Assembly (NCBI GenBank): GCA_963842945.1
Contig: CAWJIM010000021.1
Span: 308,853 to 372,852 of the forward strand
Source: an uncultured Gemmatimonadales bacterium
GTDB taxonomy: Bacteria; Gemmatimonadota; Gemmatimonadetes; Gemmatimonadales; GWC2-71-9
Length of the DNA: 64,000 nt
Direction: 5' to 3'
The translations under genes and the position numbers were made by a program. The notes below the pieces were generated by a model that was given only the letters and a program-made list of their open reading frames with translations, searched no databases and was not told the origin of the DNA. Positions 1 to 64,000 of the stretch are shown one piece after another (the stretch's first letter is position 1; every line of letters begins with the position of its first letter).

Positions 1-516
1 CAGCACGTTGTGGTGAACCACCATGACCTTGGCCAGACCAGGCGGGGCCTGCTCGAAGAGCTTCTTGATCCGTTTGGTCTCCGATCTGGGGAGGTGTCCC
101 TTGACCGCGATATCGCGCACGTTCCAGGTGAGTGAGCCCAACGAGAAACCATAGCTGCTCAACGCTCCGGCGGCGATCATGCCGGGGGCCTCCAGTACCG
201 GCCGGAGCTCGCTGTAGTAGCGGAGATATTTTGCGTACTTCCTCTTCTCGCCCAGCAGTCCGAGCGGACTCTTCCACCATTCGATATCGTGGTTTCCGGG
301 CACCACGATCGCCGGGATCTTCATCCGCATGCGATGCATGAACACATGCGCCGCCTGAAACTCTCCATGCCGGGCGCGCTGGCTGAGATCGCCGGAGACG
401 ACCAGCGCGGTGAGATTGAGGGTGGGGAGAAATTCCTCGAGCGCTTCGATCTGTTTGAGGTCGGCATATCCGCCGAAGTGCAAATCGGAGAGATGAGCGA
501 TGGTGACGATAGTCAC
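1..516 (-). CDS. Metallophosphoesterase (CpdA/Icc-like), truncated by the window edge
   Basis: Manual minus-strand translation from GTG 516 gives IAHLSDLHFG...SGDLSQ...PGNHD...HH calcineurin-like motifs; GTGA overlap with the upstream stop. Not in the ORF track. Confidence 0.85.
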   Translation of the reverse strand, partial: MTIVTIAHLSDLHFGGYADLKQIEALEEFLPTLNLTALVVSGDLSQRARHGEFQAAHVFMHRMRMKIPAIVVPGNHDIEWWKSPLGLLGEKRKYAKYLRYYSELRPVLEAPGMIAAGALSSYGFSLGSLTWNVRDIAVKGHLPRSETKRIKKLFEQAPPGLAKVMVVHHNVL

Positions 517-1985
517 CAGATTACCCGAATGCGATAGGTCAGCACCGCTTCTCCCCGGGCCGGCACCCGCACCCGGAAACGGGTGAGAGTGGAAGAAACT
601 TTTTCGGCCGGTACCGAGCTCGCCAGCACGCTCCACTCTCCGGCCCGCTCCTCCTCCACCGCGATCGTCGTCGCGCTGTCGGTGGCGTTCTTCAGGGTAA
701 CCCGGTAGTCGGCCGTAGCCACTGTGTGCACGCCCTGAGCCTTGGTGCTGTCCCGCCGGGTGACGTAGCTGGTCTGCACTCGCCTGGCGGTCAGATCGAA
801 GGCGTTGCCGGCGTTCAGCCGGAGGTCATTCCCTGCGGGGGTGTGATCCAGCGACGCCTCACCAATCAGCTGCAATCCGCCGGAGCTGTCCGGCTGGTAC
901 AACCTGGCTACGCCTGCAGGGAGCGGCCGATCGCCAAAGTCCGTCTTACGGGGACGCTCCAGGGTATACGTCACTTCCACCGGTGGCTGCAGCTCCTCAC
1001 CCTGCTGGGGGAGAAAACCCCAGTAGGGCACATCTCCATGTACCACATAGCTGCGCCCGTACTTCACCTGGACCGGATCGAACAGGGCCACCGACGTGGT
1101 TTGGCCGGGCTGCAGCGTGCTCCGCCCCGGCAACGTGTACAGGTGAAACTCGCCGACCCGCTGTTCGGTCGCAGCGTCGCGCGCCATCATGTCGGCGGCA
1201 GCAAGAGCCTGCTTCCGGGCCAGCGGTTGTGGAGGAGCACCCGGCTGCTCGGCCCGTCCGACTGAGCCGGCCAGAAGGTGGACTTCCGCATTCTCGGCCC
1301 GCAGCGATTCGGACGGCAGTACGGCCATGCCGGTAACTCGGGCATCCTCCCGCGCCAGCACCATTTGATAGCTCGCCTGCCAGGAGGCTCCGCTGGTGAA
1401 GTAGCCCAGCCGCATCTGATCTCGAGAGCGGGCGCTCCGAACGGCGAGCGACACGGTGGGCTCCACGACCACGACGTCGCGGGGGTAGAGCGCCAGGCCG
1501 GGCGGAGTGAAGCTGATCCGGCCGTCCGGCAGCTGCAGCCGGAGCGGGTCCACCCCCAGCACCAGGGCGCTCACGGTATCGCGGGGATCGCTGAGCCGAA
1601 AGACCAGCCGCTTACCCACCGAGCGCCGTAGCACGCTGGCCTCATCCACCGCGCCGTCATAGGAAACGCGGTCCACAATCACCGACGAATCCAGTGAAAA
1701 GATTGTTGCCGGATCCAGCGCGCCCAGCGTCAGCCGCTGGTTGGAAGCTCCCTTGGGGATAGTGGCCGGAACACTGCGCCGGACCAGCACCCGGCCGTCG
1801 TTGTAGATGGTGAGGGAGGTCTGGGCGTGCAGAGGAGCAGCGAGGCAGAGGGGCAGCAGGGCAGCTATGGCAAGAAGCGTGGCCGAACTGCGCAGCAGTG
1901 ACCCGACCGAGCCTACCCATTCGCCTAAATGGCCTCGACTGAAGTTCTGCCCCGCTGCCCTGCTGCCCCGCTGCCCGTCTGTCAT
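513..1985 (-). CDS. DUF4139 domain secreted protein
   Basis: LTIYNDG, WQASY, EFHLYTL and LPAGVARLY motifs; signal peptide ending LHA-Q; ATG 1985 overlaps the upstream stop (start inferred). Confidence 0.8.
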   Translation of the reverse strand: MTDGQRGSRAAGQNFSRGHLGEWVGSVGSLLRSSATLLAIAALLPLCLAAPLHAQTSLTIYNDGRVLVRRSVPATIPKGASNQRLTLGALDPATIFSLDSSVIVDRVSYDGAVDEASVLRRSVGKRLVFRLSDPRDTVSALVLGVDPLRLQLPDGRISFTPPGLALYPRDVVVVEPTVSLAVRSARSRDQMRLGYFTSGASWQASYQMVLAREDARVTGMAVLPSESLRAENAEVHLLAGSVGRAEQPGAPPQPLARKQALAAADMMARDAATEQRVGEFHLYTLPGRSTLQPGQTTSVALFDPVQVKYGRSYVVHGDVPYWGFLPQQGEELQPPVEVTYTLERPRKTDFGDRPLPAGVARLYQPDSSGGLQLIGEASLDHTPAGNDLRLNAGNAFDLTARRVQTSYVTRRDSTKAQGVHTVATADYRVTLKNATDSATTIAVEEERAGEWSVLASSVPAEKVSSTLTRFRVRVPARGEAVLTYRIRVIW

Positions 1986-2272
1986 TTCATATACTCCATT
2001 GCCACTTGAGTGGCGATACGACGAACGATGATGTAGGTGGCCAGGACCGCGATGACCCCGTACAACCGCGCCATGGGGGCGCCGGTCATGCGCAGCGCAA
2101 CGTACGCCGCCATCAGCACCGTTGCGGCGAGGGAGATGCGGCTGGCAAGTCTTCTTGCACGGACCTTTCGCTCGCGCAGACAGTCCGGGCACAGCTCGCC
2201 CCAGCCCAGTCCCCACACCCGCCGCCCGCACCGGCCGCAGGGAACCTCAGGCTGCCCGTCTCGCAACCGCAT
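1982..2272 (-). CDS. Small membrane protein with CxxC...CxxC zinc-ribbon-like N-terminus
   Basis: CGRC...CPDC followed by two hydrophobic helices; packed within the operon. Confidence 0.6.
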   Translation of the reverse strand: MRLRDGQPEVPCGRCGRRVWGLGWGELCPDCLRERKVRARRLASRISLAATVLMAAYVALRMTGAPMARLYGVIAVLATYIIVRRIATQVAMEYMK

Positions 2273-3263
2273 GTCCGAACTCCTCCGTGCTGGCGGTGCC
2301 TCCAAGGTCCCGGGTGCGGATTCCGTCGCTCACGATCGTGGTGACAATGGCATTCCGGATCCGCTCGGCCCGGTCCAGCTCACCGATATGATCCAGCATC
2401 ATGGCGGCGGCAAACATCTGGGCGGAAGGGTTGGCGAGGCCCTTACCGGCAATGTCCGGAGCGCTTCCATGCACGGCCTCGAAGATCGCGGCCTTGGCCC
2501 CGATGTTGGCGCCCGGCGCGAGCCCCAGTCCGCCCACCAGACCGGACACCTCATCACTCAGGATGTCGCCAAACATGTTTGTGGTCACCATGACGTCGAA
2601 CTGCTCCGGGCGCATCACCAGCTGCATTGCGGTGTTGTCCACGATCATGTCGTTGGATTCGATTTTGCCTTCATAGTCCTTGGCAATGCTGCGGCCCACC
2701 TCCAGAAACAGGCCGCTTACCATCTTCAGGATGTTGGCCTTGTGCACGATGGTGACCTTGCGGCGGCCGTGCTTTACGGCGTAATCGAAGGCATACCGGA
2801 TTATCCGCTCGCAGCCCCGCCGGGTGACGATCGCCATGGACTCCCCCACCGCCCGGGGATCATCGCCGATGGCGATAAAGTGCTCCACCCCGATGTAGAG
2901 TCCCTCGAGGTTCTCCCGTACCAGCACGATGTCCACGTTTTCGAAGCGTCCACCGGGAACGATGGTGCGGGCGGGGCGAACGTTGGCGAACAACTCGAAT
3001 TCCTTGCGCAGGCCCACGTTGACCGAACGAAATCCGGTGCCCACGGGCGTGGTCAGCGGTCCTTTGAGTGCCAAGGCGTTCTTTCGGATGCTCTCCACCG
3101 TGGCGTCGGGGAGCGGTGTACCGGTGGCTTCCACCGCGGCCACGCCGGCCAGCTCTTCGTCCCAGTTGAAGCGGAGCCCGGTGGCCTCCAGCACCTTCAC
3201 CGTCTGCGTGGTGATCTCTGGTCCAATGCCGTCGCCAGGGATCAACGTGACATCGTAGGTCAT
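2247..3263 (-). CDS. Isocitrate/isopropylmalate dehydrogenase family, probably NAD-dependent isocitrate dehydrogenase
   Basis: VTLIPGDGIGPEI, SVNVGLRK, VHKANI, NMFGDILSD, FEAVHGSAPDIAG. Confidence 0.9.
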   Translation of the reverse strand: MTYDVTLIPGDGIGPEITTQTVKVLEATGLRFNWDEELAGVAAVEATGTPLPDATVESIRKNALALKGPLTTPVGTGFRSVNVGLRKEFELFANVRPARTIVPGGRFENVDIVLVRENLEGLYIGVEHFIAIGDDPRAVGESMAIVTRRGCERIIRYAFDYAVKHGRRKVTIVHKANILKMVSGLFLEVGRSIAKDYEGKIESNDMIVDNTAMQLVMRPEQFDVMVTTNMFGDILSDEVSGLVGGLGLAPGANIGAKAAIFEAVHGSAPDIAGKGLANPSAQMFAAAMMLDHIGELDRAERIRNAIVTTIVSDGIRTRDLGGTASTEEFGHAVARRAA

Positions 3264-3916
3264 GGACTTCCGGACACCGGCAGAAGAGCGGCCATCGCTG
3301 CCTTGATCGCCTGATCGGGCGAGCCCCCGCGGCCGTAAGAGACACTCCGCCACACCACTTTGCCGCTTCGGGTATCCGCCAGGACCATCGTCAAGTCGGC
3401 CCGGATCTGGCCGTTGGGCTCGGGGCCAAAACCGAGCGAGGCCGGCACCAGGGCCATCCTGCCCCCGACCAAGGCCACCAGCCCGCGCAGGGAAGACCGG
3501 AGGGGATCCGGCACCTTGGTCATGTTGGGTGAGCGAAGCACGGCCTGTCCCATCTGATCGGGGTCCTCGACAAAGCCGGCCGCCCGGCGCGCAACTTTGC
3601 GGACTTCGGGTGGAAGCACCCAGTGGACCTCGGGGCCTCGGCTCACCAGCCCCTCACCAATGAGGGAATCGGCGCGAAGCAACGCCGGCCGGTGCTCCTT
3701 GTAGGGAGCATAGGCGGTGCTGGTCTCGAGTTCGGGATCGGCGACGACGAGAGTGATGGGAAGGACTGCAATGTTCTGGCCCGAGAGCATGCCGACGGGC
3801 AGCACCGGGACCGGCGGTAGTGGCTTCAGCTCGTCTTGCGCGTGCAGACTGCAGGCGACCAGCGCCAGCAGCCCCGCGTGGAACGCGGACCAGCAGCGTC
3901 GGGGAGTGGGAGGCAT
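3260..3916 (-). CDS. Hypothetical secreted protein
   Basis: 218-aa ORF, signal peptide SLHA-Q, stop overlaps the dehydrogenase start. Confidence 0.65.
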   Translation of the reverse strand: MPPTPRRCWSAFHAGLLALVACSLHAQDELKPLPPVPVLPVGMLSGQNIAVLPITLVVADPELETSTAYAPYKEHRPALLRADSLIGEGLVSRGPEVHWVLPPEVRKVARRAAGFVEDPDQMGQAVLRSPNMTKVPDPLRSSLRGLVALVGGRMALVPASLGFGPEPNGQIRADLTMVLADTRSGKVVWRSVSYGRGGSPDQAIKAAMAALLPVSGSP

Positions 3917-3939
3917 CGTGAAAACTTAAGTGGTGACTC

Positions 3940-4806
3940 TCACTCCAGGGAGAGTCCTCCGTCCACCACGATCGTCTGTCCGGTGATATGACGGGCAGAG
4001 TCAGAGCAGAGAAAGGAAATGACGTGGGCGACATCGTCGGGCTCCGCGACCCGGCCGAGCACCGAGCTTTTCTGGGCTCGTTCGATCACCTCGGAGGGAA
4101 GCATTCCCATTCGCTCGGTGCGGATGAATCCGGGGGCAACCGCGTTGACGTTGACGTTGGCGGGCCCCAGCTCCACCGCGGCGGCGCGGGTAAGACCCAG
4201 CAATGCTGCTTTGCTGGCCGCATAATTGGCCACGCCGAACCCGGGACGCTCGGCCTGATGCGCGCTCACGCTCACGATCTTCCCGAAGTGCTGGGCCCGG
4301 AAAATCGGTGCCACGGCCCGAATACAATTGAAAGTTCCGGTCACATTGGTCTCCAGCACCTCGGACCAGGCTTCCTGAGAGAGACGCCAGAGTGCCCCGT
4401 CGTTCGCAATGCCGGCATTGTTGACCAGGAAGTGAACGCCGCCCAGCCGCTGCTTGGTTTCCCGCACGAATTCCTCGACCGCTGCACGATCGCGGACGTC
4501 GCAGCGTTGGGCGTAGACCTGAATTCCCGTTCCCGTGAGAGCGGTCTCGGTCAACAGAGCCTGCTCGCTCACATCGCGTCCAGGCATGCTGACAAAGCAG
4601 AATGCCACGTGGCAGCCCAACCGGCCAAACTCCATGCAGATGTGCCGGCCCAGTCCGGTGGCTCCCCCGGTGACGATGACCACCTTGCCGCGCCAGCCCC
4701 TTACGATGGGCTGGCGGCGGGGTTCCTCGAGGGCGGCACCGGTTCCCTCCGGTGCCTCATACTCCCATGAGGGCCGGTGACCGAAGCCAAACGGTGGCAA
4801 AGGCAT
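3940..4806 (-). CDS. SDR family oxidoreductase (FabG-like)
   Basis: TGGATGLG, NNAGI, YAASK, VAPGFI, ITGQTIVVDGG. Confidence 0.9.
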   Translation of the reverse strand: MPLPPFGFGHRPSWEYEAPEGTGAALEEPRRQPIVRGWRGKVVIVTGGATGLGRHICMEFGRLGCHVAFCFVSMPGRDVSEQALLTETALTGTGIQVYAQRCDVRDRAAVEEFVRETKQRLGGVHFLVNNAGIANDGALWRLSQEAWSEVLETNVTGTFNCIRAVAPIFRAQHFGKIVSVSAHQAERPGFGVANYAASKAALLGLTRAAAVELGPANVNVNAVAPGFIRTERMGMLPSEVIERAQKSSVLGRVAEPDDVAHVISFLCSDSARHITGQTIVVDGGLSLE

Positions 4807-4830
4807 GGAGGTCGAAGCTACGGGCGGGAA

Positions 4831-4895
4831 TAAGGACGGGCAAGACGGGAAGGACGGGTAAGACGGGAACCTTTCCCCTACTTCCTGTCTTCCTT
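4831..4895. repeat. 9-mer tandem array (AAGACGGGN-like x4) with partial inverted copy
   Basis: aaggacgggc-aagacggga-aggacgggt-aagacggga followed by cttcctgtcttcc, between divergent SDR and cstA. Confidence 0.7.
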
Positions 4896-4906
4896 AACGT
4901 TCGAGC

Positions 4907-6946
4907 ATGCTGCTCAAGTATCTCGGCTGGCTGGTGCTGGCCGTCGCCGGCGCGGTTGCCTGGGGCATGTTGGGCCTGCATCGCGGTGAGACCATCAGCG
5001 CCGCCTGGTTGGTGCTGGCCGCTGTGGGCACCTACCTCCTGGCGTATCGCTTTTACAGTCGCTTCCTGGCCACCAAGGTGTTTGGACTCAACGACCGGCG
5101 AGCCACTCCGGCCGAGCGCCTGATGAACGGCCGAGACTTCGTGCCGACGTCTCGCTGGGTGCTCTTCGGACATCACTTTGCCGCTATTGCCGGAGCCGGA
5201 CCGCTGGTAGGCCCGGTGCTGGCGGCTCAGTTCGGTTACCTGCCCGGCGCTATATGGATCGTCTTTGGCGTGGTGCTGGGCGGAGCAGTCCAGGATTTCG
5301 TGATCCTCTTCGGCTCCATGCGGCGAGACGGCAAGTCGCTGGGGCAGATGGCCAAGGAGGAGACCGGCCCGATCACCGGCATCCTCGCCATGGTGGCTGT
5401 GCTGGCCATCATGGTCATCCTGCTGGCGGTTCTGGCGCTCGTGGTGGTCAACGCGCTGAAGGACAGCCCCTGGGGAATCTTTACCATCCTCTGCACCATA
5501 CCGATCGCCGTCCTGATGGGCTTCTGGATGAAGGTCTGGCGCCCCGGCCGCACACTGGAGGCATCGGTTGTGGGCGTGGTGCTGCTCCTGCTGGCGCTCG
5601 TCGGTGGGAGATACGTCGCAGGATCACCCGGTCTGGCTCCCTACTTCACCGCCTCCGGATTGACCATCGCCTATGGCTTGATCGCCTACGGGTTCATTGC
5701 CAGTGTGCTCCCGGTATGGATGCTGCTCTGCCCCCGGGACTATCTCTCGACCTTCATGAAGATCGGGACGATTCTTCTGCTGGCCGTGGGCATTCTCATC
5801 GCCCTGCCTCCGCTGAAGCTTCCGGCTCTGACTCGATTCATCGACGGCACCGGCCCGGTCTTCGCCGGCAAGCTCTTTCCCTTTGCCTTCATCACCATCG
5901 CCTGCGGCGCGATCAGCGGGTTTCACGCCCTCGTCGCCTCGGGCACCACGCCCAAGATGCTGACCCGCGAAAGCGATGCCCGCCTGATCGGCTATGGCGG
6001 AATGTTGATGGAGTCGTTCGTGGCGGTCATGGCCTTGTGTGCCGCCGCCTTGCTCGAGCCGGGAGTGTACTTCGCCATCAACGCTCCGCTCGCGACGCTC
6101 GGTGGAAGTCTGGAATCAGCGGTTGGGGTGATCCGGAATTGGGGCTTCACGGTTACGTCCGAGCAGCTTCAGGGACTGGCTTCGGCTGTGGGCGAGAAGA
6201 GTCTGCTCGGCAGAACCGGCGGCGCACCGTCACTGGCGGTGGGCATGGCGCACATCTTCAGCTCCGCATTCGGCAGCGGCCTGATGGCGCTGTGGTATCA
6301 CTTCGCCATCATGTTCGAAGCGCTGTTCATCCTCACCACCATTGATACCGGAACCCGGGTGGGCCGCTTCATGCTGCAGGAGCTGGCCGGGCATGTCTGG
6401 CGTCCGCTGGGCAGAACCTCCTGGTACCCGAGCACCGTGCTGGCGTCCGGGCTGGTGGTGGCAGGCTGGGGGTACTTTCTGGTCCAGGGCGTCCTCGACC
6501 CGCTGGGAGGCATCAACTCGCTCTGGCCCCTGTTCGGCATCAGCAATCAGCTGCTGGCGGCGGTGGCACTGTGCGTCGGCACCACCCTGATCATCAAGAG
6601 CGGCAGAGCCCGCTACGCCTGGGTCACGCTGCTGCCGCTGTGTGGGGTGCTGACCGTGACACTGACCGCCGGCTGGCAGAAGATTTTTGCGGCCGACCCC
6701 AGGCTGGGCTTCCTCTCCCATGCTGCAGCGGTAGCGTCCCAGATCTCGGCAGGGACAGTGGACCCCACCCACGGCGCCAGGCTGATCTTCAACGACCGGC
6801 TGGACGCCGTACTGACCATGATCTTCATCGTGGTCACGGTGCTGGTGGTGCTCTCCTCGGCCAGGGAATGGGTGTTGATCCTCACCCGGCGTAAACCTGC
6901 CCGAGTGCAGGAGTCTCCTTTTGTGGAGACGGCATATGCGGGGTGA
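4907..6946 (+). CDS. cstA: Carbon starvation protein A (peptide/pyruvate transporter)
   Basis: FGHHFAAIAGAGPLVGP, ACGAISGFH, GRTGGAPSLAVGMA, WPLFGISNQLLA. Confidence 0.95.
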   Translation: MLLKYLGWLVLAVAGAVAWGMLGLHRGETISAAWLVLAAVGTYLLAYRFYSRFLATKVFGLNDRRATPAERLMNGRDFVPTSRWVLFGHHFAAIAGAGPLVGPVLAAQFGYLPGAIWIVFGVVLGGAVQDFVILFGSMRRDGKSLGQMAKEETGPITGILAMVAVLAIMVILLAVLALVVVNALKDSPWGIFTILCTIPIAVLMGFWMKVWRPGRTLEASVVGVVLLLLALVGGRYVAGSPGLAPYFTASGLTIAYGLIAYGFIASVLPVWMLLCPRDYLSTFMKIGTILLLAVGILIALPPLKLPALTRFIDGTGPVFAGKLFPFAFITIACGAISGFHALVASGTTPKMLTRESDARLIGYGGMLMESFVAVMALCAAALLEPGVYFAINAPLATLGGSLESAVGVIRNWGFTVTSEQLQGLASAVGEKSLLGRTGGAPSLAVGMAHIFSSAFGSGLMALWYHFAIMFEALFILTTIDTGTRVGRFMLQELAGHVWRPLGRTSWYPSTVLASGLVVAGWGYFLVQGVLDPLGGINSLWPLFGISNQLLAAVALCVGTTLIIKSGRARYAWVTLLPLCGVLTVTLTAGWQKIFAADPRLGFLSHAAAVASQISAGTVDPTHGARLIFNDRLDAVLTMIFIVVTVLVVLSSAREWVLILTRRKPARVQESPFVETAYAG

Positions 6947-7169
6947 AGGCAGGGCAGCGGGGCAGCCGGGCAGCGCGTCAGCCGGCGTACGGGCGGTGCT
7001 TCGGCGTGCGCTGTCAGCCGTGCGGCGCATTGCGGGCATGCCGGATTACGTGGCCTACGTGGAGCATCTGCGCCGTCACCATCCCGACCGGCCGGTGCCG
7101 ACGGAGCGGGAGTTCTACGATGAGTTCACGCGGGTGCGCTACGGCGATGGCCCCACCCGCTGCTGTTAG
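6943..7169 (+). CDS. YbdD/YjiX family CstA-associated small protein
   Basis: GMPDYVAYVEHLRRHHP...RCC C-terminus directly after cstA; start uncertain (GTGA-coupled start implies a frameshift). Confidence 0.85.
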
Positions 7170-8083
7170 CTCCCAGCTTCTAGCTCCCAGCTTCCAGCTT
7201 CTTCACCCAGTCGGTTAGCCATTGGCCCGGTCCGCGAAATCACCGCGGAACTGTCATTGGCCAGAAAATCGTAGCCACCCCGCGCGAGGCTGGAATCCGC
7301 ATAGACGCCTCGCCTCCGGGCCTCCGCTCGGGCGTCCAGCAGCGCTTGCAGACTCTCCTCGGTTCCGATCCAGAGCAATCCATCCGATGCCCTGATGGCG
7401 TATCGCTTGGGGACTCGGAAGCTGTCCGGCGCGGCGTAGACCCGGGCAAGCAGTGGGATCAGCTTCGGGTCGGTGAAATACGACAGCAGCGTGAGATAGC
7501 GAACCCGGAACTCTTCCGTGTCTGCGGTGCGGAAGCGGGCGGCGACCGAATCGGCGGCACCGGCTTTCAACCGCCCGAGGACCCAGGCGTCACCATGGTC
7601 GTAATCCTTGTTCGGAATCCGCCGCAGGATGTCGGCCAGAACGGCCGAATCACCCTGCACCGTGCGCCGTCGCTCCAGGAGGATGGCCTGAAGAGACGGC
7701 AACAAGTCCTCCGCCTTAAGACCGGGATTGCCGGGGAACGGAGGGAAGGGCGCGCCCTCCAGCCGCCGGCGCAGTTGGCCCGCGCTATCGGCATAGAGTC
7801 GACTCCTGAGCTCGGCGAGACGCGTCAGCCCGATCAGCGCCGAGTTCCAGTCTCCCGTTCCGGCCAGCGCCGAGCGCATCAAGCGCCAAAGCCGGGCGGG
7901 CGAGCGGGAGCGCTGGATAGCGGTGACGGAGTCGGCCTGCGGGGTTCCGGCTTTCAGGGCTTCGTGCAGCTCGGAATAGGTGGCCCGGGTGGAATCGCCC
8001 ACCCGAACCTGAACCTGCCCGGCGGCGGGTCGCGGGGACACTCCGGCCAGAGCCAGAAAGACGACGAGCGCTCGCCGGCTCAC
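7166..8083 (-). CDS. Hypothetical secreted protein
   Basis: GGAGGAG RBS and GTG 8083, signal peptide RRALVVFLALAG...AAG-Q; fused to the MFS in the ORF track only by a frameshift. Confidence 0.65.
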   Translation of the reverse strand: MSRRALVVFLALAGVSPRPAAGQVQVRVGDSTRATYSELHEALKAGTPQADSVTAIQRSRSPARLWRLMRSALAGTGDWNSALIGLTRLAELRSRLYADSAGQLRRRLEGAPFPPFPGNPGLKAEDLLPSLQAILLERRRTVQGDSAVLADILRRIPNKDYDHGDAWVLGRLKAGAADSVAARFRTADTEEFRVRYLTLLSYFTDPKLIPLLARVYAAPDSFRVPKRYAIRASDGLLWIGTEESLQALLDARAEARRRGVYADSSLARGGYDFLANDSSAVISRTGPMANRLGEEAGSWELEAGS

Positions 8084-9373
8084 GGTGCTCCTCCACGGGA
8101 ATCTGATTGCGCCGACACCGAACCGGTGCCTGCGGGCGAGACCGCCAACCAGGCTACCACCGATGCCAGCATTCCCGCGGCCGAAGCCCATAGTGCCGCG
8201 TGCCCTCCAACTGATTGATAGAGCTCCCCAAATACCAAACCCGCCGGGAGTGCGGCGATCCCGGTGAGCGCGTGGTAGGCCCCGAACCCCCGCCCCATCC
8301 GCACCGGGGCGAGCCGGGCAATCATGCTGCGCTCCCCGGACTCGGTGAGGCCGGCGACCAGGCCTAACACAAGGAACAGGGTAACTAGCCGCCACCGGCC
8401 CGACCATGAGGCCGAGGGCAAATGCGATCAAGGCAAAGAGAATCCCGCCTGCCGCGACCACCAAACGGGCCCCTCGCCGGTCGGACAGACGGCCCCCGGG
8501 ATAGGAGCTGGCACTCCGTACCACATGGAGACCGGCCCAGATCAGGGGAACCAGAGCAACCGGCACGCCGCGGTCCTGCAGCCGAAGGATCAGGAGAGTC
8601 TCGGGAAGCCGAAAGAAGCTGAGGGCGGTAAGGGCGAGCAGGGGGGGCCAGAGCGAGTCGCGAGTCGGGAGACTCGAGTCGCGAGTTGACGGTTTCGAGT
8701 CTGAGGTCGAAGGGCTGGACCCGGACGTAGTCTCGTGACTCGTGACTCGTGACTCGCGACTCGCGCGCAACACCCCCGCCAACACCACGAAGGCCACCAC
8801 TCCGGGCACCACACTCCAGCCGATGACGCTTCGGACGTCGGCCCCCTGCCGCAGGAGCCACCAGGCGGCGAGTGAGCCGAGAACCGCGCCGAAGTGATCG
8901 GCACCCCGGTGATAGCCGAAGGCGCGGCCTCTGAGCTCCGGGGGGGTGATCTCCGCGATCAGCGCGTCGCGCGGTGGGGTCCGGAGGCCTTTCCCGATCC
9001 TGTCGACCACCCGAAAGCCCACCACCTGCCACGCCGCACTGGTGCTCGCTATCAGCGGGCGCACCAGAACGGCGGTCGCATAGCCTGCCAGGATCAGAGG
9101 CCGCCGCCAGCCGGGTCGGTCGGCCAGGCGACCGCTGATCCACTTCAGTGCGGACGCCGTCAGCTCCGACGCCCCGTCCAGCAGGCCGAGCGTCACCGCA
9201 CTGCCTCCCAGAGTGCGGGTGACAAAAGCCGGAAGGAGGGGATACACCATCTCGCTGGCGAAGTCGTTGAACAGCGAGACCAACGAGAGCCCTTTGACCC
9301 CAGCCGGGACCCCGGAGTCCTCCCCGCCCTGCCTCGTGTCAGGGGCAGCCATATCGGTCCGGTTTGAGGGCAT
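8080..9373 (-). CDS. MFS transporter (frameshift near 8385)
   Basis: SLFNDFASEMVYPLLP, GRLADR, DRIGKGLRTPPRDALIA; C-terminus continues in ORF 8080..8421. Confidence 0.85.
8655..8765. repeat. Inverted 7-mer arrays (GAGTCGC / GACTCGT) inside the MFS coding sequence
   Basis: gagtcgc-gagtcgg-gagactc-gagtcgc ... gactcgt-gactcgt-gactcgc-gactcgc; translated as SRESRVTSHE...STRDSSLPTRDS. Confidence 0.75.
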
Positions 9374-9459
9374 AGGCGGAGAATGTAAGTCGGTGACGGC
9401 GGTCCGGCTCCGTGACGCCTGACCTGCGGCGGATGAATGGGCGGCTATATCTTGTCGGC

Positions 9460-10491
9460 ATGCATGCCGAACCCGCCCGGTTTCACGAGTCCAACCTCTG
9501 GTCCACCCCCATCCGGGATCTCGGTCTCACCATCGAAGGCACCCGGCTGGAGCCGATCCTGGCCGAGTTCACCGAGGAGCTTCGCCGGATCGGAATCACC
9601 CGGGTCCGGCCCCGGTTCTATCTCTCCACCGAATGGGGCGTCCCCTTCGAGACCGTGGCCATAGCGATTCCCTTCTACCTGGCCCGGCCCGATCTCACCG
9701 CCCTGCATGCTGAAAGGGTGGGGCACGTGGAGGGTTTTGACCGGGCCGACATCCTCAAGTACCTGCGGCACGAGATGGGGCACGTGATCAACTACGCCTA
9801 CCGTCTTTACGACCAGGAGGAGTGGGTCAAGCAGTTCGGCTCGATCACCCAGCCGTATTTCGAGGAGTACCGGCCCGAGCCGTTCAGCCGGCGGTACGTC
9901 CGACATCTGCCGGGCTGGTACGCGCAGAAGCATCCGGATGAGGACTGGTCGGAGACCTTTGCCATATGGATGACCCCGGGCCTGGACTGGCGGGCGGAAT
10001 ACGGCGGCTGGCCCGTGGCTTACGCCAAGCTCACCTACTGCAGCCGGACCATGAACGCGCTGCGTGACAGGGACCCCGAGGTGACCAGCAGTGAGCTGGA
10101 TGAGGACGTGGCGGAGATCGAGTACTCGCTGGACCAGTACTACGGCCGCTCGTCCGACTCACCCGGGGAGTTGCCGCCCGGTCTGGATGGGGCCATTCGG
10201 GCCATCTTCGAGGATCTGGGAAGCTTCGACCGCCCGTCGCTCGACGGTCCGCTCAAGCCTGCCGCCGACCTGATCCGCCGGCTGGAGCCCGAGCTCATGG
10301 CCAACGTGTTCCGCTGGACCGGTCATTTTCCGGAGCGGACCCGGGTTCTGCTCCGCTATCTCGCGGAGCGCGCGGCCCAACTGGAACAGGGATATCCGGG
10401 GGAACGAGAGGACTCGGCCATCATCGGCCTGACCACCCTGGTGACCGGGCTGGCGATGAACCACGTGCAGCGGGGAAGTTATTTGCCGTGA
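9460..10491 (+). CDS. Putative zinc-binding metallopeptidase (Peptidase_Mx-like)
   Basis: LRHEMGH (HExxH) and WYAQKHPDEDWSETF. Confidence 0.8.
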   Translation: MHAEPARFHESNLWSTPIRDLGLTIEGTRLEPILAEFTEELRRIGITRVRPRFYLSTEWGVPFETVAIAIPFYLARPDLTALHAERVGHVEGFDRADILKYLRHEMGHVINYAYRLYDQEEWVKQFGSITQPYFEEYRPEPFSRRYVRHLPGWYAQKHPDEDWSETFAIWMTPGLDWRAEYGGWPVAYAKLTYCSRTMNALRDRDPEVTSSELDEDVAEIEYSLDQYYGRSSDSPGELPPGLDGAIRAIFEDLGSFDRPSLDGPLKPAADLIRRLEPELMANVFRWTGHFPERTRVLLRYLAERAAQLEQGYPGEREDSAIIGLTTLVTGLAMNHVQRGSYLP

Positions 10492-10492
10492 T

Positions 10493-10620
10493 GGGAAGGA
10501 CGGAAAGGTCGGGCAGGACGGGAAGGTATGATGGATAGGGAGTAGGGGGTGAAGGGGTATGCGCCTTGCTGCCTTTCGGCCTGTCCCGCATACCTTCCCG
10601 CCCTTCCCGTCTTTCCCTTC
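10493..10620. repeat. Inverted 9-mer arrays (GGGAAGGAC / CTTCCCGTC-like) between convergent genes
   Basis: gggaaggac-ggaaaggtc-gggcaggac-gggaaggta ... taccttccc-gcccttccc-gtctttccc. Confidence 0.7.
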
Positions 10621-11600
10621 TACCTCTTATACCGCTCAAGCGCCAGCTCCACAATCCGCTCGATCAGCTTGGGGTACTCGATCCCCGCAGCCCCCGCCGA
10701 CATCGCGAACTCACTGGAGCGCTCGAGATAACAGCTGGCGTTCACCTCGAGCACGTAGATATCGCCGGTGTCGGTGAGCCGTAGGTCCACCCGGCCGTAG
10801 TCGCGAACCCGGAGCGCCCGGTAGGCATCCACCGCGACCTTCTGAAGCCGGGCCCTGAGCTCGTCCGGAAGGTTCGCCATGACCGATTTCGTACCCTTGA
10901 ACTCCTTGCTTCGCTCATCCCACTTGGCCTTGCTGTCCAGCACCTTCGGCGCTCCCTCGGGGAAGCCGGTGAAATCCACCTCGACCGGCGGCAACGCCCG
11001 GGGCTGGGAGTTTCCCAGCACCCCGACGTAGAACTCCCGGCCATCGATGAATTCCTCAGCCAAGGCGGAGTCGTTGAGCTCCTTCCGAATGACAGCAACC
11101 CGTTCCATCAGTGCGCCGGCGTCGTGCACCAGCGACTTACCCCCGATGCCGATCGAAGAGTCGGATCTGAGCGGCTTGACGAAAAGCGGCATCCGAAGAT
11201 TGCCGCCGGTCTCGAACGCCTGCTGCCGGGAGAAGACCGCGAAGCGCGGATAGAGGATCTCCTCGAAGGCGAGAAGCTTCTTGGTCAGGCCCTTGTCCTG
11301 GCTGAGATACAGCTCGCCGGGGCCACTGCCGGTGTACTTGAGCCCGAGCAGATCGAGCAAGCCTGCCACCGGAATGTCCCCGAAGACATTGTCTCCGAAC
11401 ATCTCCATGAGGTTGAAGACCAGGTCGGGCTTGCGGCGGGAGAGCCCGGCGATGAGCCGCTTGACGTCTACGTGCACGCCGAGGATGGACACCCGATGTC
11501 CCAGGCTCCGCAGGGCCTTGGCGACCTGGGGAACGACCGCCTCGTACTCCTTCGAGTTCTCGTCTTCGCTGTCGAGATACGTCAGGACGGTGATCTTCAT
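10620..11600 (-). CDS. D-Ala-D-Ala ligase-like ATP-grasp protein
   Basis: DLVFNL, YTGS, DKGLTK, PLFVKP...SSIGI, EEFIDGREF, RDYGRVDLR, LEVNA; lacks the canonical Ddl GGxSxE N-terminus. Confidence 0.85.
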   Translation of the reverse strand: MKITVLTYLDSEDENSKEYEAVVPQVAKALRSLGHRVSILGVHVDVKRLIAGLSRRKPDLVFNLMEMFGDNVFGDIPVAGLLDLLGLKYTGSGPGELYLSQDKGLTKKLLAFEEILYPRFAVFSRQQAFETGGNLRMPLFVKPLRSDSSIGIGGKSLVHDAGALMERVAVIRKELNDSALAEEFIDGREFYVGVLGNSQPRALPPVEVDFTGFPEGAPKVLDSKAKWDERSKEFKGTKSVMANLPDELRARLQKVAVDAYRALRVRDYGRVDLRLTDTGDIYVLEVNASCYLERSSEFAMSAGAAGIEYPKLIERIVELALERYKR

Positions 11601-11602
11601 GG

Positions 11603-13225
11603 TTACTCCGGCAGGTCCATGCCCCAGCGAGCCAGGGAAACCGGCAGGCCCCCATACTGCATCAGATCATCGTGAAACCGGCGGAGATTACCGCCTCTAC
11701 CAGCGCGTTGCTGGTATGACTGTCGCAGGCTCAGCAACTCCCGTCGTCCAACGGCATAGGACAACTGGTATGTGGGCCATGCGCAATATCGCCTGACTTC
11801 CGCTTCAGCATTGGGCCGCTCGATTGGCAGGTGCTCCACCATATAATCGGTGGCTTGAGCCGGCGTCATGCCGCGAGTGTGCAGCCCGACATCGAGCACC
11901 ACCCTGATGGCTCGCCACAGCAGGTTGACCAGGCGAAACAGGCGCGTCTCGGTGGTCTGATAATAGCCTGCCTCCTCCATCAACTGCTCGCAGTAAAGCG
12001 CCCAGCCCTCCACCATGATCGGGGTCCAGACGTGACGGCGAACCTCGGACCCGAGTCCTTGCAGCGTATCCAGGTGAAGATGGTGGCCGGGGTACACCTC
12101 GTGCGCCACCATCACCGGCAGCGCGTGGCGGCAATGACCCCGGAGTTGCTGGGCCAGAGCGGCAGGTGGGAGCTTGGGGTCGGGCTCGGTCACATAGAAC
12201 CGGCCCCGGTGCCGGTCCAGATAAATCGGCGGCGGCTCATAGGCGGCAAAGGGCACCAGCCCGGCCAGATAGGCCGGCGTCGGCACCACGTCCACTCCGC
12301 TCTCCGGCACCGTGACCAACTCACGCTCGGCCACGAACCCGCAGGCCCGCTCGACTTCCGAACGGTAGACCGAGAGCAGCTCGCCTGCTGGAGGCGACTC
12401 GCCCTGGAGCTTCTCCACCATCTCTCGCCAGGGCCGTCCGTCGAGCTGCCGAGCCAGGGTCGCGAGCTCCTGCGTCGTTTCCTCCTGGAGCTGCTGCCCG
12501 TATCGCCACAGCTCTCCAGGCCCCGCCATCAGTGCGTGCTCGTGCTGCAGTCTCCGGTTGAATTGTTGCTCGCCAACGGCAAACGCCTGCGGGTCCGAGG
12601 CGGGCTCGATCTGGTCGCGCAGCGCGGTGCCGAACTCGACCAGCGCCTTGAGCGCCGCTTCTCCCGACTGCTTGAGCTCGTCGGCGAATTCACCAGCCAC
12701 GCCGCCGAAGCCGGCAACGACCTGGGCAACGAGCTGTCCTCCGCCAGGGAGCATGGCGAGCGCCGTGTCGACGAAGACCGCCGGCGGTTCATCGATGGTA
12801 GCCCGGGCTGCCTCCAGAAACGCTGGGGTATCCCGCAACCGAGCCAGCACGGCCGATGCCCGAACCGCAGGCTCCGGCTCACCGCGGGTCAACAGCGAGT
12901 ACAGAGCCTGGAACAGGTGGGAAAGCCAGAATCCCGGATTCCGGACGTGGGGCTGCTCCTCGGCAAAGCGATATCCGGTGCTGCGAATCTCTCCCAGCAG
13001 TGCCGTGCGGTCGATCTCGCTCTGGAGATCGTCGGTTTCCAACTCCTCGATCCCACCAGAAACCGACCGGAGAGCCGAGAGGTGCTCCCGGGTTGTCTCG
13101 ACGTCGAACCTGCCCAACCGGCTGTCGGCGCTGACCAGGCCCGCCGAGCTCGCGGCGGCTGGATCGAAATGGTACTTGAGATCCAGATAGGACCGGCAGA
13201 GGTCGTCAACCGGGGAGTTGGGCAT
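11603..13225 (-). CDS. DUF885 domain protein
   Basis: HEVYPGHH, EGWALY, RVVLDVGLH, EVRRY...YQLSY motifs. Confidence 0.85.
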   Translation of the reverse strand: MPNSPVDDLCRSYLDLKYHFDPAAASSAGLVSADSRLGRFDVETTREHLSALRSVSGGIEELETDDLQSEIDRTALLGEIRSTGYRFAEEQPHVRNPGFWLSHLFQALYSLLTRGEPEPAVRASAVLARLRDTPAFLEAARATIDEPPAVFVDTALAMLPGGGQLVAQVVAGFGGVAGEFADELKQSGEAALKALVEFGTALRDQIEPASDPQAFAVGEQQFNRRLQHEHALMAGPGELWRYGQQLQEETTQELATLARQLDGRPWREMVEKLQGESPPAGELLSVYRSEVERACGFVAERELVTVPESGVDVVPTPAYLAGLVPFAAYEPPPIYLDRHRGRFYVTEPDPKLPPAALAQQLRGHCRHALPVMVAHEVYPGHHLHLDTLQGLGSEVRRHVWTPIMVEGWALYCEQLMEEAGYYQTTETRLFRLVNLLWRAIRVVLDVGLHTRGMTPAQATDYMVEHLPIERPNAEAEVRRYCAWPTYQLSYAVGRRELLSLRQSYQQRAGRGGNLRRFHDDLMQYGGLPVSLARWGMDLPE

Positions 13226-14208
13226 CAGGCCCGGTTGGCGGTCGCTTCGGAATGATCGCCCAGGCTCGCACTCCCCCGGAAATTCTCCAGGATGACGCTG
13301 TTGCCCAGGAGCGAACCCTCCAGCTCCACTCCGGTGAGCCGGGCGTCCCGGCCGACAATCGAGTTGCGAACTCGGCTGCCACTGATCCTGGTTCCCCGCT
13401 CGATGGAGACGTTGGGTCCGATCTCGCTCCGCTCGATGCTGACTCCGTCCTCGATGTACACCGGATCGTGCACGGTGACGCCGGGGAACTCCACTCGCCG
13501 AGCCGCGCCTTTGCGGAGCAGGATCTCGTTCGTTTCCAGCAGCGTGTCGAGCTTACCGCAGTCGTACCATCCTCCGACCTCTGCGGTCAGGATTCGCTTT
13601 CCATGCTCGATCATCCACTGAAAGGCATCGGTCAGATACCATTCTCCCTTGTTGGCCGGATTGGCGAGCACGTGATCGATGCCTTGCCACAGGCTGTCGG
13701 TGGCCTTGATGTAGTAGAGCCCGATGTTGGCGAGCTTGCTGATCGGCGTCGAAGGCTTCTCCACGATCTTTGTCATGTAGCCTTTCGCGTCGGTGACGAC
13801 CACTCCGAACCGCTGATAGTCCTCTACCTCCTTCGCCCAGATGATGCCGTCGGCGTCGGTGCGATTCACCAGGCTGAGATCGGCTTCGAACACGGTGTCC
13901 ACAAAGATGATCAGTACCGGGCCGGTGACATAGGGCCGCGCCAGGTTGATGGCGCCTGCGGTGCCGTCTTGGACCTTCTGTTCGATGTACCGCGAAGGAA
14001 TCCGGTACCGCTTGCGGGCAAACTCTTCGACCTGCTCCTTCAGATGCCCGGTGATGAAGATCAGCTCGGTGATGTCCAGGCCTTCGAGCCGGTCCATCAC
14101 CCAGTCCATGACCGGCCGGCCTGCCACCTTGAGCAGAGGCTTGGGCACCAGGTGGGTCTGAGGCCGGAGGCGGGTACCCTTCCCGGCGAGTGGGATGATC
14201 ACTTGCAT
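13225..14208 (-). CDS. Sugar-phosphate nucleotidyltransferase (glucose-1-phosphate thymidylyltransferase-like, long form)
   Basis: IIPLAGKGTRLRP...PKPL, GEWYLTDA, WYDCG; C-terminal left-handed beta-helix repeats. Confidence 0.9.
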   Translation of the reverse strand: MQVIIPLAGKGTRLRPQTHLVPKPLLKVAGRPVMDWVMDRLEGLDITELIFITGHLKEQVEEFARKRYRIPSRYIEQKVQDGTAGAINLARPYVTGPVLIIFVDTVFEADLSLVNRTDADGIIWAKEVEDYQRFGVVVTDAKGYMTKIVEKPSTPISKLANIGLYYIKATDSLWQGIDHVLANPANKGEWYLTDAFQWMIEHGKRILTAEVGGWYDCGKLDTLLETNEILLRKGAARRVEFPGVTVHDPVYIEDGVSIERSEIGPNVSIERGTRISGSRVRNSIVGRDARLTGVELEGSLLGNSVILENFRGSASLGDHSEATANRA

Positions 14209-14209
14209 C

Positions 14210-14560
14210 TCAACCTCTTCCGTAGCGGTCCTCGAGGCGCACCAGATCATCGAGCTCGGGCGTCGATGCCTCGAGCACGTCGCTGTCCACAACCGCCTCG
14301 ATCTGGTGGACCAGCTTGGCGGGGATGTGCACGGTCTCGCCCGCCCGGAACGCACGGGTGATCATGCCGTCACCTTGCCCGGTGCGGAGCTTGAGCTCAC
14401 CCCGCAGCACGTGCATGGTCTCGTCCTTGAAGTTGTGGTACTGGAGGCTGAGCACGTGTCCGGCCTTCACGTGAAGAATCTTCCCCACGTATCGGTCGGT
14501 GCGGGCCCAGATCAACTCGTAGCCCCAGGGCTTCTCCACCCGGTAGGGGGCCTCAGGCAC
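14210..14560 (-). CDS. Cupin domain protein (mannose-6-phosphate isomerase type II C-terminal-like)
   Basis: VEKPWGYE, LSLQYH..KDET, ASTPELDDLVRLEDRYGR. Confidence 0.85.
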   Translation of the reverse strand: MPEAPYRVEKPWGYELIWARTDRYVGKILHVKAGHVLSLQYHNFKDETMHVLRGELKLRTGQGDGMITRAFRAGETVHIPAKLVHQIEAVVDSDVLEASTPELDDLVRLEDRYGRG

Positions 14561-14658
14561 TCACAATCTCGACAGACTCGGGTTTGAACATGGGCGGGAA
14601 TATACGCGGGGCAGTTGTCAGCGGGGCAGCGGGGCAGCGAGAGGAGCAGGGGAAAATG

Positions 14659-17600
14659 TCAGAACGGCTGCTCGAAGCTGAACACCCAGCGGAAGGCGAC
14701 GTCCTCATCTCCGGCGGTACCATCCGGCGCCAGCTCCGGGCGAGAGACGAAGAAGGGGAAATCGAATCGGGTGACGAACTCCGTATCGCCGATGCGATGC
14801 GCCGCGCGAACACCGAGACCCGCATCGGACAGGAAGCGGATGGTGCCGGTAGCCGGCGTCTGGCTCATGCTGCCGATGCCCTGGGCCAGGTCGGAGAAGA
14901 GGGCAATGCCCACCCGCTTGAATAGATGGGACTCGGGGCGGGAAAGCAGATCGTGCTCGACATCCAGATTGAGCGCGGCAATGGCGGAGGTGGACAACCG
15001 CGGGTCGACCCCCCGCACGCCGGCCCCACCGGGTGAGTGGTAGTGGATGTCCTCTCGGACCAGCAGAGCGCCACGCGAGCGAAGAAATGGGTTGTACAAC
15101 TGGCTCAGCGGATCCGAGCCCTGGAAATAGACCTGCCGCTGCTTGGCCGCATCGTGGTCGCTCACGCCGGCCGCCAGATAGCCTCGCACCCCCAGACGGA
15201 GGCCCCGCGCCAGATCTCGCCGGGCGATGCCCTCGATGAATCCATTGAAGTAGAAGGGATCCAGGTCGGATCGTCCGCTGGCCGCCAGGCCGTCGCGGTT
15301 GTAGGCCAATCCGCCGCCGAGCGAGCTGCGAGCGGAGAGCTCCCATTGGCCGCTCTCGGTCGAAATTCCGCTGCCGAATTGCAGCTCAACGATCCCAACG
15401 TCGTCGTAGTAGCCCGGATCCAGATACCGAGTGTCGTCGATCGCCACCCACCGAAGGCTCATCCGATGACTCCGGGTCGGGCCGAAGGTCAGGTGCGCTC
15501 GGCGGGACCATTCGAGATTGGCGGCGGCACCGTAGCGTCCTTCGATCTTGAAGGCATCGAAGGTCTGAGACAGGTTCGGCCCCCGGAGCACCACCGGGTT
15601 CTTGCCTCGGAGGAAGAAATCGATGTCCTTGACGTCGTCATCCACTCCCCAGCCCGTGCTCCCCCAGAGCATCGCAACGTTCTGCTCGAAGCGGCCGAGA
15701 TAATCATCCCGGCTGCGGAGACCGAGGGTGACTCCTCCGGCATCGTTGTACCACAGCGTAGGCTGCACGCCGACCGTGAGCCCCTCCCGGCGGGATCGGG
15801 TGGAGAAGTACGGATGGAAGTAGAAATCGGTGTTGGGGGGCGGGAGCAAGGCTCTGAGGAAGGGCCAGCCACCCAGCCGCTTCCGGTTGTTGAGCATGTT
15901 CCAGTCGTGAGTCTGCACCCGCGGGTCGAGCACCACTTCCTTCGGCTTGCTTCGGGTTCTCAGCGTTAGCCACTCCCGTTCGGCGAGTCCTTCCACTCGA
16001 TTTACCGTAGTGTCCTGCTGGGCGATCACGGCCACCTCTACCGGGATTCGGCCATTGCCCCTCCGCACTACTTCAACCCGGGTCAGCCAACCGTCCTCAC
16101 GTTCCGCAGGGCCCCCACGTTCCTCAGGTTTCTCACGTGCCGTCTTTACCTCACCCACCGCATAGTCGTAGAGCTCCGTCGTGTGCAGCCACTGGGCAAA
16201 GAAGGTCGAGAGATCCCGCTGGGACACTTCCTCGGCGACCGCGCGGAAGGCGGCCTCGTCCACGTGCTTCAGCTTCCAGCGCTGGTAGAACGTCTGGAGG
16301 ATGCGATGCATCGTCGCATCGCCGACGATGTACCGGAGCTGCTGAAAGAACAGCTTGCCCCGGACGTAGATCGCGGTGTTGTAGGAGCTGAAATCGCGAT
16401 AGTTCTCCGCCACCAGGCTGGGCGGTTCCGACTGGTCCTCGAGATCCAGCTGCAGGATGCCGGCCTCGGTTTCCTGGTACGTGCTCGGCCGGCCCATCAC
16501 TTCCCAGAACAAGTCGGTCTGAAAGCTGCTAAATCCCTCGTCCAGCCAGCCTTCCCGCCATTCATTGTTGGCCAGGATCCCCATGGTGTAGTTATGCCCC
16601 AGCTCGTGGACGATCAGCCCCTGATCGACCGAGCCGTTCATCATCATCATGGGGAACTCGGTGCCGCCGCCCTCGATCCGGTGGACGTTGGTGATCTGCG
16701 GCCAGGCGAAGGGGCCGTACAGCTGGCCCAGCCAGGCCAGCGCGGTCTCGGTTCGCTGCACCGCGAAGTTTCCACCCCAGGTGCTCTCGTCTCCGGGCTG
16801 GTAGAGGACATGCACCGCGACGTTGCCGTTGCGGCCTCCCTCGTAGCGGTAGTCGGGATTCAGCGAGAGCGCGAAGTGGTGTACGTCTCGGGCATACCAG
16901 CGCACAATCTTTCGTCCGGCGGCTGCCCCGTCGCAGGCCGCGGGCGGCGTATCGGGGCCGTAGTAGTCGCGCTGATACTCGATTGGTCTCGAGCGGTTGC
17001 GGTTGGCCCGCTCCCATCCGGGATCCCCGCACACCGGAACGCCGGTGGCGCCGATGACCTGATCCACCGGCACGTCGAGGTCCACCAGGAAAGTGGCGAA
17101 CTCACCGTAGAACTCGCCGGCAGGATACAGCGGATGTTCCTCCCAGCCGTAGCGGTCGTAGACCACCACCTTGGGATACCACTGGGCAAAGTCGAAACGG
17201 CGGCCCTGCCGGCCCTGCCGCCGGGGCACGGTGGAAGGTCGCGCGTCCCACTCGAGGTCTACCGAGACCGAATCGCCGGGCCGGAGCCGCTGGGGCAGAG
17301 CGAATCGCACGATGGTGCTGTCGGGCGTAAAAGGATAGACCGGCTCTACCGGGGTTCCGCCGATGCGCACGTTGCGCACGTGATTGAAGGCGAAGTTCGG
17401 CTCCTGAAGATCGTTGAACCGGCGCCGTCCTTCGGCCGAATCCGCGTCGGACCAGCGGGAGCCGGGCCGGAAAGCGTTGAGATAGAGGTGGAGAGAGAAT
17501 GAGCTCAGCGTATCGGGCGACCGGTTGACGTAGCGGATCTTCTCGGTCCCGCTCAGTACCCCACGCGGCTCGTCGAGGTGGGCGGAAATCTCGTAGGCAA

Positions 17601-17682
17601 CCTGCTGCTGCCAGTAAGGATTTGGGTTTGAGGCTGGAGCGGCGGGTTGCTGAGGCAGAAACAGGATCGCTGCGAGAATCAC
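14659..17682 (-). CDS. M1 family metallopeptidase with C-terminal outer-membrane beta-barrel-like region
   Basis: YWQQ N-terminus, GGTEFP, HELGH-x18-E (WLDEG), alternating beta-strand C-terminus ending FSFEQPF. Confidence 0.85.
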   Translation of the reverse strand: MILAAILFLPQQPAAPASNPNPYWQQQVAYEISAHLDEPRGVLSGTEKIRYVNRSPDTLSSFSLHLYLNAFRPGSRWSDADSAEGRRRFNDLQEPNFAFNHVRNVRIGGTPVEPVYPFTPDSTIVRFALPQRLRPGDSVSVDLEWDARPSTVPRRQGRQGRRFDFAQWYPKVVVYDRYGWEEHPLYPAGEFYGEFATFLVDLDVPVDQVIGATGVPVCGDPGWERANRNRSRPIEYQRDYYGPDTPPAACDGAAAGRKIVRWYARDVHHFALSLNPDYRYEGGRNGNVAVHVLYQPGDESTWGGNFAVQRTETALAWLGQLYGPFAWPQITNVHRIEGGGTEFPMMMMNGSVDQGLIVHELGHNYTMGILANNEWREGWLDEGFSSFQTDLFWEVMGRPSTYQETEAGILQLDLEDQSEPPSLVAENYRDFSSYNTAIYVRGKLFFQQLRYIVGDATMHRILQTFYQRWKLKHVDEAAFRAVAEEVSQRDLSTFFAQWLHTTELYDYAVGEVKTAREKPEERGGPAEREDGWLTRVEVVRRGNGRIPVEVAVIAQQDTTVNRVEGLAEREWLTLRTRSKPKEVVLDPRVQTHDWNMLNNRKRLGGWPFLRALLPPPNTDFYFHPYFSTRSRREGLTVGVQPTLWYNDAGGVTLGLRSRDDYLGRFEQNVAMLWGSTGWGVDDDVKDIDFFLRGKNPVVLRGPNLSQTFDAFKIEGRYGAAANLEWSRRAHLTFGPTRSHRMSLRWVAIDDTRYLDPGYYDDVGIVELQFGSGISTESGQWELSARSSLGGGLAYNRDGLAASGRSDLDPFYFNGFIEGIARRDLARGLRLGVRGYLAAGVSDHDAAKQRQVYFQGSDPLSQLYNPFLRSRGALLVREDIHYHSPGGAGVRGVDPRLSTSAIAALNLDVEHDLLSRPESHLFKRVGIALFSDLAQGIGSMSQTPATGTIRFLSDAGLGVRAAHRIGDTEFVTRFDFPFFVSRPELAPDGTAGDEDVAFRWVFSFEQPF

Positions 17683-17841
17683 CGAGGGCTCGAGGTCAAG
17701 TGGTCTGAGTACCCCTGTGGGGATGGCCCGCAACATAAATCTCGCCCGGTGATTTAGCACCACAGTGCGCGGCCATGGTGGAGACGCGGAGGGCCTTTGG
17801 GGCTACGGTGGATCGCTCTGGCAACCCGGCATTCGGTATCC

Positions 17842-18294
17842 ATGGCTGACACGTATCTGTCGTTGCGGGTCCATCTGGTCTGGGCCACCAAGAACCGGAG
17901 GCCCTGGCTCGATCCGGAATGGAGATCTCGGCTGTTCGCCTCTGTGGCCGCGGTTGTGGCCCGTCGGGGTGGCGAGCTACTCTGTGCCGGTGGCACCCGG
18001 GATCACATCCATCTCTACCTGGAGCCTCCCAGCACCCTGGCCCTCTCAGACCTGGTCGCCAGTATTAAGACCACCACCACCAGGTGGATTCATGAAACAT
18101 TTGCCCACCGACGAGATTTCCGTTGGCAACACGGATACGGGGCATTCAGCGTTACGCCATTCGAAGACAGCTACATCCGCGACTACATCCGCAACCAGGA
18201 GATCCATCACCGGGAAGAACGGTTTGCCAACGAATACACCTCCCTGCTGCAACGCCACGGTGTCATTTTCGATCCGGCGCACGTAACGGATTAA
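17842..18294 (+). mobile_element. tnpA: IS200/IS605-family Y1 HUH transposase (TnpA / REP-associated type)
   Basis: HLVWATKNR, DHIH (HUH), WQHGYGAFSV, YIRNQEIHH; no tnpB. Confidence 0.85.
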
Positions 18295-18327
18295 TGGGGC
18301 CGTGCAGATCGGGCGGGGCAGCGGTTT

Positions 18328-18384
18328 GCGGTCCGGAGGACCGCCGATACACAAGAGGGCCACCCTCATGGGTGGCCCTCACAC
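18328..18384. repeat. Two REP-like palindromes downstream of the transposase
   Basis: GCGGTCC-GGA-GGACCGC-cgatac and GAGGGCCACCC-TCAT-GGGTGGCCCTC-acac. Confidence 0.6.
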
Positions 18385-18451
18385 GTGATGGGAATCGCAA
18401 AGCCGCGGCGTCACCAACACACGCGATTGGGACCGCAACGCCGCGACACCA

Positions 18452-18988
18452 TCAACGGGATAACAAGTGCCGCCGCAGCTTGGTCATCCGGCGCCGGAGC
18501 GATCCGTCGAGCACCCGCTCGCCCACGCGCACGATGGCGCCGCCGAGGATTTCGGGGTCTACCGAGAAGGCGGGTATCACCTGTTTCCCCAGCTGCCGGC
18601 TCAACGCTTCCTGGATGTTGCGCTTGAGCTTCTCATCGGGAGTCCGGGCCAGCGTCACGCCCGCCCGGACCCGGTCCAACTTCTGGTCCAGCAGATTCAT
18701 GTACTGGATGGCCACGGCGCGCAGAATCTGCTGGCGGCCCCGGCGCACCAGAGCCTGCAGGAACAGCACGAATTCCCGCGGCGTGTCACGCAGGGCTCCG
18801 CCCAGGAGCTGCGCCTTTTCCGACTTGTGAATCCGGGGCGACATCAGGATCGCCTCGACTCGAGGGGTCTGCTCCACCGCGGCTGCCACGGCATCGAGCA
18901 GGTTGGCGTAGAGCTCGACGTTGCCGCTGCGCTCGCCCAGCTCGAACAGGGCTTCGGCGTAGTTCCGGGCGACCGTCTCGGTTCTCAA
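18452..18988 (-). CDS. atpH: ATP synthase F1 delta subunit
   Basis: VARNYAEALF, VDPEILGGAIVRVGERVLDGSLR. Confidence 0.95.
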   Translation of the reverse strand: MRTETVARNYAEALFELGERSGNVELYANLLDAVAAAVEQTPRVEAILMSPRIHKSEKAQLLGGALRDTPREFVLFLQALVRRGRQQILRAVAIQYMNLLDQKLDRVRAGVTLARTPDEKLKRNIQEALSRQLGKQVIPAFSVDPEILGGAIVRVGERVLDGSLRRRMTKLRRHLLSR

Positions 18989-19518
18989 TGGTTGCTTCCC
19001 AGACTGGCCAGATACTCCTGCACGATCTTGCGATCGTTCTCGGAGTTGAGCCGCTCACCGATCAGCTTCGACGCTGCGGCCAGCGAGAGATCCACCGCCT
19101 CGCGCCGGAGCTCGGCCACCGCCCGCTCCCGCTCGGAGATGATGTCCCGGCGAGCCCGCTCCAGCAGCTCCTCCTGCTCCTGCCTCGTCTTTTCCATCGC
19201 CAAAGCCCGCTCCTTCTCCGCCGCGGTTCTCGCTTCGGCCAGCAGCCCATGCGCCGCGGTGCGGCCCTCGGCCAGGAGCTTCTGGTGCTCCGCCAGGAGA
19301 CGGGCGGCCTCGGCTCGATTCCGCTCGGCCTCGGCCAGCTGTTCCTCGAGCGCGCGTTCACGGGCCTCCACCGCTCCCAGAATCGCGGGCCAGGCATACT
19401 TCCTCAGAATCAGGAGCAGCGCCACGAACACCAGCACGGTCCAGATCATGAGACCGGGCTCGACCGACAGCGGGCCGCGGGCCACGTGTTCTTCCTGGAG
19501 GAGAGCGAGCGCTAGCAT
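18985..19518 (-). CDS. atpF: ATP synthase F0 subunit b
   Basis: PGLMIWTVLVF..LL.ILRKYAWPAIL...ARE followed by a coiled coil. Confidence 0.95.
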   Translation of the reverse strand: MLALALLQEEHVARGPLSVEPGLMIWTVLVFVALLLILRKYAWPAILGAVEARERALEEQLAEAERNRAEAARLLAEHQKLLAEGRTAAHGLLAEARTAAEKERALAMEKTRQEQEELLERARRDIISERERAVAELRREAVDLSLAAASKLIGERLNSENDRKIVQEYLASLGSNH

Positions 19519-19526
19519 CTGTTGTC

Positions 19527-19602
19527 CTCGAGTCTGAGGTCTAGAGCCTAGAGTCTAATGCGCGGTTCGGCACCTAGACTCTAGACTCTCGACTCTCGAC
19601 TG
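19527..19602. repeat. Inverted 7-mer arrays (AGAGTCT / AGACTCT) between atpE and atpF
   Basis: cgagtct-gaggtct-agagcct-agagtct ... agactct-agactct-cgactct-cgact. Confidence 0.75.
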
Positions 19603-19605
19603 GCT

Positions 19606-19890
19606 TTAGAACGTGATCTTCGACTGAATCAGGAACCCGATTACCGCCACGAACAGGGCAACACCTTCGATCAGGGCGGCCGCGATGATCATGGCCGTCT
19701 GAATCCGCGCCGTTGCGTCAGGCTGGCGGGCAATGCCCTCAGTGGCCGAGCCACCGATTCGGCCGATGCCGACCCCGGCGCCTAGCACGGCGAGTCCGGC
19801 CGCCAGACCGGCGCCGATGAGACCTAATCCGCGGCCTGACGCCCCAGCGGCGGCGGCCGTTTCCTGCAAGAGAGCGAGAATGTACAGCAT
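19606..19890 (-). CDS. atpE: ATP synthase F0 subunit c (H+-type)
   Basis: GAGVGIG, ARQP loop, ALIEG catalytic Glu; no Na+-binding Q/ES/Y signature. Confidence 0.95.
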   Translation of the reverse strand: MLYILALLQETAAAAGASGRGLGLIGAGLAAGLAVLGAGVGIGRIGGSATEGIARQPDATARIQTAMIIAAALIEGVALFVAVIGFLIQSKITF

Positions 19891-20156
19891 TGTTCACTCC
19901 GCATGAGCGGGAGACCCAGAATTCACCTCTGCGCTCGCCAGCAGCGATGGCCGACTCTCCCGAACGGCCTGCCCTGGTGTCCCACCATCGTTCCCAAGGG
20001 AACAGTGGGCTTCGTCCGCCACTCGGCGGAGTACGTCACGGCCGGTTAGAGCGCCTCCCGACCAGGTCCCTCGTTCGATTTCTCCTTCTTCCACACTCTT
20101 CCGCGCTTCCCTATCTTCTTCCCCTGCCCCGCTGCCCCACCGCCCCGCTGTCCGAC

Positions 20157-21156
20157 CTAGTGCTCCGCCCGCATCAAGCCGATGAACACGGCGGTGAGCA
20201 GGGTAAACACGAAAGCCTGCAGGAACGCCACGAATACCTCGAGCAACATGACGCCGGTCGCCAGGATCGAGGCTCCGATTCCGACGTAATAGCTCTGAAA
20301 GAGGAACGTCAGCCCGAGCAGTGCCAGCACCAGCACGTGGCCCGACGTCATATTGGCAAACAATCGGACGGCGAGCGCAAACGGCTTGGCCAGCTTCCCG
20401 ATGATCTCGATCGGCGTCATCACGATGAGCAGCAGCACCTTGAGTAACGACCCGCCGATCCCGCCCGGCAGTCCCGGAGGCAGGTAGAAGATCGTCTTCA
20501 TGTAGCCCTTGAAGCCAAGCGCGCGCATGCCGGTGACTTCGATGACCAGGAAGGACACGATCGCGAGCGCCGCAGTCACCGCGATGTTGCTGGTGGCGGT
20601 CGCACCCCAGGGCAGCAGCCCCAGCAGGTTCATGGCCAGGATGAAGAAGAAGACGGTCAGCAGATAAGGCGCGTAGCCTTCGCCATGGGCACCGACGTTG
20701 GGAAGCACTACCTCCTGGCGGACCCAGAGCGTCATCGCTTCCATTGCTCCGGGAAAGCCCTTCGGCGGCTGACCGCGTGATTGCTGCCGCACCAGGATGC
20801 GGGCACTGGGGATAAAGACCAGGGCGACCAGAACTGCCGCCAGCAGCATGTAGACCAGGTGACGGGTGGGGGAGAGATCGAGGTATCGGGGTTGCCCGTG
20901 GGCGTCGCGGCCCAGGGGAATCTTCCAGTTGGTGGGCAGGTGGAGCACACCAAACGGGGTCTCCACGTCACTGGCGTTGCCGATGTGGTGGGCGATGTCC
21001 ACTTCGTTTCGGCTGGCCTGATGCTGGGACTCGGCGGCAACCGCCTCCCGCCCCACGTCTTCCGCCCGCTCCTGCGAAACAGCCGGAGACGAGAGCCCCA
21101 GCGCCTCCGAGGAGGACCATCCATGCCAGAGCGATTGCGCGATTCTTTCCCGTCAT
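20157..21156 (-). CDS. atpB: ATP synthase F0 subunit a (frameshift near 21100, N-terminal signal-like extension)
   Basis: NLLGLLP, ATSNIAVT, KPFALAVRLFANMTSGH, FLQAFVF; N-terminus in ORF 20968..21156. Confidence 0.95.
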
Positions 21157-21157
21157 C

Positions 21158-21520
21158 TCACTTCAACCTGGAATGTTCCCGAACCGCCGTTACCGCCTCG
21201 ACCAGGAGCAGTGCCAGCAGGGTCGCCACCAGCGTCAGAAGCAGGGCGCCTGCGTCCCAGCGGTATACTCGGGCCAGGACCAGCGCTGCCAGGGCGACTA
21301 CGACAATGCGGATGATCATGCCACCCACCCAGACCAGCTGGAACTTCTCGGTTCCGATGCTTCGAAGCGTCCACCAACCCAGGGGAGCCTGAACCAGCAG
21401 TGCCATCAGCACGCCGGCCCCGACCTCGTGCTGGGAGCCGGGAGGCGCTACGGCGGCTGCGATTGCGCCCACCATGCCCACGATGAGCAGGCCGAGCAGA
21501 TACCGGCCCCGCCCGCTCAG
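21158..21520 (-). CDS. ATP synthase protein I-like membrane protein
   Basis: Four hydrophobic helices, positioned between the AtpZ-like gene and atpB; start uncertain. Confidence 0.7.
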   Translation of the reverse strand: MSGRGRYLLGLLIVGMVGAIAAAVAPPGSQHEVGAGVLMALLVQAPLGWWTLRSIGTEKFQLVWVGGMIIRIVVVALAALVLARVYRWDAGALLLTLVATLLALLLVEAVTAVREHSRLK

Positions 21521-21738
21521 TCGCCCTGATCCTTCTCTTTAAGAGAGCGGATCAGCCAATACATTGTGCCGCCGAACCCAACGAAGGCGAAGATCACCGT
21601 CAAGAGTCCGCCGGTAGCGAAGCGGCGATCGGCCCATTGCCCGATCCACACGAAAACCAGCAGGCTCACCGCGAGCTGCACGCCGAGCCCGGCGTAGCGC
21701 ATCCCCGTGCCCCGCTTCTCCGGTTCAGGGGTTTTCAC
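21517..21738 (-). CDS. AtpZ/AtpI family small membrane protein
   Basis: YAGLGVQLA...IGQWADRRF; first gene of the atp cluster. Confidence 0.8.
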   Translation of the reverse strand: MKTPEPEKRGTGMRYAGLGVQLAVSLLVFVWIGQWADRRFATGGLLTVIFAFVGFGGTMYWLIRSLKEKDQGD

Positions 21739-21861
21739 GGCGCAAACCTACCCGCTTGTGAAATTTTTCGCAAGCAAATTCTCCTGCGTCAGAATGGCAT
21801 CTGCTAGCGCTGTTCCCTCGGTCCCGGTTAAATCTCACCTCATGAACCTCATTCAACGCTC

Positions 21862-22875
<1,014 letters not shown>

Positions 22876-23036
22876 CAGCGGGGCAGCGGGGCAGCGGGGC
22901 AGCGGGGCAGCGGGGCAGCGGGGCAGCGGAAATAGCATCACTGACAAAAAGAGAAAGCCCGGCCGCTATGGTCGGGCTTCTCGTGTTCAACTCACTTCCT
23001 ATCTCAGCCTACTGCCCCGCCGCCCGCTGCGCCGCT
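22876..23036. repeat. CAGCGGGG octamer array (6 perfect + 1 partial) with a degenerate inverted copy at 23012-23036
   Basis: Read directly from the sequence; the two arms flank a terminator hairpin. Confidence 0.85.
22946..22983 (-). terminator. Intrinsic terminator for the lipoprotein gene, possibly bidirectional
   Basis: aaaaagagaaAGCCCGGCC-gctat-GGTCGGGCTtctc: hairpin with a U-rich tail on the minus strand. Confidence 0.6.
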
Positions 23037-23040
23037 CTCA

Positions 23041-24150
23041 TCATGCCTGGTCGAATAACGCTCCAACCGGGGCCAGCATCTGATCGAAGGAGACAAAGGC
23101 ATTCGCCTGCAGCTCGAAAACCCCGTCGAGCGCCTGCAGCTCGTCATCCGTGAGCGGCGTCCCATCGCTCCGGACGATCGTCGTGGTGGTGCCGTCGGTG
23201 GTAATCGTGGCGAAGGCATGCCCATTGACCAGGATATTGAACGTCCCGGTGGTATCGGTGAACTGACCGGTCATGGTGATGGTGCCGTTGGGGCCGGCCA
23301 TGACCAGGTTCACGTTGATGGGACTGTTCTGCTGGCTCACGTCACTCACGTTGACGCTGAGATCGATCGAGACATCGCGCTGGGGCAGATCCAGCGAGTA
23401 GGTCAGGGTCAGGCCGGCGGTAAAGGTGATGGTCGACCGCAGGTTGATGTTCGCCTGGGTGGTTCCATCGGTTACCATGCCGATCACCGTGACCCGGCCA
23501 CTCGAGGTTCCGCTGGTCGCGGTGACGGTGTAATCCACGTAGGTCGTCCCGCCCGACACCACCAGCACCCGCGCGGCCTGGGTGGTGCCGCCGCTGAGAT
23601 CGATCAGATCGACGTGTCCGGTCTCGACCAGTGGCTCGACCGGGATGTAGCTCACCGGATCCACCGCATACACGATGAAGCGGACCCCGTTGTTCGGAGC
23701 GCCGGTCAGATCCGAGAGGACGTACGCCTGGGTGCTGGGATCATAGACAAAGGTCTTACCCGCGACTTCAGCGGGGACCGCCGCGGCCGCGACCCGGCCC
23801 GACTGCAGCGAAGCTCCCTGCCGGCGCTGGAGCATGGCGCCCAGTCGCTGCGCGCTTCGAACCGCCGCCGCGCGCATGCCCTGCGCGTTCTTGCCGCGGA
23901 CGTCGATCGCCGCCACCGACGAGGAGATGATCGGCGAGCCGCCCAGGGCGGCGTCGAACATCACGCTGAAGGTCGAGAAGCTCGCGAACGCGTCCGAGCC
24001 AAAGGTCGAGTTCATCGCCTGAAGATCAGTCGAGGTGCCGGTCGGGTTGAACGGCGCATCCGGAGTCGATCCGCCTTCGCAACCGGCCAGTACGACCGAC
24101 ACCAACGCCACCGTCACGACAGATCGCTTGGCGAATTGCAGCACGCGCAT
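23041..24150 (-). CDS. Hypothetical lipoprotein
   Basis: GGAGG RBS, lipobox VLAG-C, Thr/Ser-rich beta content. Confidence 0.7.
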   Translation of the reverse strand: MRVLQFAKRSVVTVALVSVVLAGCEGGSTPDAPFNPTGTSTDLQAMNSTFGSDAFASFSTFSVMFDAALGGSPIISSSVAAIDVRGKNAQGMRAAAVRSAQRLGAMLQRRQGASLQSGRVAAAAVPAEVAGKTFVYDPSTQAYVLSDLTGAPNNGVRFIVYAVDPVSYIPVEPLVETGHVDLIDLSGGTTQAARVLVVSGGTTYVDYTVTATSGTSSGRVTVIGMVTDGTTQANINLRSTITFTAGLTLTYSLDLPQRDVSIDLSVNVSDVSQQNSPINVNLVMAGPNGTITMTGQFTDTTGTFNILVNGHAFATITTDGTTTTIVRSDGTPLTDDELQALDGVFELQANAFVSFDQMLAPVGALFDQA

Positions 24151-24309
24151 GGGTTCCGCCTCCATCAGGAGTGAGCAGTTGAGGGCGGCCCGTGCGTTGA
24201 GACGCGGGTCGAAAGCCGCCAAATCACCGACAGAAATGCTCTTGGGGGTGTCCCCAGGCCCTGCACTCTTCGCGCAGCGGCCCGGGACTGGGGCGGGATC
24301 AGGCAACGG

Positions 24310-25914
24310 CTATGCCAGCGTTTGCATTTCCTCTCTGGGTTCCACGGGAAATCCTTCGGCCTGCCAGGCTGCCCAGCCTCCTACCAAGGCTCGGGCCCGG
24401 GGCCATCCTCCCGCTCGAAGCTCTCGCGCCACCCGGGCGCTTGTGGCTTCGTCCTTTCACGCACAGTAGAGCACTACCGTGGCGTGATGGTCGAGCCCCA
24501 GTTGACGGGCTCGTCGGACCGCATCGTCAGGCGGAAGACGTATGGCGCCGCGAGCGATGAGTTTGTCCGCCGAGAAGCTGCGGTCGGTGCGGACGTCGGC
24601 CAGGATCACCGGCGCGCCGGCCTCCTGCAGCTGCCGCAGCTCGTCCAGGGTGATGCGCTCGGGTACCTGGATCTTCAGATCCGGCTCGGTAGTCACCGGA
24701 GCGCTGGTAACCGCCGCCGGCTCGGCGACCTGCCCTTCGCTCTTGCGGAGGAAGATCGCGATGCCGGTGCCGTGCAGCAGCACGGACAGCAGGACCACCA
24801 GGCAGGTAATGACGAAGAGGCGCTCGCTTCCGGGCGCCCCGGCAAACACCGGCAGCAGGACCAGCAGAAGGGAGCTCAAGCCCCGCGGTCCGGCCCAGGC
24901 AAGGATGCGGCGCGTTTTCCGCTCCACCCCGAGACGGCCCAGGACCGGCAGCAGGACCGCTGTCCGAGCCAGCAGCGCGACACCCGCGAACGCCAGTGTG
25001 GGTAGATCGACGGCGCCAAGGCCGCTCCAGATCAGGCCTGCGCCGAAGGCGACAAAGGTGAACAGCAGGAACATCTCCGCCGTCGCCTGACCGTAGTCGA
25101 GGAAGCAGTCACAGAGCTCCACGTCGAGCCGGGCGATCACCACACCGGCCGCGAAGGCCGCCAAAAATCCGCTACCGCCCACTGACTCCGCGGCAGCATA
25201 GGCGGTGAACGCCACGCCCAGCGCGTATAGCGATTCGTAGTCCCGCCGCACGCTCACCCGCTTTCGCACCTGTTCCAGCAGCGTGATGGCGACATAGCCG
25301 ATCAGGGCACCGAGGAGAGGCCCCAGGAGAAAGAGCCCCACCGCGTGCCGGCCCAGCTCGGACTCGAGGTCGGTATCGGAGTGGAGCGCCAGCATGCCGA
25401 GCACCACGATGGGGAGCAACACCACATCGTTGATCCCACCCTCCAGGCGTAGCGCCTCGCGGGCCGCTGGGGGAAGGCTGGAGCGCCGGGTCAGACTCCT
25501 CAGCATCACCGGATCGGTGGAGGCCAGAGCCGCGCCCAGAATCAGCGAACGAATCACTCCCAGATCGAGCAGCAGCCAGGCCGCTAGCGCGATGAGTACC
25601 GCGGGAATCAGCGTTGCCGGACCGAGGATCGTCAGCAGGAGCCGGCGGGGCCGGCGGATCTCGCTGAAGTCCAGCGCGATCGCGTCGGTGAACAGCACCA
25701 GCACCAGGCCGAGCGTCGCGATCCACTGGAGGGTGGGTGAGGCCAGCGTAAGCTCGACCAGATTCAAGCCCTGCGGGCCGACGATGACCCCGAGCAGGAG
25801 GAAGATCGCGACCTGGGAAACTCCAGTCCGCTCCACCAATCCGGACAGGAGCGAGGAGACCAGGATGACGATCCCGATCAGGGCGAGCGCGGGCGCTAAA
25901 GATTCGGCAGCCAT
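24310..25914 (-). CDS. CPA1 cation:proton antiporter fused to a rhodanese domain, probable selenoprotein (UGA at 24457-24459)
   Basis: LFTDA, GAALASTDPV, EGGIND, GPRGLSS antiporter motifs; DVR...IARGAIRL...VVLYCA-UGA-KDEATSARVA...ALVGGWAAWQAEGFPVE-TAG completes the rhodanese fold in frame. Confidence 0.85.
24426..24440 (-). promoter_or_regulatory. Candidate bacterial SECIS hairpin
   Basis: GCGCC-CGGGU-GGCGC begins 16 nt 3' of the in-frame UGA; G-containing apical loop. Confidence 0.6.
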
Positions 25915-25994
25915 GCGCGAAGTATGCTGTCAGCAGGAAGTCATTGCGAGGGCAAGGTCATTGCGAGCCCGCGGAGAGCGGGCTAACCTCGCCC

Positions 25995-27473
25995 ATGACC
26001 TCCGAGCCCGAGTCCACTGCCCTCCTGCTCACCACCTGCGGCGTCCTGCTCGGCGTGAGCGTGGTGTTCAGCCGGGCATCCCAGCGGACCGGTGTGCCCA
26101 TCGCGCTGCTCTTCATCCTCGTGGGAATGCTGGCCGGCTCCGAGGGGCTGGGCCACATCGCCTTCGACGACTATCGCTTCGCCTTCCGGGTGGGCACAGT
26201 TGCCCTCGCGCTGATCCTGTTCGATGGCGGACTCAACACGCCACTCAGCGCGGTCCGCAAGGCCGCCGCCCCAGCCGGCGTACTGGCAACCGCGGGTGTC
26301 GCGGGCACGGCGCTGTTGGTGGCGGTCGGGGCAAATGCCGTTGGACTGGGTTGGCCGGAGGCGTTGCTCCTCGGCGCCGTGGTCTCGTCCACCGATGCCG
26401 CAGCCGTCTTCTCGGTGCTCCGCGGCAGCGGACTTCAGCTCAAGCGGCGGGTCGGCGTCACCCTGGAAGTAGAGTCGGGCATAAACGACCCGGTGGCCTT
26501 CATCCTCACCACGGTGCTCACCGGTAATCTGCTCCAGCCGGGCTCGGCCGCGGGCCTCCGCATCCCGCTCGAAATCCTGTTTCAGCTGATAATCGGCACC
26601 GCGGTGGGAGCCGGTGCCGGTTATGGCGGTCGCCATCTCCTGTCGCGGCTCCGCCTGTCGGCCGGTGGCCTCTATCCGGTACTGACGCTGGCGCTGGGGC
26701 TCAGCGCCTTCGGCGCGGCAACCCTGCTGCACGGAAGCGGTTTCCTGGCGGTGTACCTGGCCGGACTGCTGCTGGGCAACGGTCCCCTGCCCTATCGCAC
26801 CGGACTCCTTCGGGTGCACGACGCTCTCGCCTGGCTGAGTCAGGTCGGCATGTTCCTGATCCTGGGACTGCTGGTGTATCCCTCCCGCCTGCTCGACGTG
26901 GCAGCTATCGGCCTCGGCCTCGCGCTGCTGCTCGCGATAGTCATCCGTCCGCTGGTGGTCGCGCTGTGCCTGCTTCCCTTTCGCTATCCCGGGAGGGAGG
27001 TGCTCTATATCGGCTGGGTGGGACTTCGCGGAGCGGTTCCCATCGTGCTCGCCACCTTCCCGGTGCTGGCCGGTGCTCCTGGTGCCGGCCGCCTGTTCGA
27101 TCTGGTGTTCTTCATGGTGGTGGTGACCGCGCTGGTTCCCGGCGCCACGGTAGCCTGGGTCACTCGCCGGCTCGGCCTCCAGAGCAAAGAGCCGCCCGCG
27201 CCTCAGGCCGTCCTCGCCATCGAATCGCGCCAGCCGCTCCAGGGTGAGCTGATGTCCTTCTATATAGATGAAGCGCTGGTGGTAGCCGGAATGCCGGTGG
27301 GAGAGCTGCCGCTGCCTGAAGGATCGGCCGTGACGCTCATCGTGCGGAACAACCGCCTGCTTCCCCCGGCTGCCGATACGCGGCTGGAGCCGGGAGACCA
27401 CGTGCATCTGATCGCCCAGCCGGAGGACCGGGGGCTGATTCAGCTGATGTTCGGCAGACCCGAGGAGGAGTGA
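25995..27473 (+). CDS. K+/H+ antiporter (NhaP2/CvrA-like) with TrkA-C domain
   Basis: GMLAGSEGLG, LILFDGGL, SSTDAAAVFS, ESGINDP, WVGLRGAVPI. Confidence 0.9.
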   Translation: MTSEPESTALLLTTCGVLLGVSVVFSRASQRTGVPIALLFILVGMLAGSEGLGHIAFDDYRFAFRVGTVALALILFDGGLNTPLSAVRKAAAPAGVLATAGVAGTALLVAVGANAVGLGWPEALLLGAVVSSTDAAAVFSVLRGSGLQLKRRVGVTLEVESGINDPVAFILTTVLTGNLLQPGSAAGLRIPLEILFQLIIGTAVGAGAGYGGRHLLSRLRLSAGGLYPVLTLALGLSAFGAATLLHGSGFLAVYLAGLLLGNGPLPYRTGLLRVHDALAWLSQVGMFLILGLLVYPSRLLDVAAIGLGLALLLAIVIRPLVVALCLLPFRYPGREVLYIGWVGLRGAVPIVLATFPVLAGAPGAGRLFDLVFFMVVVTALVPGATVAWVTRRLGLQSKEPPAPQAVLAIESRQPLQGELMSFYIDEALVVAGMPVGELPLPEGSAVTLIVRNNRLLPPAADTRLEPGDHVHLIAQPEDRGLIQLMFGRPEEE

Positions 27474-28161
27474 CTCGCCAGCAGGCTCAGAGCCAGCGTG
27501 TCCTGAAAGGCGTGGGCCACCACCACCGGCCAGAGCCGCCTTGTGCGAACGTAGTACAGCGTGAAGACAATTCCGACCGGTAGCACCGTCACCAGAGCCA
27601 GCGGGCCCTGGTACCCATGAGCCAGGAGCCGGAGAGCGGCGCTGAAGGTTCCCGCCACTCCCATTCCGAACCGGCGGAAGGCGGCAAAGCCGAGGCCCAG
27701 CCAGAGCAGCTCTTCGAACACCGCATTGATGATCGAATAGGCGAGTGACAGCGAGAGCCGGGGACCGCCCAGGATCTCGGTCTCCTTTGCCACCGCGAAG
27801 AGGTGGGGAAACACCGTGCGGCAGACCAGCACCCAGAGCGCCACCGCTCCAACGGCGCAGGCCCAGAGGACCATTCCGCGGGCGAGATCGAGCGGCTGAA
27901 ACGGGTAGGTGGCGGTTTTGAGCGGCCGCCAGCCACGGCGCCAGAGCCAGTAACCGATGGTGACTGCGAGCACCAGCTCGATCGCGACTCGCCTCAGCAA
28001 GCACCGTATCGCTCAAGGCGATGGGCCGCGGCACTGCCGTCCTTGTACGAGAGGGCAGACGGCAGGAGCATCAGCGCAACCGGAAGCAACAGGCCTACGG
28101 CCGCAACCCGTTCGGAGAGCTGCTCCGGGGGTAGCGCCGAGCTCGCAGGCGGGTCGGTCAG
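27440..28161 (-). CDS. CPBP (CAAX/Abi) intramembrane metalloprotease (frameshift near 28000)
   Basis: FEELLW, AHGYQG, RRLWPVVVAH..QD. Confidence 0.75.
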
Positions 28162-28343
28162 CGCGTTGGAGATTGCCGTTCCACCGCTGGGGACAGGTCG
28201 AGCTTTCGCATGGCGTCCACCGCCACCTCCCATGCCCCCTCAGCGCAAAGACCGCGCACCGCAGCATCTTCATACGCCGCCAATGCCGCGCGGATCAGCT
28301 CGGCCCGGACCCGCTCGGTCATCCGCTGAGTCTCAGGCTCCAT
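28158..28343 (-). CDS. Small hypothetical protein
   Basis: AYEDAAVRGLCAEGAWE; overlaps the DUF3565 gene in operon fashion. Confidence 0.6.
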   Translation of the reverse strand: MEPETQRMTERVRAELIRAALAAYEDAAVRGLCAEGAWEVAVDAMRKLDLSPAVERQSPTR

Positions 28344-28551
28344 CGCCCGTTCCCTCAGCCCGGCATAAGCCACAGGTCAGCCTCGTGCCGAGCCGGCTGC
28401 CTCGACCCTCGCTGGAGAGCACCCACGCGCGCTCCTGCCAGGGAGGATCGTGCCGCACGTGCTGGTTGTGACCGCAGTCGAGCTCCGCCACCCAATCACC
28501 CTCCTGGTCCTGATGGAAACCAATAATGAGCCGCTCGGAGCTTGCCTTCAT
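28333..28551 (-). CDS. DUF3565 domain protein
   Basis: FHQDQEGDWVAELDCGHNQHVRHDPPW...CGLC. Confidence 0.8.
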   Translation of the reverse strand: MKASSERLIIGFHQDQEGDWVAELDCGHNQHVRHDPPWQERAWVLSSEGRGSRLGTRLTCGLCRAEGTGDGA

Positions 28552-28593
28552 CGATAAACATCGGTGCTAAGAATGTTGAAGGTTCCGTCTGCC

Positions 28594-29619
28594 TCAGGGC
28601 TTGAGCACCGTCCACTCGATTTCATTCAGCAGATTTCCAACCGCCTCCGCGGAGTCGCTGGTGTAGGAGAAGCAGCCGGGTCCACCCGTAGCGCTGACCC
28701 CATCCAGCCGACCTACCGTATTGCGGACCCAATCGTCCTCAGTAACGAGCGCCGGAGACAGAACTTCACCTGGTAGGGCTTCTCCAGCTTGAGCGGGCGG
28801 AGCTCGGCCGCCTTCACCCGTCGGACCGCCCGTGCGGCGGCCTGCCGCAGCAGCCGGTGGACCGTTGCCGGCGGGAGGACTGCCGCCGCGGAACGGGAGA
28901 AGGCGGTCTTGGTGGTAACCGTCTCCAGCGGTCCCAGCATCTCCCGCGTCTCCCTGGTGAGCACGTCGTCGCCACTGGCCAGGGCCATGGGCACGCCCAT
29001 CTCGCCGCCGATGAACCCCGCAATGCCTGCCTCGTTGAGCGGCTTGCCGTTCACGGTAAAGGAATCGAAGGCGAAGTTGTGCGAGATGACTCCCGGACTT
29101 CCGGCGTTGGCGTGGGCGCCGACGATCATCATCGCATCTACCATCGGGATTCATCCCGGTGGACATCACGATCGGCTTGGGATAGCCGCGGATCAGGATC
29201 GCCTCCGGATCGAGCCGGTCGACCAGAATGTTGCGGAACAAGGTTCCGCCATGTCCCTCGTTCACGATGAACTGGGTGGCGCCGGCCGACCGGGCGCCCG
29301 CGATCAGCGCATTCACCTCATCGGTCAGCTCCTGGCGAAAGCGCTCGTGCTGGGGCGACCCGCCCCGGCTCACCGGACGCATCTCGGTGGCATTCCGCAC
29401 CACCCCGGCCAATCCCTCCATGTCGGCGATGATGTACACGCTGAAGCCATCGCGCTGCATGTCCTGCTCCAGCTTTTCCCTCGCCTGGCGATACTCGGTG
29501 ACTCCGAACGCGGCGGCCGGCGGCGTGGTGTCGCGCGGCGCGCTGTCGCGGGCAGGTTGTCCCTGGGCCCAGACCCGCGTGGCAACCAGGAGCGCGGTGA
29601 CGGAGAGGAGCCGGATCAT
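28594..29619 (-). CDS. Secreted M55 family (DppA-like D-aminopeptidase) paralog 2, frameshifted
   Basis: ADMEG, NEGHG, GAHA, HNF, NEAGI, SGDD; signal peptide VWA-Q; ATGA overlap. Confidence 0.8.
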   Translation of the reverse strand: MIRLLSVTALLVATRVWAQGQPARDSAPRDTTPPAAAFGVTEYRQAREKLEQDMQRDGFSVYIIADMEGLAGVVRNATEMRPVSRGGSPQHERFRQELTDEVNALIAGARSAGATQFIVNEGHGGTLFRNILVDRLDPEAILIRGYPKPIVMSTGMNPDGRCDDDRRRPRQRRKSGSHLAQLRLRFLYRERQAAQRGRHCGVHRRRDGRAHGPGQWRRRAHQGDAGDAGTAGDGYHQDRLLPFRGGSPPAGNGPPAAAAGRRTGGPTGEGGRAPPAQAGEALPGEVLSPALVTEDDWVRNTVGRLDGVSATGGPGCFSYTSDSAEAVGNLLNEIEWTVLKP

Positions 29620-30601
29620 CGGAGCACCGCCTCTTCGATGGCGTCCAGCAGCCAACCCATCTGCCGCGCGCTGTCGGTCACGTAGCTGAAGTGCCGGTCG
29701 CCTTTGCGCTCCAGCTTGAACTCCTGCGAGCCCTGCCACCGCCTGAACGATGCTGTCGGCAAAGGTTCGCCTGAGCGCAAACTCGACCCGGTAGGGCCGC
29801 TCCATGGTGAACGGCTTGAAGTCGCCCCGAAGCTCTCGCTTGACCGCCTCCGCGGCCCCGTTCTGCAGCATCCGCCTGACCTTGGCCGGGCTGTAGGTGA
29901 TAGCAGCGCTTCGGCCCACCGCCCGCTTGGTCACGATGGCGACAAAGCCGTTCGGCAGCATTTTCTTGGTCTCGTCGATCAGGACGTCGTCTCCACTCAC
30001 CAGCGAGACCGACACGCCGAGCTCGCCGGCGATCAGGGCGTTGATCCCCACCTCGTTCAGCGGCTTGCCGTTCACCGTGAAGGTGTCGAAGGCAAAGTTG
30101 TGCGCCAGCACGCCGGGACTGCCCGCGTTGGCGTGGGCACCGGTGAACATCAGGGTGCCGAAGCTGCTGTCGATCCCGGTGACCATCACCAGCGGCTTGG
30201 GAAAGCCCCGCACCAGGATCGCCGAGCTGTCCAGCTCCCAGGGCAGCACGTTGGCGAACAGGTTGCCGCCGTGTCCCTCGTTCACCACGAAGCTCCTGGC
30301 GCCGGCGCTGCGGGCGCCCCGGATCGTGGCGTTCACCTCCCGAGTGAGCAGCAGCCGAAAGCGGTCCCAGTAATCCGGGCTGGTCAGCTCCTTGTAGCGC
30401 TCGCCCTCATTCCCGGCAATGACCTCGTGGATGTCCACCGCGCTTCCCATGCCTTCCATATCCGGGACGAGGAACACCCGGAACCCCGGCTCGTGGGGGA
30501 TCTGCTTGTCGCGGAAGGGGGCCGATGAGCGGCGGCGGCGGATTCTGCGCCTGGAGCAGCGAGGCCAGGCACAGCAGGGCAGGAACCAGAAGCGGGCGCA
30601 T
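29616..30601 (-). CDS. Secreted M55 family (DppA-like D-aminopeptidase) paralog 1, frameshifted
   Basis: PDMEG, NEGHG, GAHA, HNF, NEVGINA, SGDD; signal peptide LQA-Q. Confidence 0.8.
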
Positions 30602-30626
30602 CAGTTCTCCAGAGGAGGAAGTCGGT

Positions 30627-31611
30627 TCACCGGAAGTACGGCGCGACGTTTCGGGCAATTCGGTCGAGCTCCTCCGGGGTGAGCGGTAGCCGGCGAATCG
30701 CCGCCCATCCCTCCCGCGGCCGGAGGTTCCCACCGACAGCCGCATCCGAGCCATACAGGACACGGTCCACTCCGACCCGGCGAATTCGCTGCACCATCAG
30801 CGCCGCCTGGGCGGCGCTGATGCTCGAGTCCATGATTCCGGCCACGTCGAACCAGAGATGGCCGGTCCGCGGATCCTTCCGGTGCACCGCCTCGGCCAGG
30901 AAGGCCATGACGCTGTCGGCCGGAGGATCGTCGTAGCCGGGACCGGTACCGGCGAGATGGGCCACCTGCACCGGAACATCGGGAGCCTCGGGCAGGAGCT
31001 GCTCCAGAAAGGCGCGGGCCTGGGTGGGCCCGTAAGGGCGCTTGCGGGAGATGGACGCCCGCATGTGCAGCACGATGGCCATGCGGTGCTGGTTGGCCGC
31101 CCGGAACACCTGGCGGAGCCGCGCGACGTGATCGGGATTCTCCAGCTGCACGTCCGAGTTCCCCAGGTGAAGCTTGATCCCGCGGTTGAGACCCGGGGTT
31201 CTGGCGCAGCGGGCTAGCTCGTCCAGCGCGTAGTCCTTGAGCGGATTGAAGCTGCAGAAGGCGATCAGCCGGTCGGGGTACTCGGCGGCCTGCCCGGCGG
31301 TCCAGTCGTTCTCCGCCCGCACCTTGGCGTACTCGTCCTCGACCGTCCGCTGTGGACTCCCGTACATGTACGCCACCGAGAGTATCACCGCGCGCCGGAT
31401 GTGAGCGGAGTCGAGCAGGGGGACCACGTCCCGGGCAGTGAGCGCCGGGGGAGCGTCGGGCCCTCCGCCGCCGAGCATTGTCACCGCGGCCGGACTGAAG
31501 AGGTGCTGATGGTGGTCCGCTACCGGCGCCTGCTGGGCAGCGATGGAAGGTCGCGCGGAGCATCGCAGCCAGGAGCGCGAGGCGGACCCGCGGCCTGAGG
31601 CCCCGCCTCAC
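30627..31611 (-). CDS. Amidohydrolase_2 family protein (frameshift in the signal region)
   Basis: DHHQH, GIKLH, VLH, QVAHLAG, LYGSD. Confidence 0.8.
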
Positions 31612-32895
31612 TCCACGAAGGTGGCGCATCCGCTCTCGTCGGTGATCACCGCCAGACCTCCGGAGAAGCCGAACGCGATCCGGCGGGGGACGCGGCCGCA
31701 GCTGTTGATCGTCCGGGCGATCGTTTTCGAGGCGGCGTCGATCACCTGGATCAATCCGGGATCGCTGCTGGTGATGACTCCGACATATACGGTCGAGCCA
31801 TCGGGCGACATGGCCAGCCCGAAGGGGCCGCCGATGCTGGTCGTTGCGCCCGAGGGAATGGACGCTTCCACGACGTTGCGCACCAGGTTCAACACGTTGA
31901 TCGCTCCCGAGCCGGCTTCATCGGCGACAAACAGCTCGTTCCCGTCGGGCGAGAGCGCGAGACCCTGGGGCTCGCCCCCCACGATCAGCAGGCGGGCCAC
32001 CGACTGGGACGCGACGTCGATCTCGGAGATGGTGCCGGTGGTGAACGAGCTGGCGTAGAGCAGCGTGCCGCCGGAATTGAATGCCAGGTGGTTCGCCCGG
32101 CTGTCGGACACTCCCAGATCGATGGAGCCGGTCACGGTGGACGAGGCGACGTCGAACACCAGCACCCGTCCGTCGTTGGTGCCGAGATAGGCGGTCTGGC
32201 TGTCGGGCGCAGTGATCGCGGAGAATGCCGGCACATCGAGCGTGCACCTGGGTCAGGACCTTCTCGGTGGCAAGGTCGATCACGCTCGCATCGTTGGTGT
32301 CGGGTCCCGACGGCGTCACCAGAGCGGTGCCGTGCCCCAGCAGCGCAATCGAGGTCGGCGTGCCACCGCCCAGGTCTCCGGTGGTGAAGTCACTGACCGG
32401 ATAGAGACTGGAGGCCACTCTCCCGCTGTTGGTCTGCGAGATGAAGATGTGGCCCTCGGCATCTACCGCTACGCCGAAGGGGCCGTCGCCCTGACCGTCC
32501 CCGGGCAGCCGGGCCGTTCTGGTGGTGGTGCCGAGCGGGTGGCCCGAGCCCAGACCGCTGTAGGGGATCACCGTGAGCAGTTCACCGCCGCTGACTCTGA
32601 TCTCCGCCGGGCCTGCGCCGATGTACGTCACCAGGCCGCTGCCGGAGACCGAGGCTCGGCGCGGATCGCTGGAGACGAAACTCAGCTCGACTCCGGGAAC
32701 CTCCCCGCCGCTCTCGTCGAGGACCTTGGCCGAGAGCTGCCGGGACATTCCGAGTCCCATGACCAGTGTGTCGGGGGTGACGTCGAGCGTGTGTGCGGGA
32801 GCCGCCGGGGAGGTCAGCTCATCGGAACCGCAGCCCGTCGAAGCGAGAGCGAGAGGGATTGTGAGTAAGCAGATCAGGCGGCGGAGGTCGTTCAT
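31608..32895 (-). CDS. Lipoprotein with Ig-like (Big_2) domain and YncE-like beta-propeller (frameshift near 32240)
   Basis: STG-C lipobox; FVSSDP..ASVSGSGLVT; repeated PxGLAxSPDG and IDxAS blades. Confidence 0.75.
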
Positions 32896-33078
32896 TCTAT
32901 ACCCGGATCTCTGGCGACCGAGGGGCCGCATCAGCTTCAGCGATTAACCGAATCTAGGCTCAAAAATGAGAACCCGGGAGTTCCAGAATGGGGAGATCAG
33001 GCGGCCAGCTTGGTACTGGCAACAACGACTTCATGCGGGTCTTAATACCCTTCAAGATTTTGGAGCCTCGCTAATCGC

Positions 33079-33957
33079 TCAGGAACGGGCCCGATTCATC
33101 AGCCAGGCGCCGCCCACACAAACCGCAGCTCCCAATATGGACAGCGCGGCCACGTGCTCGTGCCGCACCAGGACGCCGAGCACGAGCGCCACCGGCGGAA
33201 TGAGGAACGCGGCGGAGGAAGCGCGGGCCGATCCGACCCGTCCCGCCGCGATGGTAATTATTACGAACGCGACCCCGGTCCCGAGCACGCCCAGCGCCAG
33301 CAAGGCGAGCACCGGCCCGGTGGCCCAGTGCGCGTGCAGGAGATCGGAAAGTCCCAGTGGAGCTGTGAGCACCAGGGCCGCGGCCTGGGCCCGCCAGACG
33401 ATCGGTAACGCGCCGTTCCGCTGCTGAAGCGGTCGCGCGAGATTGATGGCGAATCCATAGGAAATCAGTGCGGCCAATATCAGCAGCACCCCCAGCACGC
33501 TGCTCCGGCCCTCGTGCAGCGCCGGCCAAGCCATCAGCACTGCTCCGCTCATTCCAACCGCCAGACCGCCCACAACTCCGCGCGAGGGAAGTCGTCGAGC
33601 CACAACCGCCGCGACCATGACGGCGAACAACGGCACTGCAGCGTTCAACATTCCAGTGAGCGCCGAGGAGACCCGCTCTTCGGCGAAGGGAAACATGCTG
33701 AGCGGAAACGCCATCCAGACGAGCCCAAGCAGCGCCGTCCCGCCGCGATCCGCCTTTGCCACCGGTCGCCGCGCCGCCGGAACCAGCGCGAGCGTCAGAA
33801 AGCCGACCAGAATTCGCGCGAAGGTCACACCTTTCGGCCCAACCGATTGCAAACCTTCGGCAATAAATAGAAATGACGCGCCCCAGATAATCCCCGGCAG
33901 GGTAACCAGCAGCCAGTCTGTGCTGCCCTGAGCGGCGGGAGGGGCCGTGCTCGCCAT
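33079..33957 (-). CDS. DMT/EamA family transporter
   Basis: IWGASFLF, GMLNAAVPLF, LGTGVAF, about 10 TM helices. Confidence 0.9.
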   Translation of the reverse strand: MASTAPPAAQGSTDWLLVTLPGIIWGASFLFIAEGLQSVGPKGVTFARILVGFLTLALVPAARRPVAKADRGGTALLGLVWMAFPLSMFPFAEERVSSALTGMLNAAVPLFAVMVAAVVARRLPSRGVVGGLAVGMSGAVLMAWPALHEGRSSVLGVLLILAALISYGFAINLARPLQQRNGALPIVWRAQAAALVLTAPLGLSDLLHAHWATGPVLALLALGVLGTGVAFVIITIAAGRVGSARASSAAFLIPPVALVLGVLVRHEHVAALSILGAAVCVGGAWLMNRARS

Positions 33958-34101
33958 AGTCGGCGTTTCCGAATCGACGGAGGGGTTGGTAGGGCTTCAG
34001 GTAGCGTGGGCTCCGCACACCCAGTCCGAATCTTGGCAAGCCGCATTTGATTAACGGCAGGTGACTTCCGGTGGCCCGTGTGGATTCCGGTGGCCCTGGC
34101 C

Positions 34102-34660
34102 TTAGTGGCTGCTGGCGTTGGGATCGGGCTGGAACGTCACAAAGCCGCCGAGGGTCCAGGTCACTCCGCCATCCCGTGAGCGCTCGATCAATTGTTCGTA
34201 GCCGGCCTTACGCGGGACGCCAGGTAAGGCGCACCTGAATCGGGACACCTTTATCCAGGCGGGTCCGGAAGAAGCGCCATTCGGCGGCATCCCGTCGTCC
34301 CTCGTAGACCTGGGAGTTCAGCTGGTCATCGACATAGTGCACCATCCAGCGCTGAGTGGAAGCATCGTACGCCCGTATGACCTTCGCGGTGAAGAGCACC
34401 TGATCGTCTTTGATCGCTTCCCAGTGCTCCTCCAAGGCACAACGACCAAACAGCGACTGACTGTGCACCTTCATCAGGGCATCCAACACGGTATCCCGGC
34501 CGGAGACACTATAGCTGCGACCCTGCCAGTGGCCTTGAAGGAACGCGACAGTCTTGGCCAGGGAGTCGGCACACGCGGGCGGGGCTGAGGCTTGGGCGTG
34601 GGCTGCGCCGCCGACACTGGAGAGTAGCGTGGGGAGAAGAAACATTAGCGGGGGACGCAT
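34102..34660 (-). CDS. Hypothetical secreted protein (DUF1579-like), frameshift near 34215
   Basis: FLQGHWQG, YDASTQRW, ERSRDGGVTW. Confidence 0.6.
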
Positions 34661-34799
34661 AGGAACTCGTGGAAGGGCTTTTCACCTCTACGGTCTGGCG
34701 TGAAATGAAGTTTCGTGGGCTCCATGACCTAAGAGGGTCTTTCCCATTGGCGAGCCCCGGTGCGATCTTCTCCCAAGGTCATCAGCCCGTAGGAGCAGC

Positions 34800-35072
34800 A
34801 TGACAGAGAAGTCTCTCAGGACACTGGTCGCCGGACTCCGCGCGGAACTCGCCCAGGCACACGACCTCGATGCCGATGCCCGGGAGGCGTTGCACAACCT
34901 GGCTGAGGAGGTCGAGGCGTTGCTTCTACGTCCGGCCGCAGGCTCTCAGCCGGCGGAACCCCCACTGCGCGATCGTCTGGCTGATCGCGTGACAGAGTTG
35001 GAAGCGTCACACCCGGCCCTCTCCAGGACGGTCGGCAACATCGTCGACACTCTGGCCTTCTACAACCTGTAG
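34800..35072 (+). CDS. DUF4404-like small protein
   Basis: AGGAG RBS; helical, C-terminal LEASHP...IVDTLA. Confidence 0.7.
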   Translation: MTEKSLRTLVAGLRAELAQAHDLDADAREALHNLAEEVEALLLRPAAGSQPAEPPLRDRLADRVTELEASHPALSRTVGNIVDTLAFYNL

Positions 35073-35089
35073 CGACGCGCCTGAGCTGA

Positions 35090-35400
35090 GACGAGGAGGT
35101 ACGCCGCCGGTGACGATCAGATTGGCGCCGCTGATGTAGCTGGCCAGGTCGGATGCCAGGAACAACACCGCTTTGGCGATCTCGTCAGCATGGCCCGAGC
35201 GGCCAGCGGCATCCGGGTGGTCAGCATCTGGGCGAAGGCCCCGCTATTCACGCTGGCCTGCAATTGTTCCCGGCCTTGCCCATCGGCGTGTCGGATGCGC
35301 CGAACGTGCCGCGGCGTCGGTAGACAGCAGGTTGATGATGCAGCCGCCGTGACCGGCGCTAATCATCGACCTGGCCGCGAATTGGGCAAGGCGTTGCGCC
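35090..35400 (-). pseudogene. Internally deleted SDR remnant
   Basis: Minus-strand fragments GGCIINLLST and EIAKAVLFLASDLASYISGANLIVTGG without an intact ORF. Confidence 0.6.
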
Positions 35401-35411
35401 GCCTCGATCGG

Positions 35412-35852
35412 TTACTTGAAGATCAGCTCTCGCAGCTGGCGGTTGCCGACGATGTCCCGCATCTCGCTGCGTTTCGCCATCGCCTCCTCGGACTTGTCCA
35501 AGGACCCGTACACCTGCCGGGTGATTGGGTCCACCCGATCGCGAAGGTTGTCCAGCGCCGCCATGTTCTTGTAGTCCGTCGTGAGGACGATGTTCCAGTC
35601 GTTCTCGTCCCGGTTATCCGATTGGTACGCTGCCCAGCCGGTGATCACCCCCGCCTTCTTCTGCGCCTCCATCTGCTGCTTGTAGGGCCCGGCCAGGAAC
35701 GTCATGTACTCGTCGAAGTGGCCCGGTTTCACCCGGATGTACTGTACCTCCCTGACGCCACCATCGGTGTAGGGGCGCGATGTCTGTTGCGCGGCGGCGG
35801 GCACTGACAGCACGAGGGCAACGCCAAACAGGGACAGCGAACGATAGCGCAT
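35412..35852 (-). CDS. Hypothetical secreted protein
   Basis: GGAGG RBS, signal peptide AAA-QQ, IRVKPG motif. Confidence 0.75.
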   Translation of the reverse strand: MRYRSLSLFGVALVLSVPAAAQQTSRPYTDGGVREVQYIRVKPGHFDEYMTFLAGPYKQQMEAQKKAGVITGWAAYQSDNRDENDWNIVLTTDYKNMAALDNLRDRVDPITRQVYGSLDKSEEAMAKRSEMRDIVGNRQLRELIFK

Positions 35853-36122
35853 GACTTACCTCCGGAGGGAGCTGCGTGAAGAGACCGGTTTCGACCGCGG
35901 GCGTACGCCGTTGCGGCTTTGGATGGTGACGTGGTGCCGAGACTTACAGGCTGGTACCGGCGCGGTCAATGAGACGACGAGATCAGCGGCTGGCTGCTGT
36001 CCTGCCTTGCCGCAGTAACGTTTGGCGCATACCCTCAAAGACCGGTGGCGGTCTCTCCCCTGGAAAGACAGCGCGTATACCAGTTGCCGCGATCCGCGGT
36101 CGCGGATCCGCATTGCCAACCA

Positions 36123-38002
36123 ATGGCCAGGATGATGTGCATGCGTTTGATTCGGCGCGGTATGGTCCTCGGTGCCGTCATGATCTGCTCCGCCACTGCA
36201 CCCTTGACGCGCAGTCGGTGCAGGCGTCGAAGAAGATCCTGATGCTGTACTCGTACGACCCCAACGCCCCCGGGACCGTGGCGTTCGCGGAGCAGTTGAA
36301 GGCCGTGGTGAGTGAGCAGTTTCCTGACCGCGCCGAGATCTATGACGAGTATCTGGACACGAACCGCTTCCCGGGTCGAGACCGCTCCCTGGAGTTCGCC
36401 CGCTACTTTGCCGCGAAGTATCAGGGGTTCAGACCCGACGCCATCGTGGCCCAGGGGACGCCGGCACTGCGATTCGCTACGGAGCGGCTGAGTAGCCTGT
36501 TTCCGGGCGTACCGATCGTGTATGGGCAGGCCTTTGAACCGGGCCTGGATTTCTCCGCCCTCCCCGAAATGTCACCGGCCGGCGACAGCCGTTGCCGTTC
36601 GTCTCGACCTACTCACTGGCGCGGGCGCTCCAGCCGGATGCGAAGCGGGTGGTCGTGGTAACCGGCGCTGCGCCGATGGACTCCCTCCTTCTCTCCGTGG
36701 CGCTGCGCGAGATCACCCCGCGCTTGAACGGAATGGAGTTGAAGGTGCTGCGGGATTGGTCCTATGAATCCCTGATCGACAGTCTCCGTCACATCCCGCC
36801 TCGAACGTTAGTGATCTTCTCGTCCTTCTCGAAGGACCAGTACGGACGAAAGATCTATGTCGGGGACCTCATCGCCAGCCTCACCCGCCTGGCCTCCGCT
36901 CCGGTGTACGGGATCGCCCGCAACTGGGTCGGAAACGGAATCGTGGGTGGCGCGGTGATGCAGTTTGCGGACGACGGCAGGCGTACGGGCGGCCTCCTCG
37001 TGCGGGTCCTTCGGCGGGCTCCGGGTCAGCCGATGCCCCCACGGGAGGTGGCCCCCACCCCGCTTGTCGTCGATTGGCGGGAGTTGCAGCGCTGGGGCTT
37101 GTCCGAAGACCGCCTTCCGCCGAACACCGAGGTCCTCTTCCGCACGCCGTCGCCCTGGGAGCGCAACCGGACGACGGTCCTGGCGACTCTCGGCGTCCTT
37201 CTGCTGCAGTCGGCGTTGATCCTGTGGCTCTTTGTCGAGCGCCGCGGGCGCCGCCGGAGCCAGGCCGCGCTCCGGAAGAGAGCGAGCAGCGAGCTCGCGC
37301 ACCTGGGGCGCGTCGCGCTGGTGGGCGAGCTATCGACCGCACTGGCCCATGAGATGAAGCAGCCCCTCGCAGCAATCATGGCAAACGTGAGCGTCGGCCA
37401 GCGTCTCCTGCAAGCCGACGGTGCCGCGACGGCTGAGCTGCGCGCGATCCTCGAGGACATCGCTGCGGACGACCGGCGCGCGAGGGATGTGATCGACCAC
37501 TTGCGCGACCTCGTCAAGAAGAATGGGACCACAGCGCATCTGCTGTCGACGAACGCGGTCGTCAGCCAGGTGCTCGCGTTGGTGCGCTCCGATCTACAGC
37601 GTCGTGGCGTGGTGGTCAGCACCCGGTTCTGTGAGCCCGCGCCGCTGGTCCTGGGGAGACCGCGTGGAGTTACAGCAGGTGGTCTTGAACCTGGTGATGA
37701 ACGCATGCGATGCGATGAGTGACACGCCTCCTGGCGAGCGCCTGCTGGTCGTCTCCACCACGGCGCAGGGTGGCGCGCGAATCGAGGTGCGCGACCGGGG
37801 AAGCGGGATCGCTCCCGATGCCCTGGCAAAAATCTTCGAGCCGTTCGTGACCACGAAGCACGACGGGCTGGGACTGGGGCTCGCGATCTGTCGCTCGATC
37901 GTAACGGCCCACGGCGGAGACATATCGGCGAGAAACAATCCTGAACGCGGAGCCACATTTACCGTCTCCTTTCCGCTCACGCCGCCGCCCCCCCGATGTT
38001 GA
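36123..38002 (+). CDS. Sensor histidine kinase with periplasmic ABC-substrate-binding-like domain (about 3 frameshifts)
   Basis: LAHEMKQPL H-box, NLVMNACDAM, DRGSG, FEPFVTTK, GLGLGLAIC; pieces in ORFs 35969, 36592 and 37523. Confidence 0.8.
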
Positions 38003-38105
38003 TTCCCACCTTGGCTCATCTTAAGTCCTGAACGCTGAGGTCTTGGTCCTCACTGCGATGCTTCAGCCGCCCCGTCTTTCCCAAGAACGCCAGACAAGGA
38101 CCTTA

Positions 38106-38954
38106 ATGAGACCAACGGCACGCGTCCGGCATAATCCTGTGCTCAGGACAGCGGCAAAACTCTGCCGTCAATATCTCAAATGGTTCGGCAACGCGAGCTA
38201 TAAGCCGGCCCGGAATGGTGAGCGCTGGCTGCTGGAGAGCCTTCGCGCGGAACCGATTCATACCGTGCTGGATGTGGGGGCCAACGTGGGCAACTGGTCT
38301 CTCATGGCCACGGAGCTCCTCCCGCAGGCGACCATCTACGCCCTGGAAGTCGTCCCCAATACCGCGGCAACGCTTCGAGAGCGGGTAGCAGGACACGACC
38401 GAATCAAGCCTTTCTCTCTCGGGCTTGCGGCCGAGACGGGAACCTTGTCTTTGCAGTACAATAAAGTTGCGAGCACTCACGCAACCTTCACTGATTATCC
38501 CCACAGCTGGGCAGGAGACCGGATCGACTGCCCGGTCATGCAGGGCGACGAGTTCTTGGCCAAGGAGGGGATAGGCCGGGTGGATTTTCTGAAGATCGAC
38601 GTGGAGGGCGCCGAGCATCTGGTGCTGCAAGGACTGGAAGAGTCATTGCGGAAGGGACGGATCCGCTTCGTGCAGTTCGAGTACGGGCTGGTCAACATCC
38701 TGACCCATTTTCTTCTGCGGGATTTCTATGAATTGTTCCGGGGATATGGCTATGCGGTGGGAAAGATCTACCCCGATTACGTGGAGTTCCGAGAGTACGA
38801 TCTGAGGGACGATGACTTTCTGGGACCGAATTACCTGGCCTGCCGGCTCGACGACAAGGCGTTACACCATCTCGCTGGACGACAGGTCAAACTCCCTGGT
38901 CAATTCCCCAGCCCCCACTCCGTTCCTCGGGTGAGAGATTTGGCCGATACATGA
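38106..38954 (+). CDS. FkbM family methyltransferase
   Basis: LDVGANVG, LKIDVEGAE, QFEYG. Confidence 0.9.
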   Translation: MRPTARVRHNPVLRTAAKLCRQYLKWFGNASYKPARNGERWLLESLRAEPIHTVLDVGANVGNWSLMATELLPQATIYALEVVPNTAATLRERVAGHDRIKPFSLGLAAETGTLSLQYNKVASTHATFTDYPHSWAGDRIDCPVMQGDEFLAKEGIGRVDFLKIDVEGAEHLVLQGLEESLRKGRIRFVQFEYGLVNILTHFLLRDFYELFRGYGYAVGKIYPDYVEFREYDLRDDDFLGPNYLACRLDDKALHHLAGRQVKLPGQFPSPHSVPRVRDLADT

Positions 38955-39270
38955 TGACCCGGGCCCGCTCGAGGGTGATGAGGCCGCCACCGATCATACT
39001 GTCCAGCTCCGGAAGGATTGACTGGATCTTCTCCTCGGTCTCCACCACCTCGATCACCATCGGCAGGTCCAGAGAAAGCACTTCGATCCGGTCGGTGCGT
39101 ACCCTCGCGCTGGCGCCGAAGCCTGTCATGGCCCTGAAGACGGTGGCCCCAGCGTATTGTCGTTCTCGCAGGAGATCCACAATGGCCTTGTAGAGTGGCC
39201 TTCCTTTCCACTTATCCGATTCGCCCACGTGGATGCGCATCAGTGTGCGCTCTCCCTTGAAACCGTGCAT
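38887..39270 (-). CDS. DUF190 family protein (PII-like, crcB-associated)
   Basis: GESDKWKG.PLY, AGATVFR...GFG, LSLDLP, GGLITLE. Confidence 0.9.
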   Translation of the reverse strand: MHGFKGERTLMRIHVGESDKWKGRPLYKAIVDLLRERQYAGATVFRAMTGFGASARVRTDRIEVLSLDLPMVIEVVETEEKIQSILPELDSMIGGGLITLERARVIMYRPNLSPEERSGGWGIDQGV

Positions 39271-39279
39271 GGCCACCTC

Positions 39280-39669
39280 CTAGGCTGGGTGCCGAAGATC
39301 GAGCAACAGCCGGGCCCCTGCCAAACCGATCATCGTTGCGCCCAGCGACCCGAGCACACTGAGCACCACGTAGAGCGCGGCGCGACGCCAGTCCGCATCT
39401 TGAATGAGAGCCACGGTCTCATAGCAGAAGGTGGAGAACGTGGTGTAGCCGCCGCAGAGCCCGGTGGTGAGCAGCGCCCTGATCTCCGGGCTGATTACGG
39501 ATGTTTGGAGCACGTATCCGGCGAGGAAACCGAGGAGCAGACAGCCGGTGAGATTGACCAGCAGGGTGCCGATTGGAAAATCCAGACCGCTCCGGCTCTG
39601 AACCGTCAGGCCGACTAGGTATCGGGCCACGCTCCCAACAGCCCCGCCCAGTGCGACGTACCAAACCAT
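39280..39669 (-). CDS. crcB: Fluoride channel Fluc/CrcB
   Basis: GGAVGSVARY, FPIGTLLVN, GLCGGYTTFSTF. Confidence 0.95.
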   Translation of the reverse strand: MVWYVALGGAVGSVARYLVGLTVQSRSGLDFPIGTLLVNLTGCLLLGFLAGYVLQTSVISPEIRALLTTGLCGGYTTFSTFCYETVALIQDADWRRAALYVVLSVLGSLGATMIGLAGARLLLDLRHPA

Positions 39670-39729
39670 TTTTGCGGCCTCCGTATTGGGCGCAGCGGGC
39701 ATACAAAAGCCCCTACGCCAGGACACTCA

Positions 39730-39787
39730 CGTAGGAGCTATCAGCCGGACCACGACACGGCGGTTCAGGGGTGAGCCCCATCACCCG
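39730..39787 (-). ncRNA. Fluoride riboswitch (crcB motif)
   Basis: Minus strand GGTGATGGGGCTCACC...AACCGCCG...CGGCTGATAGCTCCTAC directly upstream of crcB. Confidence 0.9.
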
Positions 39788-39822
39788 ATCTTACTTCCAA
39801 CCTAGCTCCGTGCGAGCGGCTG

Positions 39823-40284
39823 TCAAATCAGCAGGGACCAATCGATCAGCTCCCTCGCGCCTGCCGTCGCGCGGCAAGCATAATCCACACTGAATGGCCC
39901 CGCCCCGGTGGCCGCAAGGTAGAGGTAGATGAAGCAGTAGAGCACGGTGTGCTCACCGCCGTTCAGAATTGGCCAGAAGTTACGGGGCGCGTGGGCCGTG
40001 AAGTACGCCACCGCCATCTCGCCCGCGAGCAGGAACGCCACCGGACGGGTGAGGAGGCCGAGGACGATGAGGAGCCCGCCGAAGGTCTCGAGCACGCCGG
40101 CAAACCAGAACTGGGAGAACATGGGCGGCGGGCCGTGCCAGGGCTGGGACGGGTCCACCAGCAGTCCGAAGAGCTTCTGGAGCCCGTGTTCCATGAAGAG
40201 TGCGCCGGTGATCACCCGCAGCAGCGCATGCGCTGCGCCGGGTATCCACGCAGGCGTACGGGTGCCCATCCTGGTACTGGTCAT
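39823..40284 (-). CDS. DoxX family membrane protein
   Basis: LLRVITG.LF.EHGLQKLFG, GEMAVAYF..HAP, PILNGGE, GAGPFSVD. Confidence 0.9.
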   Translation of the reverse strand: MTSTRMGTRTPAWIPGAAHALLRVITGALFMEHGLQKLFGLLVDPSQPWHGPPPMFSQFWFAGVLETFGGLLIVLGLLTRPVAFLLAGEMAVAYFTAHAPRNFWPILNGGEHTVLYCFIYLYLAATGAGPFSVDYACRATAGARELIDWSLLI

Positions 40285-40556
40285 CCTGAATTCTCCGTTA
40301 AGGTATCCTGCCCCTGGCTTTCCTTCCCTTCTACGACAGGCCGGCGGGTCGATGAAAGGTGTAGCCCAAACGATAGTCTCTCCCCACCGATCACCAAACC
40401 CTCATTCAGGACTGAACTAGTTTCTGGTCAATGAACGTGTACAGCTTTGACACGACGCAGGCCACACGGCAAGATCGTGCTTCGTGTGGCCTAGACACCT
40501 TCAACGAGTGACACGGCCATGAGGCCGATGATGCCAGACCACCGCGGGAGCTCTTT

Positions 40557-41159
40557 ATGCGCAAGGCGCCGATGACCCCAAAACGGTGCTCCTGGGTCCG
40601 CGGGGATGATCCCCTGATGCTCCGATATCACGATCGCGAATGGGGTGTCCCAGTCCACGAGGACCGGACGCACTTCGAATTTCTTGTGCTCGAAGGCGCG
40701 CAGGCCGGATTGAGCTGGGCGATCGTCCTGAAGAAGCGGGAAGGTTATCGGCGCGCTTTCGCAGGGTTCGATCCCGAGAAAGTCGCGCGATTCTCGGCCC
40801 GACGAATGGAGAAGCTCGCGTCCGATTCGGCGATCATTCGCAACCGGATGAAAATCAAAGCGGCCGTGCGGAACGCACGCGCATTTCTCACCATCCAGGA
40901 AGAGTTCGGAAGCTTCGACTCCTATTGCTGGCGTTTCGTTGGCGGACGTCCGAAGGTGAACCGGTGGAAGACCATAGGGCAGATCCCGGCAACGTCAGCC
41001 GAATCTGATGCCTTCAGCAAGGACCTGAAGCAGCGCGGATTCAGCTTCGTTGGCTCGACGGTCGTCTATGCCCACATGCAGGCCGTCGGAATGGTAAACG
41101 ATCACCTCGTCGATTGTTTCCGGTATCGGGAGATCCGACAGGATTTGAAGAGATCGTGA
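40557..41159 (+). CDS. tag: DNA-3-methyladenine glycosylase I
   Basis: RCSW, YHDREWG, LEGAQAGLSW, IIRNRMKI, MQAVGMVNDHLVDC. Confidence 0.95.
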   Translation: MRKAPMTPKRCSWVRGDDPLMLRYHDREWGVPVHEDRTHFEFLVLEGAQAGLSWAIVLKKREGYRRAFAGFDPEKVARFSARRMEKLASDSAIIRNRMKIKAAVRNARAFLTIQEEFGSFDSYCWRFVGGRPKVNRWKTIGQIPATSAESDAFSKDLKQRGFSFVGSTVVYAHMQAVGMVNDHLVDCFRYREIRQDLKRS

Positions 41160-41197
41160 GAAGTTGATGAAGCGACCTCCGTGTGTCGAAGGGAAAT

Positions 41198-41782
41198 CTA
41201 GGGGTGCGCGTGCGCGACTCTCTGCTCGATTCGCCGATCCGGGATCAGCCACATGAGCGCGCCCGCCCCATACACCACTCCGGCAATCCACGGACGCAGA
41301 AAGGCGAGCGCAATCCCCAGGGCATAGAGCAGCAGAGAGACTCTGCCCTTCCGATCCTTGCCCACCGCCGCCGCCAGCATCGAGTGCGGCCCCTCTCGGA
41401 CGAGGATGGCCCGTTGGAGCAGCAAATACGCGCAGGCGGCGAGCAGCAGAATCACTCCATACAACGCCGTCGGGAGGGCCGCGAATCGATTTTCGCCCAT
41501 CCAGCCACTGGCGAAGGGGATCAACGACAGCCAGAACAGCAGGTGCAGGTTGGCCCAGAGGATGCCGCCGCTCACTTCGTGGGCAACACTCAGCAGGTGA
41601 TGGTGACCGTTCCAGTAGATGCCGAGATAGACGAAGCTCAGCACGTAGCTCAGGAAGACCGGAAGCAAGGTGCTCAGAGCCGCGAGGTCGACCCCATGGG
41701 GAACCTTCAGCTCCAGCACCATGATGGTCATGATGATCGCGAATACCGCGTCGCTGAACGCTTCCATCCGGGCCTTGCTCAT
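41198..41782 (-). CDS. TMEM175 family K+ channel
   Basis: RMEAFSDAVFAIIMTIMVLEL, W..HH, WLIPDRRIE. Confidence 0.9.
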   Translation of the reverse strand: MSKARMEAFSDAVFAIIMTIMVLELKVPHGVDLAALSTLLPVFLSYVLSFVYLGIYWNGHHHLLSVAHEVSGGILWANLHLLFWLSLIPFASGWMGENRFAALPTALYGVILLLAACAYLLLQRAILVREGPHSMLAAAVGKDRKGRVSLLLYALGIALAFLRPWIAGVVYGAGALMWLIPDRRIEQRVAHAHP

Positions 41783-41803
41783 CACTCCGCTCCGCGACAT
41801 TGC

Positions 41804-42229
41804 TTATTGAGCCGGCACCAGCACCGGGGCGCCTTGTGTTCTTCAACAGCAGCACCAGAAACTTGGCCGGCTTGGTGCTGCTGGCGTTCCGGCCGACGAC
41901 ATGGACATCGTCCGGCCCCTCATAGAACGTCTGCCCCGGCTGTCAGCGTCACCGGCTTTCCTCCCTTCAGCTGCATCACGATCGACCCCTCCAGTACATA
42001 GACGAACGCGTGCGCATTGTGCCGGTGGGCGGCGTCTTTGCTGCCAGGCGGGTACTCCACCGTGATCATCAGCGCCTCCTTCCCCGGCATGTCCGGCCAG
42101 CTCCTTCGTCATCAGCGGCGTGACCACGGCCTCCTGGGCGATCAGCCGACCGCCGAAGGGAGACAGGAGGACGGCCACCAGCACTGCTTTGCGGATACTC
42201 ACGCTCCGCTTCGTGTTGTCATTCGTCAT
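41804..42229 (-). CDS. Secreted cupin domain protein (frameshifted)
   Basis: Reconstructed MITVEYPPG...HRHNAHAFVYVLEG...FYEGPDDVH. Confidence 0.75.
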
Positions 42230-42308
42230 GGGGCAAATCACTCCTTATAAAGAGGCAACCGGCCCGACGTGACCGCGGTGCTAGCCGCGTCGCGCCGGAA
42301 CATTGTCG

Positions 42309-43074
42309 TCAGGCGTGCACGGCCTGGGGCGCGGAATTGCCGAGCCAATCCTCGAAGCGGATCTCGCCCAGCCTGGCGTCGGCCTCGGCACCAGCGTACG
42401 CTCGTCCATCCCGGTGCCGAAGTAGCGCGCCTGCGGGTCGGCGATGACTGTCCGCGGATCCTGCCGTGCAGCGAGCCCCAGCCTGATGAATTCGTCGAAG
42501 CGAAACTGTTGCGGTCCGCCGATCTCGACCATGCCGTTCAGCGGGGCCGACACGGCGACTCGAGCTCACCGCCTTCGCGACGTCCTCCGCCGCTATGGGT
42601 TGGAACAGCACGGGGCGCGATGCGCACCGTATTCCCGTCGGTGGCCTCATCTGCGATGCGCTTGAGGAACTCGAAGAACTGGGTGGAACGGATGATCGAG
42701 TACGGGATCGACGAGTTTCGGATCAGCTTCTCCTGGGCGACCTTGGCGCGGAGGTAACCGCTGTCGGGCGCCCGGTCGCTGCCGACGACCGACAGCGCGA
42801 CGTGATGGCCCACACCCGCCGCCGCTTCGGCGGCCAGGAGATTGCCGGTCGACGTCTCGAAGAACTTCAGCACCGCCGCGTCTTCGAACGACGGCGAGTT
42901 CGACACGTCAACGACGACGGCCGCACCGGTGAGGACGTCGGCCAGGCCCTCGCCCGTGAGCGTGTTGACGCCCGAGTCCGGAGACGCCGGCACGGCCTCG
43001 TGGCCCTGCTCCCGAAGGCGGGTGACGAGCTTCGACCCGATGAGCCCGCTTCCGCCGATGATCACGACCTTCAT
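42309..43074 (-). CDS. Atypical SDR / NmrA-like NAD(P)H-binding protein (frameshifts in the 3' part)
   Basis: MKVVIIGGSGLIG, HHVALSVVG, YLRAKVAQE, RSTQFFEF. Confidence 0.85.
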
Positions 43075-43085
43075 GGTAAGTCCTT

Positions 43086-43835
43086 TCAGCGAGTGGTTGA
43101 GGGTGCGGAGCTCGGCTGACCGATCTTGTTCCTCTGTGCCTCTGTGGTGAATCCTACTTCCCGGTACTCCTCGAACGGGGCGTTCATCAGGAAATCCACG
43201 GTAGACGGCCGCTGGTAGCCGGGCACGAAACGCTCCCCGAAGTCCCCAGCGAAATTGTCGTAGGTGGTCTCCGGCTTGGTCTGGACAATGCGGCAAACCG
43301 AATCCTTGAAGCGCCGCTTCATCTCGAGGCGGGGAAACGCGGCGAGGATACTCTGCATCTCGTTCGGCGGGATCCGATCGAACTGGAATCCGAATTCGAC
43401 GCCGATTCCAGCCGTGCAGAGCGCCACTTCAGCCTCCTTGTTGAGGCCGATCGAAGGTGTGGAGTTCAAGGCGACACTGTCCCAGATCAGCTGCAGGCGA
43501 CGGTCGTCGTCGAGACCTTGCTCGCGCGCAAAGGCCCGCGCTGCCTCGGCCCCTTCTATCTCGAAGCGCTTGGGACCGGTGAACCTGTCCGTGAGCCCAA
43601 GGTCGTGGAGCAGCGTCCCGACGGCGACGATTTCCGCGTCGTGAGGCATACCCTGCAACTGCCCCAGCCGTGCCGCGAAGAGCCAGGATCGGACGGCATG
43701 GTTGAAGAGATACGGCTCGGAATGGACGCGGGCATAGTCCATTGCCCGGGTGATGAGCGGCGTGTCGATCACCGTAATGCCACCCAGGACTCGGGTCTTG
43801 CCGCTCGTGACGGTCGATTCGGCGGTTAGTGACAT
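43086..43835 (-). CDS. HD-domain protein (cyanamide hydratase-like)
   Basis: LFNHAVRSWLF, LLHDLGL, RFEIEGA; the true stop is probably near 43165. Confidence 0.8.
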   Translation of the reverse strand: MSLTAESTVTSGKTRVLGGITVIDTPLITRAMDYARVHSEPYLFNHAVRSWLFAARLGQLQGMPHDAEIVAVGTLLHDLGLTDRFTGPKRFEIEGAEAARAFAREQGLDDDRRLQLIWDSVALNSTPSIGLNKEAEVALCTAGIGVEFGFQFDRIPPNEMQSILAAFPRLEMKRRFKDSVCRIVQTKPETTYDNFAGDFGERFVPGYQRPSTVDFLMNAPFEEYREVGFTTEAQRNKIGQPSSAPSTTR

Positions 43836-43850
43836 GGTCAGCTCCTAGCG

Positions 43851-44699
43851 TTAGGCGCCGCGTCCGGCGAGCGAGACCACGTGCCGCTCGGCCCACGAGA
43901 GCGCGTAGTCGGCGATCTCCTCCCAGCCGCGCTGCGCGGGGAGCAGGTGAGAGCGCCCCTCGAACACCGTCACCTCGGTGAGCGTCTCCGCCGTGTAGTG
44001 GGCCGCGTTCGAGTGCTGCACGACCGGCGGCATCAGGTGGTCCTCACCGCCGGAGATGAACAGCAGCGGAGGCCGCGCCGCGTTGCGGTAGTTGACCGCG
44101 GTCGCCTGGGGCCCGGGCTCGACGTTCGCGAGCACGGTGTCCCAGACAAGGCCACCCGATGCGGGCACGTGATACCGCTTGTACGACGCACGCGCCTCGG
44201 CCTCGGGGAACGTGTTGGTGAAGGTGTAGCGCCACTGCTCGTACGTGAGGCCGACCGCCCGGTGCCGGTTCGCCGGGCTCTTGAGCACCGGGAACGTCGC
44301 CCGGATCTGCGACCACGGCGCGACGAGGACGCCCTCGGTCGGCGCGGAGTTGAACGTCACTCCCGCGGCGCCGAAGCCACGGTCGAGCAGGATCTGCACG
44401 AACGTACCGCCGGCCGAGTGGCCCATGAGGATCGGTGGGGCGTCGAGCGCCCCGATAATCGACTCCAGATGCGCGATGACTGAGGGAACCGTGAGCCGCT
44501 CGACCGGCGTCGGGTCGGCGTTGAGCGCCTCGACCTCGACCTCGAAGCCGGGGTAAGCGGGGGCGAGGACGCGGTAGCCCTTGGCCTCGTAGTACGGGAT
44601 CCAGTGCTCCCAGCTGCGCGGGGTCACCCAGAAGCCGTGGACCAACACGATCGTGTCGGGAGAGCGCTCTGAGGCGCGCGGTGTCATTGGCGTCGGCAT
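43851..44699 (-). CDS. Alpha/beta hydrolase
   Basis: LVHGFW, GHSAGG nucleophile elbow, GGEDH, GRSH. Confidence 0.9.
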   Translation of the reverse strand: MPTPMTPRASERSPDTIVLVHGFWVTPRSWEHWIPYYEAKGYRVLAPAYPGFEVEVEALNADPTPVERLTVPSVIAHLESIIGALDAPPILMGHSAGGTFVQILLDRGFGAAGVTFNSAPTEGVLVAPWSQIRATFPVLKSPANRHRAVGLTYEQWRYTFTNTFPEAEARASYKRYHVPASGGLVWDTVLANVEPGPQATAVNYRNAARPPLLFISGGEDHLMPPVVQHSNAAHYTAETLTEVTVFEGRSHLLPAQRGWEEIADYALSWAERHVVSLAGRGA

Positions 44700-44755
44700 G
44701 TTTGCTCCGTGCGGGCAAGGGTTTGTGGCGTCGCACGTCGAAGGCCCGGGCCTGT

Positions 44756-44800
44756 AAAAAAAACGACCGCCAAGCTGACCTTCACGCAGCTCGGCGGTCT
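44756..44800 (-). terminator. Intrinsic terminator forming the riboswitch expression platform
   Basis: Minus strand GACCGCCGAGCTG-cgtgaaggt-CAGCTTGGCGGTC-g-T8. Confidence 0.85.
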
Positions 44801-44896
44801 TGAGACTTCGCGGCACCGCCACGACGGCAGCGCAGAGGGCGAGGACCCGTGGCTTTGCGACCCCGGCTTTCGCCGGGTGTGCCTATATCGGGCGAC
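44779..44896 (-). ncRNA. c-di-GMP-I (GEMM-I) riboswitch, G20 type
   Basis: CGATATAGGCACACCCGGC-GAAA-GCCGGGGTCGCAAAGCCACGGGTCC...GACCGCCGAGCTGCGTGAAGG; long P3 insert and a slightly deviant 3' end. Confidence 0.75.
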
Positions 44897-44975
44897 GAAT
44901 TTGCCCATGCTAGGCCCCGGAATCTCACCTGTCAAGATTGATCACAGACTAGTTACGAACCACAGCTGCTGTATC

Positions 44976-46599
44976 CTACCCCATCGGCCTTACCCGCGGC
45001 CCGATCCGTAGCTCCCGCCCCTCCTGTGACAGGAGCACTTCCGCCGCCCGGCGCGCGTCCGCCGGGAGCGGCCGGTGCGTTTCCCACCAGCGCTCCGCTC
45101 GCTCGACGGTCCAGGGTTGTTCCCACGAGACGGCGTTGAGCCGAGTGCTCACCGCATCCGCGCTGGCCGGGCGGCGCGCCGGGTCCTTCTCCAGACACTC
45201 CATGACCAGGTCCTCGAGCGGAGCCGGGATAGACAGCTCAGACCTGGACGAGGGCCGGGGTGGCGGCGTGTGGGCGTGATGGAACATCACCTCCACGACG
45301 CTCTTTCCCGCGAAAACCAGCTTGCCGGTAAGCAGCCAGTAGGCGACACACCCTAGCGCATACAGGTCGACCCGATGATCGGTGTCAGCGACGCCGAGCA
45401 CTACCTCGGGCGCCATGAACGCCGGAGTGCCGCTGGCGCTGCCCTCGCTGGTGAGTTTGATATCGTCCTCGGCCTTCCGCGCGCTGTCGAGTTTGACCAG
45501 TCCGAAGTCGAGCACCTTGGCAAAATCAAAAGTGGTTCCCGCCCGGCTGACCACGACGTTGGCCGGCTTGATGTCGCGATGCACCAGCCCGTTGACGTGC
45601 GCGTCCTGAAGTGAGGCGCAGACCTGGCGGAGAAGGTGAACGACCCGCTCCGCCGGAAGCGGTCCGTACTGCCGGACCAGGGTATCGAGATCCAGTCCGT
45701 CGAGCAGCTCCATCACGTAATACAGCCTGCCGTCTTCGGTGGCGCCGAAGTCGTAGAGCTGCACCGTGTGCGGCGACTTGAGCGCCGCAGTGGCGCGGGC
45801 CTCGCGCTCGAAGCGCCGGAGGAGCAGCTCGGGATCGCCGGACATCTGGGGACGGATCAGCTTGATCGCCGCCGGCCGGATCAGCAGGCGGTGCCGCGCC
45901 CGCCAGACCTCGCCCATCCCGCCGCCCCCGATCTTCTCCTCGAGAACATACTGGCCCGAGCTCGTTGGCTTCGGCCACCTGCCGGCGGAGTCCGTAGGTG
46001 ACCCGGGAAGTAATGGTGGCCAGCGTGGTCCCCAGGACACTCCAGAGGACCGTGTTGAGGGTCATGTACTGCTTCTGGTAGGCCGCGCTGAACCCGGGCA
46101 GGAGCGCCGTGGGGTGATGGCGCGCGATGCAGACGATCACCGTCGGCAGGAAAACCAGCGCCGAGAGCAGCATCGTCCGGCCGGGCCGGGACGGCACCAG
46201 GATCGCCCGGATCATGACGGTCACGATGAGGGCCAGCAGCACCTGCAGGATCTGGCCCTCGTCATTCATTGTCATGAGGGATAGGGAACCACGGGCCACC
46301 ACAAAGCTGACGGCATCGAGCGCCCCCAGGCTCCGCACGCGAGAGCCTGGCGCGCCGGGCCAGGAGCCAGAGCAGGGCCATGGTCGAGCTGGCGCCAGGT
46401 GGCCTATCGCGACTGGACTGGTTACTACCGCGAGGAACGGGGCGCCGCCGACCAGCACCTTGCTGGCGAGGAGGAAGAGATAGAATGCGAACGACACGAG
46501 GAAGAGCGTCTTGCCGACCAGCGCCAGACGCTCCTGCACGAAATCCAATCCGTTGGAGGTGTCGAGTCCCCGTTCCAGAACGGCGGTGTTCGTCGTCAT
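44976..46599 (-). CDS. Membrane-anchored Hanks-type Ser/Thr kinase (frameshift near 45955)
   Basis: N-terminal TM helices; IGGGGMGEVW, AAIKLI, HRDIKPAN, DFGLVK, GTPAFMAPE. Confidence 0.9.
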
Positions 46600-46603
46600 C
46601 GTC

Positions 46604-47065
46604 TCAGTGGGTCCCATGGCCATGGTAATGATGTACCACGGCGTGTCCCCGCCCCCGCGAGATCAGCCAGCGATTCACCGGAAATGCGGCGCTCGCGGCC
46701 AGCAGCAGCGACAGCACCAGGCTCCCCCAGAACAGCCCGGAGTCGAGCGGTGCGTTCATCGCTCCCGGGATGACCAGCATCAGCGCATTGTCCACGACTT
46801 CCATGATGGCAATCGAAGCAGTGTCCGACGCGAATGCGAGCCGGAGCACCGTCCCGGTGGCGATTCCGGCGCGGAGCAGCGGCCGCACGGTGAGACCGTA
46901 GCCGAAGAAGAAGGCGAGCACCACCGACAGCACCACCGTCGGGAGGTTTCGCCAATTCAGCGCGGTGCCGATGACCATGCCCATAACCTCGCCGATGGCG
47001 CAGCCCGTCAGACAATGGACGGTGGCGGCGAAGGCCAGCCGGTTGAGCGATGCTTCCTTCATCAA
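46604..47065 (-). CDS. DUF4396 membrane protein
   Basis: ATVHCLTGCAIGE, SDTASIAIME..DN, PVNRWLI.RGRGH, His-rich tail. Confidence 0.85.
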   Translation of the reverse strand: MMKEASLNRLAFAATVHCLTGCAIGEVMGMVIGTALNWRNLPTVVLSVVLAFFFGYGLTVRPLLRAGIATGTVLRLAFASDTASIAIMEVVDNALMLVIPGAMNAPLDSGLFWGSLVLSLLLAASAAFPVNRWLISRGRGHAVVHHYHGHGTH

Positions 47066-48294
47066 TGATGCATGTGAGGGTCCGCGGCATGCGGGCCGGC
47101 AGCCTCGAGCAGCGCCGGACGGACCCGAACGAACACAGCCAGTCCCACCGGTGTTCGGCTGCCGTACTCACCCTCCAGATCTTCCGGCACGAAGTTGATC
47201 GCACCGCGAGCGCCGACGCCGGCGGTGGCGCCTCCAAATCTGGCCAACTCGCGCACGTATCCGAAGGACAGCGCGCCCACATCGAATTCCTGTTCGGTTA
47301 ACGGGGCGGGCAGCGCCAAGTCGTCCCCCGCCTTCCGCACGTATTCTGCCCGGCCGAAGACGGTGTTGGCCGCGTCGAGCTGAAGGTTCGATTCCAGAAT
47401 CACGCTGTGCTCCCAGTCCCCTGCCGGCCCCCCGTGCGGCCGCCGTTGATTGGCGCCGTACACCAGCGCCGAGGCCCATTCGCCCCGCTTACCCAATGGC
47501 GCGGTGTGCAATACCGATGCGCCGAGCCGGTCCTGATCCTCATCCGGATGCAGTGCTTCGGGCTCGACCAGGTGACCGTAGCTCGCGGCCAGCGCCCAGT
47601 TCGGATCCGGCGCAACCGAGAGCCGGGCGCCGTAGGAGTCGAGCGGATGGAAGTCCGGGTCGTACCGGTCCTCGTCCGGCTCTCGGCCGTTGAACACGGT
47701 GCCCTCGAGCTTGAGTTGACGGGTGAAGACGCCGGCGGTGATCACGCCGTAGGTGATATGGGTGGCGTCGGTCCAGTGGTGGCTCAGCGGAGCAAACGGA
47801 TCGTTCAGCGCGGAAGGCCGGTGCATGTACGCCACCGGCCCGATCGCGGGCTCGCCCACCGGAGCGACATAGGCCATCACGCCCCAGGAGCCCGCCACTC
47901 TGCGCTCGTACATGGCCGAGACTTCCATCAGGAGATCGTGAGGATGCTGCCGGTCGTGCAGCGGCTGGCCCTGGTAGGTCTCGCCGGTCTGGAGCAGCAG
48001 CGGATAGCCTTGCGCGCCGATGGTCAGCGGCTCGGCGCTGGCCATGGCGTGCAGATGCAACGTGCCGCCACCCAGCTGCCGCATCGCCATCAGCATTCCC
48101 CAGTTGATGCTGCCGAGCTGATCGTCGCCGCGGGGGCCACCCTGGGTGTCGTACTGAAGGAACGCGTCACCGTGGACCATCAGCATCCACGAGCCGGCAC
48201 CGAAGTGCCAGGCCCGCATGGCGGAGGCATCCGGCAGCCACGCGGTGCCCGAGCCCATCCGGCTCATGGGAATGCCGAAGGGACGCTCCGGCAT
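47062..48294 (-). CDS. Putative outer-membrane beta-barrel protein, Met/His-rich (copper-locus type)
   Basis: GSGTAWLP, QTGET...DRQHPHDLLME, YMHRPSA, HHWTDATHI, FNGREPDE; a signal-like LLLSFAGRAQA-Q lies upstream, so the real start is near 48350 or beyond. Confidence 0.7.
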   Translation of the reverse strand: MPERPFGIPMSRMGSGTAWLPDASAMRAWHFGAGSWMLMVHGDAFLQYDTQGGPRGDDQLGSINWGMLMAMRQLGGGTLHLHAMASAEPLTIGAQGYPLLLQTGETYQGQPLHDRQHPHDLLMEVSAMYERRVAGSWGVMAYVAPVGEPAIGPVAYMHRPSALNDPFAPLSHHWTDATHITYGVITAGVFTRQLKLEGTVFNGREPDEDRYDPDFHPLDSYGARLSVAPDPNWALAASYGHLVEPEALHPDEDQDRLGASVLHTAPLGKRGEWASALVYGANQRRPHGGPAGDWEHSVILESNLQLDAANTVFGRAEYVRKAGDDLALPAPLTEQEFDVGALSFGYVRELARFGGATAGVGARGAINFVPEDLEGEYGSRTPVGLAVFVRVRPALLEAAGPHAADPHMHH

Positions 48295-48358
48295 CTGCGC
48301 CGGAGAGTGCTGGGCCTGGGCCCGGCCGGCGAAGGAGAGCAGGAGCGGCGATGAGCGG

Positions 48359-48498
48359 CCAGTCTCCAGTCGCCAGTCGCTAGCCGGCAGCCATTAGGCG
48401 TCGGTAGCTCGGGATGAAGAGGGCCGGTTTCGGATCAGGATCCCTGACGAGGGCTGAGGACTGAGGACTGGGGCTAGGACTGAGGACTGGCGACTGGT
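48359..48498. repeat. Inverted 7-mer arrays (CCAGTCG / CGACTGG, CTGAGGA)
   Basis: ccagtct-ccagtcg-ccagtcg ... ctgagga-ctgagga-ctgggg...ctgagga-ctggcga-ctgg. Confidence 0.7.
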
Positions 48499-49064
48499 CA
48501 CCTTCGACACGCGCAGTCGAAGCAGCCGTGCTCGAGGCAGGCTCCGCAGCATCGCACCACCTGCTTCCGAAGCGCTTCCCGCGCCCGGTGCAGCCGTACC
48601 CCGGCATTCCCCGGAGTGATGCCGGCCTCCTCGGCGTAGCTCCGGACGCTGGCGCCCTCGAGCTCCACCCGGCGCAACGCAGTCTCGTACTCCGGCTTGA
48701 GCGTCTCCAGCAGGCTCATGACGCAGGCGCAGACCACCGCCTCCAGCTCCTTGTCGGGCTCGGTCGCAGATTCCGTTTCCGCCGCCAGCCGGTCGATCGC
48801 CCGGCCCCGGCTGTCCCGCCGCCGATAGTAGTCGGTGAGGGCGTTCCGCAGCACCCGGTAGAACCAGGTGATGGCCGACGTGGAGTCTTCCATCGGCGGC
48901 GCGCGCTCCAGGCTTCGGACGAACGCCTCCTGCAGAATATCCTCGGCTTCCTCCCGCGATCCCACCCGGCGTTCTAGAAACGCCAGGAAGCGGGAGTGGT
49001 TTTCCAGCAGGACTCTGAGCGCATCCGGATTTGCAGGCTCCGAGCTCGAGGCTACGGTGGGCAT
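48498..49064 (-). CDS. ECF sigma factor with Cys-rich C-terminus (SigZ/CorE-like)
   Basis: AEDILQEAF, WFYRVLRN, VCACV, VRLHRAR, C-terminal CCGACLEHGCFDCAC. Confidence 0.9.
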   Translation of the reverse strand: MPTVASSSEPANPDALRVLLENHSRFLAFLERRVGSREEAEDILQEAFVRSLERAPPMEDSTSAITWFYRVLRNALTDYYRRRDSRGRAIDRLAAETESATEPDKELEAVVCACVMSLLETLKPEYETALRRVELEGASVRSYAEEAGITPGNAGVRLHRAREALRKQVVRCCGACLEHGCFDCACRR

Positions 49065-49083
49065 GGTGGTCAGGAGTCAGCTG

Positions 49084-49152
49084 AGATCGCGAGACGCGAG
49101 TACTCCGGCTGAGCCGGCTCGAGAGGTGACTCGCGACTCGTGTCTCGCGTCT
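49084..49152. repeat. Inverted 7-mer arrays (GAGACGC / GACTCGC-GTCTCGC) flanking a hairpin
   Basis: gagatcgc-gagacgc-gag ... gactcgc-gactcgt-gtctcgc-gtct. Confidence 0.65.
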
Positions 49153-49158
49153 TCCAAC

Positions 49159-49272
49159 TTACTCGCAGCCGCAGCCGCAGTTACAGCCGCCCAGCTCGCA
49201 GGGGCAGTCGGCCCCGCAGGAACAGTTACAGCCACAGGGACAGCCCTGCTTGGTGGTCTCATTGCTAGACAT
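49159..49272 (-). CDS. Metallothionein-like peptide (37 aa, 11 Cys)
   Basis: MSSNETTKQGCPCGCNCSCGADCPCELGGCNCGCGCE; GAGGAG RBS 8 nt upstream; below the ORF-track cutoff. Confidence 0.8.
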   Translation of the reverse strand: MSSNETTKQGCPCGCNCSCGADCPCELGGCNCGCGCE

Positions 49273-49320
49273 GATACGTCTCCTCAGGTGTGGGTTGCCA
49301 GCTTTGGCCTTCACACCTGC

Positions 49321-49347
49321 AGACGCAGAACCGGCTGGAGTATTACA
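49321..49347 (-). promoter_or_regulatory. Candidate ECF-type promoter for the metallothionein-sigma unit
   Basis: Minus strand TGTAA-N17-CGTCT about 50 nt upstream of the peptide ATG. Confidence 0.5.
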
Positions 49348-49386
49348 GGGAATGGCGAACGGAAGAGCGGGCGGGTACGGCTGGTA

Positions 49387-49863
49387 TCACTTTCCGGGGA
49401 GCCGTGGCTTCTTCCGCCGCTCCACCGGGCTGGCCTCGGTCGTGCGGCGGCGCTCCAATGCCTCGCGGACCTTGGCCAGCGCCTCGTCCCGGGTATACGG
49501 CTTCGCTAGAAAGGGGACGTCCAGCGACTGAAGCCCATGCTGAACCAGAACTTCGGCGGGATGGGCGGACATATAGAGGATCCGCTGGTCGGACCACTCC
49601 TCCTGGATCATCTGGCCCAGCTCCACTCCGTCGCAGTCGGGCATCACCACATCCAGCATCACCAGGTCTATTCGGCCCCGGGCCTGGCTGAGCACATCGA
49701 GCGCCTCAGGGGCCGATTCCGCCTCCAGCACCCGGTACCCTTCCTCACTCAGAATTCGATAGGCGATGCGCCGGGAGAGCCGCTCGTCGTCGACGACCAG
49801 TATGGTGGTGGCAATCCGGGGAAATGGAATGGACAGGTTTGCCTCACGCCCAAAGGACCGCAC
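49387..49863 (-). CDS. Single-domain response regulator
   Basis: ILVVDDE, LVMLDVVMP, YMSAH, FLAKPY; start uncertain. Confidence 0.85.
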   Translation of the reverse strand: MRSFGREANLSIPFPRIATTILVVDDERLSRRIAYRILSEEGYRVLEAESAPEALDVLSQARGRIDLVMLDVVMPDCDGVELGQMIQEEWSDQRILYMSAHPAEVLVQHGLQSLDVPFLAKPYTRDEALAKVREALERRRTTEASPVERRKKPRLPGK

Positions 49864-49898
49864 CGACCTTACCTCCCGGTACCGGTTGGCGCAGTGAT

Positions 49899-50381
49899 TT
49901 ATGGCCCGGCTCGGTGTTCTCGCCGCTGAAACTCGAGAAAGGTGTGAATCGCCCGCAGTGCTTCGGCGTCCCCTGTCATGATTCGGACCTCACCCCCCAA
50001 TGGTAGCTCTCGGTACTGGTAGCGGATAGCCCGGTGCTTCTCGGCCATGGTGCGCGCGCCCGGAACTTCCCCGGCGTGCACCATCGCGGGGGCTGCGAAA
50101 TCACCCTTGGAAAAGGCCTCCACGATTGCCCTCAGATGGTCTCTGATGGCCTGCACCCCGGCGCTGTCGGGCCGGTTTCGCTGCAGCTCGATCCGCCCGC
50201 CGTCCGGCAGATTTTCGAAGCGATGGGTGGAAGCGTACTGGTCCACTCCCATGGCCACCCGGCCGCGGGACTGCATCGAGGTAAAGGCTGTGTCTCTCGC
50301 GTCCTGGGCCGAGGATACTGTGGCACCGGCCGAGGCGAGTACCGCGACCGCGAGCCAGTGCCGCGCATTGAACGAACACAT
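49899..50381 (-). CDS. Hypothetical secreted protein
   Basis: Signal peptide SSA-Q; AMGVDQYASTHRF..LPDGGRIEL, AIHTFLEFQRREH. Confidence 0.7.
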   Translation of the reverse strand: MCSFNARHWLAVAVLASAGATVSSAQDARDTAFTSMQSRGRVAMGVDQYASTHRFENLPDGGRIELQRNRPDSAGVQAIRDHLRAIVEAFSKGDFAAPAMVHAGEVPGARTMAEKHRAIRYQYRELPLGGEVRIMTGDAEALRAIHTFLEFQRREHRAGP

Positions 50382-50433
50382 GGAGTCGCTCCGTGAGAGA
50401 TTCTGAAGCGTACCCTCTGCCCAGCGGGACCGC

Positions 50434-50449
50434 AGGAACTTTTGTTCCC
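50434..50449. promoter_or_regulatory. Candidate Crp/Fnr-family operator
   Basis: GGAAC-TTTT-GTTCC palindrome between the divergent Crp/Fnr and secreted-protein genes. Confidence 0.45.
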
Positions 50450-50469
50450 TTATCTCCGTCGGGAATCCC

Positions 50470-51138
50470 ATGATCGATCCCTGCCTGCTGTCCAACACGC
50501 CGTTGTTTGCCCATCTGTCTCCCAGGCTCGTCGCCAATCTGGCCCACCGTTCGATCGAACGGCGCTTTGCCGCCGGCCAGCTGCTCTATGCCGCCGGAAC
50601 CGTTCCGGCCGGACTGTTGGTCGTGCTCGAGGGGAGAGTGCGGGTGGTCCGGGGCAACGGACGGCAGCACGTGATCCATGAAGAGGGTCCGGGCGGCGCG
50701 CTGGGTGAAGTGCCGGTGTTCGATGGTGGCACCTATCCGGCCACCGCCATCGCCGGGGAGCCGACTCGCTGTCTATTACTCCCGACCGAGGCACTTCGGT
50801 CGGCCATCCGCTCCAGCCCGGAGACGTCGCTCCTCTTTCTCCATCGCCTGGGCGAGCGCACCCGCCACCTGGTGGACCGGCTCGACGGCCTGGCCGCCCA
50901 CGATGTGAACGCCCGGCTCGCCCGACTCCTCCAAACCCGCCAGCAGGCAGTCGGGCCAGGAGCTCCCTTCACCCTCGGCCGAACGCAACTGGAAACCGCC
51001 GAAGAGTTGGGCACCGTACGGGAGGTCGTCGTGCGGGCGCTTCGTGAGCTTCGGCAGGACGGTATCATCGAATCGGCCGGCCGCGGCCGGTATGTCGTGC
51101 GGGATGATGGGAGACTGGCCGGTCTGATCCCCACCTGA
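50470..51138 (+). CDS. Crp/Fnr family transcriptional regulator
   Basis: LGEVPVFDGGTYPATA cNMP-like domain; TQLETAEELGTVREVVVR HTH. Confidence 0.9.
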   Translation: MIDPCLLSNTPLFAHLSPRLVANLAHRSIERRFAAGQLLYAAGTVPAGLLVVLEGRVRVVRGNGRQHVIHEEGPGGALGEVPVFDGGTYPATAIAGEPTRCLLLPTEALRSAIRSSPETSLLFLHRLGERTRHLVDRLDGLAAHDVNARLARLLQTRQQAVGPGAPFTLGRTQLETAEELGTVREVVVRALRELRQDGIIESAGRGRYVVRDDGRLAGLIPT

Positions 51139-51147
51139 AGAAGACCC

Positions 51148-51175
51148 TTGACATATCAATGAAAGTTGATACAAT
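51148..51175 (+). promoter_or_regulatory. Sigma70 promoter overlapped by an ArsR-type operator
   Basis: TTGACA-N16-TACAAT with a TATCAA-N6-TTGATA palindrome; a second degenerate ATCAA-N6-TTGTT lies at 51529-51544. Confidence 0.8.
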
Positions 51176-51181
51176 CCAGGT

Positions 51182-51505
51182 ATGGCAACGCGCACCAAAC
51201 CAGAGACCGAACGGTCCGTGCGGCTGTTTCACGCGCTTTCGGACAGCACCCGTCTCTCTATCCTGCAGCGGCTTCGCTTCGGAGAGCGCTGCGTCTGCGA
51301 TCTCACCGATGCCCTGGACGCGGCCCAGTCGCGGCTCTCCTTCCACCTGAAGGTGCTGAAGGATGCCGATCTGGTAACCGACCGGCCGGAGGGCCGCTGG
51401 ATGTACTACACCCTCAACCCCGACACGCTGAACGAGCTGGCCGAGACCGTGGAGGCGCTGGCGTCGCCACCGTCTCCCGCCGAGCGGAAGACCGGCTGCT
51501 GCTGA
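51182..51505 (+). CDS. arsR: ArsR/SmtB family repressor
   Basis: FHALSDSTRL, ERCVCDL, QSRLSFHLKVL, C-terminal CC. Confidence 0.9.
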   Translation: MATRTKPETERSVRLFHALSDSTRLSILQRLRFGERCVCDLTDALDAAQSRLSFHLKVLKDADLVTDRPEGRWMYYTLNPDTLNELAETVEALASPPSPAERKTGCC

Positions 51506-51555
51506 TCCACTTTTTATTTACGAAAAGCATCAAAAAATCTTGTTAGGAGGTTGCA

Positions 51556-52401
51556 ATGAGCGGTGAAGACCTGAGAGCCACGGTTCGCGAGCGCTATGCG
51601 AAGGCGGCCCGGGAGGTGGCAGAGGGAGCCAAGACCTCCTGCTGCTCCACCACCTGCTGCGGCGGGAGCGCCGGCGATCCGATCACCTCGAACCTGTATC
51701 AGGACGCCGATACCGCCGTTCTGCCGGAGAAAGCCGTGCTGGCCTCACTCGGCTGCGGCAATCCCACCGCGCTGGCCGAGCTCAGTCCCGGCGAGGTGGT
51801 GCTCGACCTCGGGTCCGGCGGCGGCATCGACGTCCTGCTTTCCGCCCGGCGGGTGGGTCCCACCGGCAAGGCCTACGGCCTGGACATGACCGACGACATG
51901 CTGGCGTTGGCGAGGGAGAACCAGCGGGCCGCCGGTCTGGAGAACGTGGAATTCCTCAAGGGTGAGATCGAGGCGATTCCGCTTCCCGACAGCTCGGTGG
52001 ACGTGATCATCTCCAACTGCGTGATCAACCTTTCGGCCGACAAGGCCAAGGCGCTGCGCGAGGCGTTCCGGGTGCTCAAGCCGGGCGGCCGCTTTGCCGT
52101 GTCCGATGTGGTCGTCCGGGGTCAGGTGCCGGCGGAGGTGCGCCGCAGCATGGAGCTGTGGGTCGGTTGCGTGGCCGGGGCCCTGAGCGAAGAGGACTAT
52201 ACCCGACTGCTTCGGGAGGCCGGCTTCGAGGAAATCGGAATCGAGCCTACCCGGGTCTACCAGTTCGAGGACGCCAAAGCCTTCCTGGCCGGCAGCGGAC
52301 TCGAAACGGACGAGTTCGCCCGTGAGGTGGACGGCCGGGTGATGGGCGCTTTCGTCCGCGCCACGAAGCCACGAGAGAACGGAGGAGCCAATGGAGACTG
52401 A
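51556..52401 (+). CDS. arsM: Arsenite S-adenosylmethionine methyltransferase
   Basis: [34 protein letters not shown]. Confidence 0.95.
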
Positions 52402-52852
52402 GCTCAAGAACGGGCAGTGCGTGGAGCTTCGCACCGCGAGCGCCCCTGATCTCGAAGCGGTGTTCTCCCTGCTCGACCGGTCCGGTCTGCCCACGGCCGG
52501 GGTAGCCGACAACTTTTCGCAGTTCCTGGTGGCCGAGGCCGATGGAAGGCTGGTCGGAGTGGTCGGACTCGAGCTCTATGGGGAGTCGGCGCTGCTCCGT
52601 TCGGCCGCGGTGGAGGAGAGCTGGAGAGGAAGCGGGGTGGGACGGGTGCTGGTGGAACGGGCGCTGGACCTGGCGCGCGAGCGCGGGATCGAGGACGTGT
52701 ATCTGCTCACCACCACCGCCGAGAACTATTTCCCCAAGTTCGGGTTCGTCTGCGTGCGCCGGGATGAGGTGGCGCAGGGCGTACGATCTTCCGTGGAGTT
52801 CCAGACCGCCTGCCCCGCGTCAGCGACGGTAATGTGCAAGCACGTCAACTGA
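52391..52852 (+). CDS. arsN2: Arsenic-resistance GNAT N-acetyltransferase (ArsN2-like)
   Basis: ALLRSAAV, RGSGVG, YLLTTTA, SVEFQTACPASA. Confidence 0.85.
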   Translation: METELKNGQCVELRTASAPDLEAVFSLLDRSGLPTAGVADNFSQFLVAEADGRLVGVVGLELYGESALLRSAAVEESWRGSGVGRVLVERALDLARERGIEDVYLLTTTAENYFPKFGFVCVRRDEVAQGVRSSVEFQTACPASATVMCKHVN

Positions 52853-52905
52853 GATCGCGGAACGAAGGTGGGAGGCCTGACGACTAGCGACTGGTGACTA
52901 GTGAC

Positions 52906-53286
52906 TCAAGCACTGACCGCCTGCATCTGCCGCACGCAGGCCAACAGCTGCTCCGGCTCAAACGGCTTGGTCAGGACGGGGCCGGGAAGCACCGTAGCAT
53001 CGAGCTCGTTCACGTAGCCGGTCACAAAGAGAATCGGGACTTTGATCGCCAGCGCCAGCATGTGAGCGGCCAGCTCGTAGCCATCCATCCGCGGCATCCT
53101 GATGTCGCTGACCACCAGGTCTACCGGCCGGCCCTGGAGCAACACGCTGAGGGCCTGAAATCCCTCGTCCGCTTCGCAGACCTGATAGCCCGCGCCCTCC
53201 AACACCTGCCGCATCAGCAGGCGCATTCCGTCCTCATCCTCCACCACCAGAACCGTCAGCGAGCGGACCGGGACGGACGCCACCAT
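52906..53286 (-). CDS. Single-domain response regulator
   Basis: VLVVEDE, VVSDIRMPRMDG, FVTGY, LTKPF. Confidence 0.85.
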   Translation of the reverse strand: MVASVPVRSLTVLVVEDEDGMRLLMRQVLEGAGYQVCEADEGFQALSVLLQGRPVDLVVSDIRMPRMDGYELAAHMLALAIKVPILFVTGYVNELDATVLPGPVLTKPFEPEQLLACVRQMQAVSA

Positions 53287-53463
53287 GGGACCTCTTCTAC
53301 ATAGAGAAATTGAAGGACCGGAGAAACTACTGCCCGGCAATCCTTCCCGGAAGAAGCGTTGCTGGCGGCAACGTCGAGCCGGAATTGTGTGATCCAGATC
53401 ACCACTGAATCGCCGAATTCGGGTCACCTTAGGCGCCGCACAACTTTCACATGGTGGTGTCTC

Positions 53464-53733
53464 GTGGGACCACTTCGCCGTACTCGATTGGACCCGAAGT
53501 TCGGGTCGCTCTACCCGGAAATTCCTGCCGGTCACTGGATCCCGGCCTGGCAAGCCGCGACCCGGAGGGCGGAGCGGCTTTGGCGAGAAGCCGGCCCCGA
53601 CGCCCTGCTGGAGCGACGCATCCTTCCCGAAGAGCACTTCCAGTTCCGAGGGGGACGATCCAGGGGCGCAAGCTGGTACGTAACTCCCGAGCGGCTGTCG
53701 GACCCCACCCCAGCCGAGATCGGGCCGGCCTAG
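53464..53733 (+). CDS. Small hypothetical protein (RxxRLxP..LYP..HFxFRG family)
   Basis: RRTRLDPKFGSLYPEIPAGHW...RILPEEHFQFRGG; paralogs at 60740 and 62376. Confidence 0.65.
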   Translation: MGPLRRTRLDPKFGSLYPEIPAGHWIPAWQAATRRAERLWREAGPDALLERRILPEEHFQFRGGRSRGASWYVTPERLSDPTPAEIGPA

Positions 53734-53835
53734 TCCAAACTTCAAGTCGGCTCCTTCCACAACTCGGGACGTTCTTGCCGTCCCCGAGTGCGGGCCGTAC
53801 TATAGCCGCACCTCTCTCCCCGAATCGAATTCGCG

Positions 53836-55230
53836 ATGCGCCCATTGTCGTGCGCAGGCCTCATCTCGCCGGCAGTTGTACTCCTCAGCGGCTGCGCAGC
53901 AGCCACTACCGGAACGTCGGGAGTCAGTGATTCGCTCAGCGCGCTCCGGCCCCAATACCCGTCCACCTACGTGCGACACCCGTCGGCGCCCGTCGTTATC
54001 CGCAACGCTACCATCCTCACCGCCTCCGGTCCCGAGCTCAAGAACGCCTCGATTGTGTTTCAGGATGGAAAGATCACGGCGGTGGGGCCTGAGGTAACTC
54101 CGCCCGGCGACGCCACCGTGGTTGACGGGAGCGGGAAGTACGTCACCCCCGGCATCATCGACGCGCACAGCCACCTTGGGGTCTACGCGGCGCCCGGCAG
54201 CGAGAGCCAGAGCGACGGCAACGAGGCCACTGACCCGAACACGGCCCAGGTCTGGGCCGAGCACTCGTTCTGGCCTCAGGACCCGCAGATCCCGCTGGCC
54301 GTGGCCGGAGGCATCACCGTAATTCAGGTGCTGCCCGGCTCGGCCAATCTGATCGGCGGACGGTCGGCCATCCTGCGATTGATTCCGGCGCGCACGGTGC
54401 AGGAGATGAAGTATCCGGGCGCTCCCTACGGCGTGAAGATGGCGTGCGGGGAAAATCCCAAGCGGGTGTACCAGGAGAAAGGTCCCTCCACCCGGATGGG
54501 CAATATGGCGGGATACCGGGCCGCGTTCGCCAAGGCGGAGAAGTACCGGCGCGAGTGGGATGCCTGGCTGGACAAGAAGGAGGGAAACCCGCCCGATCGC
54601 GACCTCCAGCTGGAGACCCTGGCCGACGTGCTCCGGGGCAAGGCCTTCGTGCAGAACCACTGCTACCGGGCCGACGAGATGGCGCAGATGCTGGATCTGG
54701 CCCGGGAATTCGGCTTCCACATCCGCGCCTTCCACCACGCGGTCGAGGCCTACAAGATCGCCGACCTGCTGGCGCGCGACAGCGTGGCCAGCGCGGTCTG
54801 GGCCGACTGGTGGGGCTTCAAGATGGAGTCGCTCGACGGCATCCCCGAGAACGCTGCCCTGCTGCAGCAGGCCGGCGCCCGCGCAATCATCCACTCCGAC
54901 AGCGAAGAAGGAATCCAGCGGCTCAACCAGGAGGCGGCCAAGGCGATGTACGCCGGCCGCAACGCCGGGATCAACATCACCCGGGAGCAGGCGATTCGCT
55001 GGCTCACCGCTAATCCGGCCTGGGCGCTCGGCATCGACAGCACCACGGGAACGCTCGAGCCGGGCAAGGCAGCGGACGTGGTCGTCTGGTCGGGCGATCC
55101 CTTCTCGGTCTACAGCAAGGCCGAGCGGGTGTACAACGATGGCTGGCTGGTGTTCGACCGAAGTGATCCGAAGAACCAGCGGAAGACCGATTTCAATCTC
55201 GGTACGGGCGAGCCTGGGGTGGGACAGTGA
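53836..55230 (+). CDS. Amidohydrolase family lipoprotein
   Basis: LSG-C lipobox; PGIIDAHSH, KMACGENPK, NHCYRADE, HHAVE, IHSDS, GTLEPGKAAD. Confidence 0.9.
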   Translation: MRPLSCAGLISPAVVLLSGCAAATTGTSGVSDSLSALRPQYPSTYVRHPSAPVVIRNATILTASGPELKNASIVFQDGKITAVGPEVTPPGDATVVDGSGKYVTPGIIDAHSHLGVYAAPGSESQSDGNEATDPNTAQVWAEHSFWPQDPQIPLAVAGGITVIQVLPGSANLIGGRSAILRLIPARTVQEMKYPGAPYGVKMACGENPKRVYQEKGPSTRMGNMAGYRAAFAKAEKYRREWDAWLDKKEGNPPDRDLQLETLADVLRGKAFVQNHCYRADEMAQMLDLAREFGFHIRAFHHAVEAYKIADLLARDSVASAVWADWWGFKMESLDGIPENAALLQQAGARAIIHSDSEEGIQRLNQEAAKAMYAGRNAGINITREQAIRWLTANPAWALGIDSTTGTLEPGKAADVVVWSGDPFSVYSKAERVYNDGWLVFDRSDPKNQRKTDFNLGTGEPGVGQ

Positions 55231-56513
55231 GGGGGCGGTCGGGCAGTCGGGCGGTCAGGCGGTCGCTTTCGGCGCTGATGGGTGTTCTGGCGAGCTCGCT
55301 GGCGACTGGCGTCTTGTCGGCCCAGACCATCGCGATAACCGGCGGCACGATCTACCCGGTTTCCGGACCGAAGATCGAGAACGGAACGCTGCTGCTGCGG
55401 GACGGGAAAATCGCTGCCGTGGGTGCTTCGGTGGAAGTCCCTTCCAGCGCCACCCGGATCGATGCCAAGGGCGGCTGGATCACGCCGGGGCTGATTCACG
55501 GCGGCTCAACCCTCGGACTCAAGCTGTTCGATATCGGGGTCCAGATCGAGACCCAGGAGGACACCGCCAGCGGCGACATGAAGCCGTCGTTCAACGTGGC
55601 CGAAGGGCTCGACCCCGCGAGCATGGCAATTCCGGTCGCCCGGCTCGAGGGGGTAACCAGCTCGATCAGCAAGCCGGCGCTGGGCCTGATCCCGGGACAG
55701 GCGGTCCTGATCGATCTGGCGGGAGACCGGATCGAGGACATGGTAGCCCAGTCGCCGGTCGCGATGATGGCCGACCTGGGCCAGGGAGGCAAGGAGGCCG
55801 GCGGCGGGAGCCGGGCCCGGGCGACTCAACGATTGCGGAGGGTTCTGCGGGACGCGCTGGAATACGAGAAGCGGCGGGACGACTTCCGAAAGGGCCAGAT
55901 TCAGCCGCTGGCCGCATCGGCCGAAGACCTGGAAGCGCTGCTGCCGGTGCTCAAAGGAAAGCTGCCGCTGTTCGTGATCGCCAACCGCAGGAGCGACATC
56001 GAGACCGCGCTCCGGATTGCCCAGGAGTTCAATCTCAGGATGGTGATCTGGGGCGGTGCCGAGGGATGGATGGTGGCGCCGGAGCTGGCCCGGGTAAAGG
56101 TGCCGGTGCTGCTGGAGCCGCTCACCGATGTGCCCCGGTTCGACGCGCTCAACGCCCGGCTGGACAACGCGACGCTTCTCTGGAAAGCGGGAGTGAAGGT
56201 CGGGGTGGCGCAACAGGACGCCGCGTTGTTCAGAGATCTGCGTCAGGCGGCGGGGAACGAGGTGCGGAACGGAATGAGCTGGGACGACGCGCTGCGCTCG
56301 ATCACGCTGTCAACGGCCGAGGCCGCGGGCGTTGGCGACCGCTACGGATCGCTCGAGGTGGGGAAGGTGGCAAACGTGGTGGTCTGGACCGGCGATCCCC
56401 TGGAGTTCTCCAGCCGGGTGAATCACCTGTTTATCCGAGGGAAAGAGATCCCGTTGGTGAGCCGGCAAACCGAGCTGCTGAACCGGTACCGGAGCTTGCC
56501 ACCCAGATTTTGA
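55227..56513 (+). CDS. Amidohydrolase-fold secreted protein lacking metal ligands
   Basis: PGLIHGGST instead of DAHxH; GSLEVGKVAN; GTGA-coupled to the upstream paralog. Confidence 0.85.
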   Translation: MRGRSGSRAVRRSLSALMGVLASSLATGVLSAQTIAITGGTIYPVSGPKIENGTLLLRDGKIAAVGASVEVPSSATRIDAKGGWITPGLIHGGSTLGLKLFDIGVQIETQEDTASGDMKPSFNVAEGLDPASMAIPVARLEGVTSSISKPALGLIPGQAVLIDLAGDRIEDMVAQSPVAMMADLGQGGKEAGGGSRARATQRLRRVLRDALEYEKRRDDFRKGQIQPLAASAEDLEALLPVLKGKLPLFVIANRRSDIETALRIAQEFNLRMVIWGGAEGWMVAPELARVKVPVLLEPLTDVPRFDALNARLDNATLLWKAGVKVGVAQQDAALFRDLRQAAGNEVRNGMSWDDALRSITLSTAEAAGVGDRYGSLEVGKVANVVVWTGDPLEFSSRVNHLFIRGKEIPLVSRQTELLNRYRSLPPRF

Positions 56514-56679
56514 AGGTTGGGGACCCCACTTCCGCGCCTGTTGTCCCACCAGCACTTAACCCCGAAGCCATCGTAGCACCTCACCAACCCATAGGAACCG
56601 AGCGGAACGGAGAGGAACCGAAGTACACCCAGCGAACTACCGCCGGTGCTACCGGAGTGAAAGAACAAACAGGGCAACA

Positions 56680-57110
56680 CCGGGCCGCATGTCTTCAAGC
56701 TGTCAGGCTCCTATCGGTTCAACTTCGGGCTTACCGCGGGAACTCAGATCGCGTGGATGAGCGGCACTCCCCGCAACGAAGACGCCCTGGTCTTCTTCGG
56801 TGGCCCACCCATTTTTCTTCGGCCGAGAGGCTCTGCCGGCCGAACCCCAGCCGTGTTCGACGCTGGTCTGCGATTCACCTACGCGCTCCGGCCGTGGGCC
56901 GGGGCATCGCTTAGACCCAGGCTGTATCTGGATCTGTTCCAGCTCGGGAATCGCCGCACGCCCATCGACTTCAACGACTTGCATTTCCTGGAGCTGGACG
57001 CCAATGGCAATCCAACAAACCCGAACCCGGCATACGGGAGACCACAATTATTCCAACCACCCATGAGCGCACGCCTCGGCTTGTCCGTGGATTTCGGCCC
57101 GCCCGACTAA
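56680..57110 (+). pseudogene. C-terminal remnant of an Oar-like TonB-dependent receptor
   Basis: PHVFKLSGSYRF...SGTP...RGSAGRTP...PNPAYG...FQPPMSARLGLSVDF; no 5' portion. Confidence 0.65.
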
Positions 57111-57121
57111 GCACGGTCTTA

Positions 57122-60100
57122 TCAGGGCTCGGCGACCAGCGCTGCCAGATCCGTGCGCACTCGCTCGACTTTGGACCGTAGCCCTGGCTCAGGGTCGGAT
57201 CTGAGCGCAAGGTAGTGCCGGTAGGCCTTGATCCCAGCGGCGGTATCCCCGGTGAGAGCGGAGAGCCGGCCTTCTTCGCGGAGACAGGTCGAGAGATACC
57301 AGGGCTGAAACCCATACGACCGCCGCAGGATTGCCGCCAGGGCGCCTCGCGGGTCGTTTACAGCCTCGCGGAGCCGCGCCACGACCAGGTTCAAGGGCAG
57401 CGCGACCGTCACTTCGGGATCCACCGCTCCGCTCAGTGAGAGCGAGTCCAGTCGATTCAGCAGAAGAGTGGCGTCGGACCGTTTACTGAGCACGGCCAGC
57501 CAGGTCTCGAGCACCGTCGCGCAAACGGCAGCTCGGGATCCAGTGCGGACCGAGTCGTCTGACCCGGCGCCTTCGTGAAATGCGGTCCGAAACCGCCTAA
57601 TGGCTGAACTCGCCCCCGCCGCATCTCCCAGCACGAGCCGCCATTGTTGTTCTGCACAAAGGTCCCGGAGCTGCGCTTCGCGATCTTCCACACTCCGCAC
57701 CGGAAGGGCAGCGGCGTGCCTGTGGAGCTCGCGCACGGCCTGGGCGGCTGCGGCATTGTCACCATCCCAATAGAGCGCATCCAGAACGCGCCACCGAAGA
57801 CGCTCGTGCTCGTTGTCCACCTGCATCCGTTGCGAGCGCGGCCATCGCTTCGCTCGGCCGTCCGCGATTCAGGGCAAGCACATGGGCGAGTATCCAGGCT
57901 CCCGGATGACCAGTCCGAAGGCCGGCTGCGACAGCCAGCTGGGCATCCCTCCAGCCTACGCCCATCTCCTGGCTGGAGTTCGCGATGGTCGATGAGGCTG
58001 CCTCAAAGCCCATCTGAGGGAAACGATCCCGCATGGATCTGATGGCTGCGCTGTCACGGGACGCGGTCGCCCTGACCCAGCGTAGAAACCCCGCCTCGTC
58101 GGTTAGGGAGTCCGCTGTCAATGCGGTGGTGACGAGCCGCCGGACCGTCGCCGTGTCTCCGTCGGTTGCCGCAATCTGCGACGAGGTGGAGAAGCGGCTC
58201 GGCAAAGGTGCGATAGACGGCACTCGCCGAGTCGAGGGCCAGACTCCGCCGAAAGGCCTACTGCCGCGCGTGAGCGCGGGGAGTCCACCCCGAGCTGCGC
58301 TCCGAAATGGAAGATACTCGTCACCCAGCTCATGCCACATCTTCCGGGCTGTCGGGGGCCGCCGCCACCCCCCGCTGCGCGGGCCGCAAGAAACTCGGCG
58401 TCCGGCGTACGGAGCGGGGTAGCGGGGACCGACCCGCGCCAGGAGCAAGGCAGCGGTCGCGCGGGCTTAGCCGAGTCGCGATTTGCCCACGCGAGCGCTG
58501 CCCCGCGGCCCGGGGTCGGTGCCCGGCGGCCAGAGGCCGCCCGCAAGCCACTGGGAGGCGGAGAAGAGGCTCATCGCCGCAAGTGCAAACGTCGAGTCTG
58601 TCTGGATTGCTCTTGAGAACTCCCGCAACGCGGCCGCTCCAGCGACCGAGGCGATAGGCCCTCTGACCGTCGAAGTAGGCACGGAGCGCCGGAAGCGAGG
58701 TGAGTGACGCCAACTCGGTCCGGCCGCCCTCGCCGGCAAGCAACTCCGCTGTCAGGCGGTCGACCAGCACGGGCACGCTATCCGGCGGCCCTTCCACACT
58801 GACGGGGGACGAGTGCTTGCCCACTCGGGATCTGGAGCACGGAGGCCGTGAGCGTAACATGCTCCGGAGTTCCCACGACTCCGCCATCGATCAGCCGGCC
58901 GGCCCCAAGGCGTCGAGCAATACCGACCGCGGCCTCCGGTGTCGGCCTCGTGAGCTGGCCGAGCCGCCGGCGCGGCGCCAGGCGCTGAGCACCGCGCGCG
59001 GATCCGCCGCACGGGGTCCGCCTTCACCCGTGAGCTTGATCGCGAGGAGATCGACCATCCCTTCCCGCAGGTATTGCAGCGCCGGATCCGCCCCGGCGAC
59101 CCGGAAGGGGAGGACGGCGACGACCCGGGCGTCCGCTGGTCCGCCGGACAGCCCATGACGACGCCGGAGCGGTAAACGCACTACCGCCGCACCGATCGCC
59201 GCGACAACCGCCGCCGGCAGCGACAAGGCCCCGTGCGTGACCGGCGTCTCCGCTGAGGCTCGATCGACCGTCTGGCCGTCCAGCGAGGCGCCTGGCTGAA
59301 CTCCGTGGCCGTGGCAAACCGATCGGCAGGCACTTTGGCCAGCACCCGGGTGACGGTCCGCTCGAGGGACTCCGGCACGGTCGGCCGCACGCTTCGGAGG
59401 GACGGGACCGGGTCGAGCGCGTGGCGAGCCATGAACGCCCGAGCGGTCACCCCGGTAAACGGGGGCTGTCCGGCGAGCATCTCGTAGAGGACGCACCCGA
59501 GCGCATAGAGATCGCTTCGCTGATCCAGGTGCGTGCTCCCCGCTGGCTTGTTCGGGGCTCATGTAGGCCGGGGTCCCTAGCGCGAGCCCGGTCTCCGTGA
59601 GCCGCTCCGCACCGGCAGCGTCGACCGCCTTCGCGATGCCGAAGTCGGCCAGGAAGACGCGCCAGCCGGCTGACGTCCCCCGATGCGGAGGGTAGCCTGA
59701 CAAGCAGAATGTTCTCGGGCTTGATGTCACGATGGATGACACCCTGCTCGTGGGCGTAGGCGAGGGCGGCCGCCACTTCGCCCGCGATCCGGAGCGCATC
59801 CTCCACGGGCAGCTGATGCTCCCGCGTCAGCCGGCTCCGCAGCGACTCCCCCTCGACGAACGGCATGGCGTAGTAGAGACCCGGCGCGCCATCGGCCAAC
59901 GCGAAAGTACCGGAGTCGTACAGCGGCAGGATGTTCGGGTGACTCAGGCCGGCGGCGAATCTGATCTCCCGCAGGAATCGATCTGGTCCCAGCGCGTTGG
60001 CGAGCTCCGGGTGCAGCACCTTGAGCGCGACTGGGCGGTCATGCTTGAGGTCGTGGGCAAGATAGACCGTGGCCATACCGCCACGCCCGAGCTCGCGCTC

Positions 60101-60157
60101 GAGCACATAGCGGTCACGGAGGGCTTCAGCTAAGGCGGAGCCCGTCACGTCGGTCAC
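57122..60157 (-). CDS. Ser/Thr kinase with TM and long C-terminal domain; multiply frameshifted, possible pseudogene
   Basis: RELGRGGMATVY, VALKVL, HRDIKPENIL, ADFGIAKA, GTPAYMSPEQ, VAVLPF...LREGMVDLL; split over at least 6 ORFs. Confidence 0.75.
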
Positions 60158-60739
60158 GGTCGGGCCTTGGGAAGGGATGCCTTGAATGTGGCTTCGCGTA
60201 CGCTCGATCGCCAGCAACGGCACGGAACGGTGCTATGTAGGAGAGGCGGTAAGCCGAAATGGACCACTGACATTCTTTAAAGTTGTCTTCCTGGGCAGCG
60301 CTCACCTACCTCCTCTTGGTAGGCCTGCGGGGCCGCGACGGAATCCCGAAGTGCCTCGTAGACCAGACCACGCAAGCCTGCGTGCACGCGCCACCCGACC
60401 TTCACTGCGCGCCGAGGTCTAGATCGTCCTTCAGTATTCCCCGGCTTACTAGAGACCCGAGCCAGTTATCATCATGGCAATTGACCAAGACGATATGCTG
60501 TCGTTGCGTAAGGCCCGTGCTACCGGGGAGAATCAGGCCAATGGCGACTGACACGTTGACGCGCCTTGTAACCTGAGCACCACTGCGGTAACGGACACAT
60601 GGCCGCCGGTAACTGACGCAAGCCGGTACGTAAACGGGGGCGGTCAGGCTCGGCGCTCCCGTGTTTGAGGGAAGTTCGCCCTCACCGGGCGCAGGCGCTC
60701 GGTTTGACAGTCTTTATGCCAATCCCCGATCTGAAGACC

Positions 60740-61066
60740 TCACGGGAGCAGTGTAAGGCCAAAGTACCGAGGCTTCAGTCGCTCTCGTTCCACCAGTTCC
60801 CTGCGCCGTTGAAGACGGCCGGCAAGAACTTTTTCCACTACAACCGCGGCGAGCTCCCATGTATCGGGAAGGAGCCACGGGTACATGTGCCCGTACTCCG
60901 GACGCAGGCGTGCCTCCCGCCATCGAGATACCGACAATCCTTGGTGTTGACCAGGCACTGCGTTTGGAACCTCAACATCCCGGAACTCGAAATGCTTGTC
61001 CGAAAGCACCCGGGGCCGAAGCACCAGCTTGGTGGATCCGACAAGCTCGGGGTTCTTCTCGCTCAC
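60740..61066 (-). CDS. Small hypothetical protein (REARLxPE..YP / HFEFR family), possibly degenerate
   Basis: RVLSDKHFEFRD...REARLRPEYGHMYPWLLPDTW. Confidence 0.5.
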   Translation of the reverse strand: MSEKNPELVGSTKLVLRPRVLSDKHFEFRDVEVPNAVPGQHQGLSVSRWREARLRPEYGHMYPWLLPDTWELAAVVVEKVLAGRLQRRRELVERERLKPRYFGLTLLP

Positions 61067-61144
61067 GGGACCCCTTCTGAGATAGACGATTACGGGGTAT
61101 TTCGCAGTGGGGTGCCGACCAGCGGCCCCCCGCAAATTTGCCGG

Positions 61145-61867
61145 CTAATACGCGACAGCATACCGGGAGAAATGGTCGATATCACCAATGACTTCGGACG
61201 AGTCCTTCGAGTCCACAGACGGAGGCAGCTCCAGAATCCGGAGTCCCCAGCCGATATAGGCCAGGCGCAGGTCGAGGTCGACCGGGACCACGCATTCTTT
61301 ATAGCTCAAAGTCAGCTTGGCTGACTTCGCGAACTGGAGTCCCTCGGGATAGAAGTCCACGTCCACCAGTGAGCTGGTGGGCGCCTCCGCAACGATCAGC
61401 TCCTCTCGAGTCAGCGCCCCTTCGGGATAGACCAACTGGTGCGCACCGATGTGCAGCGTACCTCCATCGGGACCAACGATGGCGGCCTCACCCTCGAATG
61501 GCCGGGGCTTGCAGCGCAGCAGGTCGACATCCAGGAGCGTGCTGGCCTGATCAGTCTTCGACTGTTTCAGCAGCTTCCGATACTCTTTCCAATCGTGTTT
61601 GAACTCCTTCCACTCATCCCGGGCAAGCTCGTACGCACCCTTGCGCAGGTCCTTCTCCTTCTTGATTCGCTCCTTCTGCAGGTTGAGGAGGAGCTTGAGC
61701 TGCTCATGGCGCTGCTCTCTCTCTTCCTTGGTTGCCTCCTGCTCGGCTGTGCTGAAGCTCGGCGACAGGTCCGACGGGTTCGTCGGTGCGCCGGCATCAG
61801 TGCAGGCAATGCTGACGCCGCCCACCAGCACCAGCATAGCCACCACGAGGTGCCGTACGTTGAGCAT
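61145..61867 (-). CDS. Lipoprotein with coiled coil and ZU5-like domain
   Basis: AGGAG RBS, SIA-C lipobox, IVGPDGGTL...YPEGAL...PEGLQF...LTLSY...DHFSRY. Confidence 0.75.
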   Translation of the reverse strand: MLNVRHLVVAMLVLVGGVSIACTDAGAPTNPSDLSPSFSTAEQEATKEEREQRHEQLKLLLNLQKERIKKEKDLRKGAYELARDEWKEFKHDWKEYRKLLKQSKTDQASTLLDVDLLRCKPRPFEGEAAIVGPDGGTLHIGAHQLVYPEGALTREELIVAEAPTSSLVDVDFYPEGLQFAKSAKLTLSYKECVVPVDLDLRLAYIGWGLRILELPPSVDSKDSSEVIGDIDHFSRYAVAY

Positions 61868-61971
61868 CTTCTCCTTTCCCCCCGGATCGATGGATCGACT
61901 TCAAGGCAACAAGAACGCGGTGCATCCAGGGCTCGAGCCGAGGACGCACCGCGCATGTCAGCGCGCTGTGA

Positions 61972-62061
61972 CCACCTTCGGCACCGAGCTATCTCACGGC
62001 CCTCGTGAGACCCCTTGGTTTTGCGGCCCCGGATCGCTCCGGGTGTGCTCTTATCGGGCAG
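61972..62061 (-). ncRNA. GEMM-I riboswitch with A20: candidate 3',3'-cGAMP (c-AMP-GMP) riboswitch
   Basis: CTGCC-CGATAAGAGCACACCCGGA-GCGA-TCCGGGGCCGCAAAACCAAGGGGTCTCACG-agggc-CGTGAGATAGCTCGGTGCCGAA-GGTGG. Confidence 0.85.
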
Positions 62062-62375
62062 TTCAGCATTGTGGACGACTGGTTCTGCGAAGGGTGTGTC
62101 TCTGCAAAGTGCAGGCCTCCAGGCACTTACGGAGGTTTGTTCTGGCTATGCAACCGGGTGCGGTGCGCGCTGGTCCCTATCGCGAACCGACATCAGTGGT
62201 GTCCTCGAATTAGCAATGTCAATAATCTTGACCTCGTAAGCCGATGCAGGTGCACAAAAGGGCATCTCAGACTTCCTGCATCTCGCGAGGATTCGGGTGA
62301 ACCTGCCTGAGCCGCAAAGGGGTGCCGCCAGGCCCTTAACCATCCGGGCCGCCGTACCGACTTGTTCAAATCCTG

Positions 62376-62645
62376 CTATTGATCTCGGTCGAAGTTCACT
62401 TTCTCCTCCCGTCGGCTTGGCGGATCTTCCACACGGACAGGGGAGCCACCACGGAACTCGAAATGCTCTGGTCGCAGCATCCGACTTGCCTGCCCGACGC
62501 CCGGATCCGATCTCCGCACTAGCCACACCATGAGCCGGTGTGCCATCGCACTAGCCGAATCCCAAACGCCGGGTTTAAGAGGAGGGTAGAGGTGAGCGAA
62601 TTCCGGCTTGAGCCGAGCTTCTCGTCTGCCGGGACGCGGACTCAC
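62376..62645 (-). CDS. Small hypothetical protein (REARLxPE..LYP..HFEFRG family)
   Basis: REARLKPEFAHLYPPLKPGVW...RMLRPEHFEFRGG. Confidence 0.7.
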   Translation of the reverse strand: MSPRPGRREARLKPEFAHLYPPLKPGVWDSASAMAHRLMVWLVRRSDPGVGQASRMLRPEHFEFRGGSPVRVEDPPSRREEKVNFDRDQ

Positions 62646-63370
62646 GGAACTTGAACTCGTTGCGTGTCCCGATTTCCCATTGTGCTCAGGCTCCCGAGCG
62701 ACGATGCGGCTCCTTGCTGGTTTGCCCTGCCGTAACCCGCACGCGCCTCGGGGTCGGGCCCAGAGGTGGTCGACTTTTACTGTGGGAGAACACCATATCG
62801 GGGAGTTTTATGGTGTGATAGGCCCCAGTTGCGACAAAATAGGCCCCTTTTGCGACATGTTCAGGGCGGCCCGTGGGGCCGAGTGATGTCGAACACTTCC
62901 CACACGGCACTAATCAGGGATCTGGGCAGGTGCGCCAGCTCAGCGTCGAAGGCAAGCATCTGGGACCGATCCCCGAGGGACCAGAAGCATCTGGGGGTTT
63001 AAGGCGGCCAGCACCGTCTCGAGGCAGCTGAAACGCAGCCGGTCGAGTGCAGGGCAAGCGCCAGCAGATCCCCTGTTTCCTGGCGGACATTCTGGTCATC
63101 TCCGAGGGCACAGGGCGGCGGATCGGTGCGGTGACTCCGCTACCAGGACCTGCGACCATCGGATGGCCCACACGGGAAGATTGCTTGGCCAGCGGCCACC
63201 GACAAATCCGGCAAGAGTTGGCTCACGCCCATAACGCCCGAGGTGCGAGCCAGCTATCCAAGATTGACGTGATCGGCCAGGGCTCGGCCCAGCCCCCTGT
63301 TCCCTACCCCGCGTGACCTGAGCCAGCCGACCGGGCGCAGCAAGTCTACTGGTCGGCGATCGTTACCGGA

Positions 63371-63889
63371 CTATTTGAAGGGTGTCTGCCCTCGTTCGGC
63401 CAAGGCCGGCGAAGCCAGAGGGGCCAAAACCCCGAGATTTTGACCCGAAACAATTAGGGTCCCAGTGACCACGGCGTTTCGCGAGATCACCTTCGTCTGC
63501 TCGTGAAACATGAATTGGTCGTTGGACCGGGAGCGGCTTACAGAGGACTCTCGGGGGCCTGTGCCAGTCCACACCAGGTCTACCCTGGCGGGTACCAGTG
63601 TACCGCTAGTCACGTCAGTCGCTATGATCGTCCCGTGTAAGGTCGCTCTGTCCAGATTGCCTCGTTCGTCGAAACTAAGTGCCTCGTCAACCGGAGCAGA
63701 AAAAGTAAAAGACGTTCCTGCCCCGCAGACATCTCCGGCCATTCCGTACAGAGAGTTGTTTGGTAGTTCTTTCGATGCCCGTAGCTGTCTGGGTTTGCTG
63801 ACTGGCTTCGTTGATGAAAATTCCAGTTTGAAGACAGGGCGGGTCTGCCTCCTCGCTGAAATTCGCGAAGGCGAATGTTCCGCGACCAT
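63371..63889 (-). CDS. Hypothetical protein, probably frameshifted; may start beyond the window edge
   Basis: Beta-rich ORF (VDLVWTGTG...RNAVVTGTL) in a lower-GC region. Confidence 0.4.
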   Translation of the reverse strand: MVAEHSPSRISARRQTRPVFKLEFSSTKPVSKPRQLRASKELPNNSLYGMAGDVCGAGTSFTFSAPVDEALSFDERGNLDRATLHGTIIATDVTSGTLVPARVDLVWTGTGPRESSVSRSRSNDQFMFHEQTKVISRNAVVTGTLIVSGQNLGVLAPLASPALAERGQTPFK

Positions 63890-64000
63890 GAGAATGGAAC
63901 TTGTCGCTCACCTTTGCACTAAGCGTTAGTGTTTCATTCGCTGCCGTCGGGACAGCATTGTCAGTGCAGGCAAGCTCGAGGCCAGCGAGCGCCGCCGCTG

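Follow-up and report, generated by a model that had tools for sequence, protein, structure and literature searches.

Rhodanese domains of the CxU kind are an already catalogued type of predicted selenoprotein. The NCBIfam profile NF041203 (rhodanese_LYCAU, an equivalog labelled "form 3") describes stand-alone proteins of ~126 residues with a LYCAU motif, in which Sec lies two residues past a conserved Cys of the rhodanese fold. The two selenoproteome reviews consulted, one of them PMC13188914, name ATPases, ABC components, YeeE and efflux proteins among their entries, and no CPA antiporter. The word "antiporter" is absent from both reviews and "exchanger" is absent from PMC13188914. Literature searches combining "selenoprotein", "antiporter" and "rhodanese" gave no paper on such a protein by title and abstract. 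None was found with both "rhodanese" and "NhaP", and the fusion family is uncharacterised. The window analyzed here, i.e., the whole stretch of 64,000 nucleotides of Gemmatimonadales DNA, includes on its minus strand a gene in which a rhodanese domain with the same motif, fold and Cys-to-Sec spacing as NF041203 is predicted to be the C-terminal domain of a 534-residue transporter instead of a stand-alone protein. The fusion to an antiporter is the part that both reviews lack, the CxU rhodanese type itself being already listed. As far as our searches show, the protein would be a secondary ion transporter with selenocysteine. The coding sequence and the codons in question are:

24310..25914, minus strand: full coding sequence of the predicted antiporter-rhodanese selenoprotein (534 amino acids plus the TAG stop at 24310-24312); orthologs align end to end
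24457..24459, minus strand: predicted Sec486 codon, TGA, invariant in 50/50 aligned loci, with Cys in this column in 110/120 Cys-form homologs
24463..24465, minus strand: Cys484 codon, TGT, with which the C-x-U motif opens; its TG does not vary across the 50 rows of the alignment of loci (A2)

The conventional open reading frame, 24457..25914 on the minus strand, encodes 485 amino acids, the last of which are VVLYCA. The preliminary description had stated that this end is a TGA and that the frame remains open for 48 codons up to a TAG, and both the minus-strand sequence and the list of open reading frames agree with it. The codons around the TGA are GTG CTC TAC TGT GCG TGA AAG GAC GAA, and translation with TGA as U gives 534 residues, with U at position 486 followed by 48 residues (KDEATS...MQTLA) and a TAG at 24312..24310. 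The downstream segment was also said to supply the missing half of a rhodanese fold. Indeed, PF00581 matched residues 422-520 and, because the match spans the whole profile (positions 1-102 of 102), read-through completes the fold. The alignment of orthologs (A1) comprised 17 sequences with 64-93% identity. Public gene calls end all of the best 120 database homologs at ~485 amino acids, and none of these 120 includes the rhodanese domain. Public protein sets therefore cut the family ~49 residues short, and surveys based on domains miss both the putative selenoprotein and its regulatory domain.

Comparison with related genomes bore out the expectation that homologs keep the TGA in its column and that the sequence downstream is strongly conserved, within the genus and across the phylum. 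The TGA occupied the same column in 50/50 Gemmatimonadales loci, down to 36-40% identity of the domain; since all Sec rows belong to one order, part of the conservation of the TGA and of the hairpin described below is due to relatedness. The gene was present in 36/36 genomes of the same genus, its rhodanese part was matched in 33 of them, and every match had the TGA. All 19 loci L023-L041 read LYC[AT]U[KQA][DE]EATSARVARELR, and the motif EATSARVARELR..GW...GGW..W is kept downstream of the TGA among orthologs. When a phylum-wide sample of 401 genomes was searched, the 43 rows with E <= 7.2e-14 carried the TGA without exception, and 13 loci, belonging to 8 further genera in 2 families, were antiporter fusions with the same CxU. 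The family is common in soil Gemmatimonadales: every genome of the genus has it (36/36), as do at least 8 other genera. Over the 12 codons 3′ of the UGA, the identity of synonymous codons was 0.91, compared to a gene mean of 0.57 (sd 0.08) and 0.76 in the best other window of codons. More distant homologs have Cys at the TGA column, as CxC, a point that the preliminary description had proposed to check: C-x-C was found in 16 of the 19 domain homologs retrieved, and both columns were Cys in 110/120 full-length antiporter-rhodanese Cys forms, a set taken from Armatimonadota, Myxococcota, Gammaproteobacteria and Nitrospirota-labelled records. One fragmentary homolog (P0122) has Leu at the Sec column. 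The letters at 24457-24459 were identical in contigs from independent soil-metagenome runs and one RNA library: contigs spanning the codon in X1, X2 and X11 (two DNA runs and one RNA-library run) had no differing letter, in a comparison made on the assembled contigs of four runs, the best of which contained 0.39 of the sampled words, and confined to the letters at the TGA. A general reassignment of TGA was ruled out because it is still the stop codon of 4 of the 19 orthologs (TAG closes 14 others, and 1 runs off the contig end).

The candidate decoding signal lies within the coding sequence, directly 3′ of the UGA:

24417..24450, minus strand: SECIS-type hairpin with a lower stem GAAGC/GCUUC, an internal loop, an upper stem GCGCC/GGCGC and an apical loop CGGGU

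Its upper part (GCGCC, 24440-24436; CGGGU, 24435-24431; GGCGC, 24430-24426) starts exactly 16 nt past the UGA, the position originally proposed. The five pairs of the upper stem were paired in 240/240 cells over 48 distinct rows. Two of these pairs showed compensatory double changes, G-C to A-U in 2 rows and C-G to U-A in 4 rows; the 6 double-changed cells compare with 0.6 in shuffles, and 0/500 shuffles reached 6. Over the hairpin, 87.3% of the cells were paired, a value that fell to at most 53.2% when the partners were slid. The region shows 7 distinct 7-mers among 50 Sec rows versus 57 among 111 Cys-form sequences. The conservation and covariation of the hairpin across 50 loci are far beyond chance. 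The compensatory pairs also recode the protein, from SARVA to STRVV or SVRVT, and the hairpin is in this respect a clean natural case of an RNA structure dictating protein sequence. Folding of the 81 nt around the UGA gave a stability of z = +1.42 with respect to shuffled sequences and a minimum free energy structure lacking the hairpin, and an Rfam scan of 24300-24520 returned chance-level matches only and no SECIS family. Free energy by itself thus does not set the hairpin apart from shuffled sequence. The SECIS of E. coli fdhF (PMC8659212) is likewise a hairpin located in the ORF just past the UGA, and its apical loop also has a G and a U. It differs in that its upper stem-loop begins 11 nt past the UGA rather than 16 nt, and in a bulged U that the hairpin described here, with a 5-bp upper stem and a 5-nt loop C-G-[G/U]-G-[U/C], does not have. 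The conserved TGA, together with the conserved and covarying hairpin 3′ of it, makes selenocysteine the most likely meaning of this codon, and we consider it very probable, judging from these comparisons, that Sec is actually inserted at U486.

The genome was expected to encode the Sec machinery. All four components were found, namely selA, selB, a Sec-type selD whose own frame contains a TGA (HGAGUACKLG), and two tRNA-Sec genes, but two of them were not intact. In the assembly selA, at ~139.1-139.3 kb of C2, is split over three frames, with two single-base insertions relative to an intact relative (blastn), and selB, at ~10.0 kb, is in pieces, the best of which scored 235.2 bits, just below the 242.25 cut-off. 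The selA gene is intact in 4/5 relatives. These breaks would reflect errors of the assembly or else a machinery that is decaying in this genome.

The tail and its active-site loop were compared with known rhodaneses:

24355..24651, minus strand: C-terminal rhodanese domain, residues 422-520 (PF00581, 6.4e-11, full profile; pLDDT 76-90)

A linker predicted to be disordered (residues 394-414, pLDDT below 50) precedes the domain. The stretch VVLYCAU, residues 480-486, is inside the rhodanese fold, and the better structure model places Cys/Sec486 between a strand and the N-terminus of a helix. In catalytic rhodaneses the Cys opens a six-residue, usually basic loop, while the loop here is longer and acidic (C-A-U-K-D-E); aligned sulfurtransferase chains differ, e.g., YCGGGFRS. 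The catalytic Cys of these chains aligns with C484 in the upstream register and with U486 in the downstream register (6mxv, domain 1 ungapped and domain 2 gapped), and since the two registers differ, the active-site loop exceeds the canonical length by two residues. The domain scored 85.8 bits against NF041203, below the 115-bit cut-off, over profile positions 20-126 of 126. When the genome was searched with the same profile, the window copy scored 82.6 bits and the C19 paralog 87.6 bits. Related genomes also encode stand-alone proteins of the NF041203 type that have the same hairpin (L076-L079). No integrase was detected among the 18 ORFs scanned in the 12 kb between the three copies of the C19 repeat; the ORFs lying between these copies match a P-type ATPase, a Ser/Thr kinase and response regulators.

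The membrane portion of the protein includes two features of interest:

24742..25860, minus strand: NhaP-type CPA1 cation/proton antiporter domain, residues 19-391 (PF00999, 3.1e-41)
25105..25113, minus strand: membrane-domain Cys268-Asp-Cys270 within DVELCDCF (Cys codons 25113-25111 and 25107-25105)

The best Foldseek matches were PaNhaP (4cz8) and MjNhaP1 (4czb), with E of 8e-11 and TM of 0.72 on the target. These share the 13-helix CPA fold and the TD, ND and two Arg residues. T133/D134, N162/D163, R317 and R344 align to T129/D130, N158/D159, R337 and R362 of PaNhaP, which we take to be the ion-site residues of that protein. The 534-residue product is therefore most likely an NhaP-type cation/proton antiporter with, by alignment, an intact set of ion-site residues. 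Identity to both proteins is only ~22%, both lack a C-terminal rhodanese and the CxC, and PaNhaP has a longer unrelated segment in place of DVELCDCF. The unusual CxC in ELCDCF, already remarked upon in the preliminary description, is at residues 266-271. It was kept in the 17 rows of the ortholog alignment, in 13/13 further Sec-form fusions and in 120/120 Cys-form fusions, and was missing from that position in all four CPA1 relatives without a rhodanese (n = 4, with L095 and L099 left out as their longest ORF is the antisense frame). The positive-inside rule applied to the predicted helices would place the CxC at the cytoplasmic end of a helix, on the side of the membrane where the rhodanese lies.

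A second antiporter had been noticed beside the gene and is transcribed divergently from it:

25944..27473, plus strand: second antiporter, PF00999 plus TrkA_C, a conserved neighbour

The same divergent pairing is found beside the ortholog in relatives (adjacent rows with ~30% identity). The paralogous neighbour carries its regulatory TrkA_C at the place that matches the rhodanese tail. The other neighbours are ATP synthase subunits, a MoxR ATPase, peptidases and an unknown lipoprotein-like ORF.

We tentatively favor, at somewhat less than an even chance, a function in which the predicted Sec antiporter would use its rhodanese tail to sense redox conditions and gate cation/proton exchange. The reading is based on analogy with the C-terminal regulatory domains of CPA proteins, such as the TrkA_C of the neighbour and the glutathione-gated KTN domain of KefC. 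In the proposed mechanism, the cytoplasmic tail would act as a redox (or sulfane-sulfur) sensor through Cys484-Ala-Sec486, probably together with the invariant membrane Cys268-x-Cys270. A reversible oxidation at C484/U486, in the form of a selenenylsulfide or a persulfide, would be relayed to C268/C270 and change transport activity, a sequence of events that is possible at a probability close to that of the gating itself or slightly lower. That the CxU might communicate with the membrane CxC, as the preliminary description had tentatively suggested, is made more plausible by the occurrence of the CxC in 120/120 Cys-form and 13/13 further Sec-form fusions and by its predicted position at a cytoplasmic helix end on the rhodanese side. 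That Cys268/Cys270 and Cys484/Sec486 constitute a four-chalcogen inter-domain redox relay switching the antiporter on and off is a more specific and more doubtful proposal. If true, redox or reactive sulfur stress would be tied to pH/ion homeostasis in a way that depends on selenium, a principle of regulation undescribed for CPA transporters, and the supply of selenium would set the ratio of regulated full-length to unregulated truncated protein.

Other explanations accept that Sec is decoded and differ in what the tail does. It may be a working sulfur/selenium transferase, with C484/U486 loading or passing on sulfane sulfur or selenium species, exchanging them with C268/C270 at the cytoplasmic mouth to move or deliver a chalcogen compound, or merely being anchored to the membrane. 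PF00581 rhodaneses are sulfurtransferases by family, and the CxU/CxC module is also attached to a second, unrelated membrane family, VTT/DedA; PMC10127716 notes DedA-rhodanese fusions and cites a link between DedA and selenite resistance, and PMC13188914 lists other transporter-associated selenoproteins. Nonetheless, the full PaNhaP cation-site set is kept and the membrane domain therefore looks like that of an ordinary cation/proton exchanger, the longer and acidic rather than basic loop argues against thiosulfate-type chemistry, and no genes of sulfur or selenium metabolism are near the window copy, all of which render this explanation unlikely. The same four residues could instead form an inter-domain site for a soft metal (Cu, Zn, Cd or Hg) that switches the antiporter or holds the tail in place. 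The 2+2 Cys/Sec arrangement in 110-120 of 120 Cys forms and the acidic residues flanking both motifs (DVELCDCFLDYG, CAUKDE) are consistent with it, as is PMC13188914, which links most transporter-associated selenoproteins to resistance against metals or metalloids and names Sec as a possible metal ligand. Against it, metal-resistance genes are absent from the flanks of the window copy. Besides, Sec in place of Cys is unusual for a purely structural metal ligand, and we regard such a site as quite unlikely.

It could also be argued that the TGA truly terminates translation, or that it is a pseudogene lesion or an error of sequencing, and that the cell makes nothing but an antiporter of 485 residues ending in a broken rhodanese remnant. 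Gene callers end the best 120 database homologs at that length, selA and selB look frameshifted in the assembly, and Sec insertion certainly has to compete with termination at the UGA, the read-through efficiency in E. coli being 1-3% according to PMC8659212. Neither a lesion nor an error could be shared across loci, homologs and independent runs, and both were ruled out as the cause by the shared TGA, the covarying hairpin, the Cys-form homologs and the identical letters in independent contigs. The frozen synonymous sites and the strongly conserved protein sequence downstream of the TGA in the 50 loci point in the same direction, so that a stop with no read-through product is very improbable. 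A different matter is that, as bacterial Sec insertion is inefficient, the 485-residue product without a complete rhodanese is probably made too, and in larger amounts when selenium is scarce.

The proposed gating of ion exchange by a Cys/Sec tail can be compared with three kinds of known proteins. The Cys-form fusions, e.g., P0336 from the Capsulimonas corticalis record, for which the JGI name is [quoted passage not shown], have the same architecture, the DVELCDCF motif (120/120) and the same position of the rhodanese loop. They differ in having C-x-C-P-N-D/E-x-T-S where Sec stands here and in being free of the hairpin constraint. In a FastTree phylogeny one branch (support 99) had all 30 Sec forms on the same side, and with midpoint rooting they fell within the Cys forms. 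The strict pairing of the two C-x-C/U motifs in more than 150 sequences offers a concrete, testable hypothesis, namely that Na+(K+)/H+ exchange is under redox control. The VTT/DedA-rhodanese fusions, a type noted in PMC10127716, are membrane proteins that likewise end in this CxU/CxC rhodanese module, with both Sec forms (L074 and L075) and a Cys form (P0177), but their membrane domain is PF09335 and their loop reads LYC[ST]UPNE. Should the proposed relay exist, its presence in these proteins would make the CxU/CxC rhodanese a portable sensor module. Like KefC (8bxg, 8by2), the protein described here is predicted to be a CPA-fold exchanger with a C-terminal cytoplasmic domain that would read thiol or electrophile status. 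No KTN/RCK domain was found in the 534 residues by Pfam, and KefC appeared at Foldseek ranks 9-10 with an RMSD of ~12 Å over the full length. The protein is outside the KefC family, and the likeness is a functional analogy: in KefC a KTN/RCK domain binds glutathione adducts, whereas here a rhodanese with Cys and, very probably, Sec would take that role.

The reading frame on the minus strand runs from an ATG at 25914 to a TGA at 24459-24457, right behind ...VVLYCA. When this TGA was translated as Sec (U), the frame continued for 48 further codons to a TAG stop at 24312-24310, giving a product of 534 residues with U486. The read-through completes the rhodanese profile, so what follows the TGA is the domain's second half and not noise. 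The features of the region are as follows.

Residues 19-391, minus strand: Na+/H+ exchanger domain (PF00999; Pfam 3.1e-41)
Residues 264-271, minus strand: DVELCDCF in the membrane domain
Residues 422-520, minus strand: rhodanese domain (Pfam 6.4e-11, whole 102-position profile covered)
24450-24417, minus strand: outer stem GAAGC...GCUUC around the hairpin, present in the source genus
24440-24426, minus strand: hairpin GCGCC-CGGGU-GGCGC, starting 16 nt past the UGA
25944-27473, plus strand: divergent second antiporter (PF00999 and TrkA_C)

The preliminary description had proposed the stop at VVLYCA, the 48-codon continuation as the missing rhodanese half, the hairpin, the CxC of ELCDCF and the divergent antiporter, and the sequence, the ORF listing and the Pfam matches agree with it on each. 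Immediately downstream lies another minus-strand ORF (23041-24306), which no Pfam family matches and in which a lipoprotein-like start (…VLAGCEGG) occurs some way in.

A six-frame search of 60 relatives located the gene in all 36 genomes of the same genus. The rhodanese part was matched in 33 of them, with a TGA inside every such match; one of the remaining three has the gene cut at a contig end and two gave weak antiporter matches only. The 19 loci that were fetched share LYC[AT]U[KQA][DE]EATSARVARELR, with the TGA in a single column. These results support the earlier expectation that homologs retain the TGA with coding conserved beyond it. Among 401 sampled genomes from the phylum, all 43 rows at E <= 7.2e-14 have the TGA, while stop-free matches appear only from 29-42% identity and those inspected were ordinary or other rhodaneses. 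Thirteen loci from eight further genera of two families encode full antiporter fusions with YCAU or YCTU; other loci encode stand-alone proteins of ~120 residues, and two encode VTT/DedA-rhodanese fusions. General reassignment of TGA was rejected, since this codon is the terminal stop in 4 of the 19 orthologs (14 end in TAG and one runs off its contig). A close homolog, P0122 (a 296-residue fragment on a 1139-bp contig, 73% identity over the tail), reads LYCALMDEQTRARVA; Leu replaces Sec and the hairpin-encoded peptide is altered further. It may be a decayed or Sec-independent copy.

Sequencing error at 24457 had been raised as a concern. Positions 24457-24459 have identical letters in contigs of two soil DNA runs and in a contig of a rhizosphere RNA library, and this agreement, which does not address expression level, excludes a private error.

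Constraint on the hairpin was analyzed by aligning a 57-nt stretch that includes the TGA from 50 loci, which gave 48 distinct rows; L056, taken from an unpublished genome, carries the majority sequence. All five upper-stem pairs are intact in every distinct row. Of these rows, 46 have G-C and 2 have A-U at pair 28-38, 44 have C-G and 4 have U-A at pair 29-37, and a single U-G occurs at pair 27-39. Double-sided changes occupy 6 cells compared with 0.6 in shuffles (none of 500 shuffles reached 6), and pairing fell from 87.3% to at most 53.2% once the 3′ partners were slid. Each compensatory change entails two amino-acid replacements (SARVA to STRVV or SVRVT), as expected if the constraint acts on the RNA rather than on the protein. 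Synonymous-codon identity among 16 orthologs (62-94% pairwise identity) is 0.91 over the 12 codons past the UGA, against a gene-wide mean of 0.57 (sd 0.08) and 0.76 in the best other window. Residues 490-496 take 7 distinct 7-mers in 50 Sec rows (ATSARVA in 39) versus 57 in 111 Cys forms, a comparison in which the Sec rows also span the narrower taxonomic range. The lower stem is kept within the genus only, RNA folding gave a stability that is not unusual, and no Rfam family matched the hairpin. Several contigs of one rhizosphere RNA library (run X16) match just ~50 nt around the UGA and hairpin (24416-24470, 5-6 differences) before unrelated sequence, which fits many different genes or strains with a common conserved UGA-hairpin segment.

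The source genome (a MAG of 24 contigs, 86.9% complete, 6% contamination) was searched for the Sec machinery. SelA scored 286.9 bits (cut-off 267.9), selD scored 366.3 bits and has its own in-frame TGA at HGAGUACKLG with a hairpin downstream, and ARAGORN called two tRNA-SeC genes with anticodon TCA, which may be a genuine duplicate pair or come from a second strain:

G000:C15:14378-14471: tRNA-Sec, 70 bits
G000:C1:150251-150344: tRNA-Sec, 63 bits

Genes of the machinery sought in this genome were thus found, but selA (G000:C2:138515-139839) matches across three reading frames and has two single-base insertions compared with the intact copy in a relative (G024), and selB (G000:C2:8832-10665) was likewise matched in pieces, the best at 235.2 bits, just below the 242.25 cut-off, with further pieces nearby. 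Because selA is intact in four of five relatives searched, and the fifth, also fragmented, is another few-contig assembly, the fragmentation is tentatively taken to be assembly indels rather than decay of the machinery. We regard an account with no Sec whatsoever as extremely improbable; the feature is real and the gene almost certainly a selenoprotein gene.

Searched exhaustively and without a profile, the 126-residue tail matched 2791 proteins at E <= 0.001. Among the 150 matches listed, 43 stop one residue short of the Sec column and were for that reason marked as truncated Sec forms. Nineteen longer matches were fetched: 16 have C-x-C (e.g., FCACPNEETS, LYCACVDDATS), the gene calls of two are frame-shifted, and the last has C-D-S. 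With one Cys-form fragment as query, 120 full-length fusions of 509-678 residues were found, labeled Armatimonadota (Fimbriimonadaceae, Capsulimonas corticalis), Myxococcota, Gammaproteobacteria, Nitrospirae/Manganitrophus and others, many with the JGI name 'NhaP-type antiporter/rhodanese-related sulfurtransferase'. Cys fills both rhodanese columns in 110 of them (gap in 9, Gly in 1); more distant homologs therefore carry the Cys that had been suggested for the Sec column. In a FastTree of 92 fusions a single branch (SH-like support 99) separates the 30 Sec forms from the rest, and midpoint rooting places them inside the Cys forms. Under this provisional rooting the tree is compatible with a single Cys-to-Sec change; all Sec rows come from one order.

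The source genome has a full paralog, also with TGA, at C19:710456-712060 (64% identity). It too is flanked by a divergent PF00999 and TrkA_C antiporter (G000:C19:712140-713529, plus strand, matched in two frames), so that the gene pair is present as a duplicated unit. A 118-nt segment occurs there in three direct copies, G000:C19:698561-698678, 705579-705696 and 710466-710583 (3562-3679, 10580-10697 and 15467-15584 of the fetched region, L102). One copy is the 3′ end of the paralog; the remaining two are orphan fragments, similar to the gene exactly from the TGA to its end and preceded by unrelated sequence. GC is 0.60-0.69 between the copies and 0.71-0.74 beyond them. The repeats resemble the outcome of successive insertions into a site within the SECIS region; the 18 nearby ORFs scanned include no integrase.

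The CxU module, with the same hairpin, was also found on VTT/DedA membrane domains, with the loops LYCSUPNEATS and LYCTUPNETTS:

L074:1035-2021: VTT/DedA-rhodanese Sec fusion, genome G433
L075:1068-2072: VTT/DedA-rhodanese Sec fusion, genome G102

P0177 is a Cys form of this fusion, and in its accessible part PMC10127716 describes fusions of DedA with rhodanese as unexplained.

The AlphaFold model of the antiporter-rhodanese protein (mean pLDDT 72, linker 394-414 disordered) best matches PaNhaP and MjNhaP1 (E 8e-11, TM 0.72 on target). PaNhaP T129/D130, N158/D159, R337, R362 and E73, which we take to be ion-site and charge-compensating residues, align with T133/D134, N162/D163, R317, R344 and D77. 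On this basis the membrane domain looks like a working cation/proton exchanger. Thirteen predicted helices and the loop Arg/Lys distribution suggest that the N-terminus is outside and the tail inside, which would put RLDVELCDCF where helices 9 and 10 end on the cytoplasmic side. Cys268 and Cys270 are kept in 17/17 close orthologs, 13/13 further Sec fusions and 120/120 Cys fusions, and four CPA1 relatives without the rhodanese tail, including the divergent neighbor, have unrelated residues there (two more rows were set aside for a wrongly chosen ORF); as the fusions were gathered by similarity, this pairing is co-occurrence and not an independent test. In the rhodanese loop, the residue aligned with the canonical catalytic Cys is C484 by the upstream strand register (TVVLYC) and U486 by the downstream helix register, both solutions appearing in two alignments to 6mxv; compared with the canonical loop, this one therefore has two extra residues. 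It is acidic (CAUKDE; CxCPNDE in Cys forms). In a better model, of a Cys form (pLDDT 85.6), both Cys lie between strand 529-533 and the start of the next helix (537-551).

By analogy, we tentatively predict that the rhodanese tail, positioned where paralogs have a regulatory TrkA_C domain, senses redox or persulfide state and alters exchange. Its Cys-x-Sec pair would form a reversible selenenylsulfide or carry a persulfide, and this state would be passed to Cys268/Cys270 on the cytoplasmic face, changing exchange activity. The rhodanese could instead be a genuine sulfur/selenium transferase that is tethered to the membrane domain or feeds it, which seems rather unlikely, and a putative four-ligand soft-metal site we consider improbable.

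The domain type itself is known from NCBIfam NF041203, entitled 'rhodanese_LYCAU, rhodanese-related (seleno)protein' (cut-off 115 bits; 85.8 bits for the tail), and the accessible text of PMC9312934 lists 'COG0607 form 2, CxU'. The word 'antiporter' is absent from the texts of that selenoproteome review and of PMC13188914. No paper with 'rhodanese' and 'NhaP' together was found, in a search outside of which lay subscription journals and supplements that may mention the fusion; papers co-mentioning 'selenoprotein', 'antiporter' and 'rhodanese' were on other subjects, judging by titles and abstract openings. The fusion is a new architecture for a known, predicted selenoprotein domain type. The best 120 database homologs are all called at 443-490 residues with PF00999 only; the gene is widely mis-annotated, and it brings a concrete, putative redox-gating hypothesis. 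According to the available portion of PMC8659212, the upper stem-loop of the E. coli fdhF SECIS begins 11 nt after the UGA, compared with 16 nt here; the hairpin has G and U in its apical loop like the fdhF element and, unlike it, no bulged U. Although the protein is not in the KefC family, the working mode proposed for it (a redox- or persulfide-sensing gate) is like that of KefC.
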